A stretch of DNA of 64,000 bases, from contig AP026167.1 of assembly GCA_030295235.1 (NCBI GenBank), forward strand, positions 62,001-126,000. The letters are read 5' to 3'. Within the stretch, counting starts at the first letter, position 1, and each line of letters starts with the position of its first letter. This DNA comes from Fistulifera solaris. Lineage: Eukaryota. Under the pieces are notes generated by a model, which was given only the letters and a program-made list of their open reading frames with translations, did not search any database and had not been told where the DNA came from. Below are positions 1 to 64,000 of this stretch, one piece after another. The position numbers and the translations under genes were made by a program.

Positions 1-521
1 AATAGTGGCGGTCGGTACGGTCGAAAGGCTTTTTGTTCGGCTGACAATTGATCGACAGGAATGAGTTTTAAGATGTCTTTGTTTGTTGGTTGGTTGAGCC
101 ATTGGAAAATACAAAAGTCAATGGAGTTTCTGTGAGAATAATATTAACTTATGAAGTCATATCTCATCTTTTTTTCCTTTGGTTGTTTCGAAGCAACAAC
201 AAAAAAAGTCCGCGAAAAAATTCAAAACGAATCTCCATACCTGGAAATAACGTCCAACGTCCGGCTCCACGTCCGGGACTGAAATAATGTTCACTCGTGT
301 GGTTGTATTTGTAAAATAGAGAAATGTCGTACCAGTACAAGAGTTTTCCTCCCGTTATTGCCTTATTTTTCGTCTGCCCGTAAGCCGTGATTGTGACGAG
401 AAAGACCTTTCCTCTTTATGGGTCTCGGTTTGCAGCAAAGTGGCGAACAAACAATAATAACAAAAAAACATCGACACATTAGTCGATAACTGCTCATGCT
501 TTTAACTTGAAACTCAACAAA

Positions 522-2154
522 ATGGAACCAGAGATAGAACGAGAGAAGTTCCTCTTGGAGCACATTCCAGAAGAACGGCAATCTGCCGCGCTAAAATCGT
601 TTCGACCAAGGTCGTGTTCTGGTCGAAATTAAAAATGTATCGATTTGTGAAAGACCCCCGTGATCTTATAGGATTCGAGTGGAGGAGATGCTCGAAAACT
701 GCTATATGGCGAGACAATGGGACGATCATTTGCCTCGGTGGTGCCGGTTTTGAGGCATATCTGGATCGATACTTTTTCCAAAGCAGGGGATTATCACTTC
801 AAGGGCTCTATCTATCTACGGTAAAACAGATGCGGCAATTGCCGAGACAGCTACGTGGTTCTGGTCGTTACAGCGTCCAGAAGAAAATTCCTATCTAGAG
901 ACTTTCATTATGGACGCAAGGGAGGATCAAATCTTTGATTTTGCTGCCCTACAGCCCGAGCCATTGGCGCGTATCCTCGACTGCAACCCAGCACGTAGAT
1001 ATGCGTTCACAAAAGGAAGTTGGAACACGGCACAATCCGTCATTCTTGCATCAAGGCCCTATTCTTTGAAGTGGAAATTCACCGAGGACTCCTTTGCTTT
1101 TGAAGACGACGGCACAGCGTTTGTTGATACGCTAATCAATCGACACTCTTCGTTTGGGTCGCTGCATTTTGACTGCAAAATTGATGATATGCCTTTGAGC
1201 CGCCAAAATTTTAAACGCCTCTTGAAACTTGGCAATTTTGATAAGCTCAAGCTCAGGTACCTTGACGAGGAAATGATTCTTCTTCCCTTCGCTGCCAACG
1301 TGCATGAGCTTACCTACGTGATCAATGCACGAGATTTTCAGCCGAAGCATATCAAATCTTTGAACGTCAAAACCAGGAAGCTCAAATTAGGCATAGGATT
1401 GGACGACGTAGTTGATTGGGATAGGATTCCTGTTTCCTTTTTGAATCGTTTCAGCGAAATCGGCACTTTCGAGAAGCTGCACTTCAGCGTTAATTCTTGG
1501 GACCTACGACAGCCCATTGACGTAAACAAAGTAACGTCCATTGCTGAAGCAATAATTTCAGTCATAAAAGCGAATCAATGCCTAATGCACTTGAATTTGA
1601 GTCATTCTTACTACACCTTTGACTGGCTTCCTCACTTGCAGAGTATTTTTGAGGCCGTGGGAGGTCACGAGTGTCTACGTGAGCTTATTGTTCCTGATTA
1701 TCCTGAGCAAGAAGATCCCAACTATTCCTGGCTGAAGCGCTTGCTTACTCGTAATCGAAGTATTATGGTATTGTATCATAAAGGCGACAAGATCACTGAT
1801 GGATCCAGTATCGACAGGCTGTATGCGTTGAATCGATGTTATCGTGGATCGGCAGCACTAATGAAGGAGGAGTCTATATCCTTGCGACCACATCTTGTAG
1901 CGGCAGCATTACAGAATAACGCGTCACGGAAATTTGATCATGCAGCATTATTGCTTGCCAACCACGTGGACGTGCTATCCGAATTTATGCACGGCGCAGA
2001 TCTAGAGGACGTGCCTTGCGTTGGGGAACTAACACGAGAGAATTCAGACTCGGGAATCTCTGATGCTCATTGTGAACCTGTCGATCAATTGAAACGTAAA
2101 ACGAGAGTTCAGCCACCAAGAGCTGCCAAGAAAATATCTCGTTATAAGTATTGA
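522..2154 (+). CDS. Expanded hypothetical family A member (RNI/LRR-like), frameshifted in the 5' part
   Basis: ATG at 522 gives MEPEIEREKFLLEHIPEE. ORF 614-898 has AIWRDNGT, a shifted frame reads IYGKTDAAIAETATWFWSL, and ORF 910-2154 continues. These motifs are shared with the other family A copies. Confidence 0.75.
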
Positions 2155-2369
2155 GCATTGAAATCTTCTGTAACTTGTTTCTTGATACCGTGGTTTGTGG
2201 TCACTACAAATGTCGTTGCCTGTCTATTACAGAGTACATAGTTTCAAGCTAGGTACAATATCAAAGTAACCTAAAACCTAGTCGAACGTTAGGATTTCGC
2301 GTATCTTCATTTGCTGTACCAGGTAGTCCTCATAAAGGGCAATCCGTTTCGTAACAAAAAGCGAACTCG

Positions 2370-3660
2370 CATCTCATTTCGGCATGCATTCTTTGCAGAA
2401 TGTAACGACTGAACTTTCCGTTTGGTGGTTCAAAATACGACCTCAATTCGGCCTATTGAGTTATTGGAGTAATTAACAAAGTGTCTTCGGAATTCATACA
2501 ATGCATAACTCACACATCGTGTCAGCATATTGCGACAACAGAAGCGCTGTATATTGAATATTCGTGGAAGCGCTTCTTGTCAGCGCCGTTACCACTAGCA
2601 GCGTTCTCTACGATGCAGATTCACTCACAAGTTCTATGGACCCATTGCTAAAGTCGTTCAAAGCATACGCCTTGTCGATGGTCGATCCGTTGGTACACTT
2701 GTTCCCTACAATATCAACAACCACAACGTTCCTGTTGTGGGAGAGCAGCTTCTCTAGCCAAGAAGGATCAAACAAGCGTTTACGTTCAAATTCTTCGTTT
2801 TCGTCTTCCGACTCATCCTCCGTCCTCATCACTTTGCTCGTAGCTTTGCAGAACAATAGTACGAAGACTCGGATGGTCTTTAATTTCTTCGAAAATCCAT
2901 TGGAAAAAATGGTCCCCAATGCAGATGCGATTCATCGTCACTGAAATTCAAAACAGGATAACTTGGGATTGGCATTGATGGCACAAATCAGTGCTTCCGC
3001 AACAGGGGCTACGCAATTGACGTATAAGCATCTGTCTCATATTCCATCCCGCTCCGGAACAGAATGGAAAGGGATAATCGTTCGAAATGTCCCAATTCCG
3101 CGACACGGTACAAAAACGCGACCAGGACCGCGGTCCAATCGTCATTGCTGTCCATAAAGAATTTGACCGAAAGATCGTTCGCCACATTTTTGAGCGAAGT
3201 AAAATTCTTCGGGTTGTAAAAACCAACCCAACACACGATTGTGTAGAATGTTGACTTTGGCAGAAAACGGAAGTAAAGTAGATGCTTGATTCGGGGCACT
3301 AATCTCGAGTTCTTCCACCACATGATCGAGTTTCAGTAATCTTTGGAAGTTACGACGGCTCAATGAATCTTCCTTGTCACAAAAAACCAACAGAGAACCG
3401 AACGGAGTAGTGCGATGCTCCATTTCTTGGAGAAAAGCGGTTCCTGGGTCCAGAAACACAAATTGCCCCATGAGCTTCAAGTCGAGCCGATACGGTCTCG
3501 TAGCTAGAACGTGTGCCTGTTCGCCGTTGATAGCAGCAGAAATTTCAATACGCCGGGCCGGATTCGAGTCTAATATTTGAGCGAGCTGTGAAGGTTGCAA
3601 AGCGCCAAAATAATTGGCAACCAAATGCCAAATCTATCGTTTAAAACAGTATCACATGCT
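2370..3660 (-). pseudogene. Degraded, 5'-truncated family A copy; tandem duplicate of 3764-5299
   Basis: Pieces in ORFs 3142-3624, 3009-3323 and 2608-2919 align to the 511-aa copy (QILDSNPARRIE, GNKCTNGSTIDKAYALN). Several frameshifts and an in-frame TAG at 2608-2610. Confidence 0.8.
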
Positions 3661-3763
3661 CAAAGTTTACCGTCAACTCATGGTTTTGAAACCCGAACTA
3701 CAAAAAAAACAAACACTCCGTAGAAGAACAGAGAAGCCACATCTCATCTCCAGCTGCTCTACT

Positions 3764-5299
3764 CTAAAATGCGGCATCTTCGAAATCTACTCCGTGTATG
3801 AACTCACAAAGAGTGTCGACATGTCGCCATAACAGCAGCGCTGTGTATTGAACATTGGCTGATGCCCTTTCCGTCAGTGCCGATTCCACCAGCAAAGGCC
3901 GTAAGACGGAACAAGATTCGTTCACAAGCCGTAGGGATTGATTGTAAAAGACATTCAGAGCGTACGCCTCATCGATGGTCGATCCGTTGGTACATTTGTT
4001 GCCTGACTCATCAAGAACCACAATGTTCCTATTGTGGGCGAGTAATTGCTTCAACCAAGCAGGATGGAAACAGTATCTACGTTCAAATTTTTCGTCTTCG
4101 TCTCCAGTCTCTTCACTATCGTGATTGAAGGTTCGCACAACAATAGTGCAAAGACTGGGATGGTCTTTCACTTCATCGAAAACATACTTGAAAAAGGGCC
4201 CCCAATTCACATGTGATGCATCGTCGCTCAAATCCAAATACAATAACTTTGGATTGGCATTCACGGCAACGATCAGTGCACCGACGACCATTGCTACTTC
4301 ACGAGCATAGGTATGCGGGTCAAAGGGGATCTCGGACAGACAAAGATAGGCAAAGCTGAATCTTACGAAATGTCCCAATTCCGCGACACGAATCAAGAAC
4401 GAAATCGAAATCGCGGACCACTCGTCATCGCCATCCATGATAAACTTCAACGTAAGATCTTTTGCTACGATATTGAGAAGGAAAAAATCATCTGGCTCCA
4501 TGTACCGAGCATACAACCGATAATCGAGTACGTCCACCTTGGCCAAGAACGGAAGTAATACACATTCTTCATTCGGCGAACTGATTTGGAGCTCCTGAAA
4601 TATGTTTTCCAATTCCAGTAGCCGTTTCAAGTTGCTACTACTTATGGATTCCTCCATTTCCCCGCAATAGGTAAAAAGGGAACCAAACGAAGATTCTCTG
4701 TGTTCCAGCGCTTCGACAAAGGCAGTTCCTCGGTCGAGAAAAGCAAAGTCATACCCGACAAGCATCAAGTCGAGGGGATAAGGTCTGGTTGCTAAAACGT
4801 GTGCCTGTTCGGCGCTAATAGCCGCGGTTAATTCGATACGCCGGGTCGGATTGGAGTCTAGAATTCGAGTGAGCTGCTCGGGTTGCAGAGCAACAAAATC
4901 AAAACGGCTGTTCACATCGCAGTAACATTGCAGAACTGCCTTCTTTGTTGTATCTGCTGGATGCGGCAGGGATGTAAAGTACGTGAATGTCTCGGCAATT
5001 GCGGTATCATGTTCACCATATATAGCGCAGTCAATTTCTGCAAAACCTTTTAGTCGGAAATGAAGATGGCGTCCTCGAAAACATTCATCATTCTTCTCAT
5101 CGCAATTCCAGACCAGAAGTGTTCCGTTTTCCCGCCAAATTGCTAGTGGTTGATTGCAATGGAATTCTGTCAAAGACGCAGGCTCACGCAGCAGCATATA
5201 GAAAGGAACGTTTTCCGGCAGCACCGCCTTTAGTTGTGACGACAGTTGGTCTTTCGGAATGTGTTGCAACAAATGCAAACTTTCGTTCGGTCGACTCAT
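3764..5299 (-). CDS. Family A member, intact 511 aa (RNI/LRR-like hypothetical protein)
   Basis: Uninterrupted ORF with AIWRENGT, IYGEHDTAIAET, NPKLLYLDLS and TNGSTIDEAYALN motifs. Confidence 0.85.
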   Translation of the reverse strand: MSRPNESLHLLQHIPKDQLSSQLKAVLPENVPFYMLLREPASLTEFHCNQPLAIWRENGTLLVWNCDEKNDECFRGRHLHFRLKGFAEIDCAIYGEHDTAIAETFTYFTSLPHPADTTKKAVLQCYCDVNSRFDFVALQPEQLTRILDSNPTRRIELTAAISAEQAHVLATRPYPLDLMLVGYDFAFLDRGTAFVEALEHRESSFGSLFTYCGEMEESISSSNLKRLLELENIFQELQISSPNEECVLLPFLAKVDVLDYRLYARYMEPDDFFLLNIVAKDLTLKFIMDGDDEWSAISISFLIRVAELGHFVRFSFAYLCLSEIPFDPHTYAREVAMVVGALIVAVNANPKLLYLDLSDDASHVNWGPFFKYVFDEVKDHPSLCTIVVRTFNHDSEETGDEDEKFERRYCFHPAWLKQLLAHNRNIVVLDESGNKCTNGSTIDEAYALNVFYNQSLRLVNESCSVLRPLLVESALTERASANVQYTALLLWRHVDTLCEFIHGVDFEDAAF

Positions 5300-5471
5300 C
5301 GTTCGCTGCCGTAAAAAAGATCACAAGTTCAGGTAAAGTATATCAGTTGTAATTAGATGTAGAATAAATCGAATCAAGCAAGATTTAGTCATATTATAAA
5401 AAGATAATAATGAAGGTTGTATCTAGCACGTGGATATTTGTTAGCGACGAAAACAGCGGATCGTCATTGCG

Positions 5472-5812
5472 CAGATTTTCTGGGTAAGGTTACGTGTTAC
5501 GTGAAAACACAAGCTACCCAGATTTTCTGGGTACGAGAAAAAATACATCCCCGTATTTTCTGTGAACGTGAAAACACCACACTCCTAATCCTAAGACTTT
5601 CTATCTGTACGTGTGAATCACAAGCTTCTGGATCAGTGAAAAAACCACAAGTCCAGATTTTCTATATGCGGAAAACACCACTCACCCAGATTTTCTGGAG
5701 AAGTGAAAAAGTCCAGATTTTCTGGCGATGTGCAAAAACCACTCTCCCAGATTTTCTGGAGAGGTGACAACAACACTCCCCCAGATTTTCGGCGGACATG
5801 AAAACACCACTC
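5472..5812. repeat. Degenerate minisatellite, mostly ~33-bp units, with CCAGA-TTT-TCTGG palindromic core
   Basis: About 9 cores (5472, 5518, 5551, 5594, 5653, 5686, 5713, 5747, 5781), usually followed by a GTGAAAACACCAC-like motif. Confidence 0.85.
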
Positions 5813-5978
5813 GCACTTTGGTACTAGTACTTTGTATACTACGCATGCATTTCGCAGTACTTTACAACAATACGATACGGAGTGGTTCTCTTTCATCTAC
5901 TGAGAATTTTTTTTCTCTTTTCGTGCTTCAAATAATGAGAGGTGAAAGATTTTGACAGTCAGGTACATTCGCAACAGC

Positions 5979-6940
5979 ATGGACGAGCCAAAAGATGAAG
6001 AATAACGCTTTCTTCAATATCATTCTCCACGAAGAGTTTTCCGCCACGCAAAAGGCATTCCATTTTCACGAGGACAAAAGGATCCCATACACATCTTCGT
6101 GCGCGAACCTGCTTATTTCGATGATATTGAATGAAAGAAACACGACAATATTTCCGTTTGGCGTGCGAATGAAACGATCCTTAGTGTAGGCTGGACGGCT
6201 TACGGGCAATATGATGAACGCAGCTTGTGTTTCCAGATTTATGATGATGTGGAAGATGATGAAGAAAACAAGTTTAAATTTGCTATTTTTGGCAAAACCG
6301 ATAAACGATCTCCGAGACGGCAACTTGGTTCCTGTCTCTTCAGCATTCGGATGAAAGCTATAGCGATCATTTACATTTCCTTCTTTACAAGTTCGGTCAA
6401 AATCGCATCCCAGGTGGCCATAATAATTCCAACAGGATGGCTAATTTGAGGTCTTTGGTGACAATATGGAGACCTTGAAAATCAGGCGCAGATTGTGTTT
6501 CCAGGACGTACTCCAGAGCGTTGACCGGAGCAGAGAATGGAAGTAGGGCACTTTCGGTAGGGAGTGGAGCAAGTTTGAGTTTGTTGATAGTGCGGAGAGT
6601 TGGAAAAGACGCTGTAAAAATTGGCAGGACTCAACGGCATACGGTTGGGCTAACATTCAAACGTAGAGCCAATCCAAGGAAAAGGTTGTCGCTGTAGCAG
6701 TGCATCAACAGAAAGGCCGTACCGTCATTGGCAAAGCGAAAATAATTGTCTTTTTTTCGGTTTTGCCAGACGACTTCGACTGATGGTCAAAATGCCTCCG
6801 GAAGATATGACGAATTGTTGCCGAGGATGATTCGCATCGAGAATGCGTTCGAGTTGCTGCGGTCGCAATGCCGCCACGTCTTGTCAACACACTGTTCTCT
6901 GTTGATAATGGTATTGACAGCACTAGAAAATACCGAGTGA
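5979..6940 (+). pseudogene. Heavily decayed family A copy
   Basis: Remnant motifs ISVWRANET and FAIFGKTD-(shift)-ISETATWFLSLQH; multiple stops and frameshifts. Confidence 0.65.
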
Positions 6941-7433
6941 AAAAAATGCTGAACGCAACGAACGACACCAACGAGCAATCTGATTGATTCCAAGCATGAG
7001 TCACGAGTGATTATTTCGATCAAGTTACGTTTCTTGCTTCCTTCTCGCTTAAGCAATGATAACTCTTTTTCTTCTAGATGGATCAAATCAGAAAGATATC
7101 ATAAGGAAATGCACTTGACATACGACGCATACGATGTACCAGATATACTGTTTTTAGTAGTAGTAAACCTTTGCCGAGATAAGGAGACTGGATTCCAGTC
7201 ATGAGCTACTTTTGCTTATGTGACTGAAAACTGAAGTGATAAGAATTCATCCGCGTCAACCGGTCAGCGAGCACAGCGCATGCATGTGGCAAAGCATTCG
7301 ACCATCGTCTACAAAGAAACATACTGACATTGATATGAAGTATTTTTATGATTACCTTGTTACTTTACTTTTATCGTGACATTTTTTTTTGAAAATGCTG
7401 CTAACCAAGCAACAACCTTTTTCTCCTATTCCC

Positions 7434-7922
7434 TTAGATAAACTCAACATGGCAAGTAGACCCTCCAAGTGCGGCTTTGCATCCAGCGCTCAAGAACCGG
7501 TTTCTGGTCGAAATCAAAGCAATGTTGTCTTGGCACATTTGCAACATCTCGGCACCAAGCTCGGCGGTGTCCAACTTGCGCGTGGCGTCTGGATTCTGAC
7601 GAAGTTTACGACGGAAACCGCAGTTGAACATCTGGTTACAGTAGGCTTTACCAAAGATAGGTCGGCACCAGTCGCAGGTTGGGTTCAACTTACGTCGCGA
7701 CGGGTCAGTAGAGAATTCCCAGTCCGCCGGGTCAAAATTGTTCGCCATGAGAGCCATGTCCAAGTCAGGAACCATTTTGCTGTCAATGTAGGCAAACTCC
7801 GTAGGGGTGCAAGCAGTGTCCTGGGCCTGCTGGTTGACATAAAAGACGACCATTTCGGGGGGTTCAAGTTGCGCAGTGACAGAAGCGACAGTTGCCAACA
7901 ACGAGATGAGAGTGAACTTCAT
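7434..7922 (-). CDS. Small secreted Cys-rich protein (162 aa) with RXL motifs
   Basis: ATG at 7922 gives signal peptide MKFTLISLLATVASVTA; RRKL/RRKLR/RKL motifs; 8 Cys. Confidence 0.85.
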   Translation of the reverse strand: MKFTLISLLATVASVTAQLEPPEMVVFYVNQQAQDTACTPTEFAYIDSKMVPDLDMALMANNFDPADWEFSTDPSRRKLNPTCDWCRPIFGKAYCNQMFNCGFRRKLRQNPDATRKLDTAELGAEMLQMCQDNIALISTRNRFLSAGCKAALGGSTCHVEFI

Positions 7923-8672
7923 GGTGGGCTGTTTCTCTCTTTTACAACGTGAGCGTGACGAGGAATGATTTTTATGAATTGACAAGAAGCGACGCAGGGT
8001 GTATAGAATTCGGGCCGCCGGAAATCGTGTACAAAGTATATCATCGGAGAAAGTTTACTTAACCAGCGGGTAGAAGAAGTGCTGAAAAACCGGTGTTCCA
8101 TACTTAAATGAAGAATTTTATGAATATGATTTCTGGGAAGGGAACGAAGTTCGTCTAAGTAAATCGGACGGCGTTAGCCACGAGGATCCTCAATTCTGTA
8201 CAAACTCTTATGTGAACGGCAGTACCGACAGAAGTCACAAAACCACAATCAACAAAGAGTAGAGTAGAGAACTTTTATAAGACAGTGTGTTTATTCGACG
8301 TAGAAACTTGTGACTTGTGAATTGTGAACTTCACCATTCAAAATCTTGATTCTTGATTCTTGATCCTTTATGGTCTTGTGTCTTGTGTCTTGCTTATGAG
8401 CGCTATTCACTATTCAGGTTAGCGTGAAGAAAATCACTTATCGCTTCTCGCTTTTAATAGTTTTATATTCTTTGAAATAGTCTATGATTTGCTCTTCCGG
8501 GCAAAAAACACGAATGCAGTATACTTCAAAGTAAGGAAGCGGAAACGATTAGGGACCAACGAATCCGGTACACAGTGCAATCAAGAGACGCACAAGAAAC
8601 AAGTTTTGTTTATTACTCCGAGTATTACTTTTGGGCCTTGTTCCGATCGAATTTCCAAGTACATAAAGCTCC

Positions 8673-9850
8673 ATGGAAAGTAGAAAACAGCGCCCTTCCC
8701 GTTTAAGAGTGAGCGCGAATTGTGAAGCCAACAGTCCGCCTACGAAGATATCACATCGCACAAATCGATGTGGAGGAAGCATGAACCAACATGAAGAACG
8801 GCTTCAATCGCAGCAGGTCAATGTCAAGAAGCTAGTAGCCGCTAGAGAAGAACGCTTAGCTGCCGGTCAATGCCCAACGTGTGGGCAGCAACTCTACACG
8901 TTTAAGACAGCCCGCATCTGTTGTTGCATAGTCAGCAAAAACCTACGCAAAATCCCTCTGACGGTTCCGAATCTGGTTGAACGAGGACAGTGCTGCCGTT
9001 GCGAGCTGCATGATTCATCTAAATCGTTACAAACTCTGGAGGTATCCAGTTGTTGGAGCGAAAGCTCCCCCTTCGGAAGCTTTCTCGACCCAATCGCAAA
9101 TCACGGTACGGGAAACGAAACAGGACATGAATTCTTCTCCTTTACTTTGAAAGAGAAACCGAACAACGGCAGGTGTACCGGATCGTCTGCTTTCGTGCCT
9201 GACGATTCGGTTGCCATAAAGACGGCCGTGTACGAAGGCGGCTACAACAGCAAAGGAGAAAAGCACGGCGAAGGTGTCATGGCATGGAGCAATGGCGATG
9301 TCTTCAAGGGTGCTTTCGTCAATGACAAACGATGCGGACATGGTACCATCGAGTTCAACGGTGTCAATCAAGATGGTGGCGAGTACGTCGGAGAATGGCG
9401 CGACGATAAGATGCATGGCGATGGAACACGTCGGTATCCCAACGGAGACATGTACGTTGGGAACTTCGATGAAGGGAAGCGAGAAGGAGAAGGCCGCTTT
9501 TACTTCAGCAACGGTGACATGTACTTCGGTCAGTGGAAGAACAATCAGATGCACGGTCCGGGGCATTACTACTTCTCTTCCGGTACCCGTTTCGAAGGAA
9601 TGTTTCTCTTCAACAGGAGAAATGGAAAAGGAAAAACGCAAGGCGGTTCATCTGGCAGTATTGATATCTTTCAATACATCAATGATGAACGTGTCGGACA
9701 GGGGGTCCGATTTGATGCAAGAGGACCCGAGCCTGGAGGCTCGTTCCGCGGGTCAATGGCGCAATCCGGCAAATTGGTTCTCCTCCTCTGGAACGACATC
9801 GGATAACCATTCCAGAGGCAGTCAGTCTTGTTTATGAAATTGAGAATGCA
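8673..9850 (+). CDS. MORN-repeat protein with N-terminal Cys-rich motif
   Basis: Repeated YxGxWxxxxxHGxG MORN units (YVGEWRDDKMHGDG, YFGQWKNNQMHGPG). The C-terminus appears frameshifted near 9715, so the end is approximate. Confidence 0.85.
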
Positions 9851-10754
9851 TCCAGTTCATATATTGAGGACCTTCTTGCCAGTCGAGGGGTGAATACACG
9901 TATGTTTACTAATTTATAACCACGCAGCCACCCTAATCTTAATGGATAAGGTCTGGTCACTAACGTAACGCATTGCTCGTCATGCCAACTTCCGGCTTGT
10001 AGCGCCATTCCTCGCTGCTGCTTTTTAAATCTACTTTTTGAAGGGGTTGTTGTAAGTGCACGACAGCTTAGGCCCGTAACTTTCAAAGTAATGATTTGTG
10101 TTTTTTTCGAATGCTTCAGCGACCAGAAAAATGCGCTTTTTCCTCGACGACAGCCTTTTTTCTGCCATAGATTCTACTACTCAATTGCTTTTCGTCGACA
10201 AGGATAAAAAAAGTAATACTTCGATTCGGCAAGCGACGAGAGTGATCCATGTCATGATATAGACAAAAATTGTTTCATTGTCATGCCAAATCGTTAACCG
10301 ACGATTGTTTTACCATTTCAATAAGGCATCGAGATGCGTCGGTTCTTGATAAAGGGGCGTGCTGCCCCCTTTGTATTGCAGCGGGACACAATTCTTCCGT
10401 GGGAGTGCATCTCAAGAGCGGACGATTCTTCGATTTGGGTGCGGTTTTGATCTTGTTCTAATATCATTCCTCATTCGATAATGAAGAATCATCTAAAAGA
10501 TCATCCTCTAGAAAATATAATGAATTGACACAACACACGATCTACTATCGTACCGGTACCAAGAACTAAGTATCCTGATGTTGGGGCGCAACCAACAACG
10601 AATCGTCGACCCTTTACACCTTCTTCAATGAAGCTCAATTGTTTGAAAAAAAGACCCAAAGGGACTTCACCGAGTTAGAAAGAATGTCTTTTTTTACATC
10701 TCAGTCCTGATAAGCAACGATATTTCCATACGAATCAATGATACAAACTTCCAG

Positions 10755-12265
10755 CTACCGGTAGCTCAATCCAGCAACAAGCTCACAAAGAAGATCCGTA
10801 TGATGAGATAGCAACACGGCGGTGGGCCGAAACCGCCCCGAGGCGCTTTGAACCAATGCCGTGGTCACCAAGTGGAATCGTGAATCTGACAAAGATGATT
10901 CAGTATCTAATTGGAGTGATCCAACGAAGCAGGCATTCAGCCGGTACAGGTCGTCAATGGAAGAACCGTTGGTGATTCTTTTACCTTGAAAGTCAAGAAC
11001 CTCGATGTATCGATTGCGTGAGAGTAACCGCTCCAGCGCTGAAAAGTCCAGGGCGCCTAAATATTTGAATCCGTCGTCTTCGGATTCATCCTTACAGCCT
11101 TCAATTAACACTTCGCGGAGACTGAGATGATCTTCCATGGCTTGGAATATAGCTGGCAAGTGCGGTTCGTCATCTACGCACCAGAGAATGTCGCTGACAT
11201 CCAAATGTTTAAGATTCGGATTTCCCTGGATGAGACGGATCAAGGCTTGTGCCAGCGAAGCTGTGTCAAATTCATCCCGTTCGGGCTCTCTCCTTGATCG
11301 CCAGTCCATGTACTTGAGAGAGAGACAGAGTCTTTCTAAATGACCCAACTCACCCACCCGGTGGAAGAACGCTACGACCAGCTCATCCCAGTTGTCGACC
11401 CAATCGAGGAATAGTGTCAAATCCAGTTTTTTAGTCCCAATGTCAATTCCTTCAAAATCCTCAGGCTCTACATCCTGTGCATCCATCTTGTATTCCAGAT
11501 AGTCCGTCTTGGCGAAAAAAGCTAGTACAACTAATTCTGCATCTTCCAGCCGGTCGATCCGTAGCCTTTCGAACTTCTTATCCAGCTCCAAAAGACGTTT
11601 CAGATTTGCCTTGCTAAAAGGCGTATCCTTGTTATCGAAATCGATGCACAAGGAACGAAAGGCCGACGATCGTCCTTGCAGCGCATTGACAAAGGCACTC
11701 CCGTTGTCGGCCCACGCGAAAACGTTGCACAATTGCAAATTCAAGGGTGTTGTGGCAAGAACCACCGCTTGAGCTTCGGACCAGGTACCCGTTTGTAGAT
11801 CCAAATGTCGTTCCGGATTACTCTCCAATATCTGCGTCAACTGGTCGACCTGAAAGGCGGCAACATGGAATTTCCGTCGGCCATGAATTCGCAAAACACC
11901 CAGTTCCGTTTCTAACGGATGTTTCAGAGACCAAAAGAATGTCGCGGTTGCGGCGATGGCCGCATCGTTCTCGCCATAAATACCGCAACTCAGTTGCAAC
12001 TCTTCGTCACACGCATGGTCATGAAGCCCAAACAGCACACCGTGCGGCTCATAACCTTCATAAAAACAATGCCCGACACCAATGACCGTGCCATTGTCCC
12101 GCCAGATAGTACAATTGCGATGATTCGTCCAGTCAAAGTCGTACACATGCGTCGGTTCGCGTGCCAGGCGATAGAGAGGCGAAAACGTGCCGAACATGCG
12201 CGGGCGGAGTCGTTTTGCTCCGCTGAGAGTTCATTATCGGGAATGAGTTGTAACAGAGATTCTAT
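10755..12265 (-). CDS. Family A member
   Basis: 480-aa ORF 10755-12197 with TIWRDNGT and IYGENDAAIAATATFFWSL. A homologous N-terminus (ESLLQLIPDNELSAEQ) lies upstream in another frame. Confidence 0.8.
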
Positions 12266-12659
12266 TTGTTGTTTTTTTTTAAATTTCTTTAATGTCTGGT
12301 TTGAATGAATGTATTATAGAATACAATCGGCAAAGAGGTCGATGAAAGCGATGAAGAATTAATGATGCGGGCAAAAATGAAATATTTGAAGAAAAAAAAA
12401 ACAGGCGCGTATCTACCGTACCGAAATAGGGGCAAAATCGTACCATTACCACTGCAGACAATACATCTTACTACTAGTATACCAGGTACCGGTAAGATAG
12501 GAAGCAATTTTCGCAACGCGATCTATGTTGTTCTGTTTTTTTTTTTTATTCAGGGTCTCGTCTCTACTGGTATAAGAGAGTTTATTCAAATAACTTTGGA
12601 TGCTATATTCTTTTTATGATTTTATGCACAACAATTATTCAATACGGCGGCAATAAAGA

Positions 12660-13778
12660 ATGAACAAAGAGAACGCTCCGCTCTTGCAACGCATCCCCGC
12701 ATCGTGATTGACGGCACGGCAACGAAAATTGCGTGCCCTGGAAAACATCTGCCCCTGTACGAAAAACATTGTGATCTGGCGAACGAATGGCACCGTAATT
12801 AGTATAGGATCGACTAAGAATCTTCACCACGGGCCGTGATCTTTACGCTGCATGAAGAGTTCGAGGAAGACGATGTGCACGAAAACGGCAAAGGTGACGA
12901 CAAAAATCCGGACCAAAAAGGCGATGATTCGGAAGAAAAAGGTGACGAAGATGACGACGACTTTGAAGAGGAACAGAACTCGGAAGATTCAGACGAACAC
13001 GATGTTGACTCGAGTCAATGCGGCGACTTGCACTTGAACGGTGGTATCTTTGGGGAAACCGAAGCAGCAATTGCCGAGACCGCGACCTTTTTCTGGTCTC
13101 TGAAGCATCGTTTTGCAGCGAATCTCGCTGTATTGAAATTGGTTGGTAAGCGTCGCTTTGATGTCAAATCGTTTCAACCAAGGCAGTGGACGCGTATTTT
13201 GGAGAGCAACCCCAATCGACCCCAAGCAATCCATGATCCTGGATTTCGACGATGGGGAGACGCCCTTTAGCACGGCGAACTTGACTCGACTCTTACAACT
13301 CGAAAACATGGGAAAAAGGCTGCGCATCAAGACATTGGGAGAAAAGGATGTGATGTTGCTGCCATTTTCCGCTAAAGTGAACTGCTTGGACTATGAACTG
13401 GTGGCACGCAAAATAAATCCCGAAGATTTCGATTCGATCGAGATTGGGGCCAGAAGTCTCTATTTAACGCTCTATCTAGATTGGGTAGAAGACGGTAATT
13501 GGTACGGGTATGTGATATCCTTGTTCAACCGGGTGGCCCCGTTGGGTCACTTAGAGAGACCCAGTCTTTTCTTGCAGTACTCGGACTGGATGTCAAGACT
13601 TTATTCTGACTCGGACGTGGAAGTCTCTTCGATTGCCGATGCATTGATCCGTCTCATTCAGGGCAATCCGAATCTGACGCATTTGAATGTGGGTGATACT
13701 CTGTGGTGTGTGGATGACGAACCGCATTTGCCGCGCATTTTTAAGGCCATGGAAGACCACCCGAGTCTCTCTCAGTAA
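12660..13778 (+). pseudogene. Family A pseudogene with acidic insertion, internal deletion and 3' truncation
   Basis: MNKENAPLLQRIPAS* then VIWRTNGT. ORFs 12836-13270 and 13143-13778 match the family; it ends at MEDHPSLSQ*. Confidence 0.75.
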
Positions 13779-14086
13779 GCCTCTCATGATGAACATTTTT
13801 ATCTCGTCAACCAGACACATAAACTTTCAATAAAATCTGGCCTACAACTGCTTAAATTTGATAGAAGAAATGATTCGTTTTTGCACTAAATACAACCACT
13901 TTTTGGTCGCGGGACTGGACCCGTCCAGAGGACGGGTGAAAACCAGGACCCAGGACCCGTTCGGAACCCTTAGCGATGACGCTCGCAGCAGCGTGCAATG
14001 GAAAAAAAAAACAGCAGACAAAAGGCCTTTTGATAAAAACGATCATAATAAAAGCTATTGTTACTACATCAAAGGACAACAAACGG

Positions 14087-15690
14087 ATGAAACCTGTATT
14101 CAAACAAATTCCCGAAAAGAAATTGACGGCCCAGCAAGAGAGGCTGATGGCCCCCCTCATAGGACTCCCCCCTGTTTCGCTGGCGACAAGAACCCACTGA
14201 TTTGAAAGAGCTCTTCGATAACAATATTCCTTTGTCGATATGGCGTGACAATGGAACTGTGATATTTATCAATGCTTGGTATTCGAATCGTTCCGTGTTA
14301 CGGTGCTTGTCGTTTGATTATCGTGAAGATAAGGAGGACGACGAGGGCGGCCCTGTTTGCCTTTGCGGCCACATTGTTGGAGATACCGACGAAGCCATTG
14401 CCGAGACGGCGACCTTTTTCTGGTCTTTAAAGCATCCTGCAGCAATCCTGCGACTATATATGACAACCAAATTTGACATGTCATCCTTCCGACCCGAACA
14501 ATTGACGCGGATCCTCGACAATCAACGGAATCTTGACCTGCAAACGGGTAGTTGGAGTACAGAACAAGCTGTCGTTCTCGCCACGAGACCCCATCCCTTG
14601 CATTTGAGACTGGGTATGGATGTAACGTTTTCCGGTGACAATGGGACGGCCTTTGCGGAGGCTCTGGAAACACGAACCTCGACCTTTGGCTACTTGCATA
14701 TTGGAAACCGATGACTACGACAGACCACCTTTGAGTCAAAACAGTTTTAAGCGACTGCTGCAACTAGAAGGCAAGATCGAGAGACTACGGATCAGTCTTT
14801 TGAAAGAAATAGAAATGCTGCTGCTTCCCATGTCCGCCCAAGTCGACTGTTTGGAATATGATTTAGAAGTTAAAAGAATTCAGGAGAATGCGTTTGATAC
14901 TCTCAGCATTGCCGCAAAACATATCTCGCTAACTTTTTTCCTGGATTGGTTAGAAGACGGTAGCTGGTACGTTTATGTGATATCGTTCTTTGACCGGTTG
15001 GCTCAGTTAGGTCATGTCGAGAGTTTGAGTCTTTCCCTGAATTACTTGGACCCAACGACAGTGAGTTTCTTGGACTCGAACGAAGAAATGTCGTCCATTG
15101 CCCGTGCTGTGGTTGGTTTTATCCAGGGAAACCCTCGTTTAAAGCATTTCAGTTTTAGCGACATTCTGTGGTGTGTGGATGACGAACCGCACTTGCCTCA
15201 AATCTTCGAAGCCATGGAAGACCACCCCAGTCTTCGCACAGTCATGATTCAAGGCTGCAAAGATGAATCAGATGACGATGGGGTAAAGTACTTGAGTCAT
15301 CTGGACTATAATGCTCTTAGGCAATTACTGTCGCGCAACCGCAACATTGAGATCCTTGACTTTAACCGCAAACGAATCTCGGACGGTGCTCGCATTGACG
15401 AGCTGTATAAATTGAATCTCTATTACAACCACTCGCTAAAGTTACTGACCGAGAAACCCACATCGCGGTCGCAATTAGTGTCGACGGCGTTGATCGAAAG
15501 TGCGTCCGGAGAGTTTCCACAAACGGCGGTGTTAATAGCTCATCACTTGGATTTAATGGCGACCTGGTGGTGGCCGTCAATCTTGATCAATAGATAGCTT
15601 CACGAGGATCGTTTGAATCGTAAAACGCGTAAAACGAGAAGAAGTCAGCCGTCACGCGCCGCAAAGCAAGCGTCGCGAACTTTGAAAGCT
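14087..15690 (+). CDS. Family A member with several frameshifts
   Basis: MKPVFKQIPEKKL (ATG 14087); ORFs 14202-14714 and 14635-15597 carry the family motifs; basic tail RKTRRSQPSRAAK near 15620-15670 in a shifted frame. Confidence 0.75.
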
Positions 15691-15739
15691 AAATGCCACA
15701 CAAATTGGGTCTTTATCTTCATAAACATGAGATCAAGGG

Positions 15740-15950
15740 AAAAGGGAAGAACCGGAACATCGATATAAGAGACATTGAGTGGTGCGTAGGTGAGGTTTCT
15801 TATTTGCCCGATATCTTTGAAGCCATCGAAGGTCATCCAGATCGCCGTACCGTTTTAATACAAGCATGACTACGATGAACTCACTCTTACGTGTATATTG
15901 TTATGATCCACTGGTGAGTGGCTTTTTTTTTAACCGAAAATGGTTTCACA
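15740..15950 (+). pseudogene. Short family A remnant
   Basis: Translates to LPDIFEAIEGHPDRRTVLIQ, matching LPQIFEAMEDHPSLRTVMIQ of the adjacent copy. Confidence 0.55.
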
Positions 15951-16330
15951 TTCCAGGGTGATCCTTCCAACGCTCGGCAAAATGGGGAATTATTCATTCT
16001 ATCATTACGGAAAGCTCCCATTCAGACGTGATAAGCAAACTATTTTAAAGTTCCAGCTATCTAAAGTTTGGACTCAATGTATAATAATTTCGATATATAC
16101 TGCAAAATACTCATCCACCGAAAGCTTGCAGAACGAAGACTGTAACGTGTCGAAGGACACCGAACCTATCTGAGTTTCGGAACGGCATTGTGTGGACTGG
16201 AGCGACTCGTGCTGTCGTAAGAGGGTGATCCTTGGCCGTCTCTTCGATAGCAACGGAAATCCACTACCAGGTACTCGTTCTTCTTTCTTTCTTTCTTAAC
16301 GTTATTCATGGCTCATTCGTTCAGAATAAC

Positions 16331-16609
16331 TCATTCGACGGAAGACGATGATGCATCAGATGGACTTCGTCGCTGTCGACGCGATACCGACTCTCCTTCT
16401 TCTTCTTCTTCTTCTTCTTCTTCAAACATGAACATGCAAGGTGTCGGATACGAATCAATATCGAGACGTCGTCGTCGTTGGGACTCTGGTGGTTGTGAAA
16501 CAACGACCACCATCGTTCGGCACAACGAATGTTCCGTCAACGACATGTCCTTTTCCAACACGACATAGGATCGTGCACAGGATCGGTGAGAAGTATCTTT
16601 TGTTGTCAT
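16331..16609 (-). CDS. Short hypothetical protein with poly-Glu tract
   Basis: 92-aa ORF with an ATG start; no recognisable domain. Confidence 0.3.
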   Translation of the reverse strand: MTTKDTSHRSCARSYVVLEKDMSLTEHSLCRTMVVVVSQPPESQRRRRLDIDSYPTPCMFMFEEEEEEEEEGESVSRRQRRSPSDASSSSVE

Positions 16610-17289
16610 TTTAGTGAGAAATGATGATGATTTGTTTGTTCAAAGGCGAGTGAAGAAATGTACGAAAAAAAAAGGCCATCGATATTAATTACGTAGTACT
16701 GGTGAACGAGAATTTCTAACTTGTACGGGAAACCGAAGAAAACCCGTTTCGTGTTCGTGTTCGTGTTCGTGGTATCGGAAGAAAAAAAGATCCGATTGCC
16801 AAAAGGTTCGGATCGACGGTGTTGTTGACACTTTGCTGGATAGTTGCGGGTGATTGGGCCAATCGGAATGCGCCAATGACTTGAGAACCATCTGTTTTCG
16901 TTGAGAGACAGTCCGAATTCGAAATCCCACGACTACCCCGTAGATAGTATGAAGTACTTCGGAGTATCTGAAAACTTCCAGAACTTTTGGCACGAGGATG
17001 ATGAGGTCATCCACGATCGACTCAGTCACGATTGAAGGAGAGGACGGGACGATCGAAATCGTTTCTCCTTTCTTCATGAAAGATAAAATAAAAGGGTCTA
17101 GTAGAGTATTGAGGAGTCGAGTGAATGTCCATAAAGGGCTAACTCAGAGTGCTTTTTGATAACCAGAAACAGCAGAACGCTTATTGTTGATGACCCAGAG
17201 CTAACGGATATAGGTAATTCGGCTAGCCCGTAGCTTCTATAGTTTCACTAAAGGGCATTTTTACAGCTGCTATGAATCATTCTTGCGAT

Positions 17290-17796
17290 TTATCGGTTCC
17301 AGCACTGATACGCCACACCATCCAAGAATGCATTCGCCACTTGCAACAACTGCAAATTGCTCATTCCGGTTGCTTCCCGCAATCGCTGTCGTCGCGTCAA
17401 TTGATCCAATCGCCGCACTTTTTTCTGCGTGCTAGTAGTAGTTGTAGTCAGAGGCGTGTATTCTGTGGCCGCGTAGGCCCAACCACATTGCAACGCCAAT
17501 CCGTCCGAACAGAGGGGATGATCACCGAGAATCGTTTCGTGTATGCGGACTTGTACTTGTTCCACAAAGCGGATACAGCGACGTTTGCGAGATGAGTGGT
17601 TGTGTTGTACGGATGACGCCGGTTGTGACCGAAAAAAGGATTCGGGCAACAAGGTCATTCGGGTCGAAATGGGATGGACCGTCGATAAGTCTTCATAATA
17701 GCCGTCGTGTTCTCCTTGATACGGCATATCGCCCCAACCAAACGTAAAGAGATTGTTGCATTCGGGTTGTCGGATGAGTAAGGTTTGCATAGTCAC
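17290..17796 (-). CDS. Hypothetical protein of a common diatom/stramenopile type
   Basis: Motif IRFVEQVQVRIHETILGDHPLCSDGLALQCGW resembles the recurrent V.F..V.IREY...LGDHP.C..G....L.W family (from memory). Confidence 0.7.
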   Translation of the reverse strand: MTMQTLLIRQPECNNLFTFGWGDMPYQGEHDGYYEDLSTVHPISTRMTLLPESFFRSQPASSVQHNHSSRKRRCIRFVEQVQVRIHETILGDHPLCSDGLALQCGWAYAATEYTPLTTTTTSTQKKVRRLDQLTRRQRLREATGMSNLQLLQVANAFLDGVAYQCWNR

Positions 17797-18413
17797 GAGC
17801 AGTGCGCCGTGTCAATGAATCGTCAGTAATGATTTTAATGAATAGCAATGCAAGCAAGTGTCTTTTTTGTGTTGTCAAGGCGGAAATAGAGGAGGCTCAA
17901 GCGAAATGCAAGAAGGCAGACCTTCGCTTTGAAAGAAAGGGATGACAAATGAGGAGAAGAGGAAGTCAATACCTGAACGCCTTGAACAATGAAGATCGAC
18001 GCTTTTCGTATTGTGGGAAAACGCCGATCGTTTTGCAATTGCAAAATAATCATCGGGGGGACGCGAAACTAGTTTGCTGCCACGCTTTTTCGAAAGTCCG
18101 AATGGAACGAGTGTCGACTATATTCTGAAACTGTACGCGGGGTGTATTTGTGTTCGTCCGAAATTCCGATGTCGAAACCCAGGGTCATTGTCATCGCATT
18201 CAGTCGTGCGTCGACGGACTCCCGAATTCGAGTCAAGTCACTCTCTATTCAATCCCGAGTCGATTTCGTTTACCGCCTTACCGCAGTTACTGAAAAAAAA
18301 ATCCTCGTCGCACATTGCCAACCCCAATTCACGGAAACAACCCATCCATTGTGTTCGTTTTTGTATTGTTCATTCTCTAACTAATAAATAATAACAAACA
18401 ACAACAAACAAAT

Positions 18414-18833
18414 ATGAAATACTCTGCCACAGTCACTTCGTCACGCCGCAAGAACCGCAAGGCCCACTTTGGGGCGCATTCCGAAGCCCGCCGCGTCTTG
18501 ATGAGCGCCAACTTGTCGAAAGAATTGCAAGCGCGTCACGGTGCCCGTAGTATGCCGCTCCGCAAGGACGATGAAGTCATGATTGTTCGTGGAATGTACA
18601 AGGGACGTGATGGAAAAATCACCGCGTGCTTTCGAAAGAAAATGGTCGTGCACATTGAACGCATTCATCGAGACAAGACGAATGGTCAGCAAGTGCCCGT
18701 TGGTATTCAAGCTTCGAATGTTGTCATTACGAAATTGAAAATGGATAAGGATCGTAAGGCCAAGTTGGAAGCCAAGGCGAATGGCAAGAAGGCGAGTAAA
18801 GGAGGTGATGCTACCATGAGTAATGTTGATTAA
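18414..18833 (+). CDS. RPL26: 60S ribosomal protein L26 (uL24)
   Basis: [30 protein letters not shown]...[16 protein letters not shown] (KOW region). Confidence 0.98.
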
Positions 18834-19023
18834 GAATTTTAATGCAACAATCATTTTAAAAGTACTGTTACTACAGGTCCATTCAAGACTAAAGTGGACT
18901 TTAAGTACTCCGTATTCATCAATTGTGTGTGTTAAGCATTATAATTAGAAATTTACAGACGTGTTGGATTATACGCGAAGCAAATTCGATTCGAGTGTCT
19001 TCTAATGAATAGCGACTTGTCCT

Positions 19024-19899
19024 TTACCCGAATCCTTTGTGCGGTAATTTCCTTTTCTTCTTGCCTTTGGCCGCTTCTCGACGTTGTTGTCGATTCATTC
19101 GACCCGCTTCTTCATCTCCTTTACTATCCAGATCATCATCATCATCATCATCTTCATACTCGATAAAGTCGCCATCATAGTCGTCATCATTATCCTCCAA
19201 AGAATCGTCCTCCACTTCCGTATTCACCAACAAATCGGGATCCAATCGCGCCAAAAGAGCATATTCTTCCGGTTCCAAGATTTCCAACGCTGTCTCGGTC
19301 GCTTCTTGTTCAAGACTACGACGTTCTAATTTGCGTTGTTTCTTTTGTTCTTGCAGTAAAATCAAGTTGGGATCGGGTTTCTTTTGGCCCTGTGAGACGG
19401 TGAGCAATCGTCCTTGATAATTGCAGTGATGCAATTGTTCAATGGCCAAAGTCGCCAAGTGGGCCGCGGCAAACGTCACAAACGCATAACCTTTCGATTG
19501 TCCCGTCTTCCAATCGCGTATCACATCCACCTTGTTTTGATGCAACAAGAACGGTTGCGGTGTCGCCATTTGATCGCACAACCACGTTTGGAGTTCTTCA
19601 TTCGTAGTGTTGTAGGGTAAATTACCAATAAATACGAGGCATGGATTGACAAAGCGTTTTGTACCGACCCGTCCAGCCGTTCGTACACGTTGTTGATGCA
19701 AATCCAGAATGCGTGATCCAGTTTGATGAAAATGTCTCGGTTTGTTGTTGTTTTCTGCTACCGTTGCTGATGGTGTCTTCTTGTCGTCCTTCGTGGCTTT
19801 TCGAAACGCCGGTTGAGAAAATTTGGCCATTTGTAAGCGTGTCGTCATCCTCGCGACGAATAATCGCCTCGACGATATTGACGACGACCATCCTTGCAC
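19024..19899 (-). CDS. RRM RNA-binding protein, probably organelle-targeted
   Basis: RNP2 VFIGNLP and RNP1 KGYAFVTF; Ser/Arg-rich N-terminus; acidic then basic C-terminus ending KGFG. Confidence 0.9.
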   Translation of the reverse strand: MQGWSSSISSRRLFVARMTTRLQMAKFSQPAFRKATKDDKKTPSATVAENNNKPRHFHQTGSRILDLHQQRVRTAGRVGTKRFVNPCLVFIGNLPYNTTNEELQTWLCDQMATPQPFLLHQNKVDVIRDWKTGQSKGYAFVTFAAAHLATLAIEQLHHCNYQGRLLTVSQGQKKPDPNLILLQEQKKQRKLERRSLEQEATETALEILEPEEYALLARLDPDLLVNTEVEDDSLEDNDDDYDGDFIEYEDDDDDDDLDSKGDEEAGRMNRQQRREAAKGKKKRKLPHKGFG

Positions 19900-20486
19900 G
19901 AATGGTCGAGAAGAGTTGATTAGTACAACAAAAGAAGAACGAACATTGACATCCTCTTATTCGACGATGTATGGGAAGGACGAATTGTGAGATGAAGGAA
20001 TGGTACAGCAAAGACGATGCAGGCTATGTTCGGCAACATCGTTTTCATCATGGTTCAGTTTTCTTTTCTTTCGTCGTTTTTTTTTGTTCCGCGAAGCGTT
20101 CGATGGTGTCGATGCGAAGCCGACAACAGACAGACGGCTTTTGTCCGCCGACCGACCGACCGACCGACCGACCGCTTTTGTGAGCCAGTGCGTCACATTG
20201 AGTACCAGTTGACCTTGATTATTTATTGCGCGTGACGATGATGCGACTAGAAAAACAACGATATGATGAGATGCGAACAAAATCAAGGGACCGATAGGGC
20301 TCAAATAGACAAATAATAATAATCGGCTGTTCTTCATGCTCAAAAGAAAACTAAAGACACCGTGCCGTGCCTCGGCTGGCAGCAATACACCGGAAAACCC
20401 GAACAGTGAGAAATTTGAGGCAAAATAAAGAGATACTACGGGTAGAAAAATTCGTTCACTTGACGTTCTCGAAACGAAATTTAAAA

Positions 20487-21002
20487 ATGAATGCCTCTCT
20501 CCGCGAGGATTCGAGCTGGGAAACATCTAACGTTGTTATCATGGCATGCATGTTTTTAGGGGCCAGCCAGTTTAATGGCGACATTCGTCCGTGGAAGGTA
20601 TTTCGCGTCGCGGATATGACCAACATGTTTCGTGACGCTTCCGCTTTTGATTCCGACATTACTGGCTGGGACACATCAAATGTACGAGAAATGCAGGTCA
20701 TGTTTTCGGAAGCGACGAGTTTCAATCAGGACATTAGTTCTTGGAATGTGGCCAAGGTACGGACGATGACGAACATGTTCGTAGGCGCACGTAGCTTCAA
20801 TCAAAGTCTTTGCGAATGGGGGAAGTACCTGTCTAACCGATACGTTGGAGTACCTGGTTTCGTGGAAAACACTGCGTGTCCGAATCAGACGTCCCCCGAT
20901 CTGTTTCGAGATCCACCAGGGCCTTTCTGCTACAATTGCGAAGATATTTTTTCGCTCGAACGTGATGTAACTGGAGTTTTGCTCCTCAGCGGCTTGTTTT
21001 GA
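20487..21002 (+). pseudogene. 5'-truncated DUF285/BspA-like repeat gene
   Basis: WDTSNVREMQVMF..ATSFNQDISSWNV repeats and C-cap LCEWG...CP...PPGPFCYNC; no signal peptide or N-terminal domain. Confidence 0.7.
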
Positions 21003-21838
21003 GTTTAGAAATTCTGCGGAAGCCAGCCATAGAGATGACGTTCCAATGAGCAAGTGTCAATTCGTTCTTTTGTGAGTTGACACATTTTGCGCCAGACAAA
21101 TGGAAGTTTCCACAAGGATGGAACCTGCATCGTGACAAAGTATTCCAGGGTTTCGTCGTCCACAACGAACGTCGGTTAAAAGCTCGAACGAGAAAGTACA
21201 ATTAGATGTCTTTAGCGAGTTTTCCTCTCGTTCGTCACTCTAGCAGGATCGTCGGAACATATAGGTATCCTTTTGTCGAATCATCATCATTTCGTTGCGA
21301 CCTTGCGAAAGTGGAGACGTCATAATGCAAGTGATTCTTACGCAATTCATAAGATGAACATGAGCTATTGTTATTGTCGTTGATTGCATCATCCTCCCTA
21401 GTGCAGTACGGAGTATTCGTCGTCGTGTTTCGAAATCGACCTGCGAAAATGTGACGATCCTCTCCCTGGGTTCATGATGATTCCTTCATGGATGCGTCCT
21501 CCCCAGAGAATAATCGTCTACCGCAGGTAGGGTTAATCACAAATATCGCTCATTGACGAACAGAACAGGGCATTCGGCATTTCTACCAACTCTTATGAGA
21601 CGCCAGCGGATCCAAACTACCTTCCGTACGGACTTTTCTATATAAGTAGTAACGTTCGTCTTTCAGTCTTCCAGCAAAAGATTCACTGGAGCGAGAAGCG
21701 CAACGAATGAGCAAAGAACACGGGGTCCCACTGACAATGAGGAGGTGAATCTTCGAACATATTATTTTGCACACACAATAAGATGATGATTCGCTCACGT
21801 CTCGCGTATTATTTGTCGATCGATCGGATGATACCTTA

Positions 21839-23448
21839 ATGTGTCGTCAAGACATTGTGATGCAGCACGGACAACAACATTACGAAGGCAAACCCGCTCG
21901 AGTTGAGGACGAGCCAGTACGACGATCGAGGAAACATGGTGGTGTTCTTTTCTTCCTCGTGGGGGGAATCGCGGTGTGGTTTCATCTCTTCCTTCTTGGG
22001 ACGCAATTGTTCGTGTCGCTACCGTCGTATTGTTTCAAACATCCCTGTGGTTGGCTTCATGTTTGGATGAATAGCGGCAGCGGAGTGAATTGTGAAGAAA
22101 CGTGTGTCGGCCTTCTGACATCATGGACGAGGCGTGGATGGACGACGTGCGGCAAATGTTGGCAATGTTTTCATAGGAAGGAGGAACTGAAATCTGCCGT
22201 GAATCACACAATGAAGGACGCCGTTTCCGCCAAAGCAACGTACGCCGACACGTACGGCTGGCCGATGGAAAAGTGGTGTTTTACGGTCACCGACCTGAGT
22301 CAACTGTTCGAACCGACTCCTTTTTCGTACGAAAGTGTGGTCTTGCCTTACAATATTGATTCCTGGAATGTATCCAACGTGAAAAATATGAGTCGAATGT
22401 TTGCGGGCGTCTCCTATTTGAATTCGGAGCTGTGTCACTGGGACACGTCGAATGTGATGGACATGTCGGGCATGTTCTGTAATGTCAAACGTTTCGATGG
22501 TGATCTCGGTTCGTGGAATGTTTCCAACGTCCGTGATATGCATTCCATGTTCCTTTGGACCGGCAGTTTCAATGTCGATCTCTCGGCCTGGAATACTTCG
22601 AGAGTGACGGACATGTCGATGCTGTTGGGTGGAACTCATTTTTGAGTATCGACGTCGGTCGATGGAATGTTTCCCGTGTTCAAAACATGTATGGAATGTT
22701 GGTGGGTGCGTCGCAGCTCAATCCCGACTTATCCAACTGGGATACCTCTCGTGTGACGAACATGTCGACTATGTTTGCTTCGGCGACGGCGTTCGATGGT
22801 GATATCCGCGCTTGGACCGTTTCCAACGTAACAGACATGAAAGAGATGTTTTGGGGGGCCGATAACTTCAATTCCGACTTGTTAGACTGGGATACATCCA
22901 GAGTCACGGACATGGGAAAAATGTTTCTTGCGGCTCTTCGCTTCAATAAAGATCTATACAGTTGGGATACATCTAGGGTCACAAGCATGGCAACCATGTT
23001 TGGCCGCGCGATTAGATTCAATGGCGATATTAGCCTTTGGAACGTTTCGAATGTTCGTGAAATGAATCACATGTTTTCCAATACGGGTCGTTTTAACTCG
23101 TATCTCTCCGATTGGGACACGTCCAGGGTGACTAGAATGTCCTTTATGTTCGAATCAGCATCCAAGTTCAATCAGGACATTAGTTCTTGGAATGTATCAA
23201 AATTACAAACAATCAGTTATATGTTTACCGGAGCGAGGAGCTATAATCGGAGCCTTTGTGAATGGGGACGTCAAATGTTTGAAAGGAGTGTTGTTGTGAC
23301 GGATGCCTTCAAGTCTACGTCCTGTCCGAATCAAACGACGCCCAACTTGCTTCGCGATCCAGCGGGTCCTTTTTGCTTCAATTGCGGTTCAGGAAAAGGT
23401 GATAAACAAATTCGCGCTCAAATATCCGCTGGTCTAGCGCATCATTAG
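21839..23448 (+). CDS. DUF285/BspA-like surface repeat protein (N-terminal TM anchor; frameshift near 22630)
   Basis: ORFs 21839-22645 and 22555-23448; Cys-rich N-domain, YGWPMEKWCF, 25-aa repeats and C-cap. Confidence 0.85.
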
Positions 23449-24317
23449 TCCCGCTCCCTGTTCAGTTTGTTGTAAATGGCGACCGACAATTACCATTGAG
23501 CCTGGATGCGGCCGCTACTACTTGCAATACCACAGATTTATCCCTAAAATCGGGACCACTCTAGTAAATGGAGCATAATACTGCCGAAATTCTATCGCTC
23601 TAGTGTCTGCAAGAAATCCTGGAAGCCACACACAAGTTGAGAGCTCAAAACAGCCAGATAATCAGGAGTGTCGACGGTATGATTCAAGGTATTCCATTTT
23701 TATTTTCTAGTCACTCATCGTCACATGCACCACAAACCACAGCTTCTTCACTCGTAGAAGCCAATCAAACGAAGCACACTCATGCACGCGACTTTTCTGC
23801 AAGGGTATGAAACAAAGCGGCAGGTCAGCTTCTCCGAGATCGAGATCATCTCAAGGTGGCGGCGGCGAGGTGATGGGCTTCTTGTCCGATTGCATGGGTT
23901 GATTACAGAATTACGGAGCATGTATTGACTGTCAAGTTTCAATGTTTCAACCAGGAAGGAAGATACACAATGCTTGACACAATGTACAACACTTGACACT
24001 TGACATTTACTACCGGAGTATTGTTTTTGTTGTTCGCTGGAATGCAATTGAATTGAAACTTTGTGTACGATGATATCAAACAGCAAAAGCTCATGGTCGG
24101 CACGAGACAAACTGCGTCCAGCACGCTCATGGAGGAATTTCCGCGAAACGTGCTTGTGTCCTACTTTCTGCTGTACAGTGGAAAAGCGGAGACCCGTCAC
24201 TGCCATCACTTTTTGTTTTTCTTTCTCCCGATCCAGAAAAAAATGAAAGATTGCTGCGTATCTTTGACATATCTTCATTATTACTTCGACCACTCATTCA
24301 CCCATAACATCGACAGA

Positions 24318-25775
24318 ATGCTTTTTTTCGCCAGTGCGCTATCCTTGCTGCTCAGCTCAGCGGTCGCTCGTACCTTTGTCGATGATCGAGGTGTGACACA
24401 TGAAATTAATGGCAAGCCGACGTTTGTTACATTCACCCACACGGCAGTGACCTTGTCTCATTTCGGTACGTTCACTTGATGTCGATGGCGTCGCCTCCCT
24501 CTCTTGCAGCCGAACTTACACACACACACACACACTATACAAACAGGTCTCGGCAAGGACCAACTTGTCGGTGTTTACGGCGAATTCGCACACCAAGGGT
24601 CCGATTTCAATTTCGAGGTCATGAGTGAAGAGTCGACCTACCCGGCCGATCCGACACCCGAAGAAATGGAGTTCATTACGTCGGTTCCCCATCTTTCTCC
24701 TAGTTGCCAAGTCGGATACTGTCAAGAGTTCGATGTCGAGGCGTTTGAAGCAATCAAACCTGACTATCTCGTCATGCACGGATACCGTGGTGAATTGTGG
24801 GGCTTCAACTCGACCATCGAAAAACAGGTCGTCAACATTATCGGCAAGCCCATCATTTATATCGATGTCGCCCAACAAGGATCGAACTGCATCGGTGAAG
24901 AAAATGCTAACCAGTGCACCGGCAAGTCGATGATCGAAGTCATCGAGCAGTACGATGCTTTGGCCATGGCCTTGGGCATCCCTCGTCCTGCATCGGTCAC
25001 TCAAGACAAGCGTGACATGTGTCAAGCCGCTCAAGCCTTCCAAGAAGCCGCCCGAGGCTGCGCAATCGAAGGGTGTTCGTGCGTTGGCCGGTTTTATTGA
25101 TGCGACACCCAACGCCACATCGTGATTTGGCCTATCCCTCCGATGACATGGTCTTGCGCATGTTTGAAGAACTCGGTATGCCCATCTTGCATCCAGGTAG
25201 TTGCACCGCTGAAACTTGTGATACAACGCAGTACTTTTGGGAGTGGATTCCGACTGCGGCATTGTTCCCCAACTGCGCTGGACGGACAAGCCTTCTCTGA
25301 ATGCGCTGACACTCCCTTGTACCCCGTCGATTTGTGGTTGTACGATCACCGCACGACTTTGACCTTCACCAGCCCCGACTTCAGGACGGCCTTCCCGGAC
25401 TTGGCCGTTATGCAGGGTCAGTACGCCTATTGGCCCATTGGTGGTGGTATCATCTCGCACAAGCACGCCGCCGAGATTTTTGAACATTGTGGCGCCAATT
25501 CTCGTCCGCCGAACGCATTCATCCGGGTTCGCCTGCAGCCCGCCGATGTGTCTTCCATCGAACAGCACGCGCAAGATGGTTTGGAACCGGGTCAATATGC
25601 CTGTTACGATGAATCCGTTCACCGCCTCGAATATTTCCAGTGCCCCGCCTCTGATGACAAGGCCTTGTCGGGAGGTGCCATTTCGGGTATTGTGATTGCC
25701 GGTGTGGTCGTACTAGGAGCGGTGGCCATGTTTGTGATGCGTCAAAATAGATACGGAAAGGAAGCGTCCTCGTGA
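24318..25775 (+). CDS. FBP1: FBP1-like ferrichrome/ferrioxamine (siderophore) binding protein, periplasmic-binding-protein type III fold, C-terminal TM anchor
   Basis: Signal peptide MLFFASALSLLLSSAVA then RTFVDDRGVTH. GT-AG intron 24466-24546 joins SHFG-LGKDQLVGVYGE. Motifs FDVEAFEAIKPDYLV, FWEWIP and YPVDLWLYDHR; TM GAISGIVIAGVVVLGAVAMFV. Frameshifts near 25070-25290. Confidence 0.8.
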
Positions 25776-26039
25776 CAGATGATTGCATCGATTTACTTGA
25801 GGTGTTTGGGGTTAATGATCCATGATGTTGATTGTGAAGAAAGTGATCGGTTTGCATTATAACTTTAAGCAAGTTCTCAATGTCCTTTGATAGACTGTAT
25901 AGAATCGTTTGCTGTGTGCGTTTTCTCCTCGAGTGTCACTGACGCCGCCGAGTGATTTTCGTCGCAATCCCTTGCAAACTCCCCTTTGTGTGAGCGTAAT
26001 GGCAATTTTTCTTGATACGAAAACACAGCTCTTCTTCAC

Positions 26040-26296
26040 AGGCTTGACACAAGAGTGGAAACCATGGGCGGATGGTTTACAATGCCTTTGCGTTCAATCG
26101 AGATATCAGCAAGTGGAACGTCTCGAACCTTATGGACATGGACGGCATGTCTATAATGCTGGAAACTTCAAGCTGTACCCATGAGGAAGTCAGCTCGCTG
26201 GCAATTCCCTTCCCGCAACAGAAATTTTCATGGACTTCACCGTGTTTCCGACTTTGTGGCCAGCGCCCACCTGGACCTTTTCGTCATTTTGTGTAA
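26040..26296 (+). pseudogene. DUF285 gene remnant (C-terminal part)
   Basis: YNAFAFNRDISKWNVSNLMDMDGM...PPGPFRHFV. Confidence 0.65.
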
Positions 26297-26648
26297 GCGA
26301 AGGAACCGACAAGAAACTGATAAAAGTAACTGTGATTTCGCGTTACAAACGTCGCCATTTCACGCGTCCTTTTGGGCCTTGCACAAACGATTGCCGCCCC
26401 GCCATGAATATGCCGTCGGAAACTGCACTGAAGTGGCTCAAACATCCGCATCACAGCGATTGTTTCCAAATAATGTGCTCCTTTCTTTCCTCTCATACAA
26501 GCGGATCCGCCTTTGTCATTTGCCGAAAACGACGGTTCTCTTTCACAAAAAAGATCTTTCGATACTTTCAGCATGTTCTGAAAGAAAGACGAGCATACAA
26601 TGGAGTTCATCCTCGAAAGAAGATTGCAACCGTCATTCGTTTTGTCAC

Positions 26649-26651
<3 letters not shown>

Positions 26652-26682
<31 letters not shown>
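26652..26682. repeat. (GA)n microsatellite
   Basis: About 15 GA units. Confidence 0.95.
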
Positions 26683-26684
<2 letters not shown>

Positions 26685-26894
26685 GCGGAAAATGTCGGGC
26701 GTTGCCGTCTCATTCCTCCTGCTGCTCCTGAAAGACACTGAATACACCTCGTAATGGTTTATAGTCTTTTCTCGCCGAGGAATGGAAAAAGTTAATAGAG
26801 CTCGCGGATGCTTTCATAAAAACGAGGGTCGGATTGTGCAGTTTCAAAATTCGGCGACTCTGTCACGAAGGAGACGTCACTCTATTGAGTACAG

Positions 26895-27104
26895 CGATCC
26901 ATGTTTGTCTCCGCCTCCCAGTTCGATGCCGAATCTATATCGGCATGGGATACCTCCCGTGTGACCGACATGTCGTACATGTTTGATGGTGCGACTCGGC
27001 TCCAGCGCCAAATCGAAAACTGGGACCTTTCGAATGTTCAAGATAGGACAACCATGTTCGGTGACGCCGAAGCATTCGACGACTCCTCGTATTCTTCAAA
27101 GTAA
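26895..27104 (+). pseudogene. DUF285 repeat remnant
   Basis: MFVSASQFDAESISAWDTSRVTDMSYMFDGA...WDLSNVQD. Confidence 0.7.
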
Positions 27105-28152
27105 AATGAGTACGTTTTAGTCTGGTGGAGCAGCTAATGTGCCATTGCAAACCCAAATACTGTGGCGTTGCCAAAGAGTTATTCGAATTCAAATTCAAAA
27201 TTTGGCTGACAAATAGACGCTAAAACCCTTTCAAAAAATTTCGGTGAAAGGTCATTCGAGTGGGTGACAGGAACACACCAGTTGACGATGAGGACGAAAG
27301 GATATCATGTAGGGCACGAGTGTTTTCATGGTTTCGACTGAAGCGGATGTGGCACGGTCAAAAAATGGCGTCTTGAACAGTATTCATTAGGAAAGCAATA
27401 TTTCCTGTGAGCATCATATAAGCACCTCGCCGATAATAAAGGTTAATACAAAAATCATTCGGGATATCCGTGATGATTCCTTACGCATAATGAGGGAAGA
27501 TTGTAGTGTAGAATACCCGCTCGTTGACTTGAATGACACCGTAGCGATCCTTCGACTCGCTGCACTTTGTACGAGCAGAAAAGAAGAGACTCATTTTGAG
27601 CTGTATTAATGTATTAATGCAAACGTCGTTTTTGATTTACCAGGTATTATTGTTACTAACTGTTGCAATAAAGTAAAGTGTATATGTTGCCGACGATCGC
27701 GATTGATTTTTATGCGATGATCCTTCGGTCCCGACTGCAGAGAAATTCAAGTCACGATTTGCAGTATTGGTAAGACAAACATCATGTTTTATAATAGGAC
27801 CGACACGACTCGAACTTATAACGGAGGATGCAGCAGAGCGCCGCATCACAAAAACGCGAGCAAATGAAACAAGAAGCGAAATGACAACATCGTTTGATGT
27901 TGTCAGTTCGCAACAACAACAACTTCGCTTTGTTGCAAGTATCAGAAGCCACCGAACACGATGATAAGCCATTAAATAAATGATATTGTTGCATTATAGC
28001 CGAAGGGCATAAATGCAACAATATGTTCGCGTTGACCAGATTGCGAAGCTGCAATATTCACAAACTGTCTTTATAAAAAGCACGAGTAAAAAAAATAGCA
28101 ACAGCGAAACAGCAAAATATATCACAAACAACAATGCAAAGCAAAAATAATA

Positions 28153-30026
28153 ATGAAACTTCTTCTTTTCAGCATGATCTTCTTCGCGAGCGAGGCACGA
28201 TGGTCGGGTTTCTCCGCTTGTTTACTTCCCGAACATCGTTGTGGTCGCTTTAAAAGCATTGCGCATCGCAGCAACTGCGAAACAAAATGTGTTCACTGGC
28301 TCCAGCTATTGACGACGATGCGGGGATGGATATGTGACACATGTCAGTGTTTCGATTCTCGACCCGAATTGCAAGCCGCCGTCAATCAAGTGGTCGCCCA
28401 AGAACCCGATGCAGAAACGATTCTGAAACCACAGTACGGATGGCCGATCGGCAAATGGTGTTTCACCGAGAATGTACAAGACATGAGCAGTTTGTTTCAA
28501 GGAGCCGGTGATTTCCACGAAGATCTTTCGCAATGGGATACTTCTCACGTGACAGATATGAGTTTTATGTTTTACGGGGCCGCGAGTTTTGAAAACAATT
28601 TGCAATCTTGGGATGTCTCGAACGTGCGCAACATGAAGGGCATGTTCTATGCGGCGTCGCAGTTGAATTCGGATCTCTCTTCGTGGGATACGTCCCAAGT
28701 CACGGACATGAGTTACATGTTCACGTTGGCGACTCGATTCAATAACAAAATCGGTACTTGGGATGTATCGAATGTGCAAGACATGAGTTATATGTTTCAT
28801 TTGGCCGAAGAATTCAATTCGGATATCTTCAACTGGGATACTTCCCAAGTCGCGTGGATGACAGCCATGTTTTTCGGTGCCCGAAGTTTTAACAAGAACA
28901 TCGGCACTTGGAACGTATCGAACGTGCAAGATATGAGTTGCATGTTCAACAATGCGGAAGCCTTCAATGCAGATCTCTCTAACTGGAACACCTCTAGTGT
29001 CTCGTGGATGAAGGCCATGTTTGCTGGTGCCCAAAACTTTAACAACTTGGTCGGCACTTGGGACGTTTCAAGCGTTCAAGATATGAGTTACATGTTCAAC
29101 GATGCTGAACAATTTAACTCTGATCTCTCAAACTGGGACACGTCGAGTGTGACAGATATGAGTTACATGTTTGCGAGTGCAGGGACTTTAATGGCGAGAT
29201 CGGTACTTGGGATGTATCGAACGTATGGAATATGCATTCCATGTTCGACTCGGCCTACCACTTTAACACCGATCTTTCCGCTTGGGACACTTCGAGTGGC
29301 TATTACATGATGTCGATGTTCAGCAATGCGTACAACTTCAACGGCAACATTCGTGACTGGGACGTTTCCGGGGTGCACGTCATGGCGGGGATGTTTCAAA
29401 ACGCCACGGCATTCAACTCCGATATATCGATCTGGGATACGTACAGCGTGTGGTCTATGAATTCAATGTTCAAGGACGCAACAATCTTTAATGGCGATCT
29501 AAACCCATGGGACGTATCAGGCGTGAGTGACATGAACTCCATGTTTGCTGGAGCTCGATCTTTCGATTCGGACCTATCTGAATGGAATACGGTTAGTGCG
29601 TACGATTTGTCGTCAATGTTCGAAGGCGCTACAATCTTCAATAGCAATATAAACAATTGGGATGTTTCGAATGTTCGTCACTTGGCGAGAATGTTTTACA
29701 ACACGACAGCATTCAATTCCGATCTTTCTGGCTGGGACACGACCCTGGTTCATGATAGACGTTCCATGTTTGCCCACGCCTCAGCTTTTAATCAAGATAT
29801 CAGTTCATGGATCGTTTCAGGAGCTATAGATATGGGTGGCATGTTTTACGACGCTGAGAACTTCAATCGGAACCTGTGTTCGTGGGGAAGTCAACTCGCT
29901 GACAAGTGGATTAATACCGTCGATGATAATGGTCATGAGATGTTCGAAGAAACGGCCTGTCCAACCGAGACGTCCCCGAATTTGCTTAGCAATCCGCCAA
30001 CTCCATTCTGCTACGATTGCATCTGA
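28153..30026 (+). CDS. Secreted DUF285/BspA-like repeat protein (frameshift near 29185)
   Basis: Signal peptide MKLLLFSMIFFASEA, Cys-rich domain, YGWPIGKWCF and many 25-aa repeats; ORF 29232-30026 continues to the C-cap PPTPFCYDC. Confidence 0.9.
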
Positions 30027-30462
30027 TTGGAGATGTTGAGTAATAGTAGCTCGCCATTGCATTATTATAGTAGGCTTTAATCTTTAGACGTGTCGACTTG
30101 CATGTATAGAAAATTGGCATAGAAAACAAATGATAGCCACGACCCTATTGAGCATACGAAGGATCATTTTTGCGTTCGCGTTCCAAGATCAGAACTGAAG
30201 AAGGCGACCGAACACCTTCGAACGAAACGAGAAGGTTGAACTTGATGTATTATAGCCGCGAGGCATAAGGGCCATAAAAGACAACCAGAACCACATGTTC
30301 GCATTGTCATCAAAGCCAAGGCTTTAATTATTTGCAATTTGTGGCCAGCGGCATCAATTGAGAGGGAATGCAGATGAACTCGGTTGTCATAAAAGCAACA
30401 AATGAAAAGCAAATCATCGCGAATAGCTTATTGATCGAAAACCATAATACTCAGGACAACGC

Positions 30463-32298
30463 GTTCTGAGAAGCATCCTATTGCTCATCCCCGCCTTCAC
30501 GTCGCTCACCGAGGCGAGATTGTCGGGTTTACAGCCTTGTCTCACTCCCGATGCTCGTTGAGGATTCCTCAAGGTTCACGTGCATCGCACAAATGAAGAC
30601 TCGATTTGCGAGAGCAAGTGTGTCACGCGGACCCAATGGAACTCGTTGAGCACTGAGGGCTGGTCGTGCGGAAAGTGTCCCAAGTGTTTCGACTCCAAGG
30701 AAGAGCTCCAAAAAGCAGTCCAACGCGTTCTTTCGAAGAAGCCTAGGGCGGAAGTTGCTCTCGGGCACAAGTACGGATGGCCGATTGGGACGTGGTGCTT
30801 CACGGAGAATATCATGGATCTAAGCGGCCTTTTTCAAGGTGCAGCCGACTTCAATGAGGATCTTTCCGGATGGGACACGTCGCAAGTCACCAACATGAAC
30901 TCCATGTTTGCGGAAGCCACGAGGTTTACAGGAGATATCAGTAAATGGAATGTTGCGAAAGTCCAAGACATGGGGTCGATGTTTTCTCTTGCTGAAAACT
31001 TCAATTCCGACCTCTCTGCTTGGGACACATCCAAAGTGACAGACATGAATCACATGTTCTTTCAGACATTTTCTTTCACTGGAGACTTAAGTGCATGGGA
31101 TGTGTCTAATGTTGGAGATATGGGTGGCATGTTTTACCTTGCCGAAAAGTTCACCTCAGATCTCTCCACATGGGATACTTCCAGCGTCACGAACATGCAG
31201 TCCATGTTTTCGTACGCATTTAACTTCAACAGCGAGCTCGGTGCTTGGGACGTCTCCAGCGTGCAAAATATGGATTCCATGTTTCATTTCGCTGAGAATT
31301 TCAATGCGGATCTGTCCGGCTGGGACACGTCAAGTGTGACTGACATGACTTTCATGTTTGCTCTTGCTTGGGACTTTGACAGCAAGCTCAACACATGGAA
31401 TACATCCCACGTCCAAAGTATGGTAGGAATGTTCAGTGGAGCCGAAACATACAACTCGGATCTTTCGAACTGGGACACGTCGAGTGTGACGGATTTGAAT
31501 TTCATGTTTTCCGGTGCATCGACCTTCAACGGGGAGATTGGCGAGTGGGATGTTTCGAAAGTTCAAAGTATGTTTAGCATGTTCGAAGAAGCTTCTAGTT
31601 TCAACGCCGACGTCTCTGCCTGGAACACATCAAGTGTGTCTGAAATATCCGCAATGTTTCTCCGCGCATTCCAGTTCAGCAGCAACCTTGGTGACTGGGA
31701 CGTGTCTAATGTCCAATACATGTCTTCAATGTTTTACAACGACACCGCGTTCAGCTCGGATCTTTCGGCTTGGAACACTTCCAGCGTGATCGATATGTCC
31801 GGCATGTTTGAGCAAGCAAGTAACTTTGAAAGTGATTTGAGCTTATGGGACGTAAAAAGCGTGGAGAACATGGGACACATGTTCGACGGGGCCGAACGTT
31901 TTAACAGCGATTTAAGCATGTGGGATGTTTCAAATGTTCGTTACATGAGAAGTATGTTCAGGGATGCATCTGTGTTTAATTCCGATCTCTCTAGTTGGAA
32001 TACTTTGAACGTCAAGAACATGAATTCGATGTTCCACCATGCATCCGCGTTTAATCAAGATATCAGCAAATGGAATGTGTCGCAGGTTACCGACATGAAT
32101 GGCATGTTTTACCAAGCGGAAAAGTTTGATCGAAATCTGTGCGCATGGGGGATTCACCTCGCTGGCAAAACCATTCGAATAGAGGACGATGAGTACGAGG
32201 AAGAGTATCCCATGTTCGAAGGGACATCCTGTCCCGAGCAGTCCGATCCCGATTTGTTCAACAATCCTCCCGGTCCCTTCTGTCACGCTTGCACTTAA
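30463..32298 (+). CDS. DUF285/BspA-like repeat protein; N-terminus damaged (no ATG, in-frame TGA at 30559)
   Basis: Upstream in-frame VLRSILLLIPAFTSLTEARLSGLQPCLTPDAR*GFLK precedes the 572-aa ORF 30580-32298. Confidence 0.8.
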
Positions 32299-33461
32299 CA
32301 TTGAGGACGGTATGGCGTTTGCGTAGTGAATCAATCTAAAAAGAAATGCATATATATGGCGTAGCCTCGTGTGCATCGAATAAACAAGTTGCTTTTTATG
32401 CGAAAACTCGTAAAAAAGACTCTCCAGAGGAATTTCCCGAGTCACATTGTGTTTTGGTTGTCGTCTGGATGCTCGAAATCTCATCATCCAACTATAACAG
32501 CCATTGAGACACCCTTCATTCGTACAGTATTCTGCCTGACTTTTGTTCAAAACGTAGTGAATGTAGCTTACGCGAGCGTCCTTCAAGGAGGAGCTTATTA
32601 GCAGGATGAAGAACATCGTTGCGAAAGATTGGATTGCCGTGTCGTTAAGGTTTTCAGCGTAATTCCTTCCGCTTTTTGTTTCCACTGCGACCATGCCGTC
32701 ATATCAGCCGACATTATAGTCATTTAACAAGTCGTTCATGTTCCTTTCATTCGCTTTACTACGTATTAATGAAAATGATCGATTGCAACAATAATAACGC
32801 GTTCATTATTTCCGAGTAAGTTTTTACGGGTGGACGGACAGAGTTTCTAGTCCCGTCACGTGCGTACGTCTCGGATCATGAGACAACCTTGTTGGAATAA
32901 ATTATTATTGGCGACAGAATCAATCATTGTTGCATTCACCAAAAGATTCTTAATGGTATGTAGAAATAATGATCTTGCTATTTGTAACTTTTAATGGCGG
33001 AAATGGTTGTCACTAGTTCTTGCAATACAGGCGTCGTCGCTGCTATAAGTCAACTACTTCTTGGTGCACCCCGACACCCGACACACGGCACTCTCATTAT
33101 CTATATTTCGTCGCAGTACTTCTGTCACAGTGGGTATGATAACAAAGAATAGGAAATAATAGGCGATCGCGATTTTGACTAACAAAACAGAAAGCATGAT
33201 GTTCGCATTGCGGATGATGGCTTCATTCTTCACTAGAATATGTGAACTCAACTACCAATTTGAGAAGGAAGACGAATAGCCCCGTTCGGGTAACACACAT
33301 GCAATCATGGAAGCAGAAGGCACGAATGAAGAACACGAAACACGAACCGATTATTATTGGTTCAAAGGTGTGTCCCATCAAGGCGTACTTCTTTTAAAAA
33401 AAATGAATCATCAACTTTGTTTATCGCAACATAGCAATACAATCGTCTACAACAATCCGCA

Positions 33462-34920
33462 ATGAATCGTCTCTTTCTGTTCGCGCTCTTGGCATCGCTT
33501 CTATACCCCGAAGCTGAGGCAAGACGGCTGGGTGCACAATCGTGCTTCAATTTCAAGGTTCGCTGTGGCTTTCTCAAAATACACGCTCATCATGTCAAAG
33601 AAGACAAGACGTGTGAAACCAAGTGTGTCAGTTGGGTAAGGTTCCTATCTTTGAGTTCTCAAGGCTGGAAATGTGGAAAATGCCCACAGTGCTTCAATTC
33701 GAAAGAAGAACTGCAAAAAGCCGTGGACTTGATTGTAGCCCAAGAACCTTGGGCGGAAGCACTTCTCGGGGGGCAAATACGGATGGCCCATGGGTAAATG
33801 GTGTTTCACTTCGAACGTTACCGATATGAGCGGCCTGTTTGAAAACTCAACTATCTTCAATCAAAGCTTGTCGGAATGGGACACTTCGAGTGTCACCGAC
33901 ATGTCTCGCATGTTTTACGATGCTTACGTCTTTCGCAGCGATCTCAGTGCTTGGAATGTGTCCAACGTCCAAAATACTGCATCCATGTTTGATGGTGCCT
34001 CCGAATTCGATTCAGATCTTTCGCAATGGGATGTCTCAAAAGTCACCGATATGCAAGGCATGTTTCACAAAGCGTTCGCGTTCACCAGCAGTGTGAGCGA
34101 TTGGGATGTATCGAATGTTCGCAACATGGCAGCGACCTTTGCGAATGCTTTTAGCTTCAACTCGGATGTATCGAATTGGAATACTTCCAGTGTCACCGAT
34201 ATGTCGAATATGTTTGACTTTGCCAGGAGTTTTGATGGCGATTTGAGCCGTTGGGACGTTTCCAAAGTGCGAGACATGTCCGAAATGTTGGCCGGTGTGG
34301 CCGGCTCCACCATGGACCTTTCGAAATGGGACACGTCCAGCGTCACTGATATGTATGTCATGTTTTACTGGGCACCAAACTTTAACGGCAATATCAGTAC
34401 TTGGGATGTTTCGAACGTAAGGAATATGGCAGGCATGTTTACCTTTGATTCCAATTTCAATTCGGATATTTCCAAGTGGAATGTTTCAAGTGTCACTGAC
34501 ATGTCGTGGATGTTTGACCATGCCACTGGTTTTAATGGCGATATCAGTGCGTGGAATCCTGTGAGTGCACGGGATGTACACGGCATGTTTCAATATGCGG
34601 AAAGTTTCAACTCTGACATATCGGGCTGGGACACGTCCAGCACAACTGACATGATGCAAATGTTTATGCATGCCTTGGCATTCAATCGCGACATTAGCGC
34701 GTGGGATGTGTCGAAGGTGAACTTCACTGGATCCATGTTTTTGGAAGCGGCCAGTTTCGACCAGAATCTTTGTCCGTGGGGAAATCAGTGGCGTGACAAA
34801 CCGGACATGCCGATTTACTGGTACGGGGCATCGATTTTTCAAGGAACAGCTTGTCCGAATCAAACTTTGACGGATATGTTTCACGACCCTCCTACTCCGC
34901 TTTGTCACAACTGCGTTTGA
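33462..34920 (+). CDS. Secreted DUF285/BspA-like repeat protein (frameshift at G-run near 33770)
   Basis: ORFs 33462-33797 and 33790-34920; N-terminus closely similar to the 35583 copy. Confidence 0.9.
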
Positions 34921-35582
34921 ACGGAATGTTAGACTGGATGTCGACGGCCAATGAATCAACCTCGAGAGACTACCGTAATCTGAAATTGTTACTCTTTGTT
35001 CCTTCTATTAATATCGAGATGAACTGTGACCCAAAGGCATCTTTTAATCGACTTAGTTCTTTGTTGAAGGATGTTTGAATGTGAATCGCTTTTAGTCGGG
35101 TTCGCGTTCCAAAAAGTGACGGAATGCAATGTCAGCGTTTTGCGAACCGCAACACGAAAAGTGAGGGCCGTCTGTCTGTACTTTCTGTACGATCGTCGAG
35201 ACGTAATTCGATAAACGCGTTTTTCATTGACATCAAAAAGCGGTTCTTTTCTCACGCATTTTCCACAACAAATGAGAATCGAATACATGACATCTGCATC
35301 TGCTCTTAATTCATGAATCGTGCATTCACTACAAATAGGAGAAACACATGTTTCCAGGAGTCAGAAGTATTGCCCTTCGACTAAGGGCAGTAGGATCAGT
35401 TGACTCATGTTCGCTTTTTCAAGGAATTGTCACGCGATCACGACTTGTTGCAAACTCACAAAATCGATAACTTAGAAAGGGCACCAGTCAACGTTTGTGT
35501 GCATAAAATAATGAAATACACAGACCAAAGTGAAAGCTAAAAACACAATCTACCTCGCCAATAACGATCGAGTCATAGACCC

Positions 35583-37484
35583 ATGAACCGTCTCTTTTTC
35601 TTCGCGCTCTTTGCATCTCTTCTTTATCCCGATGTGGAAGCTAGACTGCTGGGTGCACAGTCATGCTTCAATCGTAACGTTCGCTGCGGGTTCATGAGAT
35701 TACATGCTCATCATGTCAAGGCAGATAATACGTGCGAAACCAAGTGCGTCACTTGGGCTAGGTTCATCTCTTTGAGCTCTCAAGGCTGGAAGTGCGGCAA
35801 GTGCCCCCAGTGCTTCAACTCCAGAGAAGAACTGCAAAAGGCTGTAGACCTGGTCGTGGCGCGGAAGCCCTTCGCCGAAGCACTTCTAGGAAGCAAGTAC
35901 GGATGGCCCATCGGCAAATGGTGCTTCACCGAGAATGTTACAGATTTCAGTGGCTTGTTTTTACGGGCTACCGAATTCACGGCGGATCTCTCCGAATGGG
36001 ATACGTCTCATGTGACGAATATGCACTCCATGTTTGAAGAAGCCGTCAGCTTTCAAAGCGATATTGACGCTTGGGATGTCTCGAGCGTCCAAGATATGGG
36101 ATCCATGTTTGACGGAGCCACGATGTTCCACTCTGACTTGTCAAAGTGGGACACGTCGGCTGTGACTGACATGTCACTCATGTTCTACGAGGCCGAAAGC
36201 TTTGACAGCAACATCAGCGCTTGGGATGTCTCGAATGCCCAGACCATGCGCTTGATGTTCAGGAGTACGCGCATAACGGATCAAGACCTCTCAAATTGGG
36301 ACACATCGGATGTCACAGACATGTACGGCATGTTCATGTTGGCATCCGATTATGGTGGGAATCTCAGTGCTTGGGATGTCTCCAATGTTCAAAATATGGG
36401 GTCAATGTTCGACAGTGCCATAACGTTCAATTCCGATTTATCAGGCTGGGATACATCAAGCGTAACGGATATGTCTTGGATGTTTTACGAAGCGCTTAAC
36501 TTTAATAGCGATTTGAGCGCGTGGGATGTATCAAAGGTTCAAGATATGACATCGATGTTTACCGACACCATTGCTTTTACGTCAGATCTGTCTGGATGGG
36601 ATACGTCGAGTGTGACTGATATGCGCTCCATGTTCATCGCAGCATATAACTTCAATAGTGATCTCGGCGCGTGGGATGTATCAAACGTCCAAAATATGCA
36701 ATCGATGTTTGATTCGGCAACTAGTTTCAAATCGGATCTCTCTGCATGGAATACATCCAGTGTGACAGATATGTCTTGGATGTTTCACAATGATTTCGAA
36801 TTCAAGAGCGATCTTAGCGCTTGGGATGTTTCTCGAGTACAAGACATGACCGCGATGTTCTACAATGCCGCAGTATACAACTCGGACTTGTCAATTTGGG
36901 ACACCTCGAGTGTAACGAGTATGCGTTCGATGTTCTTTGAGGGCTTCGCGTTCAATCAAAACACTAGCGCATGGAATGTATCCAATGTCCAAGACATGCA
37001 ATCCATGTTCGATGATGCCCGAGAGTTCCAATCAAATCTTGCCGATTGGGATACTTCCAGTGTAACAGACATGTCCTTTATGTTCCACAAGGCCTACAAC
37101 TTCAACAGCGATATCAACAACTGGGATGTTGCAAGCGTTCGTGACATGAAAAATATGTTCAATGCTGCCTTCATGTTTGACTCTGCTCTTTCTAGTTGGG
37201 ACACTTCCAGTGTCACCGACATGCATTATATGTTTGCCTACGCCTCTGTCTTTAATCATGATATCAGCGCTTGGAACATCTCGCAGGTGACCGACATGGG
37301 TGGCATGTTTTACGCGGATGACGCGTTGAATCAGAATTTATGTCCGTGGGGAGCTTACTTGGCGGGCACGTCCGTTATATCCAACGATTCAGACATGTTC
37401 GGAGCGACGTCTTGTCCCAACGAAGCGTCTCCCGACTTGTTCGCTACTCCTCCAGGTCCATTCTGTTACGATTGCGTCGTGTAG
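35583..37484 (+). CDS. Secreted DUF285/BspA-like repeat protein, intact 633 aa
   Basis: Signal peptide, Cys-rich domain, about 18 25-aa repeats, C-cap PPGPFCYDC. Confidence 0.93.
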   Translation: MNRLFFFALFASLLYPDVEARLLGAQSCFNRNVRCGFMRLHAHHVKADNTCETKCVTWARFISLSSQGWKCGKCPQCFNSREELQKAVDLVVARKPFAEALLGSKYGWPIGKWCFTENVTDFSGLFLRATEFTADLSEWDTSHVTNMHSMFEEAVSFQSDIDAWDVSSVQDMGSMFDGATMFHSDLSKWDTSAVTDMSLMFYEAESFDSNISAWDVSNAQTMRLMFRSTRITDQDLSNWDTSDVTDMYGMFMLASDYGGNLSAWDVSNVQNMGSMFDSAITFNSDLSGWDTSSVTDMSWMFYEALNFNSDLSAWDVSKVQDMTSMFTDTIAFTSDLSGWDTSSVTDMRSMFIAAYNFNSDLGAWDVSNVQNMQSMFDSATSFKSDLSAWNTSSVTDMSWMFHNDFEFKSDLSAWDVSRVQDMTAMFYNAAVYNSDLSIWDTSSVTSMRSMFFEGFAFNQNTSAWNVSNVQDMQSMFDDAREFQSNLADWDTSSVTDMSFMFHKAYNFNSDINNWDVASVRDMKNMFNAAFMFDSALSSWDTSSVTDMHYMFAYASVFNHDISAWNISQVTDMGGMFYADDALNQNLCPWGAYLAGTSVISNDSDMFGATSCPNEASPDLFATPPGPFCYDCVV

Positions 37485-37764
37485 TCCGCAAACAAAGGTG
37501 GGGGCAAACAAGACGACTTCGATGAGAATGTGTAATTCAGTTTTATGTACATACGAACAAGAAGGCGACAGCATCATAGATCGATAATGATTTACATGAC
37601 AATATATATATAGTAAGCGTTGATATTTTTGACTCATTTTCGCCATAGCATTGTTAGGCATGAGCCAAGTGGTAGAGGCATTTTTTCTTTGAGCTGAATG
37701 TGTGTGGTAGTACGATAAATAGGACGTCCCTGTGCCCCTTGTTATTCAGTGTCGCTCTAACTCA

Positions 37765-38427
37765 TTATGACTCGACTGCTTCTTCTTCCGGATCCCACAC
37801 AAACCGACTTTCGTCGACATCAAGTCGACACGAAGGTCCATCGTCCGTCCCCATGAATTCATGACGACGTTCCGAGACGAAATGATACAACGGATCCCGT
37901 AGTACCGACGGCAACAAGACTCTTAAGAGAGCGGCAGTCCATCGGACCAAAATCGGCAATTCATCGAGCAGACCAGCGACGCGCAAAACGGCTTCCGATT
38001 CGACGTACGCGACACCGTTGGGATAACACAAGACCATCGACGAATAATCGTCTGGTTGTCGACCCGATCTTATTAGCAAGGCTTTCCCGGTTTCACTCTG
38101 CAAACTGCAAAAGCGCAGACTTTTGTCGGACGAATGATCCAAACAAAAATGCACACCGGCATTACAGAAATGACAGACTCCGTCGTATAACAAAATAGGA
38201 GAGGAAGTATTTTGAAAGGCGGCTTGTAAAGGTAGTGACGACGATACAGCTGTTGCTGAAGTTGATGCCGAGGACGGAGTTAATGATGATTTGGAAAATT
38301 CCCCGCTCATAAACGCCGCCATCCTTCGGGTCTCGTGCAAATTCGGTGATGTTGTTGTCAGTTTGGTGAGCCAGGCATCGCAGCAAGCGAATAGCGTCAC
38401 AAGCGTATAGATTAGCCGGCTCTTCAT
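37765..38427 (-). CDS. DCC-family thiol-disulfide oxidoreductase (DUF393/YuxK), probably plastid-targeted
   Basis: ILLYDGVCHFCN (DxxCxxC), LQSETG, SEAVLRV and RDPLYHFVSERRH; signal peptide plus Ser/Thr-rich transit-like region. Confidence 0.9.
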   Translation of the reverse strand: MKSRLIYTLVTLFACCDAWLTKLTTTSPNLHETRRMAAFMSGEFSKSSLTPSSASTSATAVSSSLPLQAAFQNTSSPILLYDGVCHFCNAGVHFCLDHSSDKSLRFCSLQSETGKALLIRSGRQPDDYSSMVLCYPNGVAYVESEAVLRVAGLLDELPILVRWTAALLRVLLPSVLRDPLYHFVSERRHEFMGTDDGPSCRLDVDESRFVWDPEEEAVES

Positions 38428-38841
38428 AGTTTTGCTTCCTTGAAATCTTCGTATTAATTCGTATTAAATCTTTCAAGGTCGCGAACAGTAGCAAGAAGGG
38501 TTACTTCTTATTCGAATAAAACAACATAATAAAGGGAGCTGCAGCAATGAAAAAAGAAAACACCCCGCCGCTTCTTGAACTTCCGCAGGGTCGCTTTTAG
38601 CCAAATTCTTCCGGAACCAGTCAAACATTCCCACCAACCAAGGTTGTGACGTAACGAAGTCCTCCTGTACACATTATCAATAAAGCTTTCAAGGGTACAG
38701 TGCAAAGTACTGTCTCCCACAATGCCGTTATCCACGTGGCAAGTGGCAAGACGGCCAAATGCGAACCTATCCATGACGTCACTGGTCGTCACAGGCTGAT
38801 ACATTTCTCACTGGAGTCTATTATTTTATTGAATGTACATT

Positions 38842-39654
38842 CTATTGTACAACGCACGACGGTGCGAGAATTGCCGCCGCCATTTGTTGTCGCCACGACA
38901 AGGCGGATACCCCCGCATTCCAAGCTGTCACGACGGGATCAGGATCGCTATAGGGATGCCATTCTAGCGCCATTTCTTCAGCAGTGGCGGAGATTTTGCG
39001 GCCCGTGGTGGATGTACATACTGCTAAGGCAGGACAGGACGTCCAAGACAAGACTTGGGTCAAAAAGGGACTGCAGGTACTCAAGTACGTCCAGGCGAGA
39101 CCGGAATGTTCCAAATAGTCGAGTACACTCTCGTCGAGATCGTCCGTCATGATCACGAAGATGCCTCGCGCTGTCGTGTTGGATCTCTGTGCCAATCGAC
39201 GGACGAATAAGGGAATAAAATGTCGGCTGGATGGTTGTCGAGGATCCACCAAGAATACGGCAACGGAGGTGCATGCGGCAATCCAGCGATTGGTTTGCAC
39301 TGTTTCGGTGTAAACGATCCCGGATTCAATATTTTGGCGTTTGACTCGCCGGTAACGAGTTGCCGCAAGGGAAGGGAACGGGTCTTTCTCCCACGCATCG
39401 GCCCGATAAGGGAAATATTGCAGCGTATCCGGGAGAAATGCCAGTATTCCTTTGCGGCAAAGGCTGTTACTGTCATTTAAAATCGGATTCGATTCCCGCA
39501 CGGTGTCTTGTTCAGAAATTGTCGTGACATTTTCATCGTCATGCAAGGAAAGGTCAACGGCTTCAATCTCGCTTTCTTTCCGCTCGAGTTCTTGAGATGC
39601 GTCCGTCATGGCATCTCGATGATGATTCATCGCTTTTTGGAGATTAAACAGCAA
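38842..39654 (-). CDS. Hypothetical protein, possible degenerate thioredoxin/nucleoredoxin-like fold
   Basis: 270-aa ORF with VAVFLVD...FIPL...LSWTSCPALAV...GRKI pattern; no CxxC. Confidence 0.7.
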   Translation of the reverse strand: MLFNLQKAMNHHRDAMTDASQELERKESEIEAVDLSLHDDENVTTISEQDTVRESNPILNDSNSLCRKGILAFLPDTLQYFPYRADAWEKDPFPSLAATRYRRVKRQNIESGIVYTETVQTNRWIAACTSVAVFLVDPRQPSSRHFIPLFVRRLAQRSNTTARGIFVIMTDDLDESVLDYLEHSGLAWTYLSTCSPFLTQVLSWTSCPALAVCTSTTGRKISATAEEMALEWHPYSDPDPVVTAWNAGVSALSWRQQMAAAILAPSCVVQ

Positions 39655-40083
39655 TTAATGGCATTACCAGGCGATTATTTGTTTAATGCGAGAACAAGTT
39701 TTAGGGGAACGAATGAATAATGCGCTTGTTGTGTGCTGTAACATATACTCCTTTGTTGCGTGTGTCATCGTTCTGCGAGATGATCGAGCAAAAAGAAAAA
39801 GCCACGGAAGCAGAAAAGTGTGAAGTCGTAGAGGTACTCCATCGAGTTACTCCTCCTAGCAATTGTTGGGACCTGTAACCATAAGAACGCTGTAGGCATG
39901 AGTGTACTTCGCACATCGCTCGGGCCGGAAAGGAATGATAGAAAAAGTTGTACAAAGAAATAAGTTCATTTCCTTTTTGAGGCAAAATGGACCTTTCTAA
40001 AACTAATTAATTATGACATTATGTTCTGCTCTTTATCTGCAAAGAGTTCTTTATGAATCCTAAGCAAGGCGGACGACTTCCTC

Positions 40084-41290
40084 TTAAAGCAACGCCGCAC
40101 CGATGACACCGACACCGCCGATCACGAGCGACACAATCTCAATCTTGAAACTGCCACTGTCACCGCCTTCATCGGCCAACATTACGGCTTCCATCGAAAA
40201 GTCGGTCGTTACAGGCTCTGTGGCAAGCTCGCGGTCTTCAGTTCCGCGCAAACGACGAATAGGTCCGACGTAGTCGACAAGGGCCTTACCCGTCATGGTG
40301 AGAGTTTGTGATGTGGCTCCAAAGGCGGATCGGGGAAGAATATGGTAGAAATTGATCGTCTTCGGAGTAGCTCCCAATTCAAAGCTGGTCAAGGCAGAAT
40401 CAACAGGTACTGTGGCGGTGATGAGGTTGGTAGCCGGTGCCGCGCCGATCTTCATGGTGACCGTTTCGAATTCGACAAAGTTGTAATCCTGATCATCGAC
40501 GGCGAGACTGAACCAGATGGGCTCTCCGGGAGGTAGAGGGTTGGTGCCTTCCCATGCTCCCGTGACCGTTGTACCGGATTGCTCGGTCGTTGATCCGCCA
40601 ACATCAACTGTGTTACAGTGAAGGTCGAAAGGATGGGTGTCACGCGGAAATCGAAGTGCTTGCGTTCGAGAACCACGGCTTCTAGGGCTGCGTTGATCAT
40701 CATAATGTCGGCTTGAATGCACACGCCGAACTTGCCCTCCACGGCGTGAACCGATGTACCCCACGGTGCCACGGCGAGTTCCATGTCGACTGTATTGAGA
40801 GCCGTCAAGTGGCCGTCTTGGTCGTAAGATGTTTTGACAGTTACGGCTCCGTCTCCGGCAGCAAGGCATCCTGGAGGAAGAATGGTGAACTCGTAGTATT
40901 TCGTACCGGCCGGCGGGTTGGGTCCCGGGTTGTTTGAAATTTCAACGTCGGTACCGGCAGTGGCTGCGATCTGGATGTGGTTCAAGCTTGTAGTTTCATC
41001 TGTGTTCCCTTCACCGACGTTGAACTCGGTGAGTACGTCGTTGACGTTTCCGATCTGGAAGTAAGTAAGGCGAATGATGGATTGGTTTAGTGGTGAATTC
41101 TACGACGGAATTAAAAAAACACACACACACAACAATTTGTTTCTTCGTCGTCGAGCTTGTAAAATCCAATGCTCCGCAGAAGTGCACAGAGAAGATGGAT
41201 TTTTGAACTTACCGTAAGGGTGGGAGGAAGTTGTGCATAGGCCAGGTTGGCGAAACCGAGAAGCGCGAGAGTGGAGAGGAGGAATCTCAT
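40084..41290 (-). CDS. Secreted/cell-surface protein with RXL site and C-terminal hydrophobic (TM/GPI-like) anchor
   Basis: MRFLLSTLALLGFANLAYAQ (ATG 41290); intron donor at 41212; ORF 40452-40985 then a frameshift (~40600) into ORF 40084-40869, ending RRLRGTEDREL...GVGVIGAALL. Confidence 0.8.
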
Positions 41291-41853
41291 TTTCTTTGTT
41301 TAGTTGAGATGTTTTCGAACTACTTTCGTTTGAAGGAATTTCAGATTTATGAAACTAAGAAATGATTGACCTGCATTCGACAAAAAGGAGGAAGTTCTCA
41401 TTTAGCTGCCTTGGGGTATGATGGAGTCATTAGCGAGAGATCCACAAGTTAGGTTTTGGCTTTCTCTCGGGAACGAAGGGGGTTTCTATTCTTTACTAAG
41501 TCAGAATTCAGAATTCCAGAGAAGGGTCATGAACTCAACGCTCAACAACTTGGATTATTCTTTTTATTAACTAGTAAAGAGTAAAGACTGGAGAGTTCCT
41601 CCGTCCTCCGTTATTACCAGGTAGAGAAGGTAACTCAGAATTCTAAAGGACAAGTGTCAAAGAAAAAAAGACTTAATGCCAGTCACTTGCAGCATTGGTC
41701 ATTGCCGTCATGTGTTATAATTTACACTTTTGACTTGTGACTTGTGATTTGTGATTGTGTCATTCCATGTTCCGAGTTCCGATGTGTCACGTGTCACGTG
41801 TCTTTCGATTTTCGTTCCGAGTTTTTGAACGTTTGGCTGTAAAGGGTCCTGAG

Positions 41854-42120
41854 TATAGTTCGACAAATATCGATATTTGGTTTTTCACGAATATCAATAT
41901 TGTATTCTACGATATAATAACCGATATTAATACCGGTGACCGTCTGTCTTCGCCCGAAACATACAGCCATTTCAGCGGAAAATGCCTCAAACCCGTCTGT
42001 CAGGCGTACGCATATAGACAAATATCGATAATGGGAAAAATGGCACTGCTATAATACGCTATTATAACGTGAATATCGATATTCGTTATTATTTGGTATT
42101 TGAGAGAGTGTCGAACTATA
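41854..42120. mobile_element. Non-autonomous hAT-like MITE, family 1, copy 1
   Basis: 12-bp TIR TATAGTTCGACA...TGTCGAACTATA; perfect 8-bp TSD GTCCTGAG (41846-41853 and 42121-42128); homologous to 61265-61534. Confidence 0.93.
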
Positions 42121-42676
42121 GTCCTGAGTCCTGAGCTTGCAGCATACTTTCTCGTAAAAAGTAGTAACCTAAAAAATCAGTCCGAATGTCAAAATTGCAT
42201 TCTGACTTTAGGAAATTGGGAATAAATTTAACGATTAATTTTACTTAAAAACTGGGTACCGATGCGCATGAGTTAGAAACGAGCTAGGATGGTCATGAGT
42301 CAATTTGTTTATTCCGAGTAGGAATTTCATGTTGTTGTGTCATCGGGAGCTTTTTTCATAACATATAATGAATGATGATGATAGTTGTTGAGTGAAAGTA
42401 TTCTCCTTTGGATTGTTTCGCGATTTTTTTTGTGAGCGAAGTGGTGTGTTGTGTCTACACAAAAAATGCGGCGCGGGCTCCTTTTTCGAAACCCATACAA
42501 GGTACAAAACATCACCTCGAATCGTAGCGGTATTGAAACAGGGTCTACGATCGCCGATTTTCGCTCATTCATTCATTCCACGGCAGCCAAGAGTTCGTGT
42601 TCACCAGAACCAAACGAACAGATTTCATCATCATCATCTTCTTCTTCTTCGTCTTTCGCTTTGAAAATAAAACAAG

Positions 42677-45600
42677 ATGGGACGACGGAAATGGGTTCCT
42701 CAAAAGAAGCAAGTAGCAACGGACGAATGGAGCGGCCGCAAGGCGTTACCACAACATTCGTTGGAGTGGATCTTGGCGGAAGAGGTGCTCGTGCCGGATC
42801 GTACGGAAATTGTTGAAGAACTCGCCCAACTCGTCGATACGGACGAGGAAATGGAGCAAACACCACGAAACATCAAATACAGAAAGAAAAAGAAGAAATC
42901 ACGTCGGAATCAGAAAACTGTGCACTTTTCAACACCTTTATCGGTGATCATTCCCAACGTGGAGTTGGAAATTGTTTCACTTGATAGCAACAGCGATGAG
43001 CCTCTGCTACTTCAGTACAATGGCGTTGTAGGTACGGAAGAGACGGATCATGAGCATCATGATTTCTTCTTAATAGAATCGACGCGGGATATTGGCGTAA
43101 TGTTTCCTTGCGACTCCAAGGGCCGTAGAGTATCCATCACGACTCCTCACGGAATCCGAGTGGTCCTTTCCCTTCTATGTCCTCAAGCCACGAGAATCCA
43201 ACAAGAAGTGTTCCAACGGGCTGTTTCACAGGATCGTACTTTGCAAATTATTTTGGTGCAACGAGCGGATCAGTCGTGGCGTTTGCAACTGTACTTGACG
43301 GAAACGGCCTTTCGTTTGTGTCATCCATCCTTTGTGCCCGTTCGTACCAATGTCATGGCGTGGCGTTCAAAAAAGTTACAGCCGGTCATGGATTTGCGAA
43401 TCATTCTCGAGACATTGTTTGCAGCTCCTCCAGTTTCCGAGAACCTGTTGCTGCCTTCGGCCAAGCAAGTCTATTCCGTTACGGACAATGTTCAACTGGT
43501 AGCGGCCATGCAACATGAAGCCCAACAACTGCCTATGTGTATTCCGGGTTTAGTCCCTACGTTACGGCCTTACCAAGAACACGCTGTACGTTGGATGCTA
43601 CAGCGAGAAAGCGGTACGGGCGTAGCCGGAGAAGAATGGAAATTGGCGTGGCGCGTCTTGAATGCCGATATTCCATCGCTAACCGAATGGGAAGGAGCGA
43701 ACGATGTGTTACTGTACAATCCCTTTATGGGTTGGTTGGCAAAAGCCGTAAACGAAGCACGCAGCATGTGCGTGCCACCAATTCCGATACGCGCGGTGGA
43801 ATATTGGCCGAGAGCATGGGGCTGGGCAAAACAGTGGAGGTACTGGCATGCATTTTAGCAAATCCACGTCCGGTGGAAGAATGTTCGCGAACTATAAACC
43901 AGATGCCTTTTGTGAAACGGAGACTTGTATTTGATGACGATGCATCTGGAGAAGTCGATCTATCGGTTCTAAAAACTCTAGACGACGAAGAAGACAATAA
44001 GGTCAATGATTCGAATAAAAAACAAAAAGTTGGAGTTGTGGAAGATTTAGCTGAATTTGCGGAAGCGGAAGAGTCGGATGTGGACTCAGTGAAGGATGAA
44101 AGTGCCGCCGTCTGCGTTTCCGCACAAAACGCGTCAGAAGAGCAAGTTGAAGAGGCTAAAGTGAACTTTCAGGTCGTTACTCCAGATGTATCAAGAAAGC
44201 CTTTTGCCATAGAAGAAAGATGGCTAGATGATGACAATGTGGGTTCTTGCATATGTTCCAAGTTGGTTTGTTTTTCGACTGCTCGAAGTGGTCTTGCTAA
44301 GTCCCAACCGATTGTTATATGCAAATCTTGTGAAGAGCCAATGCATTGGTTTTGTGCCTCTTTTAACACAGTTCACGAAATGAGATCGAAAACGAAGGCA
44401 GTTCATCTTCGACAACGATACACGAACCTGACAATCGAATGCGGCTTGTGTGAAGATCAGCTTTGTCCATGCTGTGTATTTTCAAAGAAAAGAAAATTAA
44501 AGAGTGCGGCGACATTGATCGTAACGCCAGCAGCAATTTTGAATCAATGGACACGTGAGATCAAAAGGCACACTTTAAGAGCGGATAAGACGCAGATGAA
44601 TATTCTTATTTACGAAGGAATCAATAGAGTAACGAAGATGCAGGGTGCAAGAAAGCTAGATGAATCTATCAAACTTCTTCATCCGAAAGTGCTCGCAACA
44701 GCAGATATTGTGCTCATGACTTTTGATGCTTTGATGGGCGATTTAGGCCATTCCGACGACAATAAATTCATTGCCTCTTGTGAAGAGGAGTCCATGTTTT
44801 CGAGCCAGTGTAGTTTACGGCGAAGGAAACGTTACCGTGTAGTTCCGTCACCTCTGCAGTCGATTGAGTGGTGGAGGGTTTGTCTAGACGAAGCGCAGAG
44901 AGTTGAGACTCCTACAGCAGCATCCGCGCGAATGGCTTTGAAGCTAGATGCCGTGCATAGATGGTGTGTTTCAGGTACCCCGATTGGGCGTGGGAAACTT
45001 GAAGATCTGTTCGGTTTGCTGTTGTTTTTGCGGGTTGAACCATTCTGTCATCCAGCTTGGTTCAAAAAGTGCTTTGGTCCCTCATCGCCGCAATCGATTA
45101 TAGGCTGCAGAATTGCAAGTCTACTGCGCCATGTGTTTTGGCGCTCAACAAAAGCCTTGCCATGTGTTCGAGAACAGATGGGTGTTCCTGAACAAGCCGA
45201 AACGAAAACTATTTTGAATTTTTCTTCGGTAGAGAAATATTTTTATGACCGTCAGCTTGAAGAGACCGTGGCGTTGGTTGGAGATGTTACTGAGCGGACA
45301 AAGACTGGTAAAAAGAGAAAGGTGGTCCAAATTCAGGTATTAACTGAGCGTCTTCACAAACTACGTGCAGCATGTTGTCATCCCCAGGTTGGTTCGAGTG
45401 GACTTGCCCACGGTACAAAACGTAGGTGGGCTTCCCCGTCAAATCACGAAAGTGAGAGAGGCCTTGCATCACGCGTTATGACGATGAGTCAGATCTTACA
45501 TCGCTTTATCGATGACGCCAGACAAAAATGTGAAGAATCACAACGACTCGTCATTCTCCATACAAACGGTATGGGTGCCATTGCAAGGCTGAAAGTTGAA

Positions 45601-48238
45601 GCCAAAAAACGAGGTATTGAAGTACGAGTGAGTGACGCCGAACTCCTGCGTGAAAGCTGCAGGCTTTATGAGGAGTCCCTTGCGTTGGGAGAAGCCAATG
45701 CGGTTCCTACTTTAACAACAGGGGAGGTTCTGCTAACTGGCTCCATTGGTTTTCGCGAACCACAGCGTGTAATCAAAAGTGGTAGTTTCGTTGCGGATTG
45801 GGAATGCAGTAGCCATTCTGGTGAAGTTTGGACGAGAATTGATTTTGAGGGTGCCCGGAAGATCATTCAAATGACGGTTCGCTCCATAGCCTGCGTTCCG
45901 CCAGCAGTAAGCAATGAGAGAAATCAACATTTCACTATCAAATGCTTGCACGCTCGAGAGATAATGTTGCAGGTGTCGAGTGCAGCGGTCGGTGGTGAGT
46001 TTGTCGACGTTGCATCTATAATATTACCATTCTCCGAGGCTCCCGCCGCAACGCACTGGCAAACTATCAGTAATTTTCGTACGAACAAATCCAAAAGTTG
46101 GAGAGTGGTAATCAAAAGCTTTTACAACGATGGTCGTGATTCTTTCACTTCAGTGGATACCAACACGTTTGGAGTTTATGCTGGTCTTGAAATTCAGCTT
46201 TATGAAGCAGATATTGCTAACGACCCGCTTCAAAGACTCCATTGTTTGCACAATGCCTCGCTTTCTCTGCAGTTACTTTTGGATGCCAACAACGATCAAG
46301 ACGCGGTTGATTTGATAGAAGAGAAGATAAAGAAAATGAAAGCAGAGGAGGAAAAAATTGAGTCGCTGTACTTAGACGTGCTCAGATCAATTCACACAGA
46401 ATGCCATCGCAAGCTCAGCGAAGAAAACAAGGAAAGAGAAAGGCTGGAGATTGAACTCCGCGTGATGCACACGTCGTCTCGGAACAAGCCTATAAAGGAT
46501 TGCTGGGATGACAATTGGTGGGATGATTTCTTAGTTTTGCTGCGTCTTCATGGAAGTGAGAATGAACAGAAAGCTTTTTGCGAAAAAGTTGTCCAGGATA
46601 TGGATGGATATCTTCGAAACACAGTGGATACCACAAATAGTGACGGAATCATAGCATTTCCTGAGTTTGGCGACGTCAATGGCCTTCGAGTTGCGATTAA
46701 TAGTCGTATCGAGCGAATTCGTGATGGTATTGGAGGCAAAAACAATCGAACCAGTCGAAGAGCCCAAGAGGCGTTAGTGGAAGACGGCTTACACAATGTT
46801 TTGACCAACAAAGTGCTGCGGTTCCGATGCCCTGCGGGAGGACACAAGCAATGCATGCACTCGATCCTCAATTTATCGGCTTCTCCTGATGAGGAGGAAC
46901 GCTTCGAGAATAGTCATTGCCGAGTTTGTAAGGCGGATTGGTTGCAAATGGGCCCCAAGTGTCAGCACTGCAAGATTGGAGAAAATCTGGAAGAACTAGC
47001 CCCAGATCGTGTGACTTTGTTGTTAATGACATCGCTCCATGCTATCCTCAAGGGTCCTTTCGGAGTTTCCTTTTTCAAAAAAAGCGAATGTGGCGGACGC
47101 GGGAATCAGCGAGCGCGCGCGTTTGTTTTGGGAAGTCATGGAAGCCGAGCGACGGGAACGAGCCGCCGCGTGGCGGATGTGGAGGACGCACTTGGATTTG
47201 TTGAACGATTTGGATGAACTAGGACAATGTAAAAGCTCCATGCGGATATTGTACGATAATGAGGACGTGACGACTTTGAGTGAGGAGCAGTTGAATGCCG
47301 TGGTCGTTCCGTTCGATGTACACACTCGCTATCACGACCATGCCGCGAAAGCTGCCATGTTTATGGGAGATTTGCGACGAGCCAAAGATACATTGCGATT
47401 TTTGAGGAATCAAGCCGTGGAGGAAGCAACGAAACAAGAAGACAATCCGAAGGACGACGACCAAAGTGATCGTTGTGTTTTGTGTCTTTCCGGCTTTGGC
47501 AGTGAACGAGCCGTACTCCGCTGCGGACACTCGTACCACTTATCACCCTGTCTCGAAGATCTGAAGGCCCGTTCTCGCCTTATTGCGTGTCCCATGCGTT
47601 GCCGCATTCGTACCGATCCCAGTGAAGTCATGATTGCCACCGCAAAACGCAACGACGACGGCAGTCGTTGCCGAAGGAACGTGAAAGGGAGTTGGGGTAC
47701 CAAAGTGACGCGGTTGGTAGCGGATGTTTTGGACATTCGCGACAAGGGCGAGAAAGGTGTCATCTTTAGTCAATGGGAAGACATGTTGGATATTGTCCAA
47801 GGAGCATTGACGGAAAATGGAGTGTTGCTGGCCCGCGCCACCAGCATGCGACACATCGGCTCACGTTCCGAAACGTTCTTGCGCGATCGTGCGTGTACCG
47901 TGTTATTGTTGAATGTCAAAAATGGTGCCGAAGGATTGACGTTATTGGAGGCAACCCACGTGTTCATGGTGGAGCCCTTGTTAAATTGCGGTTTGGACAG
48001 TCAAGCCATCAATCGTGTGCACCGGATCGGACAACACAAAAAGACTTACGTTCATCGCTATTTGATGGCTGACACGATTGAAATGAAAATTGATCAATTG
48101 CGCGTCGAACATTTGGACGAAGAGGAACAGTTGGAAGATTCGATTTATGAAAGCAAGGGAACGATGCTGATTCGTGCGGGGGGCATTGATGGCGGGTTCC
48201 GGTCCGAACAGGAACTGTTGAGCGTCCTGCAGCCCTAA
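42677..48238 (+). CDS. SHPRH: SHPRH-like SNF2 helicase / RING E3 ubiquitin ligase
   Basis: LRPYQ, GGILAESMGLGKT, PHD-like CIC..CKSC..HWFC, WWRVCLDEAQ, WCVSGTP, LRAACCHPQ, RING CVLC..CGHSYH, GAEGLTL and QAINRVHRIGQ; frameshifts near 43790 and 47080. Confidence 0.92.
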
Positions 48239-48293
48239 AATAGAATGAAATACACCTTCATATGGTAAAGAATTTTAACTCTGTAATAAGACG

Positions 48294-49304
48294 TTAGCGT
48301 AGAGTACATTCTATGGAGAAGAGGTGCGGGAGCGGCTCGCTTCGTTGGAAGTGTGCGTACCGATAAAAAAAGTACGAAAGAGTAGTAATTCGCTTGTTCG
48401 TTTGTGTCACTTCCTCTACCGCATTCATGTTAGGGCTTGTTCTCCTTCTTGTTGGGCAAAAAGTCATGACCGTCTCCAAAGACCAATCACTGGGCAAGAA
48501 TTTCCCCTCCACTTGTTTCTGATACGCCTGGTAGGTTCCCGGAAACGCTTGTTGCAACTGTTCTTCTTCGTATTTGGCTTTTTCCTCCAACACATACCAC
48601 AAGGCGACCGTGAGCAACAGACGCCAAGCGGAACCAGTGATTAAACTGTATCCAGCAAAGGCCGCGATGACTCCGGCGTACATGGGATGACGAACTTGAC
48701 TGTAAATACCATCCGTTTTCAATTCCGTGCTGGAATTGGGGACAGGCCACGGCGACAAGGCACTTCCAATGTCTTGAACGGCCAAGACCATGACGGCAAT
48801 GCCACTCAACAACATTCCCGGTCCCAAGACAATGGTAAGTACATCACCGAGGAACGGGATTGTCCCTACGACAATAAATGCCATGAGACTGAATTGTGCA
48901 ATGACATAACCTTCTCCGCGGGTTCCGAATTCACCGCTCATCAAGTTTTCTTTGAGAGCATTCGAACTTTCCATCAATTTGTTGGTATCGAACGATGGCA
49001 AGTTATTGCGCAATTGATCGAATTTGTTGCGCATTTGAGTGACTGTCGGATTGTCCTCGAATGAACTCTTTTCCGAAAAGACACTAGCCGAAGCAGCTTG
49101 CAAATCTTCACGGGCTTGTTCGGCGTCATTGAAGAATTTACCGACATCAAAGGACGATTTGGGCAATTCCAAGCCTTTTTTCTTCTTGTTATTGGAGGAG
49201 GAGGAGGAGTAACAAATCACACGAGATTGGGAGTTAAGGGGAACGGGTTGAAACGCCCCCGCAACGGAAACAAACAAGAGAGTCAAAACTGCTACTTTCT
49301 TCAT
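48294..49304 (-). CDS. ICMT/PEMT-family membrane methyltransferase, plastid-type presequence
   Basis: MKKVAVLTLLFVSVAGA-FQP (ASAFAP-like), LKTDGIYSQVRHPMYAG and EEEQLQQAFPGTYQAY; true C-terminus uncertain. Confidence 0.88.
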   Translation of the reverse strand: MKKVAVLTLLFVSVAGAFQPVPLNSQSRVICYSSSSSNNKKKKGLELPKSSFDVGKFFNDAEQAREDLQAASASVFSEKSSFEDNPTVTQMRNKFDQLRNNLPSFDTNKLMESSNALKENLMSGEFGTRGEGYVIAQFSLMAFIVVGTIPFLGDVLTIVLGPGMLLSGIAVMVLAVQDIGSALSPWPVPNSSTELKTDGIYSQVRHPMYAGVIAAFAGYSLITGSAWRLLLTVALWYVLEEKAKYEEEQLQQAFPGTYQAYQKQVEGKFLPSDWSLETVMTFCPTRRRTSPNMNAVEEVTQTNKRITTLSYFFYRYAHFQRSEPLPHLFSIECTLR

Positions 49305-49724
49305 GATAATAATGTAAGTAAGTTGTTTTCGAACAAAGAAGTGTTCCTTTGGAATGCTTGCTTGCTTCCTATTCAAGGCAAGAAGAGGAAAGAGAAGGAA
49401 ATGAAAATGAAGGAATGAATGAATGCAAATGAAAGATATCAAAAAAAAAAGAAGACAAATGCTGTTGTAAATAGATCGCGTGGGGTGTCAAGTGTACTGT
49501 TTTCTCGATGGTATTTTGAAATAGAACAACGGCCGGAAAGATACCCCCACCTGTTTTGGATACCACGTAGACGTAGACAGATTGTTCAATCTTAACCAAG
49601 TTTTTGTGTCGTACCGTTACGTATTTGTTTAAATAGAGGTTTCAACGGACACCAATGCCATCCCCACGTGATGTTGCACGAACCAATGCACGGAGTCACC
49701 CACACCCACACCCACACCCATCTC

Positions 49725-50056
49725 TAGACCTCTGTCCGTTCCCAGTTCACTCCAACAGGGAGGGAGTGAACAGGGATTTTGATCGAACAAGGAGTGAACT
49801 GGGAGCATTCCCCGTTCGAATTAATGAGTCTCGTGTACGAAATATGGTAGTCAGTCCCTAATCCTTGACGCTTTAGATTAGAGATTTTCTGTTGATTTAC
49901 CGCGCAAACAAAGGAATAAAGGCATCTGAGTGCCGGTCAGACGTCCATCAACTCATTCCCTGTTAAACAGGGAATTGGGAAAATGAACGAGGAAGGGAAT
50001 TGAACTGGGATCCCAGTTGGGAATTCCCTGTTAAACGGAGAACGGACAGAGGTCTA
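49725..50056. mobile_element. Non-autonomous TIR element (MITE), family 2
   Basis: 17-bp TIR TAGACCTCTGTCCGTTC...GAACGGACAGAGGTCTA; flanks CACCCATCTC / CACCCATCCC; internal AACAGGGA/TCCCTGTT subterminal motifs. Confidence 0.85.
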
Positions 50057-50457
50057 CACCCATCCCACCCAAGAAACCAACCCGGAGTCCATCAGTGACT
50101 GATATTTCGTTCGCGCGAAATCGTTGGAACGATTGGCTCGCTCGTTTGTAATACGAACAGTAGCTATGAGTACCGGAAACACGTTCTGATCTACTATTTC
50201 ATGTGTACAGAGACTCGGAACGACGGATCACGCGAGATAGATAGAAAAAACGGCTCGGTCGCGATTGATTGCCTTTTTTCCTTCCACATGCAATAAAACA
50301 CATCCTCCTTGTCGATTCCTTTCGTCGATTCCTTCCTTCCTTCCTTCGGCCTATTCTATTCTTCATTTTCGTATAACTCATTCCTAGAGCATCCTCATCG
50401 ATCGAACGAACGATCGATCGATTGTCATCGAAGCAAGCACAAATTTCAACGACAGAA

Positions 50458-50819
50458 ATGCCTTCACCTACTCACAATAATGAATTACAACACAAACAAC
50501 AAAAACGTCAAGGACGGATTCTTGCCCTATTGCTGTTTGTGATTGTTGTCGGTGGTGCGATTGCCTTTCCCGTTCTTTTTTCTTTTAAACAAAAAGAAGA
50601 AGACGAAGAAACAAGTGTATTGACAGGAGAAGGCGTCAATGTCATTGTCACATTAGAACCGACTCGCCAAGTCATGACGGAAGCACAAACACAATCGTAC
50701 GAATCGGCCTTGTTGAGATTCTATGCCTTGAATCTTCCGGCCGTGCGATTGAATGATGTTTCCATGACTTCGCAAATGTTAGTGGCTGTACGAGACGAAC
50801 AAGAGACAGGACGACAATT

Positions 50820-50862
<43 letters not shown>

Positions 50863-53057
50863 GATGATCGGGCGGCGTTGCGTACGACATTAAAGATCGT
50901 TCCTACACAACAACAACAGCAAGCCAATAATACTGTGACTTCCTTGCAACTAGCGAATGTTATGGATACGAAGGGAGACGAATTGTTGTCGTTATTGCAA
51001 CAAGACAGTACCGACGACTATTTTGATTCGCTCACGGTGGTATACGCGACGGCGGTGACGACCGCCTCTACTCCTACCACGGCACCTTCCCCATCACAAG
51101 ACACAACGTGCAATGGATTGTCGAATTTGTGTGATATTCCCGTGTCAGAAATCTTGTTTGCCACGATGCACAATGCGCATGCGGATCGTTCGGTATCACC
51201 CCTATTGCCCAATCAGAACCAAAATTGGAAAGCCGGTTTGGAAGCCGGTATTCGGGGACTCAATATGGATTTGGGATTTTGTTCGACCCCCAACGGCACC
51301 GTCTTGGCGTTTATGCATACAACGTGTGTCATTGGCTTTTCTGAAGCACAAGTTTTGTTGACCGAACTGCATCAGTGGTTGACGGAACATCCTCAGGAAG
51401 TGCTATTGATGCCGTTACAGATTGAAAATTCGGGTGCCCAACCCGTGCGGATCGTCGAAGACGTTGCGCCATTGTTCGAAAAACATTGTCGATAGTGCCG
51501 GCAAATCCATGACGGATCGCTTGTATGCTTACGATGAAGGAACGTGGCCGACGTTGCGAGAATTGATTGATACCGATCAACGGATTTTTGTTGTTTTTTT
51601 ACAACAGTGACGAAACTTGTACGTCAATTCAATGTCCTCGAGGATTTCATGATTGGTTTGCGTATGCGGCCGAAACAGAATTTGTGTTTGATTCCGTAGA
51701 AGCCATTCAACAAGATGCGGCTCGGGCGTGTGGGATTACACGAGGTGGAAGTGGGACACGGGATTTTTATGGCATTAATTTGTTTTTGGAAATTCCCAGT
51801 CCGGAAGCGTCGGCAGTACTGCATCAAGCCAATTTCTTGTCGTCGCATTTAGAGGAATGTTCGGAACAAAGTGGTTTGTCTCCCAATCTTGTCATTGTGG
51901 ATTTCTGGGATGAAGGGGATTTGATGCAAGTTGTCAATGATCGTAATGCTCAATTACGACCATCGTCTGCTGCTGAAGTCAATACGACGTCGTCCATGGT
52001 GAATACGAGTCGTCCAGCGGCTGCTCCGAGTAGCTCACCATCCGTATTGCAGACGACGGAAGCTCCCGTACCACCACCACCACGGGTCGAGTCGTTGTCA
52101 CCGAGCATTCGTAACGAAGTGGCGGCACCGACACTGGTTCCCGTCGCGCAGCCAATCGCGGTGTCATCTCCAATCAACAATTCGACACGCACTTGCAATG
52201 GGTTGTCGAATTTGTGCGCTATGCCGGTCAATGCCACTCTCTTTGCGACCATGCACAATGCTCACGCGGATCGTGAATCGAAATTCTTTATCCCGAATCA
52301 TGACTTGAATTTATTGGCGGGTCTGCAAGCCGGTATCCGGGGCTTGTCGATTGATATCGGTTTGTGTCAAGTGGACGGTGTCTTACGATTGTCCTTGGTG
52401 CACGGGGTGTGCTTCGTTGGGACATCGGATCCTTTTGTGGTGTTTGCTGGAATCAATAACTTCTTGCAACAAAATCCCAATGAAGTCATTATTATTCCCA
52501 CACAGATTGCGGATGATTTGGGAGGTACAGTTCAATTGACGGAGGTTTACTCGATTATGGAGCAAGTCGTCAATGATGCGGGTGTTTCCATGGCGGATCG
52601 ATTGTATGCTCATCCCGGGCCAACGACACCGTGGCCGACTTTGGGCGAGCTGATCGATCTGGACAAACGAATCCTTTTCTTCATTTACAATGGACAACAA
52701 ACATGCGAGAGTGGTTGCCCTGTTGGCTTTCACGATTGGTTTGCCTACGCCATGGAGACGAGGTTCGAATTCGATGATGCGGCGGCCATTCTTAGTAATC
52801 CGGAGGATGCTTGTGTAGTAACACGTGGTGGAACCTCCAGCACACGGAGCTTTTTTGGTGTCAATGTCTTTACGCGAGTCGCGAACAGCGAGGCTTCAAC
52901 AGAATTGAACGATGCTGCCTTTCTCCGGCAGCATATCAAAACATGTTCCATCGTGAACGGTGGGAAAGACCCAAATCTTATATTAGTCGATTTTTGGAAT
53001 GTAGGTGGTGTCATCCAAGTCGCGCAAGAGTACAACGCTCAACTTGGATCTGCATAA
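50458..53057 (+). CDS. Type II membrane protein with two tandem PI-PLC X / PLC-like phosphodiesterase domains
   Basis: N-terminal TM, poly-Q, and two copies of TCNGLSNLC..FATMHNAH..L.AGIRGL..D..WPTL.ELID...PNL..VDFW; frameshifts near 51480 and 51595. Confidence 0.88.
50820..50862. repeat. (CAA)n trinucleotide repeat (poly-Gln)
   Basis: About 14 CAA units, in frame. Confidence 0.95.
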
Positions 53058-53282
53058 AGGTAGAGAAGAAGTGAAAATAGAAGGTTGGTAAACAACGCGG
53101 TCATTCTAAAAGAATTATTCTCTCTTTAATAAAACGACTAAGTATATTTCAAACAGAATTTGCATATATAAATATCATGTCTATAAAAGGCGATACCGCT
53201 GTTACAATGCATTTTTGTGTGACAGTGAAGGTTTCCTGCAACAAAAATATTGACTCACATTTCAAGAATCCTGAGGCTGCGC

Positions 53283-54906
53283 TTATATGCGTGCAGATCC
53301 TCCTTTTCCCCCAGCTTTGCCTCCCTTTCCGCTGGACTTACTTGAATGATGGACATGCCCTTTACCACTTGAGCCCCCCTTTCCGGTGGAGCCCCCTTTT
53401 CCGCTGGAGCTCCCCTTTCCACCGGAGCCTCCTTTGCCACCGGATCCTCCTTTACCACCGGAGCCTCCTTTGCCACCGGAACCACCTTTACCACCGGAGC
53501 CTCCTTTGCCACCGGAACCACCTTTACCACCGGAGCCTCCTTTGCCACCGGAACCTCCTTTACCACCAGAACCTTCTTTTCCGCTTGAACCACCCTTTCC
53601 TTTTCCGCTTGAGCCTCCACTAGAGCCTCCTTTTCCGCTTGAACCACCCTTTCCTTTTCCAGACTTGCTCTTCGAGATCTTGGACATTTTACCGCTGTAT
53701 TGTCTGCTCTTCTTCTTGGTCTGACTTGTACTTCCACGGCCTTCCAAGGCGCCACTATCGTAGCTGTCATCCTCCGTGTCAACGACGTTGTTGGTATTCC
53801 CACGTTTTCCAGAAACAGGAGGAACAGGCGAACCGGGCATGGCAGCAGTGGGTGACTTTGTAGGTAAGACCACGGGGCTCGCGATGGGTGGCGAGACTGG
53901 GCTCGCAATTGGTGGGGACACGGGGCTGGCAATCGGTGGGGACACGGGGCTCGCAACTGGCGGATCTACAGGTACAATGTCAGGAACTGGAGGAGCTACT
54001 GGACTTCTTGTCGGAACAGGCACAGGAGCTGTTGGAACAGGCATCGGAGCCGTGGGTGTCGGAGCAGGGGCTACCGGAGTTGGTAGGGGGGCTACAGGGG
54101 TAGCAACTGGGGCATCCGTTCGTGGAACAACAGGGGCGTCCGTCGGGGTAGCGACAGGAGCGACCGGGCTACCTGTTGGAGCGCTGGTTCTCAAAACGGT
54201 TGGAGCCATTGTTTCATTAGCTAGGATAGGACTAGCAGTAGGGAATTCGGTAGGAGGGGCAATGGGACACACAGCAAGAGGAGGATCCCCTAGGTCAGTC
54301 TATTGGAAGAAGAGATGAAGTGAGATTTTCTGTCTGAAGTAGCAACAATCCTGAGTGTCAAGAGGAAAGACTTACAAAAATGGTCCAGCCAATCGTCTGA
54401 CCTTCTGTCAAAAGAGGAAAGATACCACAGTCGTTATCGTAAAGAATACCCCAAGTGTTGATGATCGGTTGACCCTCGGCGTTGTTACCAACAATGGATA
54501 CTTGGAATCCTCGCGGCAATGTAACAGGGTTGATGAATTCAGGAGTCGAACGAACAATCGATGTGTACGTGACGACGTCTCCATCGAAGTAAGGCCCCTC
54601 ATTGTAGATGACGATACCAACGACGTCTTGAAACTGATCCAATTCCAAGATTTGGATCTCGGAAACAGTCACCGGCACAAGATCAGTTACGTTCACAGTG
54701 TCTGGGAGACGAGTGGCGATTAAACAGTCCTGATCAAAGATGCCTTCTCCTCCTACCGTTGTATCGTTACACACAAGTCCGAAGTCGAGAGTGAGTTCAT
54801 AGGTTGAAGGCTGGCAAGCGCAGAGATCTGTTCCGACTGCCTGACCCATGCTTGGTCGAGCCCATAAAGCGGCTGCCACTAGTAGCTGTAATTTTGATCT
54901 CATCAT
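53283..54906 (-). CDS. Secreted protein: Cys-containing globular domain, P/T-rich stalk, Gly/Lys/Ser repeat tail (silaffin/cingulin-like)
   Basis: Exon 1 54376-54906, intron 54300-54375 (GTAAG...TAG), exon 2 TDLGDPPLAVCP...; (GGKGGS)n tail. Confidence 0.88.
53375..53660. repeat. 18-bp coding tandem repeat (GGKGGS)n
   Basis: Repeated CCACCGGAGCCTCCTTT(G/A)-type units. Confidence 0.9.
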
Positions 54907-55666
54907 GAAAAACTCCCGTCTCAAGTTAAAAGATCAAATAAATTATGTTGCCGAGAGGTGAATGCTGAAGCAGATTTGTGTTGTATTGTCACTTGCTTGA
55001 TAGAATGAAACAGGACGAAGTTGTTTTGGGGACTTTCAAACCAGATGCTTTCAAAAAGTGGCGAGAAAATAATGCGGTCGACAAGAATCAATCCTATAAC
55101 AGCTACATGAAAGATTACAGTCAGGAGGTTCTATCCTCGTAAAAGTTCACGTGATGCATAATCGGATTGCGCTACGACGCGACCACTTTAAGAAAATTTT
55201 GTTATGATAGAAAAATTGTAGTTAAATCTTAGACTTGTAAAGTAGGAATCTTTGGCTTGACTCACCAAAAGAATTCAAATCTTATAAAGTACACTATCAT
55301 GGACTGTTACTAACAAAAAATTTGGCAAGCATCATGTCCGCCGAGAAGAACGCTAACCTCAATCGGCCCATACCTGGTAGTCCTTGCACTAGCTACAAAA
55401 GCCTGGAGTTGAGTCAAGTGTTAAACCCTTCACAGCTAAGTCAATGTTGTGGAGAATACGCATTAAATGCCATGCATTACTACACGTCAGCAAATCGTGA
55501 TCAAATCACATAATTATAACAATCACCAAATGCCATTAGACTTTAAATCACAGTCTTTATCAGTAAAGCTTTCTGGAAAGCTTTTGACAATAAGACAACG
55601 AAGGTCGCCAAGAGATATACAGGGTTGCCAAAAGGCTGTGGTAATCAAACTGGTCGCCACAACGAC

Positions 55667-57297
55667 TTATGGGAGAGGCTCCGGACACCCACTGGGGTAT
55701 GCATAAGGGGCGTGAGGACCGACATGTAATTGTCTGTGAGCAGACCCTTCGTAATCAGAACCTCGTCGCTTTCCGTTTGCGGCTTTGCTATCATGTTTCG
55801 AATCCTTCTTAGACGCCTTGTTCGATCCTTTTCTTGACAAGGGGAGACGATTTCCTGGTCTTCTCCTTCTTCGATTCCTATTACGAGATGGCGATGCACG
55901 GTCGTCCCGCTTTCTTCGTCGTCGTCTTCTTCGTTTCTCAGTGACATCAGAGGATTGCTTATTTCTCTTGCGTTTCATGGGAGCATCCGCAGAGTCTTCC
56001 GGCTTGCTTCGTCGGCGTGACATGGACCGATTAGGCGCTCGCTTCCCTCCTACAGGAGACGACACGTTGGCATGGTTCGATTGCCGCTTTCCACTGATTT
56101 CACACGATGGAGCAGCTGTCTTCTCCACACTTGGGCTCTTTGTTGGCACCGGGACAGGCACGGCAGTCACATTGGGAGTCATGGATGGAAGATCGGAAAC
56201 AAGAGTTGGTGCACTTGTGGGCACGGATGCCGCCACCGGAGCAGACGTTGTTCCGGCAACGGGAGTTTGCGTGGAGTCCACTGGTGCAGCGTTGGGCATT
56301 AGAACCGGAGCCGGTGTCCTCACGGCTACTGGACTGGCGGTAGTTGTAGTCGGAGCAGGTGTTGCCGCTGCCATAGGACTCGTAGTAGTCGTGACAGGCG
56401 CAGGTGTCCTTTCGGCCACTGGACTGGCGGTAGTCGTAGCAGGAGCTGGTGTTGCCGCTGCAATCGGACTCATAGTAGTATTTCCCGGTGCTCCAGTGGC
56501 CAGTGGCGACGCCACAGGAGCCAACGTTGCGACGGGGCTCAAAGATGGCCCCTCTGGTACAAGAGCAGGCGCTCCAACGGGAGCCTCCGTTCTTGCTACC
56601 GTTGGAACGATGGTAGTGACCTCGCTGGGCATCGAACTAACCAACGGACACAAGAGCGGCTCCACCGGAGGATCCTGTACTTCCTTCTGAAACAAACAAA
56701 AATAATGGAAAATGAGGTGCTTTGTGACCAGCAATAAATACATGTTTGCGATTCAATTTTACTTACAAATACCGTCCAACCAATTCTCTGACCAGTGGTG
56801 ATTACGGGATGCACCGCACAATCGTTCGTGAATTCAATGGCCCACGTATTAATGATGGGTTCTCCCGCCGCATTCTGTCCCGTCGCAAAGACCGACAAGG
56901 CACTGGGCAAGCTCACGACGTCAATTGCATTACTTAGCAGCAGAAAGGACGTATAATTCAAAACCTCACCATCCACATAACCATCCGCAAAGAGATTTTG
57001 TTGCACAATGTTTCCTTCTTGATCCGTCTCAAAGAATTGTATTTCATTGATCATGGTGGGCACAAAGTCCGTTAGATTCGCGTCTGTTGATTTATCGACT
57101 AGACAAGTCGTATCTTCAATGCCAGGAAGACCCGCCGCTATGGTCGCATCACTGCAAGTTAAATTGAATTGTAGACGAACGGAATATACGGCGGGCTGAC
57201 AAGCACAAAGATCAACCCCAATCTGTTGGGCTGTAATGACTGTAAGCAACCAAACAGCGCTGACAACGAGTCTAGCCAAGAATTCTTTTCGATTCAT
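55667..57297 (-). CDS. Paralog of 53283-54906 with P/T-rich stalk and Arg-rich tail
   Basis: Exon 1 56767-57297 (DLCACQP...GWTVF), intron 56687-56766 at the same position as in the paralog, exon 2 KEVQDPP...KRRRRRRRKR... Confidence 0.88.
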
Positions 57298-58025
57298 GCT
57301 GTGGTTTGTTTGCGTACGGTAAAAATCTCAATTGCGTTCCTTTTGGTTGGTAAGGTGCAAAGCGAGAAGGTATAGCAAGAAAGCAGATACAAAATGGCTG
57401 GGAAATAAAGGTAAATACACACCCCGTCCCAGATACTTCTAAGGCTGTTGTGTGGCTTGTATCCAAAAGGTTAGTAAAAGTCTTTTTTTTTCCAGAGAAA
57501 TGAGGGGTAGGACTTTTGGCACCCCTCTCTCTCTCTCCTTCGAATGGACGGGGTGCACGAAAATAAATGGCAAATCGATTATACATACGGACTTTGGTTC
57601 GGCAAAGCGTTGGTGGAGTTTACTCTTGGTTCACGGTAGACCGCGACGCTGTGTCCGTTGACGTAGGTGAAATTTTGGTGAGTGTGAATGATACTTAACA
57701 ATGTGACATGCGTCCTGTAGGTAAATACAGAACACGAAATAACGCTCGTTCACTAAGTATTCCAATATTTAAAGGAGCCGAATTCGATCGTGACCACTAT
57801 AATATTGATACTCATTGAGTCTCGAGTTTTCGTGATTGTGAAACGATGTTGTGATGATGATGATGATGATGATGCTTCGTTCCTCCTTCTCTCTTGTTGT
57901 TACCAGGTATTGTTGACTTGAATCATCAAGCGTATCGTTGAACATTTTGATACTTGCCGAGTCAGTCATGAGAGCTGATATTAATTTGATCTAAAAACGA
58001 AGTAAAAGCCGAGGATCCAGCGAAG

Positions 58026-60134
58026 ATGATTCTTTACAGGATGAGTGGTTCATGGACGCATCGCGTCGCAATGATATACAGTGTCGGCTGTATTGTGCTG
58101 GGACGGTTTTTGGCGTACAAGTATCTATATCATCACAAAGAATGTGATATGACATGGTCACAACGTCGATTCTTAGAATTGCCTCTTTCAACGAATGAAC
58201 AAACTCCCTATCGTTTGTTCAAATTCACCGATGCCCGTGATCTTCGATACCGTCAATTCTTTGCGCACAACAACGATAAAGTAAAGAATTTACAAGACAA
58301 TTCGTGGTGTAACAGTCACAATCATTCGGTTCCTATCTTGTTTGTGCCAGGCCACGCGGGAGATTATCAACAAGCCCGAAGTTTGGGAGCTCACGCTGTA
58401 CACATGACGGGACGGTCCATGACCTCGAACGAATTACAACAAGCTTTGCAACTGTTGCATTATTCGCAAGAAACTGTATTGGATATATATACCGTGGATT
58501 TCAACGAAGAGTGGAGCGCTTTACACGGATTTTATATCACACGACAAGTTCGATTTGTCGAACAAGCCATTCTCCGATTAATCAATGCGTGCGAACACTA
58601 CGAATCCATCCTGTTGGTCGGACACAGTATCGGAGGATTGGTCAGCTTGGCAGCTGCCAAAGCACAACCCACTTTGGTGAATACTATTGTTACGTTGGCG
58701 ACACCGCACCAGAAACTGGTCACGTATGAGCCTCAATTGTGGCAATGGCACAAGAGTTTAGGACAACCGTTGGGGCCCGTTGATTTCGTCTTGCTTTCCG
58801 TGTCGGGTGGATTGCGCGATGAATTAGTATCGCCCGAGACTACACAGCATCGTTTTATGAATACGTTTTATGGATTCTCGTTAATGGGACCCGATTTCAT
58901 GGAATTGGCACACGATGAAGGCACGATCACAACACCGTATCTTGGAATGGATCATCGAGCCATTGTATGGTGTCACAATTTGTTGGCGCCATTGCGGAAC
59001 ATGCTCGTGATATTGGGACAAGGCCGACGACAAAAACGACGGGCTCGGGAGATTTTACAAACCGTTTTAACAACGGTGCCGAAACATGCACTTGAATTCA
59101 AAGTTTCCATGCATCGTCAATATCACCATCTTCAAGTAAGTCGGGACGCGTTTGTCGTAGAATTCTGCTGATTTCAGCTTTGTTTAACTCTTCTGTGAAT
59201 TTCTTCACGAAAGAACGATTTTGGATTCATTGGGGCAACGGTGATTGAATTGAGCGCACTGGGGAACATTGACTTGTTGGTTTTCTTTTTTGTTTTTCTT
59301 GGAACGATTAAAATACAAGAGTCATCTCGGGGACGAAAGACTTCCGAATGGACGACTACCACTGTGTTGTTGGTGATCTATGTTGTGTATGCGTATTTGC
59401 GTGGAATATTTCATTCGCTTCGAGCCCCCAATCTACATAGCATTCTGGTTGCAGCGCTATCTGCACAGGCTCTTTATCTGTTCTTTAGGTTTATCTTGAT
59501 AGCATTCATTTGTGGTCGAGCTTTTCGGCGAGCAAGTCGACTTTCTTGCCACGTTGCGGCTATTGGAATTGCTGCTTCTATATCCGTCTTGTCAAGCCGA
59601 TTGCTTAAAGTACCACAGGAGACCCCGAATGCATTTGGACTTGGTGTCTTTCTGGTCTCCGCAACAGCTACTCTTGGATTGACGCATCTTTCTTCTATTT
59701 CACCACACATGCAGTCTTTGCTGCTGCGCGAGGCGTCTTTTGCGGCATGGAGCATACCTGTCGTTCTCATTCTGACGTTTGCTGATCTGGTGGTACTGAT
59801 TCGGTATTCGGAATCATTGGGGGTCATTGGAAAGCTTTGCCCATTGGTCTGCGTCCGGTTCCTGGTCGGCGGATTTGCTGAATCTACCTTTAACGTTGAC
59901 GAATCGCTACCAGTGGGGATCATTTGCGCATCGACTTATTATTTCGTCTCTGGCAACATAGACGATGCTGCCCGAATTTATGGTCTTCATCCTGTCGGAT
60001 TGTTTGTGAATCTCTTGATCGTAGCAGACATTTTGCGGGTGTTGCTGACTTTTGGGTTTCGTCGGCCACTAATGATAAGCGAAACAAAGATGGTAAACGA
60101 CCAACAATTAAATGAGCATACAAAGAAAAGCTAG
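58026..60134 (+). CDS. PGAP1: PGAP1/Bst1-like GPI inositol-deacylase
   Basis: VPILFVPGHAGDYQQARSL, TVDFNEE, GHSIGG, TLATPH, SGGLRDELV and DHRAIVWCH; probable intron from ~59136 (GTAAGT); multi-TM C-terminal ORF 59241-60134. Confidence 0.9.
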
Positions 60135-60561
60135 GCCCGACCACGCGTGAATGCCATTCAGAATGGCTTTCTTCAAGAAGGGGCTCAGGTCGACCCGAGT
60201 AACAGGAAGAAGCTTCACTTAATGGACACCAATGCTTTCCCCAACAGCGTCTAGCTCGCCTAGAGCATGCACTTAGCTGTAGGAAATCGTGCTTTTAATT
60301 TTTAAAGGAAAGACGAGCCAAAACTGCTCATAATTAAACGCTGTCAAGGATACGATGCATTCATAGGTCTGTTGCGATGGCGCACTTGAAATCGGACTTT
60401 GATCAATAGTAAGTGTTTGATAACTAAGTAAGTTGTCTCATTATTTAGTCTATTTATTTGTATGGTATTGTTAATTGCGTGTCAATGAATGAGTCTGGCG
60501 CACGTTGAATGGTGTCTTTGATGCCTTATAAATTACGAATTTATTCAGCAACTTTAGCGCG

Positions 60562-60804
60562 CTACAGATCGTATGCTTGTACAGTTCTTCTTCCATTGGC
60601 CTCTGCTCGCCGTATAGCGGCTTCGATAAGCTCATGAAAAACGATATTGAGCTCCTCAACAAAGTTGGACGCCGTTCGATGACCAGCATCCTTGAGAATT
60701 CGCCTCACCTGCGTACCGATAACAAGCTGGTCATCTTCGCCTGCATTAGCAAACGTGATAAAAATAGTAAAAACGAATGCCAAAATCTTTTTAAAGATTG
60801 GCAT
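60562..60804 (-). CDS. Prokaryote-type (alpha3-truncated) histone-fold protein with N-terminal signal peptide
   Basis: MPIFKKILAFVFTIFITFANA then LVIGTQVRRILKDAGHRTASNFVEELN...IEAAIRRAEANGRRTVQAYDL*, with the RxTxxxxD R-D clamp at the extreme C-terminus. Confidence 0.88.
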   Translation of the reverse strand: MPIFKKILAFVFTIFITFANAGEDDQLVIGTQVRRILKDAGHRTASNFVEELNIVFHELIEAAIRRAEANGRRTVQAYDL

Positions 60805-61264
60805 GGAGTCAAGTGTGTGTTATTGAGAAACGGGTGTCTTGCGAAAATAATGAAAGCAAAAAGTGAGATGTCTGCGTCGAGCTATGAATCTCGAGGTTTG
60901 CCTTGCATGCGAGCCGAGCATATTGATGCCCGTAGTTAAAATATGCGATATGCGATGTCGTAGTTTATAATTTCTTAGAAGTTCACTCAGAAGTCTTCGA
61001 CAAATAAACTCTATACATTATGTCTTGCATAGACTTTCGCGCCAGCCTTGCTCTCGGACTCTCGGACTGGATGACGAAAAACTCGCCTCATTTCTTTACG
61101 TGATTCATTCCTGGCGAACAGGTCGATAGTAAATCTGTACATGACGTGTGACCTGGTCAGACTTTGAAGAAGACAGACTATAGGTTTTTATTGTACTGAA
61201 CTGCCCCACCGATTTCGATTTTTGTTGCTTTCTCGAAGCGCGTGCGGGTGGCGTTCTCCATCAC

Positions 61265-61534
61265 TATAGTTCGACAAATATCGATATTTCGATTTTTACG
61301 AATATCAATATCGTATTATACGATATAATAACCGATATTAATATCGGCGACCGTCTGTCTTCGCCCGCAAAATACAGCCATTTTAGCGTAAAATGCCACA
61401 AATCCGTCTGTCAGGCGTACAAATATCGACAAATATCGATATTGGGAAAAATGGCTTTGATATTTGTATAATACGTTATTATAACGTGAATATCGGTATT
61501 CGTTATTTGTTATTTTAGAGCGTGTCGAACTATA
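61265..61534. mobile_element. Non-autonomous hAT-like MITE, family 1, copy 2
   Basis: Same TIR TATAGTTCGACA; perfect 8-bp TSD TCCATCAC (61257-61264 and 61535-61542). Confidence 0.93.
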
Positions 61535-61857
61535 TCCATCACTCATCATGTCAACAATCATCGAATCACCCAACTTTCCGCCGAAGGAATCACCACAACC
61601 TCCTTGAAAAGACCTTGCCAGCTTTGACACCATCCCTTTGACACTGACAAGCATCTGATTACATTCAATACGGAGCGATCTCTCACTGACCAGTAAAGTA
61701 CTTACTCATTGACGAATGCTGAGGAAGAAAGACTGTGAATTACATATTTAGCCGATTCGTTCTATTTCGACAAGAAGATTCGATTTGACTATTCTAACCC
61801 AGCACGGAATTCTTTATTGTCGCGCCGACTGACTGTACGCTTTCTCATCGATTTGCG

Positions 61858-63272
61858 ATGAAATCAACTTACCATGGCTCGCTACACTGTTTTTGCCTTC
61901 TCCTTCTCGTCACACCTAGCACGCGCTCGTTTACTCCATTCTCTCAACAAGCAAATGCTCGCAAAGTATGGACATCTCATCAAGCTGTGGATGTAGCTGC
62001 GGCAAGCTTGGTAGCCGGAAGCTTGGCTGGAGCTATTGGTGTTGGGGTGGCGCATCCCTTGGATACATTGAACATCAAAACACAAGTACTTCAGGCAGCA
62101 ACGTCACTGGAAAAACTGAATGCTAAGCGGAAAAACACAATAGCAGTCTTTGATGATCAGCAGGAAAGCAATACGTACTCCCATTCACAGCTAACCGGCA
62201 GCAAAACAGTCAATTCCTCGGTAGCAATCGACCCCGTCCGTCTCAGCTCTTCGGCAGTATTACAGGCAACTGTATTGCCATCTTTCTCGCAAAAGGTGCA
62301 ACGTCAAATGAATTTCTCTGAACAAACAGAAGTAGCCTTTGTTCAACATCGAGTCCTCCACAGAGGCGAAGATGATGGCGAAGGACTTTCTTTCGAGAAA
62401 GTGGATACATGGCAGGTCATGCGACACGTGTACGAAACCGAGGGTGTTGCAGGATTTTTGGGTGGTATTCGCATCATGATGATGGGACAGGGTTTAGTGA
62501 AAGCGTGTTCTTTTACAGTCAATGCTGTCGTTTTGAATTGGGAAGTGGCGCATGCTTCTTCACAAACGGATTCGCCCACGACTGCCATGTTTCTGATTGC
62601 CGCTGCCACGGCTGGTTTTGTGTCGTCCTTTATTGTGAACCCGGTGGAACGTGTCAAAGTTCTGTTGCAAGCGGCATCCTCATCCAAGGCAGAGTCGGAG
62701 CTCGAATGCGTACGCAGCGTACTAAAATCCGAAGGATGGACGGGCTTTCTGGGTCGCGGCTTGGGCACTACCATGCTCCGTGAAGTTCCCTCGGATGCTA
62801 TTTATTTTTCTGTGTATGGATTACTGATGCAAGCAGTCGGTGGTGGCATCGGAGGATCAGACGAAACTATGATGCTGGCTCCGTGGTTAGCCTCGCTTCT
62901 CTTTGGTGCCGCCTCTGGAGTTGCGTCTTGGATTCCCGTGTACCCAGGTACGTTTTGCTGCTTTTGTACCCTGCATAGCAGATTGTCCACCGAACGAACT
63001 AACGACAAGAAATAGTCGATTTAGTAAAAACTCTAGTTCAGAATACGAACGGCAATAGCGTGGATGAAGCAGGCTCCTCAACTGTGGCACGAGACACTTG
63101 GCAAGTGGTGCAAGACCTGTACGCTGCGGGAGGAGTTGGAGCGTTTTACAATGGAATCACTCCCAAACTGCTCCGCGCTGCTGTATTTCATGCCGTCACA
63201 TTCTGGGTGTATGATACCATATTCCCGAGCATAGAATCTACAATGTCATTTTTTCATGTATCCGCATCCTAA
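61858..63272 (+). CDS. Mitochondrial carrier (SLC25) family protein with plastid-type presequence
   Basis: Three signature motifs PLDTLNIK, PVERVK and PVDLVK (the last restored by intron 62948-63015); N-terminus ...LLLLVTPSTRS-FTP. Confidence 0.92.
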
Positions 63273-64000
63273 GGCTTGTAAAAATTAATGTAAATAAAAT
63301 AACCAGGAAAATGGATCATCACGACGGTTAAGGAACTCATAGAAATCGTGTGCACATAAAGAAAAAAAAAGATCGTGCATCTTTCGGAATGTTCATTCTC
63401 GGAGTCCCAAACATGACTTGACGACATTCTCAAGGATTAAAGCCGGGACATTTTCAAAGTTAAGGACAGACATTTTCTTTGTGTTAATCAATTCTGCTGC
63501 ACATCGAGGCAACTTGCAAAAAAAGCTGCAGAGGAATTGGGACAAATTAAGTGCGTCAACTAGCAATAGTTGCAACAGCGTACTCAGCAGAGGTTCAGCT
63601 AAAAACTTTTTGTGATAAAATGTCAACAAAATTCTCTGCTTAAGACCACATCCGCGAAGACATAAATGGTAAAATCAGAACAAGCAACCGCTGCTGTAAA
63701 AAAGCTATCAAGCTTTTATGGAGAGAATCGATTTAAAGCTTTTGAAGCGTAAATCACAACACATTATGGCGAAACAAGATAATAAATGATGTAAAAATCT
63801 ACAATATTTTGTCGTCCCACTCTCTCGGATCCTTGCTATTTCATTAAGAGCTGCTTTTATTAGCTGAGACAAAAAAATACCTATCTTTACCGACCTGATC
63901 AAGGTAATTTATCATTGAAATTAAACCATATTGTTCCGACTTGATCGTCAATAAAAATTGTTTTGAAAGTAATTTGAGGTTAATGTTGCTGTTGCTTTTT

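What the first reader, a model, noticed from the sequence alone, without database searches (positions are those of the whole stretch)
60562..60804. Bacterial/archaeal-type histone fused to a signal peptide in a eukaryotic nuclear locus
Seen: an intronless 80-aa ORF with a 21-aa classical signal peptide (KK, hydrophobic core, A-N-A cleavage). The 59-aa mature part is only a minimal histone fold ending RAEANGRRTVQAYDL*, with no tails. It is roughly neutral (8 K/R vs 10 D/E). Known: a truncated alpha3 with RxTxxxxD at the C-terminus is typical of prokaryotic alpha3 histones (Bdellovibrio Bd0055/HBb, Leptospira HLp and face-to-face histones), not eukaryotic core histones or NF-Y. The flanks are intron-containing eukaryotic genes (PGAP1, carrier) plus a host MITE, which argues against bacterial contamination. 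Inference: a horizontally acquired histone rerouted into the secretory pathway. It could go to the ER/periplastid compartment or complex plastid (nucleoid packaging, although the +1 Phe of ASAFAP is absent), or be secreted to bind extracellular DNA/polyanions or act as an antimicrobial or effector. I know of no description of such a system.
Basis: partly seen in the sequence, partly recalled or inferred. Interest (0 to 1): 0.92.

Follow-up and report, generated by a model that had tools for sequence, protein, structure and literature searches.

The report
Signal-peptide-bearing prokaryote-type histone in an alga
A small, conserved gene in a eukaryotic algal genome encodes a histone of the short type otherwise known from bacteria and archaea, preceded by an export signal, so this DNA-wrapping fold is probably sent into the secretory pathway rather than to chromatin.

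Summary
Window 60562-60804 (-) is an 80-aa ORF. It has a 21-aa signal-peptide-like N-terminus and a 59-aa minimal histone fold.

By sequence and predicted fold, the mature part matches the alpha3-truncated histones best: HLp of Leptospira, HBb of Bdellovibrio and HTkC of Thermococcus. It does not match eukaryotic histone-fold proteins as well. It carries all five face-to-face (FtF) signature residues and is modelled as an FtF-type tetramer.

The flanks are eukaryotic: PGAP1, a mitochondrial carrier with a spliced intron, and a dispersed repeat. Five relatives keep the same architecture, with a diverged but hydrophobic leader and a nearly invariant mature part.

Still open:
- Expression and localisation are untested.
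- The donor is unresolved.
- Plastid targeting looks unlikely, because only five acidic residues separate the cleavage site from the fold.

Bacteria also encode exported alpha3 histones, either signal peptide + doublet or signal peptide + RRM + histone. I found no published description of these. Verdict: a real and unusual gene, a new variant of a known kind.

The parts
60562..60804 (-). Whole ORF: 80 codons plus the stop codon (60562-60564). Precursor of the signal-peptide-bearing alpha3 (FtF-type) histone.
   Evidence: ORF list. (homology and fold).
60742..60804 (-). Residues 1-21, a signal-peptide-like leader. The n-region has K5 and K6, the hydrophobic core is I7-F18, and the c-region is A19-N20-A21.
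   Evidence: Sequence. Hydrophobicity. Modelled as helix 2-19. The leader is kept hydrophobic in 6 of 6 relatives, while its identity to the window is only 5-13 of 21-22 positions.
60565..60741 (-). Residues 22-80, the predicted mature 59-aa protein. It has a short acidic N-terminal stub (G22-Q26) followed by the histone fold.
   Evidence: The four close relatives share 52-57 of 59 residues with it.
60688..60717 (-). Helix alpha1 (residues 30-39). R34 and K38 sit at the positions of the HLp DNA-contact lysines K17 and K21.
   Evidence: Model. Alignment to 9qt0. HLp contacts from passages of PMC12701072.
60598..60663 (-). Helix alpha2 (residues 48-69, 22 residues). Its C-terminal end carries R66 and leads into N70; both are FtF dimer-dimer residues.
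   Evidence: Model. PMC11390915 section 7. Modelled contacts at 65-66 and 69-70.
60568..60591 (-). The RxTxxxxD motif: R72, R73, T74 ... D79, covering loop L2 and the 3-residue alpha3 helix.
   Evidence: Sequence. R72, T74 and D79 are invariant or nearly invariant in 50 aligned relatives. The RD clamp is described in PMC12701072.
60820..60822 (-). In-frame stop codon 6 codons upstream of the ATG. It bounds the ORF at its 5' side.
   Evidence: Read. Consistent with how ORF listing defines an ORF.
57990..60134 (+). Context: the PGAP1-like gene, convergent with the histone ORF. Its stop is 427 nt from the histone ORF's stop.
   Evidence: Pfam PGAP1 E=1.7e-38. ORFs.
61858..63015 (+). Context: the mitochondrial-carrier gene, divergent from the histone ORF. 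It has a 68-nt GT..AG intron at 62946-63013.
   Evidence: Pfam Mito_carr E=3e-29. Contigs of runs X2 and X3 skip 62946-63013. Sequence.
61265..61534 (.). Context: a dispersed host repeat between the histone ORF and the carrier gene.
   Evidence: Second copy at 41854-42120, 87.5% identical. Depth about 360-405 against about 12-50 elsewhere in run X1.

Best explanation
This is a real, conserved nuclear gene of a eukaryotic alga. It encodes a precursor made of a cleavable ER-type signal peptide (residues 1-21) and a 59-aa prokaryote-type alpha3 histone of the face-to-face (FtF) kind.

Shown in silico: the fold, the FtF signature residues, a modelled tetramer, conservation of the architecture, and the eukaryotic context.

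Inferred, in order of the steps:
1. The leader takes the protein co-translationally into the ER lumen and is cut after A-N-A.
2. The mature protein pairs by the histone handshake. Two dimers then close into a torus through R66, A69, N70, R72 and Y78.
3. The protein has no ER-retention motif and no room for a plastid transit peptide, so it travels onward through the secretory pathway to the cell surface or the medium.
4. There it binds nucleic acid (extracellular DNA) or another polyanion. The binding surface would be the retained alpha1 and loop residues R34, R35, K38, R43, T44, R73 and T74.

The gene most likely came from a prokaryote by horizontal transfer. The donor is unresolved, as is whether the signal peptide came with the gene.
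For: Identity and fold:
- phmmer against PDB: HLp E=1.1e-6, HBb 0.002, HTkC 0.0052.
- AlphaFold2 pLDDT 88.2 with a 3-residue alpha3 helix.
- Foldseek: HLp target TM 0.97 and rmsd 0.6 A, against about 0.44-0.57 for nucleosomal histones.
- FtF signature residues R66, N70, R72, T74 and D79 are all present, and R34 sits at the K16 position (PMC11390915 section 7).
- A model of four copies scores 0.84 against 0.02 for the best control. The runs agree in at least 96% of contacts, and the partner's pLDDT is at least 87. The mark was reached by 21 of 30 proteins solved as pairs of one chain and by 0 of 23 solved as single chains. Those counts were calibrated on two copies, so they hold only roughly for this four-copy job.
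- In that model the partner touches a second dimer through residues 65-66, 69-70, 72, 76 and 78-79. These map to the HLp tetramer residues R49, S52, N53, R55 and T61.

Real gene under selection:
- Four relatives are 78-93% identical, and one is 48% identical. All are 80-81 aa with the same layout.
- Against the four close relatives the leader shares 8-13 of 21-22 positions with the window and the mature part 52-57 of 59. Against the distant relative P0010 the figures are 5 of 21 and 33 of 61.
- The six sequences form one clade, supported 100/100.

Signal peptide: n/h/c layout and small residues at -3 and -1 in 6 of 6 members.

Eukaryotic, integrated locus:
- PGAP1, Mito_carr, SNF2 and DUF285 genes.
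- A spliced intron 2.1 kb away.
- A dispersed repeat next door.
- Host-like GC and GC3.
- No prokaryote genome is held for this window.

Precedent for export: bacterial contigs encode signal peptide + alpha3 doublets and signal peptide + RRM_1 + alpha3 histone. The RRM fusion points to nucleic-acid binding outside the cytoplasm.
Against: - No transcript, protein or localisation evidence exists for this gene.
- The mature protein is acidic (pI 5.56, net -2). The related domains have a median pI of about 9.4.
- Three of five basic DNA-contact positions of HLp are not basic here: K15, K54 and R59 correspond to Q32, G71 and Q76. DNA binding may therefore be weak or lost.
- It has no cysteines and no N-glycosylation sites, which is unusual but not disqualifying for a secreted protein.
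- The signal peptide was judged by rules only.
- The tetramer model may be recalled from the solved HLp and HTkC structures, and my alignment was not used.
- The T-rich leader ends in CAG|G, which also resembles a 3' splice site, so the leader could be intronic in some transcripts.
- Horizontal transfer is inferred from the narrow distribution and from prokaryotic-looking nearest relatives. Most of those relatives are unnamed metagenome proteins, and their taxa are unknown.
Confidence: 0.55

Rival explanations
1. The fold has been kept but DNA binding has been lost. The lumenal or secreted tetramer would then act as a protein scaffold, or bind a non-nucleic polyanion such as polyphosphate or an acidic or sulfated polysaccharide.
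For: - Acidic mature protein: pI 5.56 against a median of about 9.4 in relatives.
- Loss of basic residues at three HLp DNA-contact positions.
- There is no DNA in the ER lumen.
- Schwab et al. note that some prokaryotic histone classes have lost their DNA-binding residues (passage of PMC11390915).
Against: - R34, R35, K38, R43, T44, R73 and T74 are kept, and are invariant or nearly so among the four close relatives.
- Without the G-E-D-D stub the fold itself is net +1 (counted from the sequence).
- The exported bacterial versions are fused to an RRM, which suggests a nucleic-acid ligand.
Confidence: 0.15
2. The hydrophobic N-terminus is an uncleaved signal anchor. The histone fold would then be tethered to the lumenal or outer face of a membrane as a type II protein.
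For: - Uncharged run of 16 residues (7-22), modelled as one helix at 2-19.
- Lys-Lys on the N-side and an acidic C-side fit an N-in, C-out orientation (inference from the positive-inside rule, which is recalled).
Against: - The strictly hydrophobic core is only 12 residues (I7-F18), short for a membrane span.
- Small residues at -3 and -1 are kept in 6 of 6 members. That conservation is expected for a cleavage site and not for an anchor.
Confidence: 0.1
3. The leader is not part of the main protein. An upstream exon would splice to the CAG|G at codon 21/22, or translation would differ, giving a cytosolic, nuclear or organellar alpha3 histone that binds the cell's own DNA.
For: - The T-rich stretch followed by CAG|G resembles a 3' splice site (sequence).
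- No RNA data are available to exclude this.
- Histones normally act on DNA inside cells.
Against: - There is no internal Met.
- An in-frame stop lies 18 nt upstream, and there is no AG between that stop and the ATG.
- All five relatives keep an ATG at the same place and an open, hydrophobic leader. Leader identity is only 5-13 of 21-22, and two relatives carry an in-frame one-codon insertion. That pattern is not expected of an intron.
Confidence: 0.1
4. The protein is imported into the complex plastid or the periplastidial compartment, where it packages plastid DNA. This would be analogous to the nuclear-encoded, apicoplast-targeted HU.
For: - In algae with secondary plastids, an N-terminal signal peptide is the first half of the plastid presequence (recalled knowledge).
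- A Phe three residues before the predicted cleavage site is kept in 5 of 6 members.
- PfHU is a precedent for a bacterial-type DNA binder routed this way (PMC2528193; listing and abstract only).
Against: - The +1 residue is Gly in 5 of 6 members and Lys in 1 of 6, so it is not aromatic and not Leu.
- Only five residues, three of them acidic, separate the cleavage site from the fold. That leaves no transit-peptide-like stretch.
- Cleavage before F18 would put Phe at -3 or Glu at -1 in some members.
Confidence: 0.07
5. It is not a functional host gene: bacterial contamination, an assembly chimera, or a decaying recent insertion.
For: - The window's exact protein is not in the 15-billion-protein collection.
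- The only DNA-like run that holds the locus may be the sample from which the window was assembled.
Against: - Contigs of run X1 join the ORF ends to both flanks: 59927-60587 and 60727-61170, each with 0 differences.
- The flanks are eukaryotic and a host repeat lies next door.
- GC3 is host-like.
- Five intact relatives have a nearly invariant mature part, one of them on a 113,702-nt contig.
Confidence: 0.03

Closest known systems
HLp, the face-to-face alpha3 histone of Leptospira perolatii (PDB 9QT0/9QT1/9QT2; PMC12701072, passages read)
   Same: - Best match by sequence (E=1.1e-6) and by fold (target TM 0.97, rmsd 0.6 A, 34% identity).
- Same truncated alpha3 helix and the same RD clamp (R72/D79 correspond to R55/D62).
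- Same tetramer residues (R66/N70/R72 correspond to R49/N53/R55).
- Modelled here as the same kind of tetramer.
   Different: - HLp is cytoplasmic and basic, and it wraps about 60 bp of the cell's own DNA.
- The window's protein has a signal peptide and an acidic stub in place of a basic tail. Its pI is 5.56.
- It lacks basic residues at the positions of HLp K15, K54 and R59.
- It is encoded in a eukaryotic nuclear locus.
HTkC (Thermococcus kodakarensis) and the archaeal FtF histones (PDB 9F2C; PMC11390915, section 7 read)
   Same: - All five FtF HMM signature residues are present.
- Foldseek target TM is 0.88.
- The named prokaryotic relatives found here are archaeal MAGs (Methanosarcinales, Woesearchaeota) at 29-40% identity.
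   Different: - Archaeal FtF histones lack leaders and tails.
- The window's clade is not placed with the six archaeal sequences in the tree.
HBb / Bd0055, the 'bacterial dimer' alpha3 histone of Bdellovibrio (PDB 8CMP, 8FVX, 9EZZ; PMC10627809, passages read)
   Same: Same alpha3-truncated fold and the same RxTxxxxD motif.
   Different: - Bacterial dimers lack the R48 and N52 equivalents and stay dimeric (PMC11390915 passage). The window's protein has both residues.
- Hocher et al. state that Bd0055 has no signal peptide and is not secreted.
Exported bacterial alpha3 histones found here. I found no description in print (searches; passages).
   Same: An N-terminal Sec-type signal peptide, typically ending A-x-A, lies directly before an alpha3 histone fold. 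Examples are L079 8010-8465, P0006, P0013, P0018 and P0040.
   Different: - The bacterial proteins are mostly tandem doublets or RRM_1 fusions, and they are basic (median pI 9.44).
- They lie on bacterial contigs, next to a TRAP transporter, an ABC exporter or a beta-lactamase-family gene.
- A shared origin with the algal clade is neither supported nor rejected (p-AU 0.32).
Nuclear-encoded, apicoplast-targeted HU of Plasmodium (PMC2528193; search listing and abstract only)
   Same: A eukaryotic nuclear gene encodes a bacterial-type DNA-organising protein that enters the endomembrane system by an N-terminal leader.
   Different: - It has the HU fold, not a histone fold.
- It has a bipartite leader with a transit peptide, ends up in an organelle that contains DNA, and is of endosymbiotic origin.
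Extracellular DNABII proteins (HU/IHF) that bind extracellular DNA in bacterial biofilm matrices (recalled; no paper read here)
   Same: This is a functional analogy for the proposed role: a chromosomal architectural protein acting on DNA outside the cell.
   Different: The fold is different. As I recall, these proteins have no dedicated signal peptide. There is no evidence here that the algal protein meets extracellular DNA.

Membership tests
alpha3-truncated histones (Schwab et al. 2024, PMC11390915) | Histone fold: alpha1-L1-alpha2-L2-alpha3. | tested here: met
   The AlphaFold2 model has helices at 30-39, 48-69 and 77-79, with pLDDT 94-98 over the fold. The top Foldseek hits are all histones.
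alpha3-truncated histones (Schwab et al. 2024, PMC11390915) | An alpha3 helix of only 3-4 residues, and an alpha2 helix 4-5 residues shorter than in nucleosomal histones. | tested here: met
   alpha3 has 3 residues (77-79) and the protein ends at residue 80. alpha2 has 22 residues. The definition comes from a passage. I did not measure a nucleosomal alpha2 here for comparison.
alpha3-truncated histones (Schwab et al. 2024, PMC11390915) | The RxTxxxxD motif in L2/alpha3. | tested here: met
   R72-x-T74-x-x-x-x-D79 is present in the ORF. In 50 aligned relatives D79 is invariant, and R72 and T74 are conserved in at least 90%.
Face-to-face (FtF) subfamily | Conserved dimer-dimer residues at HMM positions 48 (R) and 52 (N). 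| tested here: met
   R66 and N70 have the right spacing to R72/T74/D79 (positions 54/56/61). Source: section 7 of PMC11390915. I did not see the HMM logo itself, which is in a supplement.
Face-to-face (FtF) subfamily | A torus-shaped homotetramer in which both sides of each dimer interact. | tested here: inconclusive
   The four-copy model scores 0.84 against 0.02 for the best control. The partner touches one copy by the handshake and another through 65-66, 69-70, 72, 76 and 78-79. However, only one chain is scored, like complexes have been solved (so the pass may come from memory), and no experiment exists.
Face-to-face (FtF) subfamily | A conserved alpha1 lysine at HMM position 16. | tested here: met
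   Position 34 is Arg, a conservative replacement. K38 occupies HMM position 20.
Pfam CBFD_NFYB_HMF / DUF1931; NCBIfam archaea_histone | A score at or above the curated cut-off. | tested here: not met
   Scores against cut-offs: 14.5 against 21.4 bits, 14.8 against 21.8 bits, and 18.1 against 50 bits. These profiles do not capture alpha3 histones well. The named relatives P0025, P0040 and P0067 also fall below them.
Eukaryotic core histones / NF-Y / TAF / CENP-S/X | A closer match to these than to prokaryotic histones. | tested here: not met
   No such chain scored E<=10 in phmmer against PDB. Their Foldseek TM is about 0.44-0.57, against 0.81-0.97 for alpha3 histones.
Cleavable ER (Sec61) signal peptide | A positive n-region, a hydrophobic h-region of about 7-15 residues, and small uncharged residues at -3 and -1. 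| tested here: met
   K5 and K6; I7-F18 (12 residues); A19 and A21. The feature is kept in 6 of 6 relatives. This was tested by rule only, with no SignalP; the rule itself is recalled knowledge.
Cleavable ER (Sec61) signal peptide | Actual translocation and cleavage. | not testable with these tools
   This needs localisation or N-terminal sequencing.
Bipartite plastid presequence of algae with secondary plastids (ASAFAP-type) | An aromatic residue or Leu at +1 of the signal-peptide cleavage site, followed by a transit-peptide-like stretch. | tested here: not met
   +1 is Gly (Lys in P0010). Only five residues (G-E-D-D-Q) precede the fold. The motif definition is recalled. ASAFind and HECTAR were not available.
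ER-resident lumenal proteins | A C-terminal K/HDEL-type retrieval signal. | tested here: not met
   The C-terminus is A-Y-D-L. The D-L is the family-wide structural end. The motif definition is recalled.

The most novel reading that the evidence does not exclude
Exported alpha3 histones are an unrecognised functional class that spans bacteria and eukaryotic algae. In bacteria they occur as signal peptide + doublets and as signal peptide + RRM + histone. In the alga they occur as this signal peptide + FtF singlet. On this reading the algal protein is secreted as a torus-shaped tetramer that wraps or bridges extracellular DNA, for example in the cell's mucilage or biofilm, in the capture of DNA as a nutrient, or against bacteria and viruses. 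It may have been acquired from a bacterium that already exported it. That would make it the first histone-fold protein in any eukaryote whose normal workplace is outside the cell.
Probability: 0.25. Interest if true: 0.88.

Novelty: new variant of a known kind. Interest (0 to 1): 0.72.

Why it matters
Alpha3 histones were recognised only in 2023-2025, as DNA-bending or DNA-wrapping chromosome proteins of bacteria, archaea and some viruses. [quoted passage not shown]

A conserved eukaryotic nuclear gene that puts an FtF histone behind an ER signal peptide would have three consequences:
- It would extend the family into eukaryotes by horizontal transfer.
- It would separate the histone fold from chromatin.
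- Together with the exported bacterial doublets and RRM fusions seen here, it would point to a role for histone folds in extracytoplasmic nucleic-acid or polyanion biology.

The gene is small and intronless, and recombinant alpha3 histones behave well in vitro, so the hypothesis is cheap to test. It also matters for annotation: two relatives carry the label 'histone H3/H4', which would wrongly count them as chromatin proteins.

Tried and rejected
Expression:
- No RNA holder was listed.
- Of the three runs laid, X1 behaves like DNA and covers all 30 bins. X2 and X3 look spliced but cover only the carrier gene, in 9 of 30 bins. This is no evidence either way on expression of the ORF.

Whole genome: none is held for this window.

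Searches for related loci:
- Alignments A1 and A2 were too diverse for the tool.
- The family alignment A3 found 6 archaeal loci in genome contigs, none in metagenome contigs and none in viral contigs.
- The nearest tree neighbours P0025 and P0067 also gave nothing in viral contigs.
- Phage and plasmid tblastn found no match.
- PHROGs gave only E=0.4.
- Rfam on 58000-64000 found nothing.

Other leads:
- The ESM Atlas gave only weak leads, scoring 0.82-0.83, from bacterial, phage, Bdellovibrionota and Myxococcota clusters.
- Cluster look-ups gave no organism names, so the taxa of the nearest relatives stay unknown.
- 'histone H3/H4' proved to be a generic label that is also applied to metagenome proteins.
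- P0010 has no further relatives in the word-indexed search.
- Earlier findings of this scan held nothing on this sequence or genome.

Donor:
- The quick tree left the clade in a polytomy.
- The careful tree puts single-domain proteins without a signal peptide nearest, with weak support of 78/20 and then 80/91.
- Forcing the clade together with the 30-row bacterial clade that holds the exported forms is not rejected: p-AU 0.69 on the quick tree and 0.32 on the careful tree.

Readings considered and set aside: the plastid nucleoid, an ER-resident protein, and a chance or shadow ORF (the antisense ORF at 60577-60939 has no support). Reasons are given under the rivals and the membership test.

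Literature: searches, and term look-ups, found no signal-peptide-bearing or eukaryotic alpha3 histone. The supplements of PMC11390915 and PMC12701072 (HMM logos, taxon tables, the 'eukaryotic-like' set discarded as contamination) were not opened and could hold such sequences.
Full report
**1. The observation**

The ORF listing gives an 80-aa ATG-initiated ORF at 60562..60804 on the minus strand. An in-frame stop lies six codons upstream, at 60820-60822 (read). The ORF has no internal Met. tblastn of the protein against the window finds only this copy.

The first 21 residues have the layout of a secretory signal peptide:
- Lys-Lys at positions 5-6.
- An uncharged run at 7-22, with a peak 9-residue Kyte-Doolittle mean of 2.94.
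- Ala at -3 and -1.

The remaining 59 residues have 8 K/R against 10 D/E and a pI of 5.56.

**2. What the mature part is**

Curated profiles see it only weakly:
- Pfam DUF1931 scores 14.8 bits (cut-off 21.8) and CBFD_NFYB_HMF 14.5 bits (cut-off 21.4).
- NCBIfam archaea_histone scores 18.1 bits (cut-off 50).

Direct comparison is clear. phmmer against all PDB chains returns 7 distinct sequences at E<=10:
- 9qt0 at 1.1e-6. This is HLp of Leptospira perolatii, identified from passages of PMC12701072.
- HBb/Bd0055 (8cmp, 8fvx) at 0.002.
- HTkC (9f2c) at 0.0052.
- The Methanopyrus doublet 1f1e at 0.018.
- Two RNase III chains at 0.89, which are noise.

An AlphaFold2 model built on a 50-sequence alignment has mean pLDDT 88.2. 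It shows helices at 2-19 (the leader), 30-39, 48-69 and a three-residue helix at 77-79. Foldseek against the PDB ranks the matches as follows:
- HLp first: target TM 0.97, rmsd 0.6 A over 56 columns.
- HBb: 0.81-0.85.
- HTkC: 0.88.
- Nucleosomal archaeal and eukaryotic histones: about 0.44-0.57.

The fold is therefore the alpha3-truncated histone fold as Schwab et al. define it, with an alpha3 helix of 3-4 residues, a shortened alpha2 and the RxTxxxxD motif (passages).

**3. Subtype**

Section 7 of PMC11390915 (read in full) names the FtF signature as HMM positions 48 (R), 52 (N), 54 (R), 56 (T) and 61 (D), plus a lysine at position 16.
- With R72/T74/D79 as positions 54/56/61, the window's protein has R66 and N70 at positions 48 and 52.
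- It has R34 at position 16.
- 'Bacterial dimer' histones such as HBb lack the position 48 and 52 residues.

Using the alignment (HLp paper numbering + 17), the HLp residues map as follows:

| HLp role | HLp residues | Window residues |
|---|---|---|
| Tetramer | R49, S52, N53, R55, T61, F63 | R66, A69, N70, R72, Y78, L80 |
| DNA contact | K15, K17, K21, T27, G29, K54, T56, T57, R59 | Q32, R34, K38, T44, S46, G71, R73, T74, Q76 |

Two of five basic contacts are kept, three are lost, and one is gained (R73).

A model of four copies of residues 22-80 gave these results:
- Score 0.84 against 0.02 for the best of three controls.
- The runs agree in at least 96% of contacts, and the partner's pLDDT is at least 87.
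- The mark was reached by 21 of 30 proteins solved as pairs of one chain and by 0 of 23 solved as single chains. That calibration used two copies only.
- The scored copy touches one copy along the whole fold (the handshake).
- It touches another copy through 65-66, 69-70, 72, 76 and 78-79, which is the FtF interface.

Because HLp and HTkC tetramers are already solved, this pass may come from memory. It shows likeness, not binding.

**4. Is it a real gene of a eukaryote?**

Pfam finds PGAP1 (57990-59171), Mito_carr (61798-63015), an SNF2 ATPase and two DUF285 arrays in the window. According to passages of PMC11992049, DUF285 is multi-copy in eukaryotic phytoplankton, some bacteria and giant viruses. 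No prokaryote genome is held for the window.

Laying public contigs gave the following:
- Run X1 behaves like DNA. It covers all 30 bins. Its contigs join the ORF's 3' end to the PGAP1 side (59927-60587, 0 differences) and its 5' end to the other side (60727-61170, 0 differences).
- X1 may be the window's own source sample, so it is not independent support.
- Runs X2 and X3 hold a copy of the carrier gene about 90% identical to the window. That copy skips 62946-63013 (GT..AG), which is a spliced intron.

The stretch 61206-61553 has depth of about 360-405, against about 12-50 elsewhere. It has a second copy at 41854-42120 that is 87.5% identical. This makes it a dispersed host repeat. Its terminal inverted repeats are weak, so 'MITE' is not established.

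The ORF has GC 0.44 and GC3 0.42. Four of the five neighbouring genes compared have GC3 of 0.43-0.46, and a DUF285 gene has 0.57.

**5. Relatives**

The word-indexed search finds four proteins of 80-81 aa at 78-93% identity. One lies on a 113,702-nt contig.

The exhaustive HMMER search of 1.84 billion representatives finds 90 proteins at E<=1e-3. Only P0003 and P0010 share the window's layout; P0010 is 81 aa, 48% identical and also has a leader.

Identity to the window, leader against mature part:

| Relative | Leader | Mature part |
|---|---|---|
| P0001 | 13/21 | 57/59 |
| P0002 | 11/21 | 57/59 |
| P0003 | 11/22 | 52/59 |
| P0004 | 8/22 | 55/59 |
| P0010 | 5/21 | 33/61 |

All six leaders stay hydrophobic, with maximum 9-residue means of 2.67-3.09, and keep small residues at -3 and -1. 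This is the pattern of a functional signal peptide in front of a constrained domain. It is not the pattern of an intron or an untranslated region.

**6. Origin**

Of the other 88 hits, 35 have two matched stretches and so are tandem doublets. My heuristic for a hydrophobic leader is a 10-residue Kyte-Doolittle mean of at least 2.3 upstream of the first domain. By it, 11 of the 88 have such a leader.

The only named relatives are six archaeal MAG loci, three Methanosarcinales and three Woesearchaeota, at 29-40% identity. They were found from 190 pattern matches.

A maximum-likelihood tree was built from 148 domains over 57 columns:
- The six algal sequences form one clade, with SH-aLRT 97 in the quick tree and 100/100 in the careful tree.
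- Their nearest neighbours are unnamed single-domain proteins without leaders, supported 78/20 and then 80/91.
- Holding the clade together with the 30-row bacterial clade that contains most exported forms costs 11.6 log-likelihood units and is not rejected (p-AU 0.32). On the quick tree the p-value was 0.69.

With so few columns the donor cannot be named. No viral, phage or plasmid relative was found.

Horizontal acquisition from a prokaryote is therefore the best reading. It rests on the very narrow eukaryotic distribution and a family that is otherwise of prokaryotic type. It is an inference, not a demonstrated event.

**7. Where does it go, and what does it do?**

Shown: the leader's features.

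Inferred: ER import and cleavage after A21.

Between the predicted cleavage site and the first fold residue there are five residues, three of them acidic. The +1 residue is Gly. This does not fit the bipartite plastid presequence of algae with secondary plastids, and there is no K/HDEL-type end. Both motif definitions are recalled.

The default fate is onward secretory traffic. I commit to a secreted or surface-exposed FtF tetramer that binds nucleic acid or another polyanion, with moderate confidence.

For nucleic-acid binding:
- The alpha1/L1/L2 residues are kept.
- Bacterial exported relatives are fused to an RRM_1 domain. P0053 scores E=1.6e-14, P0078 5e-9, P0033 3.2e-6 and P0039 2.8e-5.

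Against it: the acidic pI, 5.56 against a median of about 9.4 in 142 related domains, and the three lost basic contacts.

**8. Exported bacterial alpha3 histones (a by-product)**

A scan with the signal-peptide-bearing subset returned 80 loci. Nine have a hydrophobic stretch upstream of the fold. One of them, L019, looks like non-coding read-through, which leaves eight:
- Four are signal peptide + RRM + histone: L034, L037, L061 and L065.
- Four are signal peptide + doublet: L078 and L079 (identical), L083 and L086.

L079 lies between a beta-lactamase-family gene and ABC exporters. L037 lies next to a TRAP transporter (DctM, DctP, TAtT). These are bacterial contexts.

None of the papers I consulted mentions signal peptides on histone folds, apart from the remark that Bd0055 lacks one.

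**9. Comparison and novelty**

The protein is a member of the alpha3 histone family and, by signature, of the FtF subfamily. The tetramer criterion is modelled only.

What is new is the host (a eukaryotic nuclear genome), the signal peptide and the acidic charge. Searches of 8.1 million PMC papers and 0.36 million preprints returned no description.

Schwab et al. discarded 'eukaryotic-like' sequences as likely contamination (passage). I did not open their supplementary tables, which could hold such proteins.

I rate it a new variant of a known kind, with interest 0.72. It is surprising to histone and chromatin specialists and directly testable, but it rests entirely on in-silico evidence for targeting and function.

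Noticed in passing
L079:8010-8465 (+); also L078, L083, L086; proteins P0006, P0013, P0017, P0018, P0019, P0027, P0040: Bacterial metagenome contigs encode alpha3 histone doublets (one singlet, P0040) behind Sec-type signal peptides that typically end A-x-A just before a conserved basic stretch. L079 lies between a beta-lactamase-family gene and two ABC exporters. In several of these proteins the first domain has a degenerate L2 motif. I found no description of exported histone folds in the papers I consulted.
   Followed up: partly
L037:1224-1412 and upstream; L034, L061, L065; proteins P0033, P0039, P0053, P0078: A second bacterial architecture: signal peptide + RRM_1 domain (above Pfam's cut-off) + one or two alpha3 histone domains. 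L037 lies next to a TRAP transporter operon (DctM, DctP, TAtT). It looks like an exported module with two nucleic-acid-binding domains.
   Followed up: partly
proteins P0005-P0009, P0011-P0024 and others: 35 of the 90 hits are tandem doublets of the alpha3 fold, 114-256 aa long. They are distinct from the DUF1931 pseudodimers. In several cases the two halves of a doublet are each other's nearest relatives in the tree (for example P0009, P0020, P0057), which suggests repeated independent duplications.
   Followed up: no
window 61265-61534 and 41854-42120: A dispersed repeat of about 270 nt, rich in the words ATATCG/CGATAT. The two copies in the window are 87.5% identical, and depth in the DNA-like run X1 is about 20-fold above the flanks. 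Only weak inverted repeats were found, so its class is undetermined.
   Followed up: partly
window 30562-32298 and 35565-37484 (+): Two large genes consist of 6-7 DUF285 repeats each (Pfam E=2e-188 and 6e-210). The family is reported as multi-copy in eukaryotic phytoplankton, some bacteria and giant viruses. One of the two has GC3 of 0.57, higher than the four other window genes compared (0.43-0.46); the other was not measured.
   Followed up: no
window 61649-63097: Runs X2 and X3 hold a spliced contig of 1.6-1.7 kb that is about 90% identical to the carrier gene. It skips 62946-63013 (GT..AG), and a 68-nt stretch at 62271-62338 is replaced by diverged sequence of the same length. It is probably a transcript of a paralogue, a second haplotype or a sister strain.
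   Followed up: no
window 60577-60939 (+): A 120-aa TTG-initiated ORF runs antisense across the histone ORF. It has no support from homology and is probably a shadow ORF.
   Followed up: no
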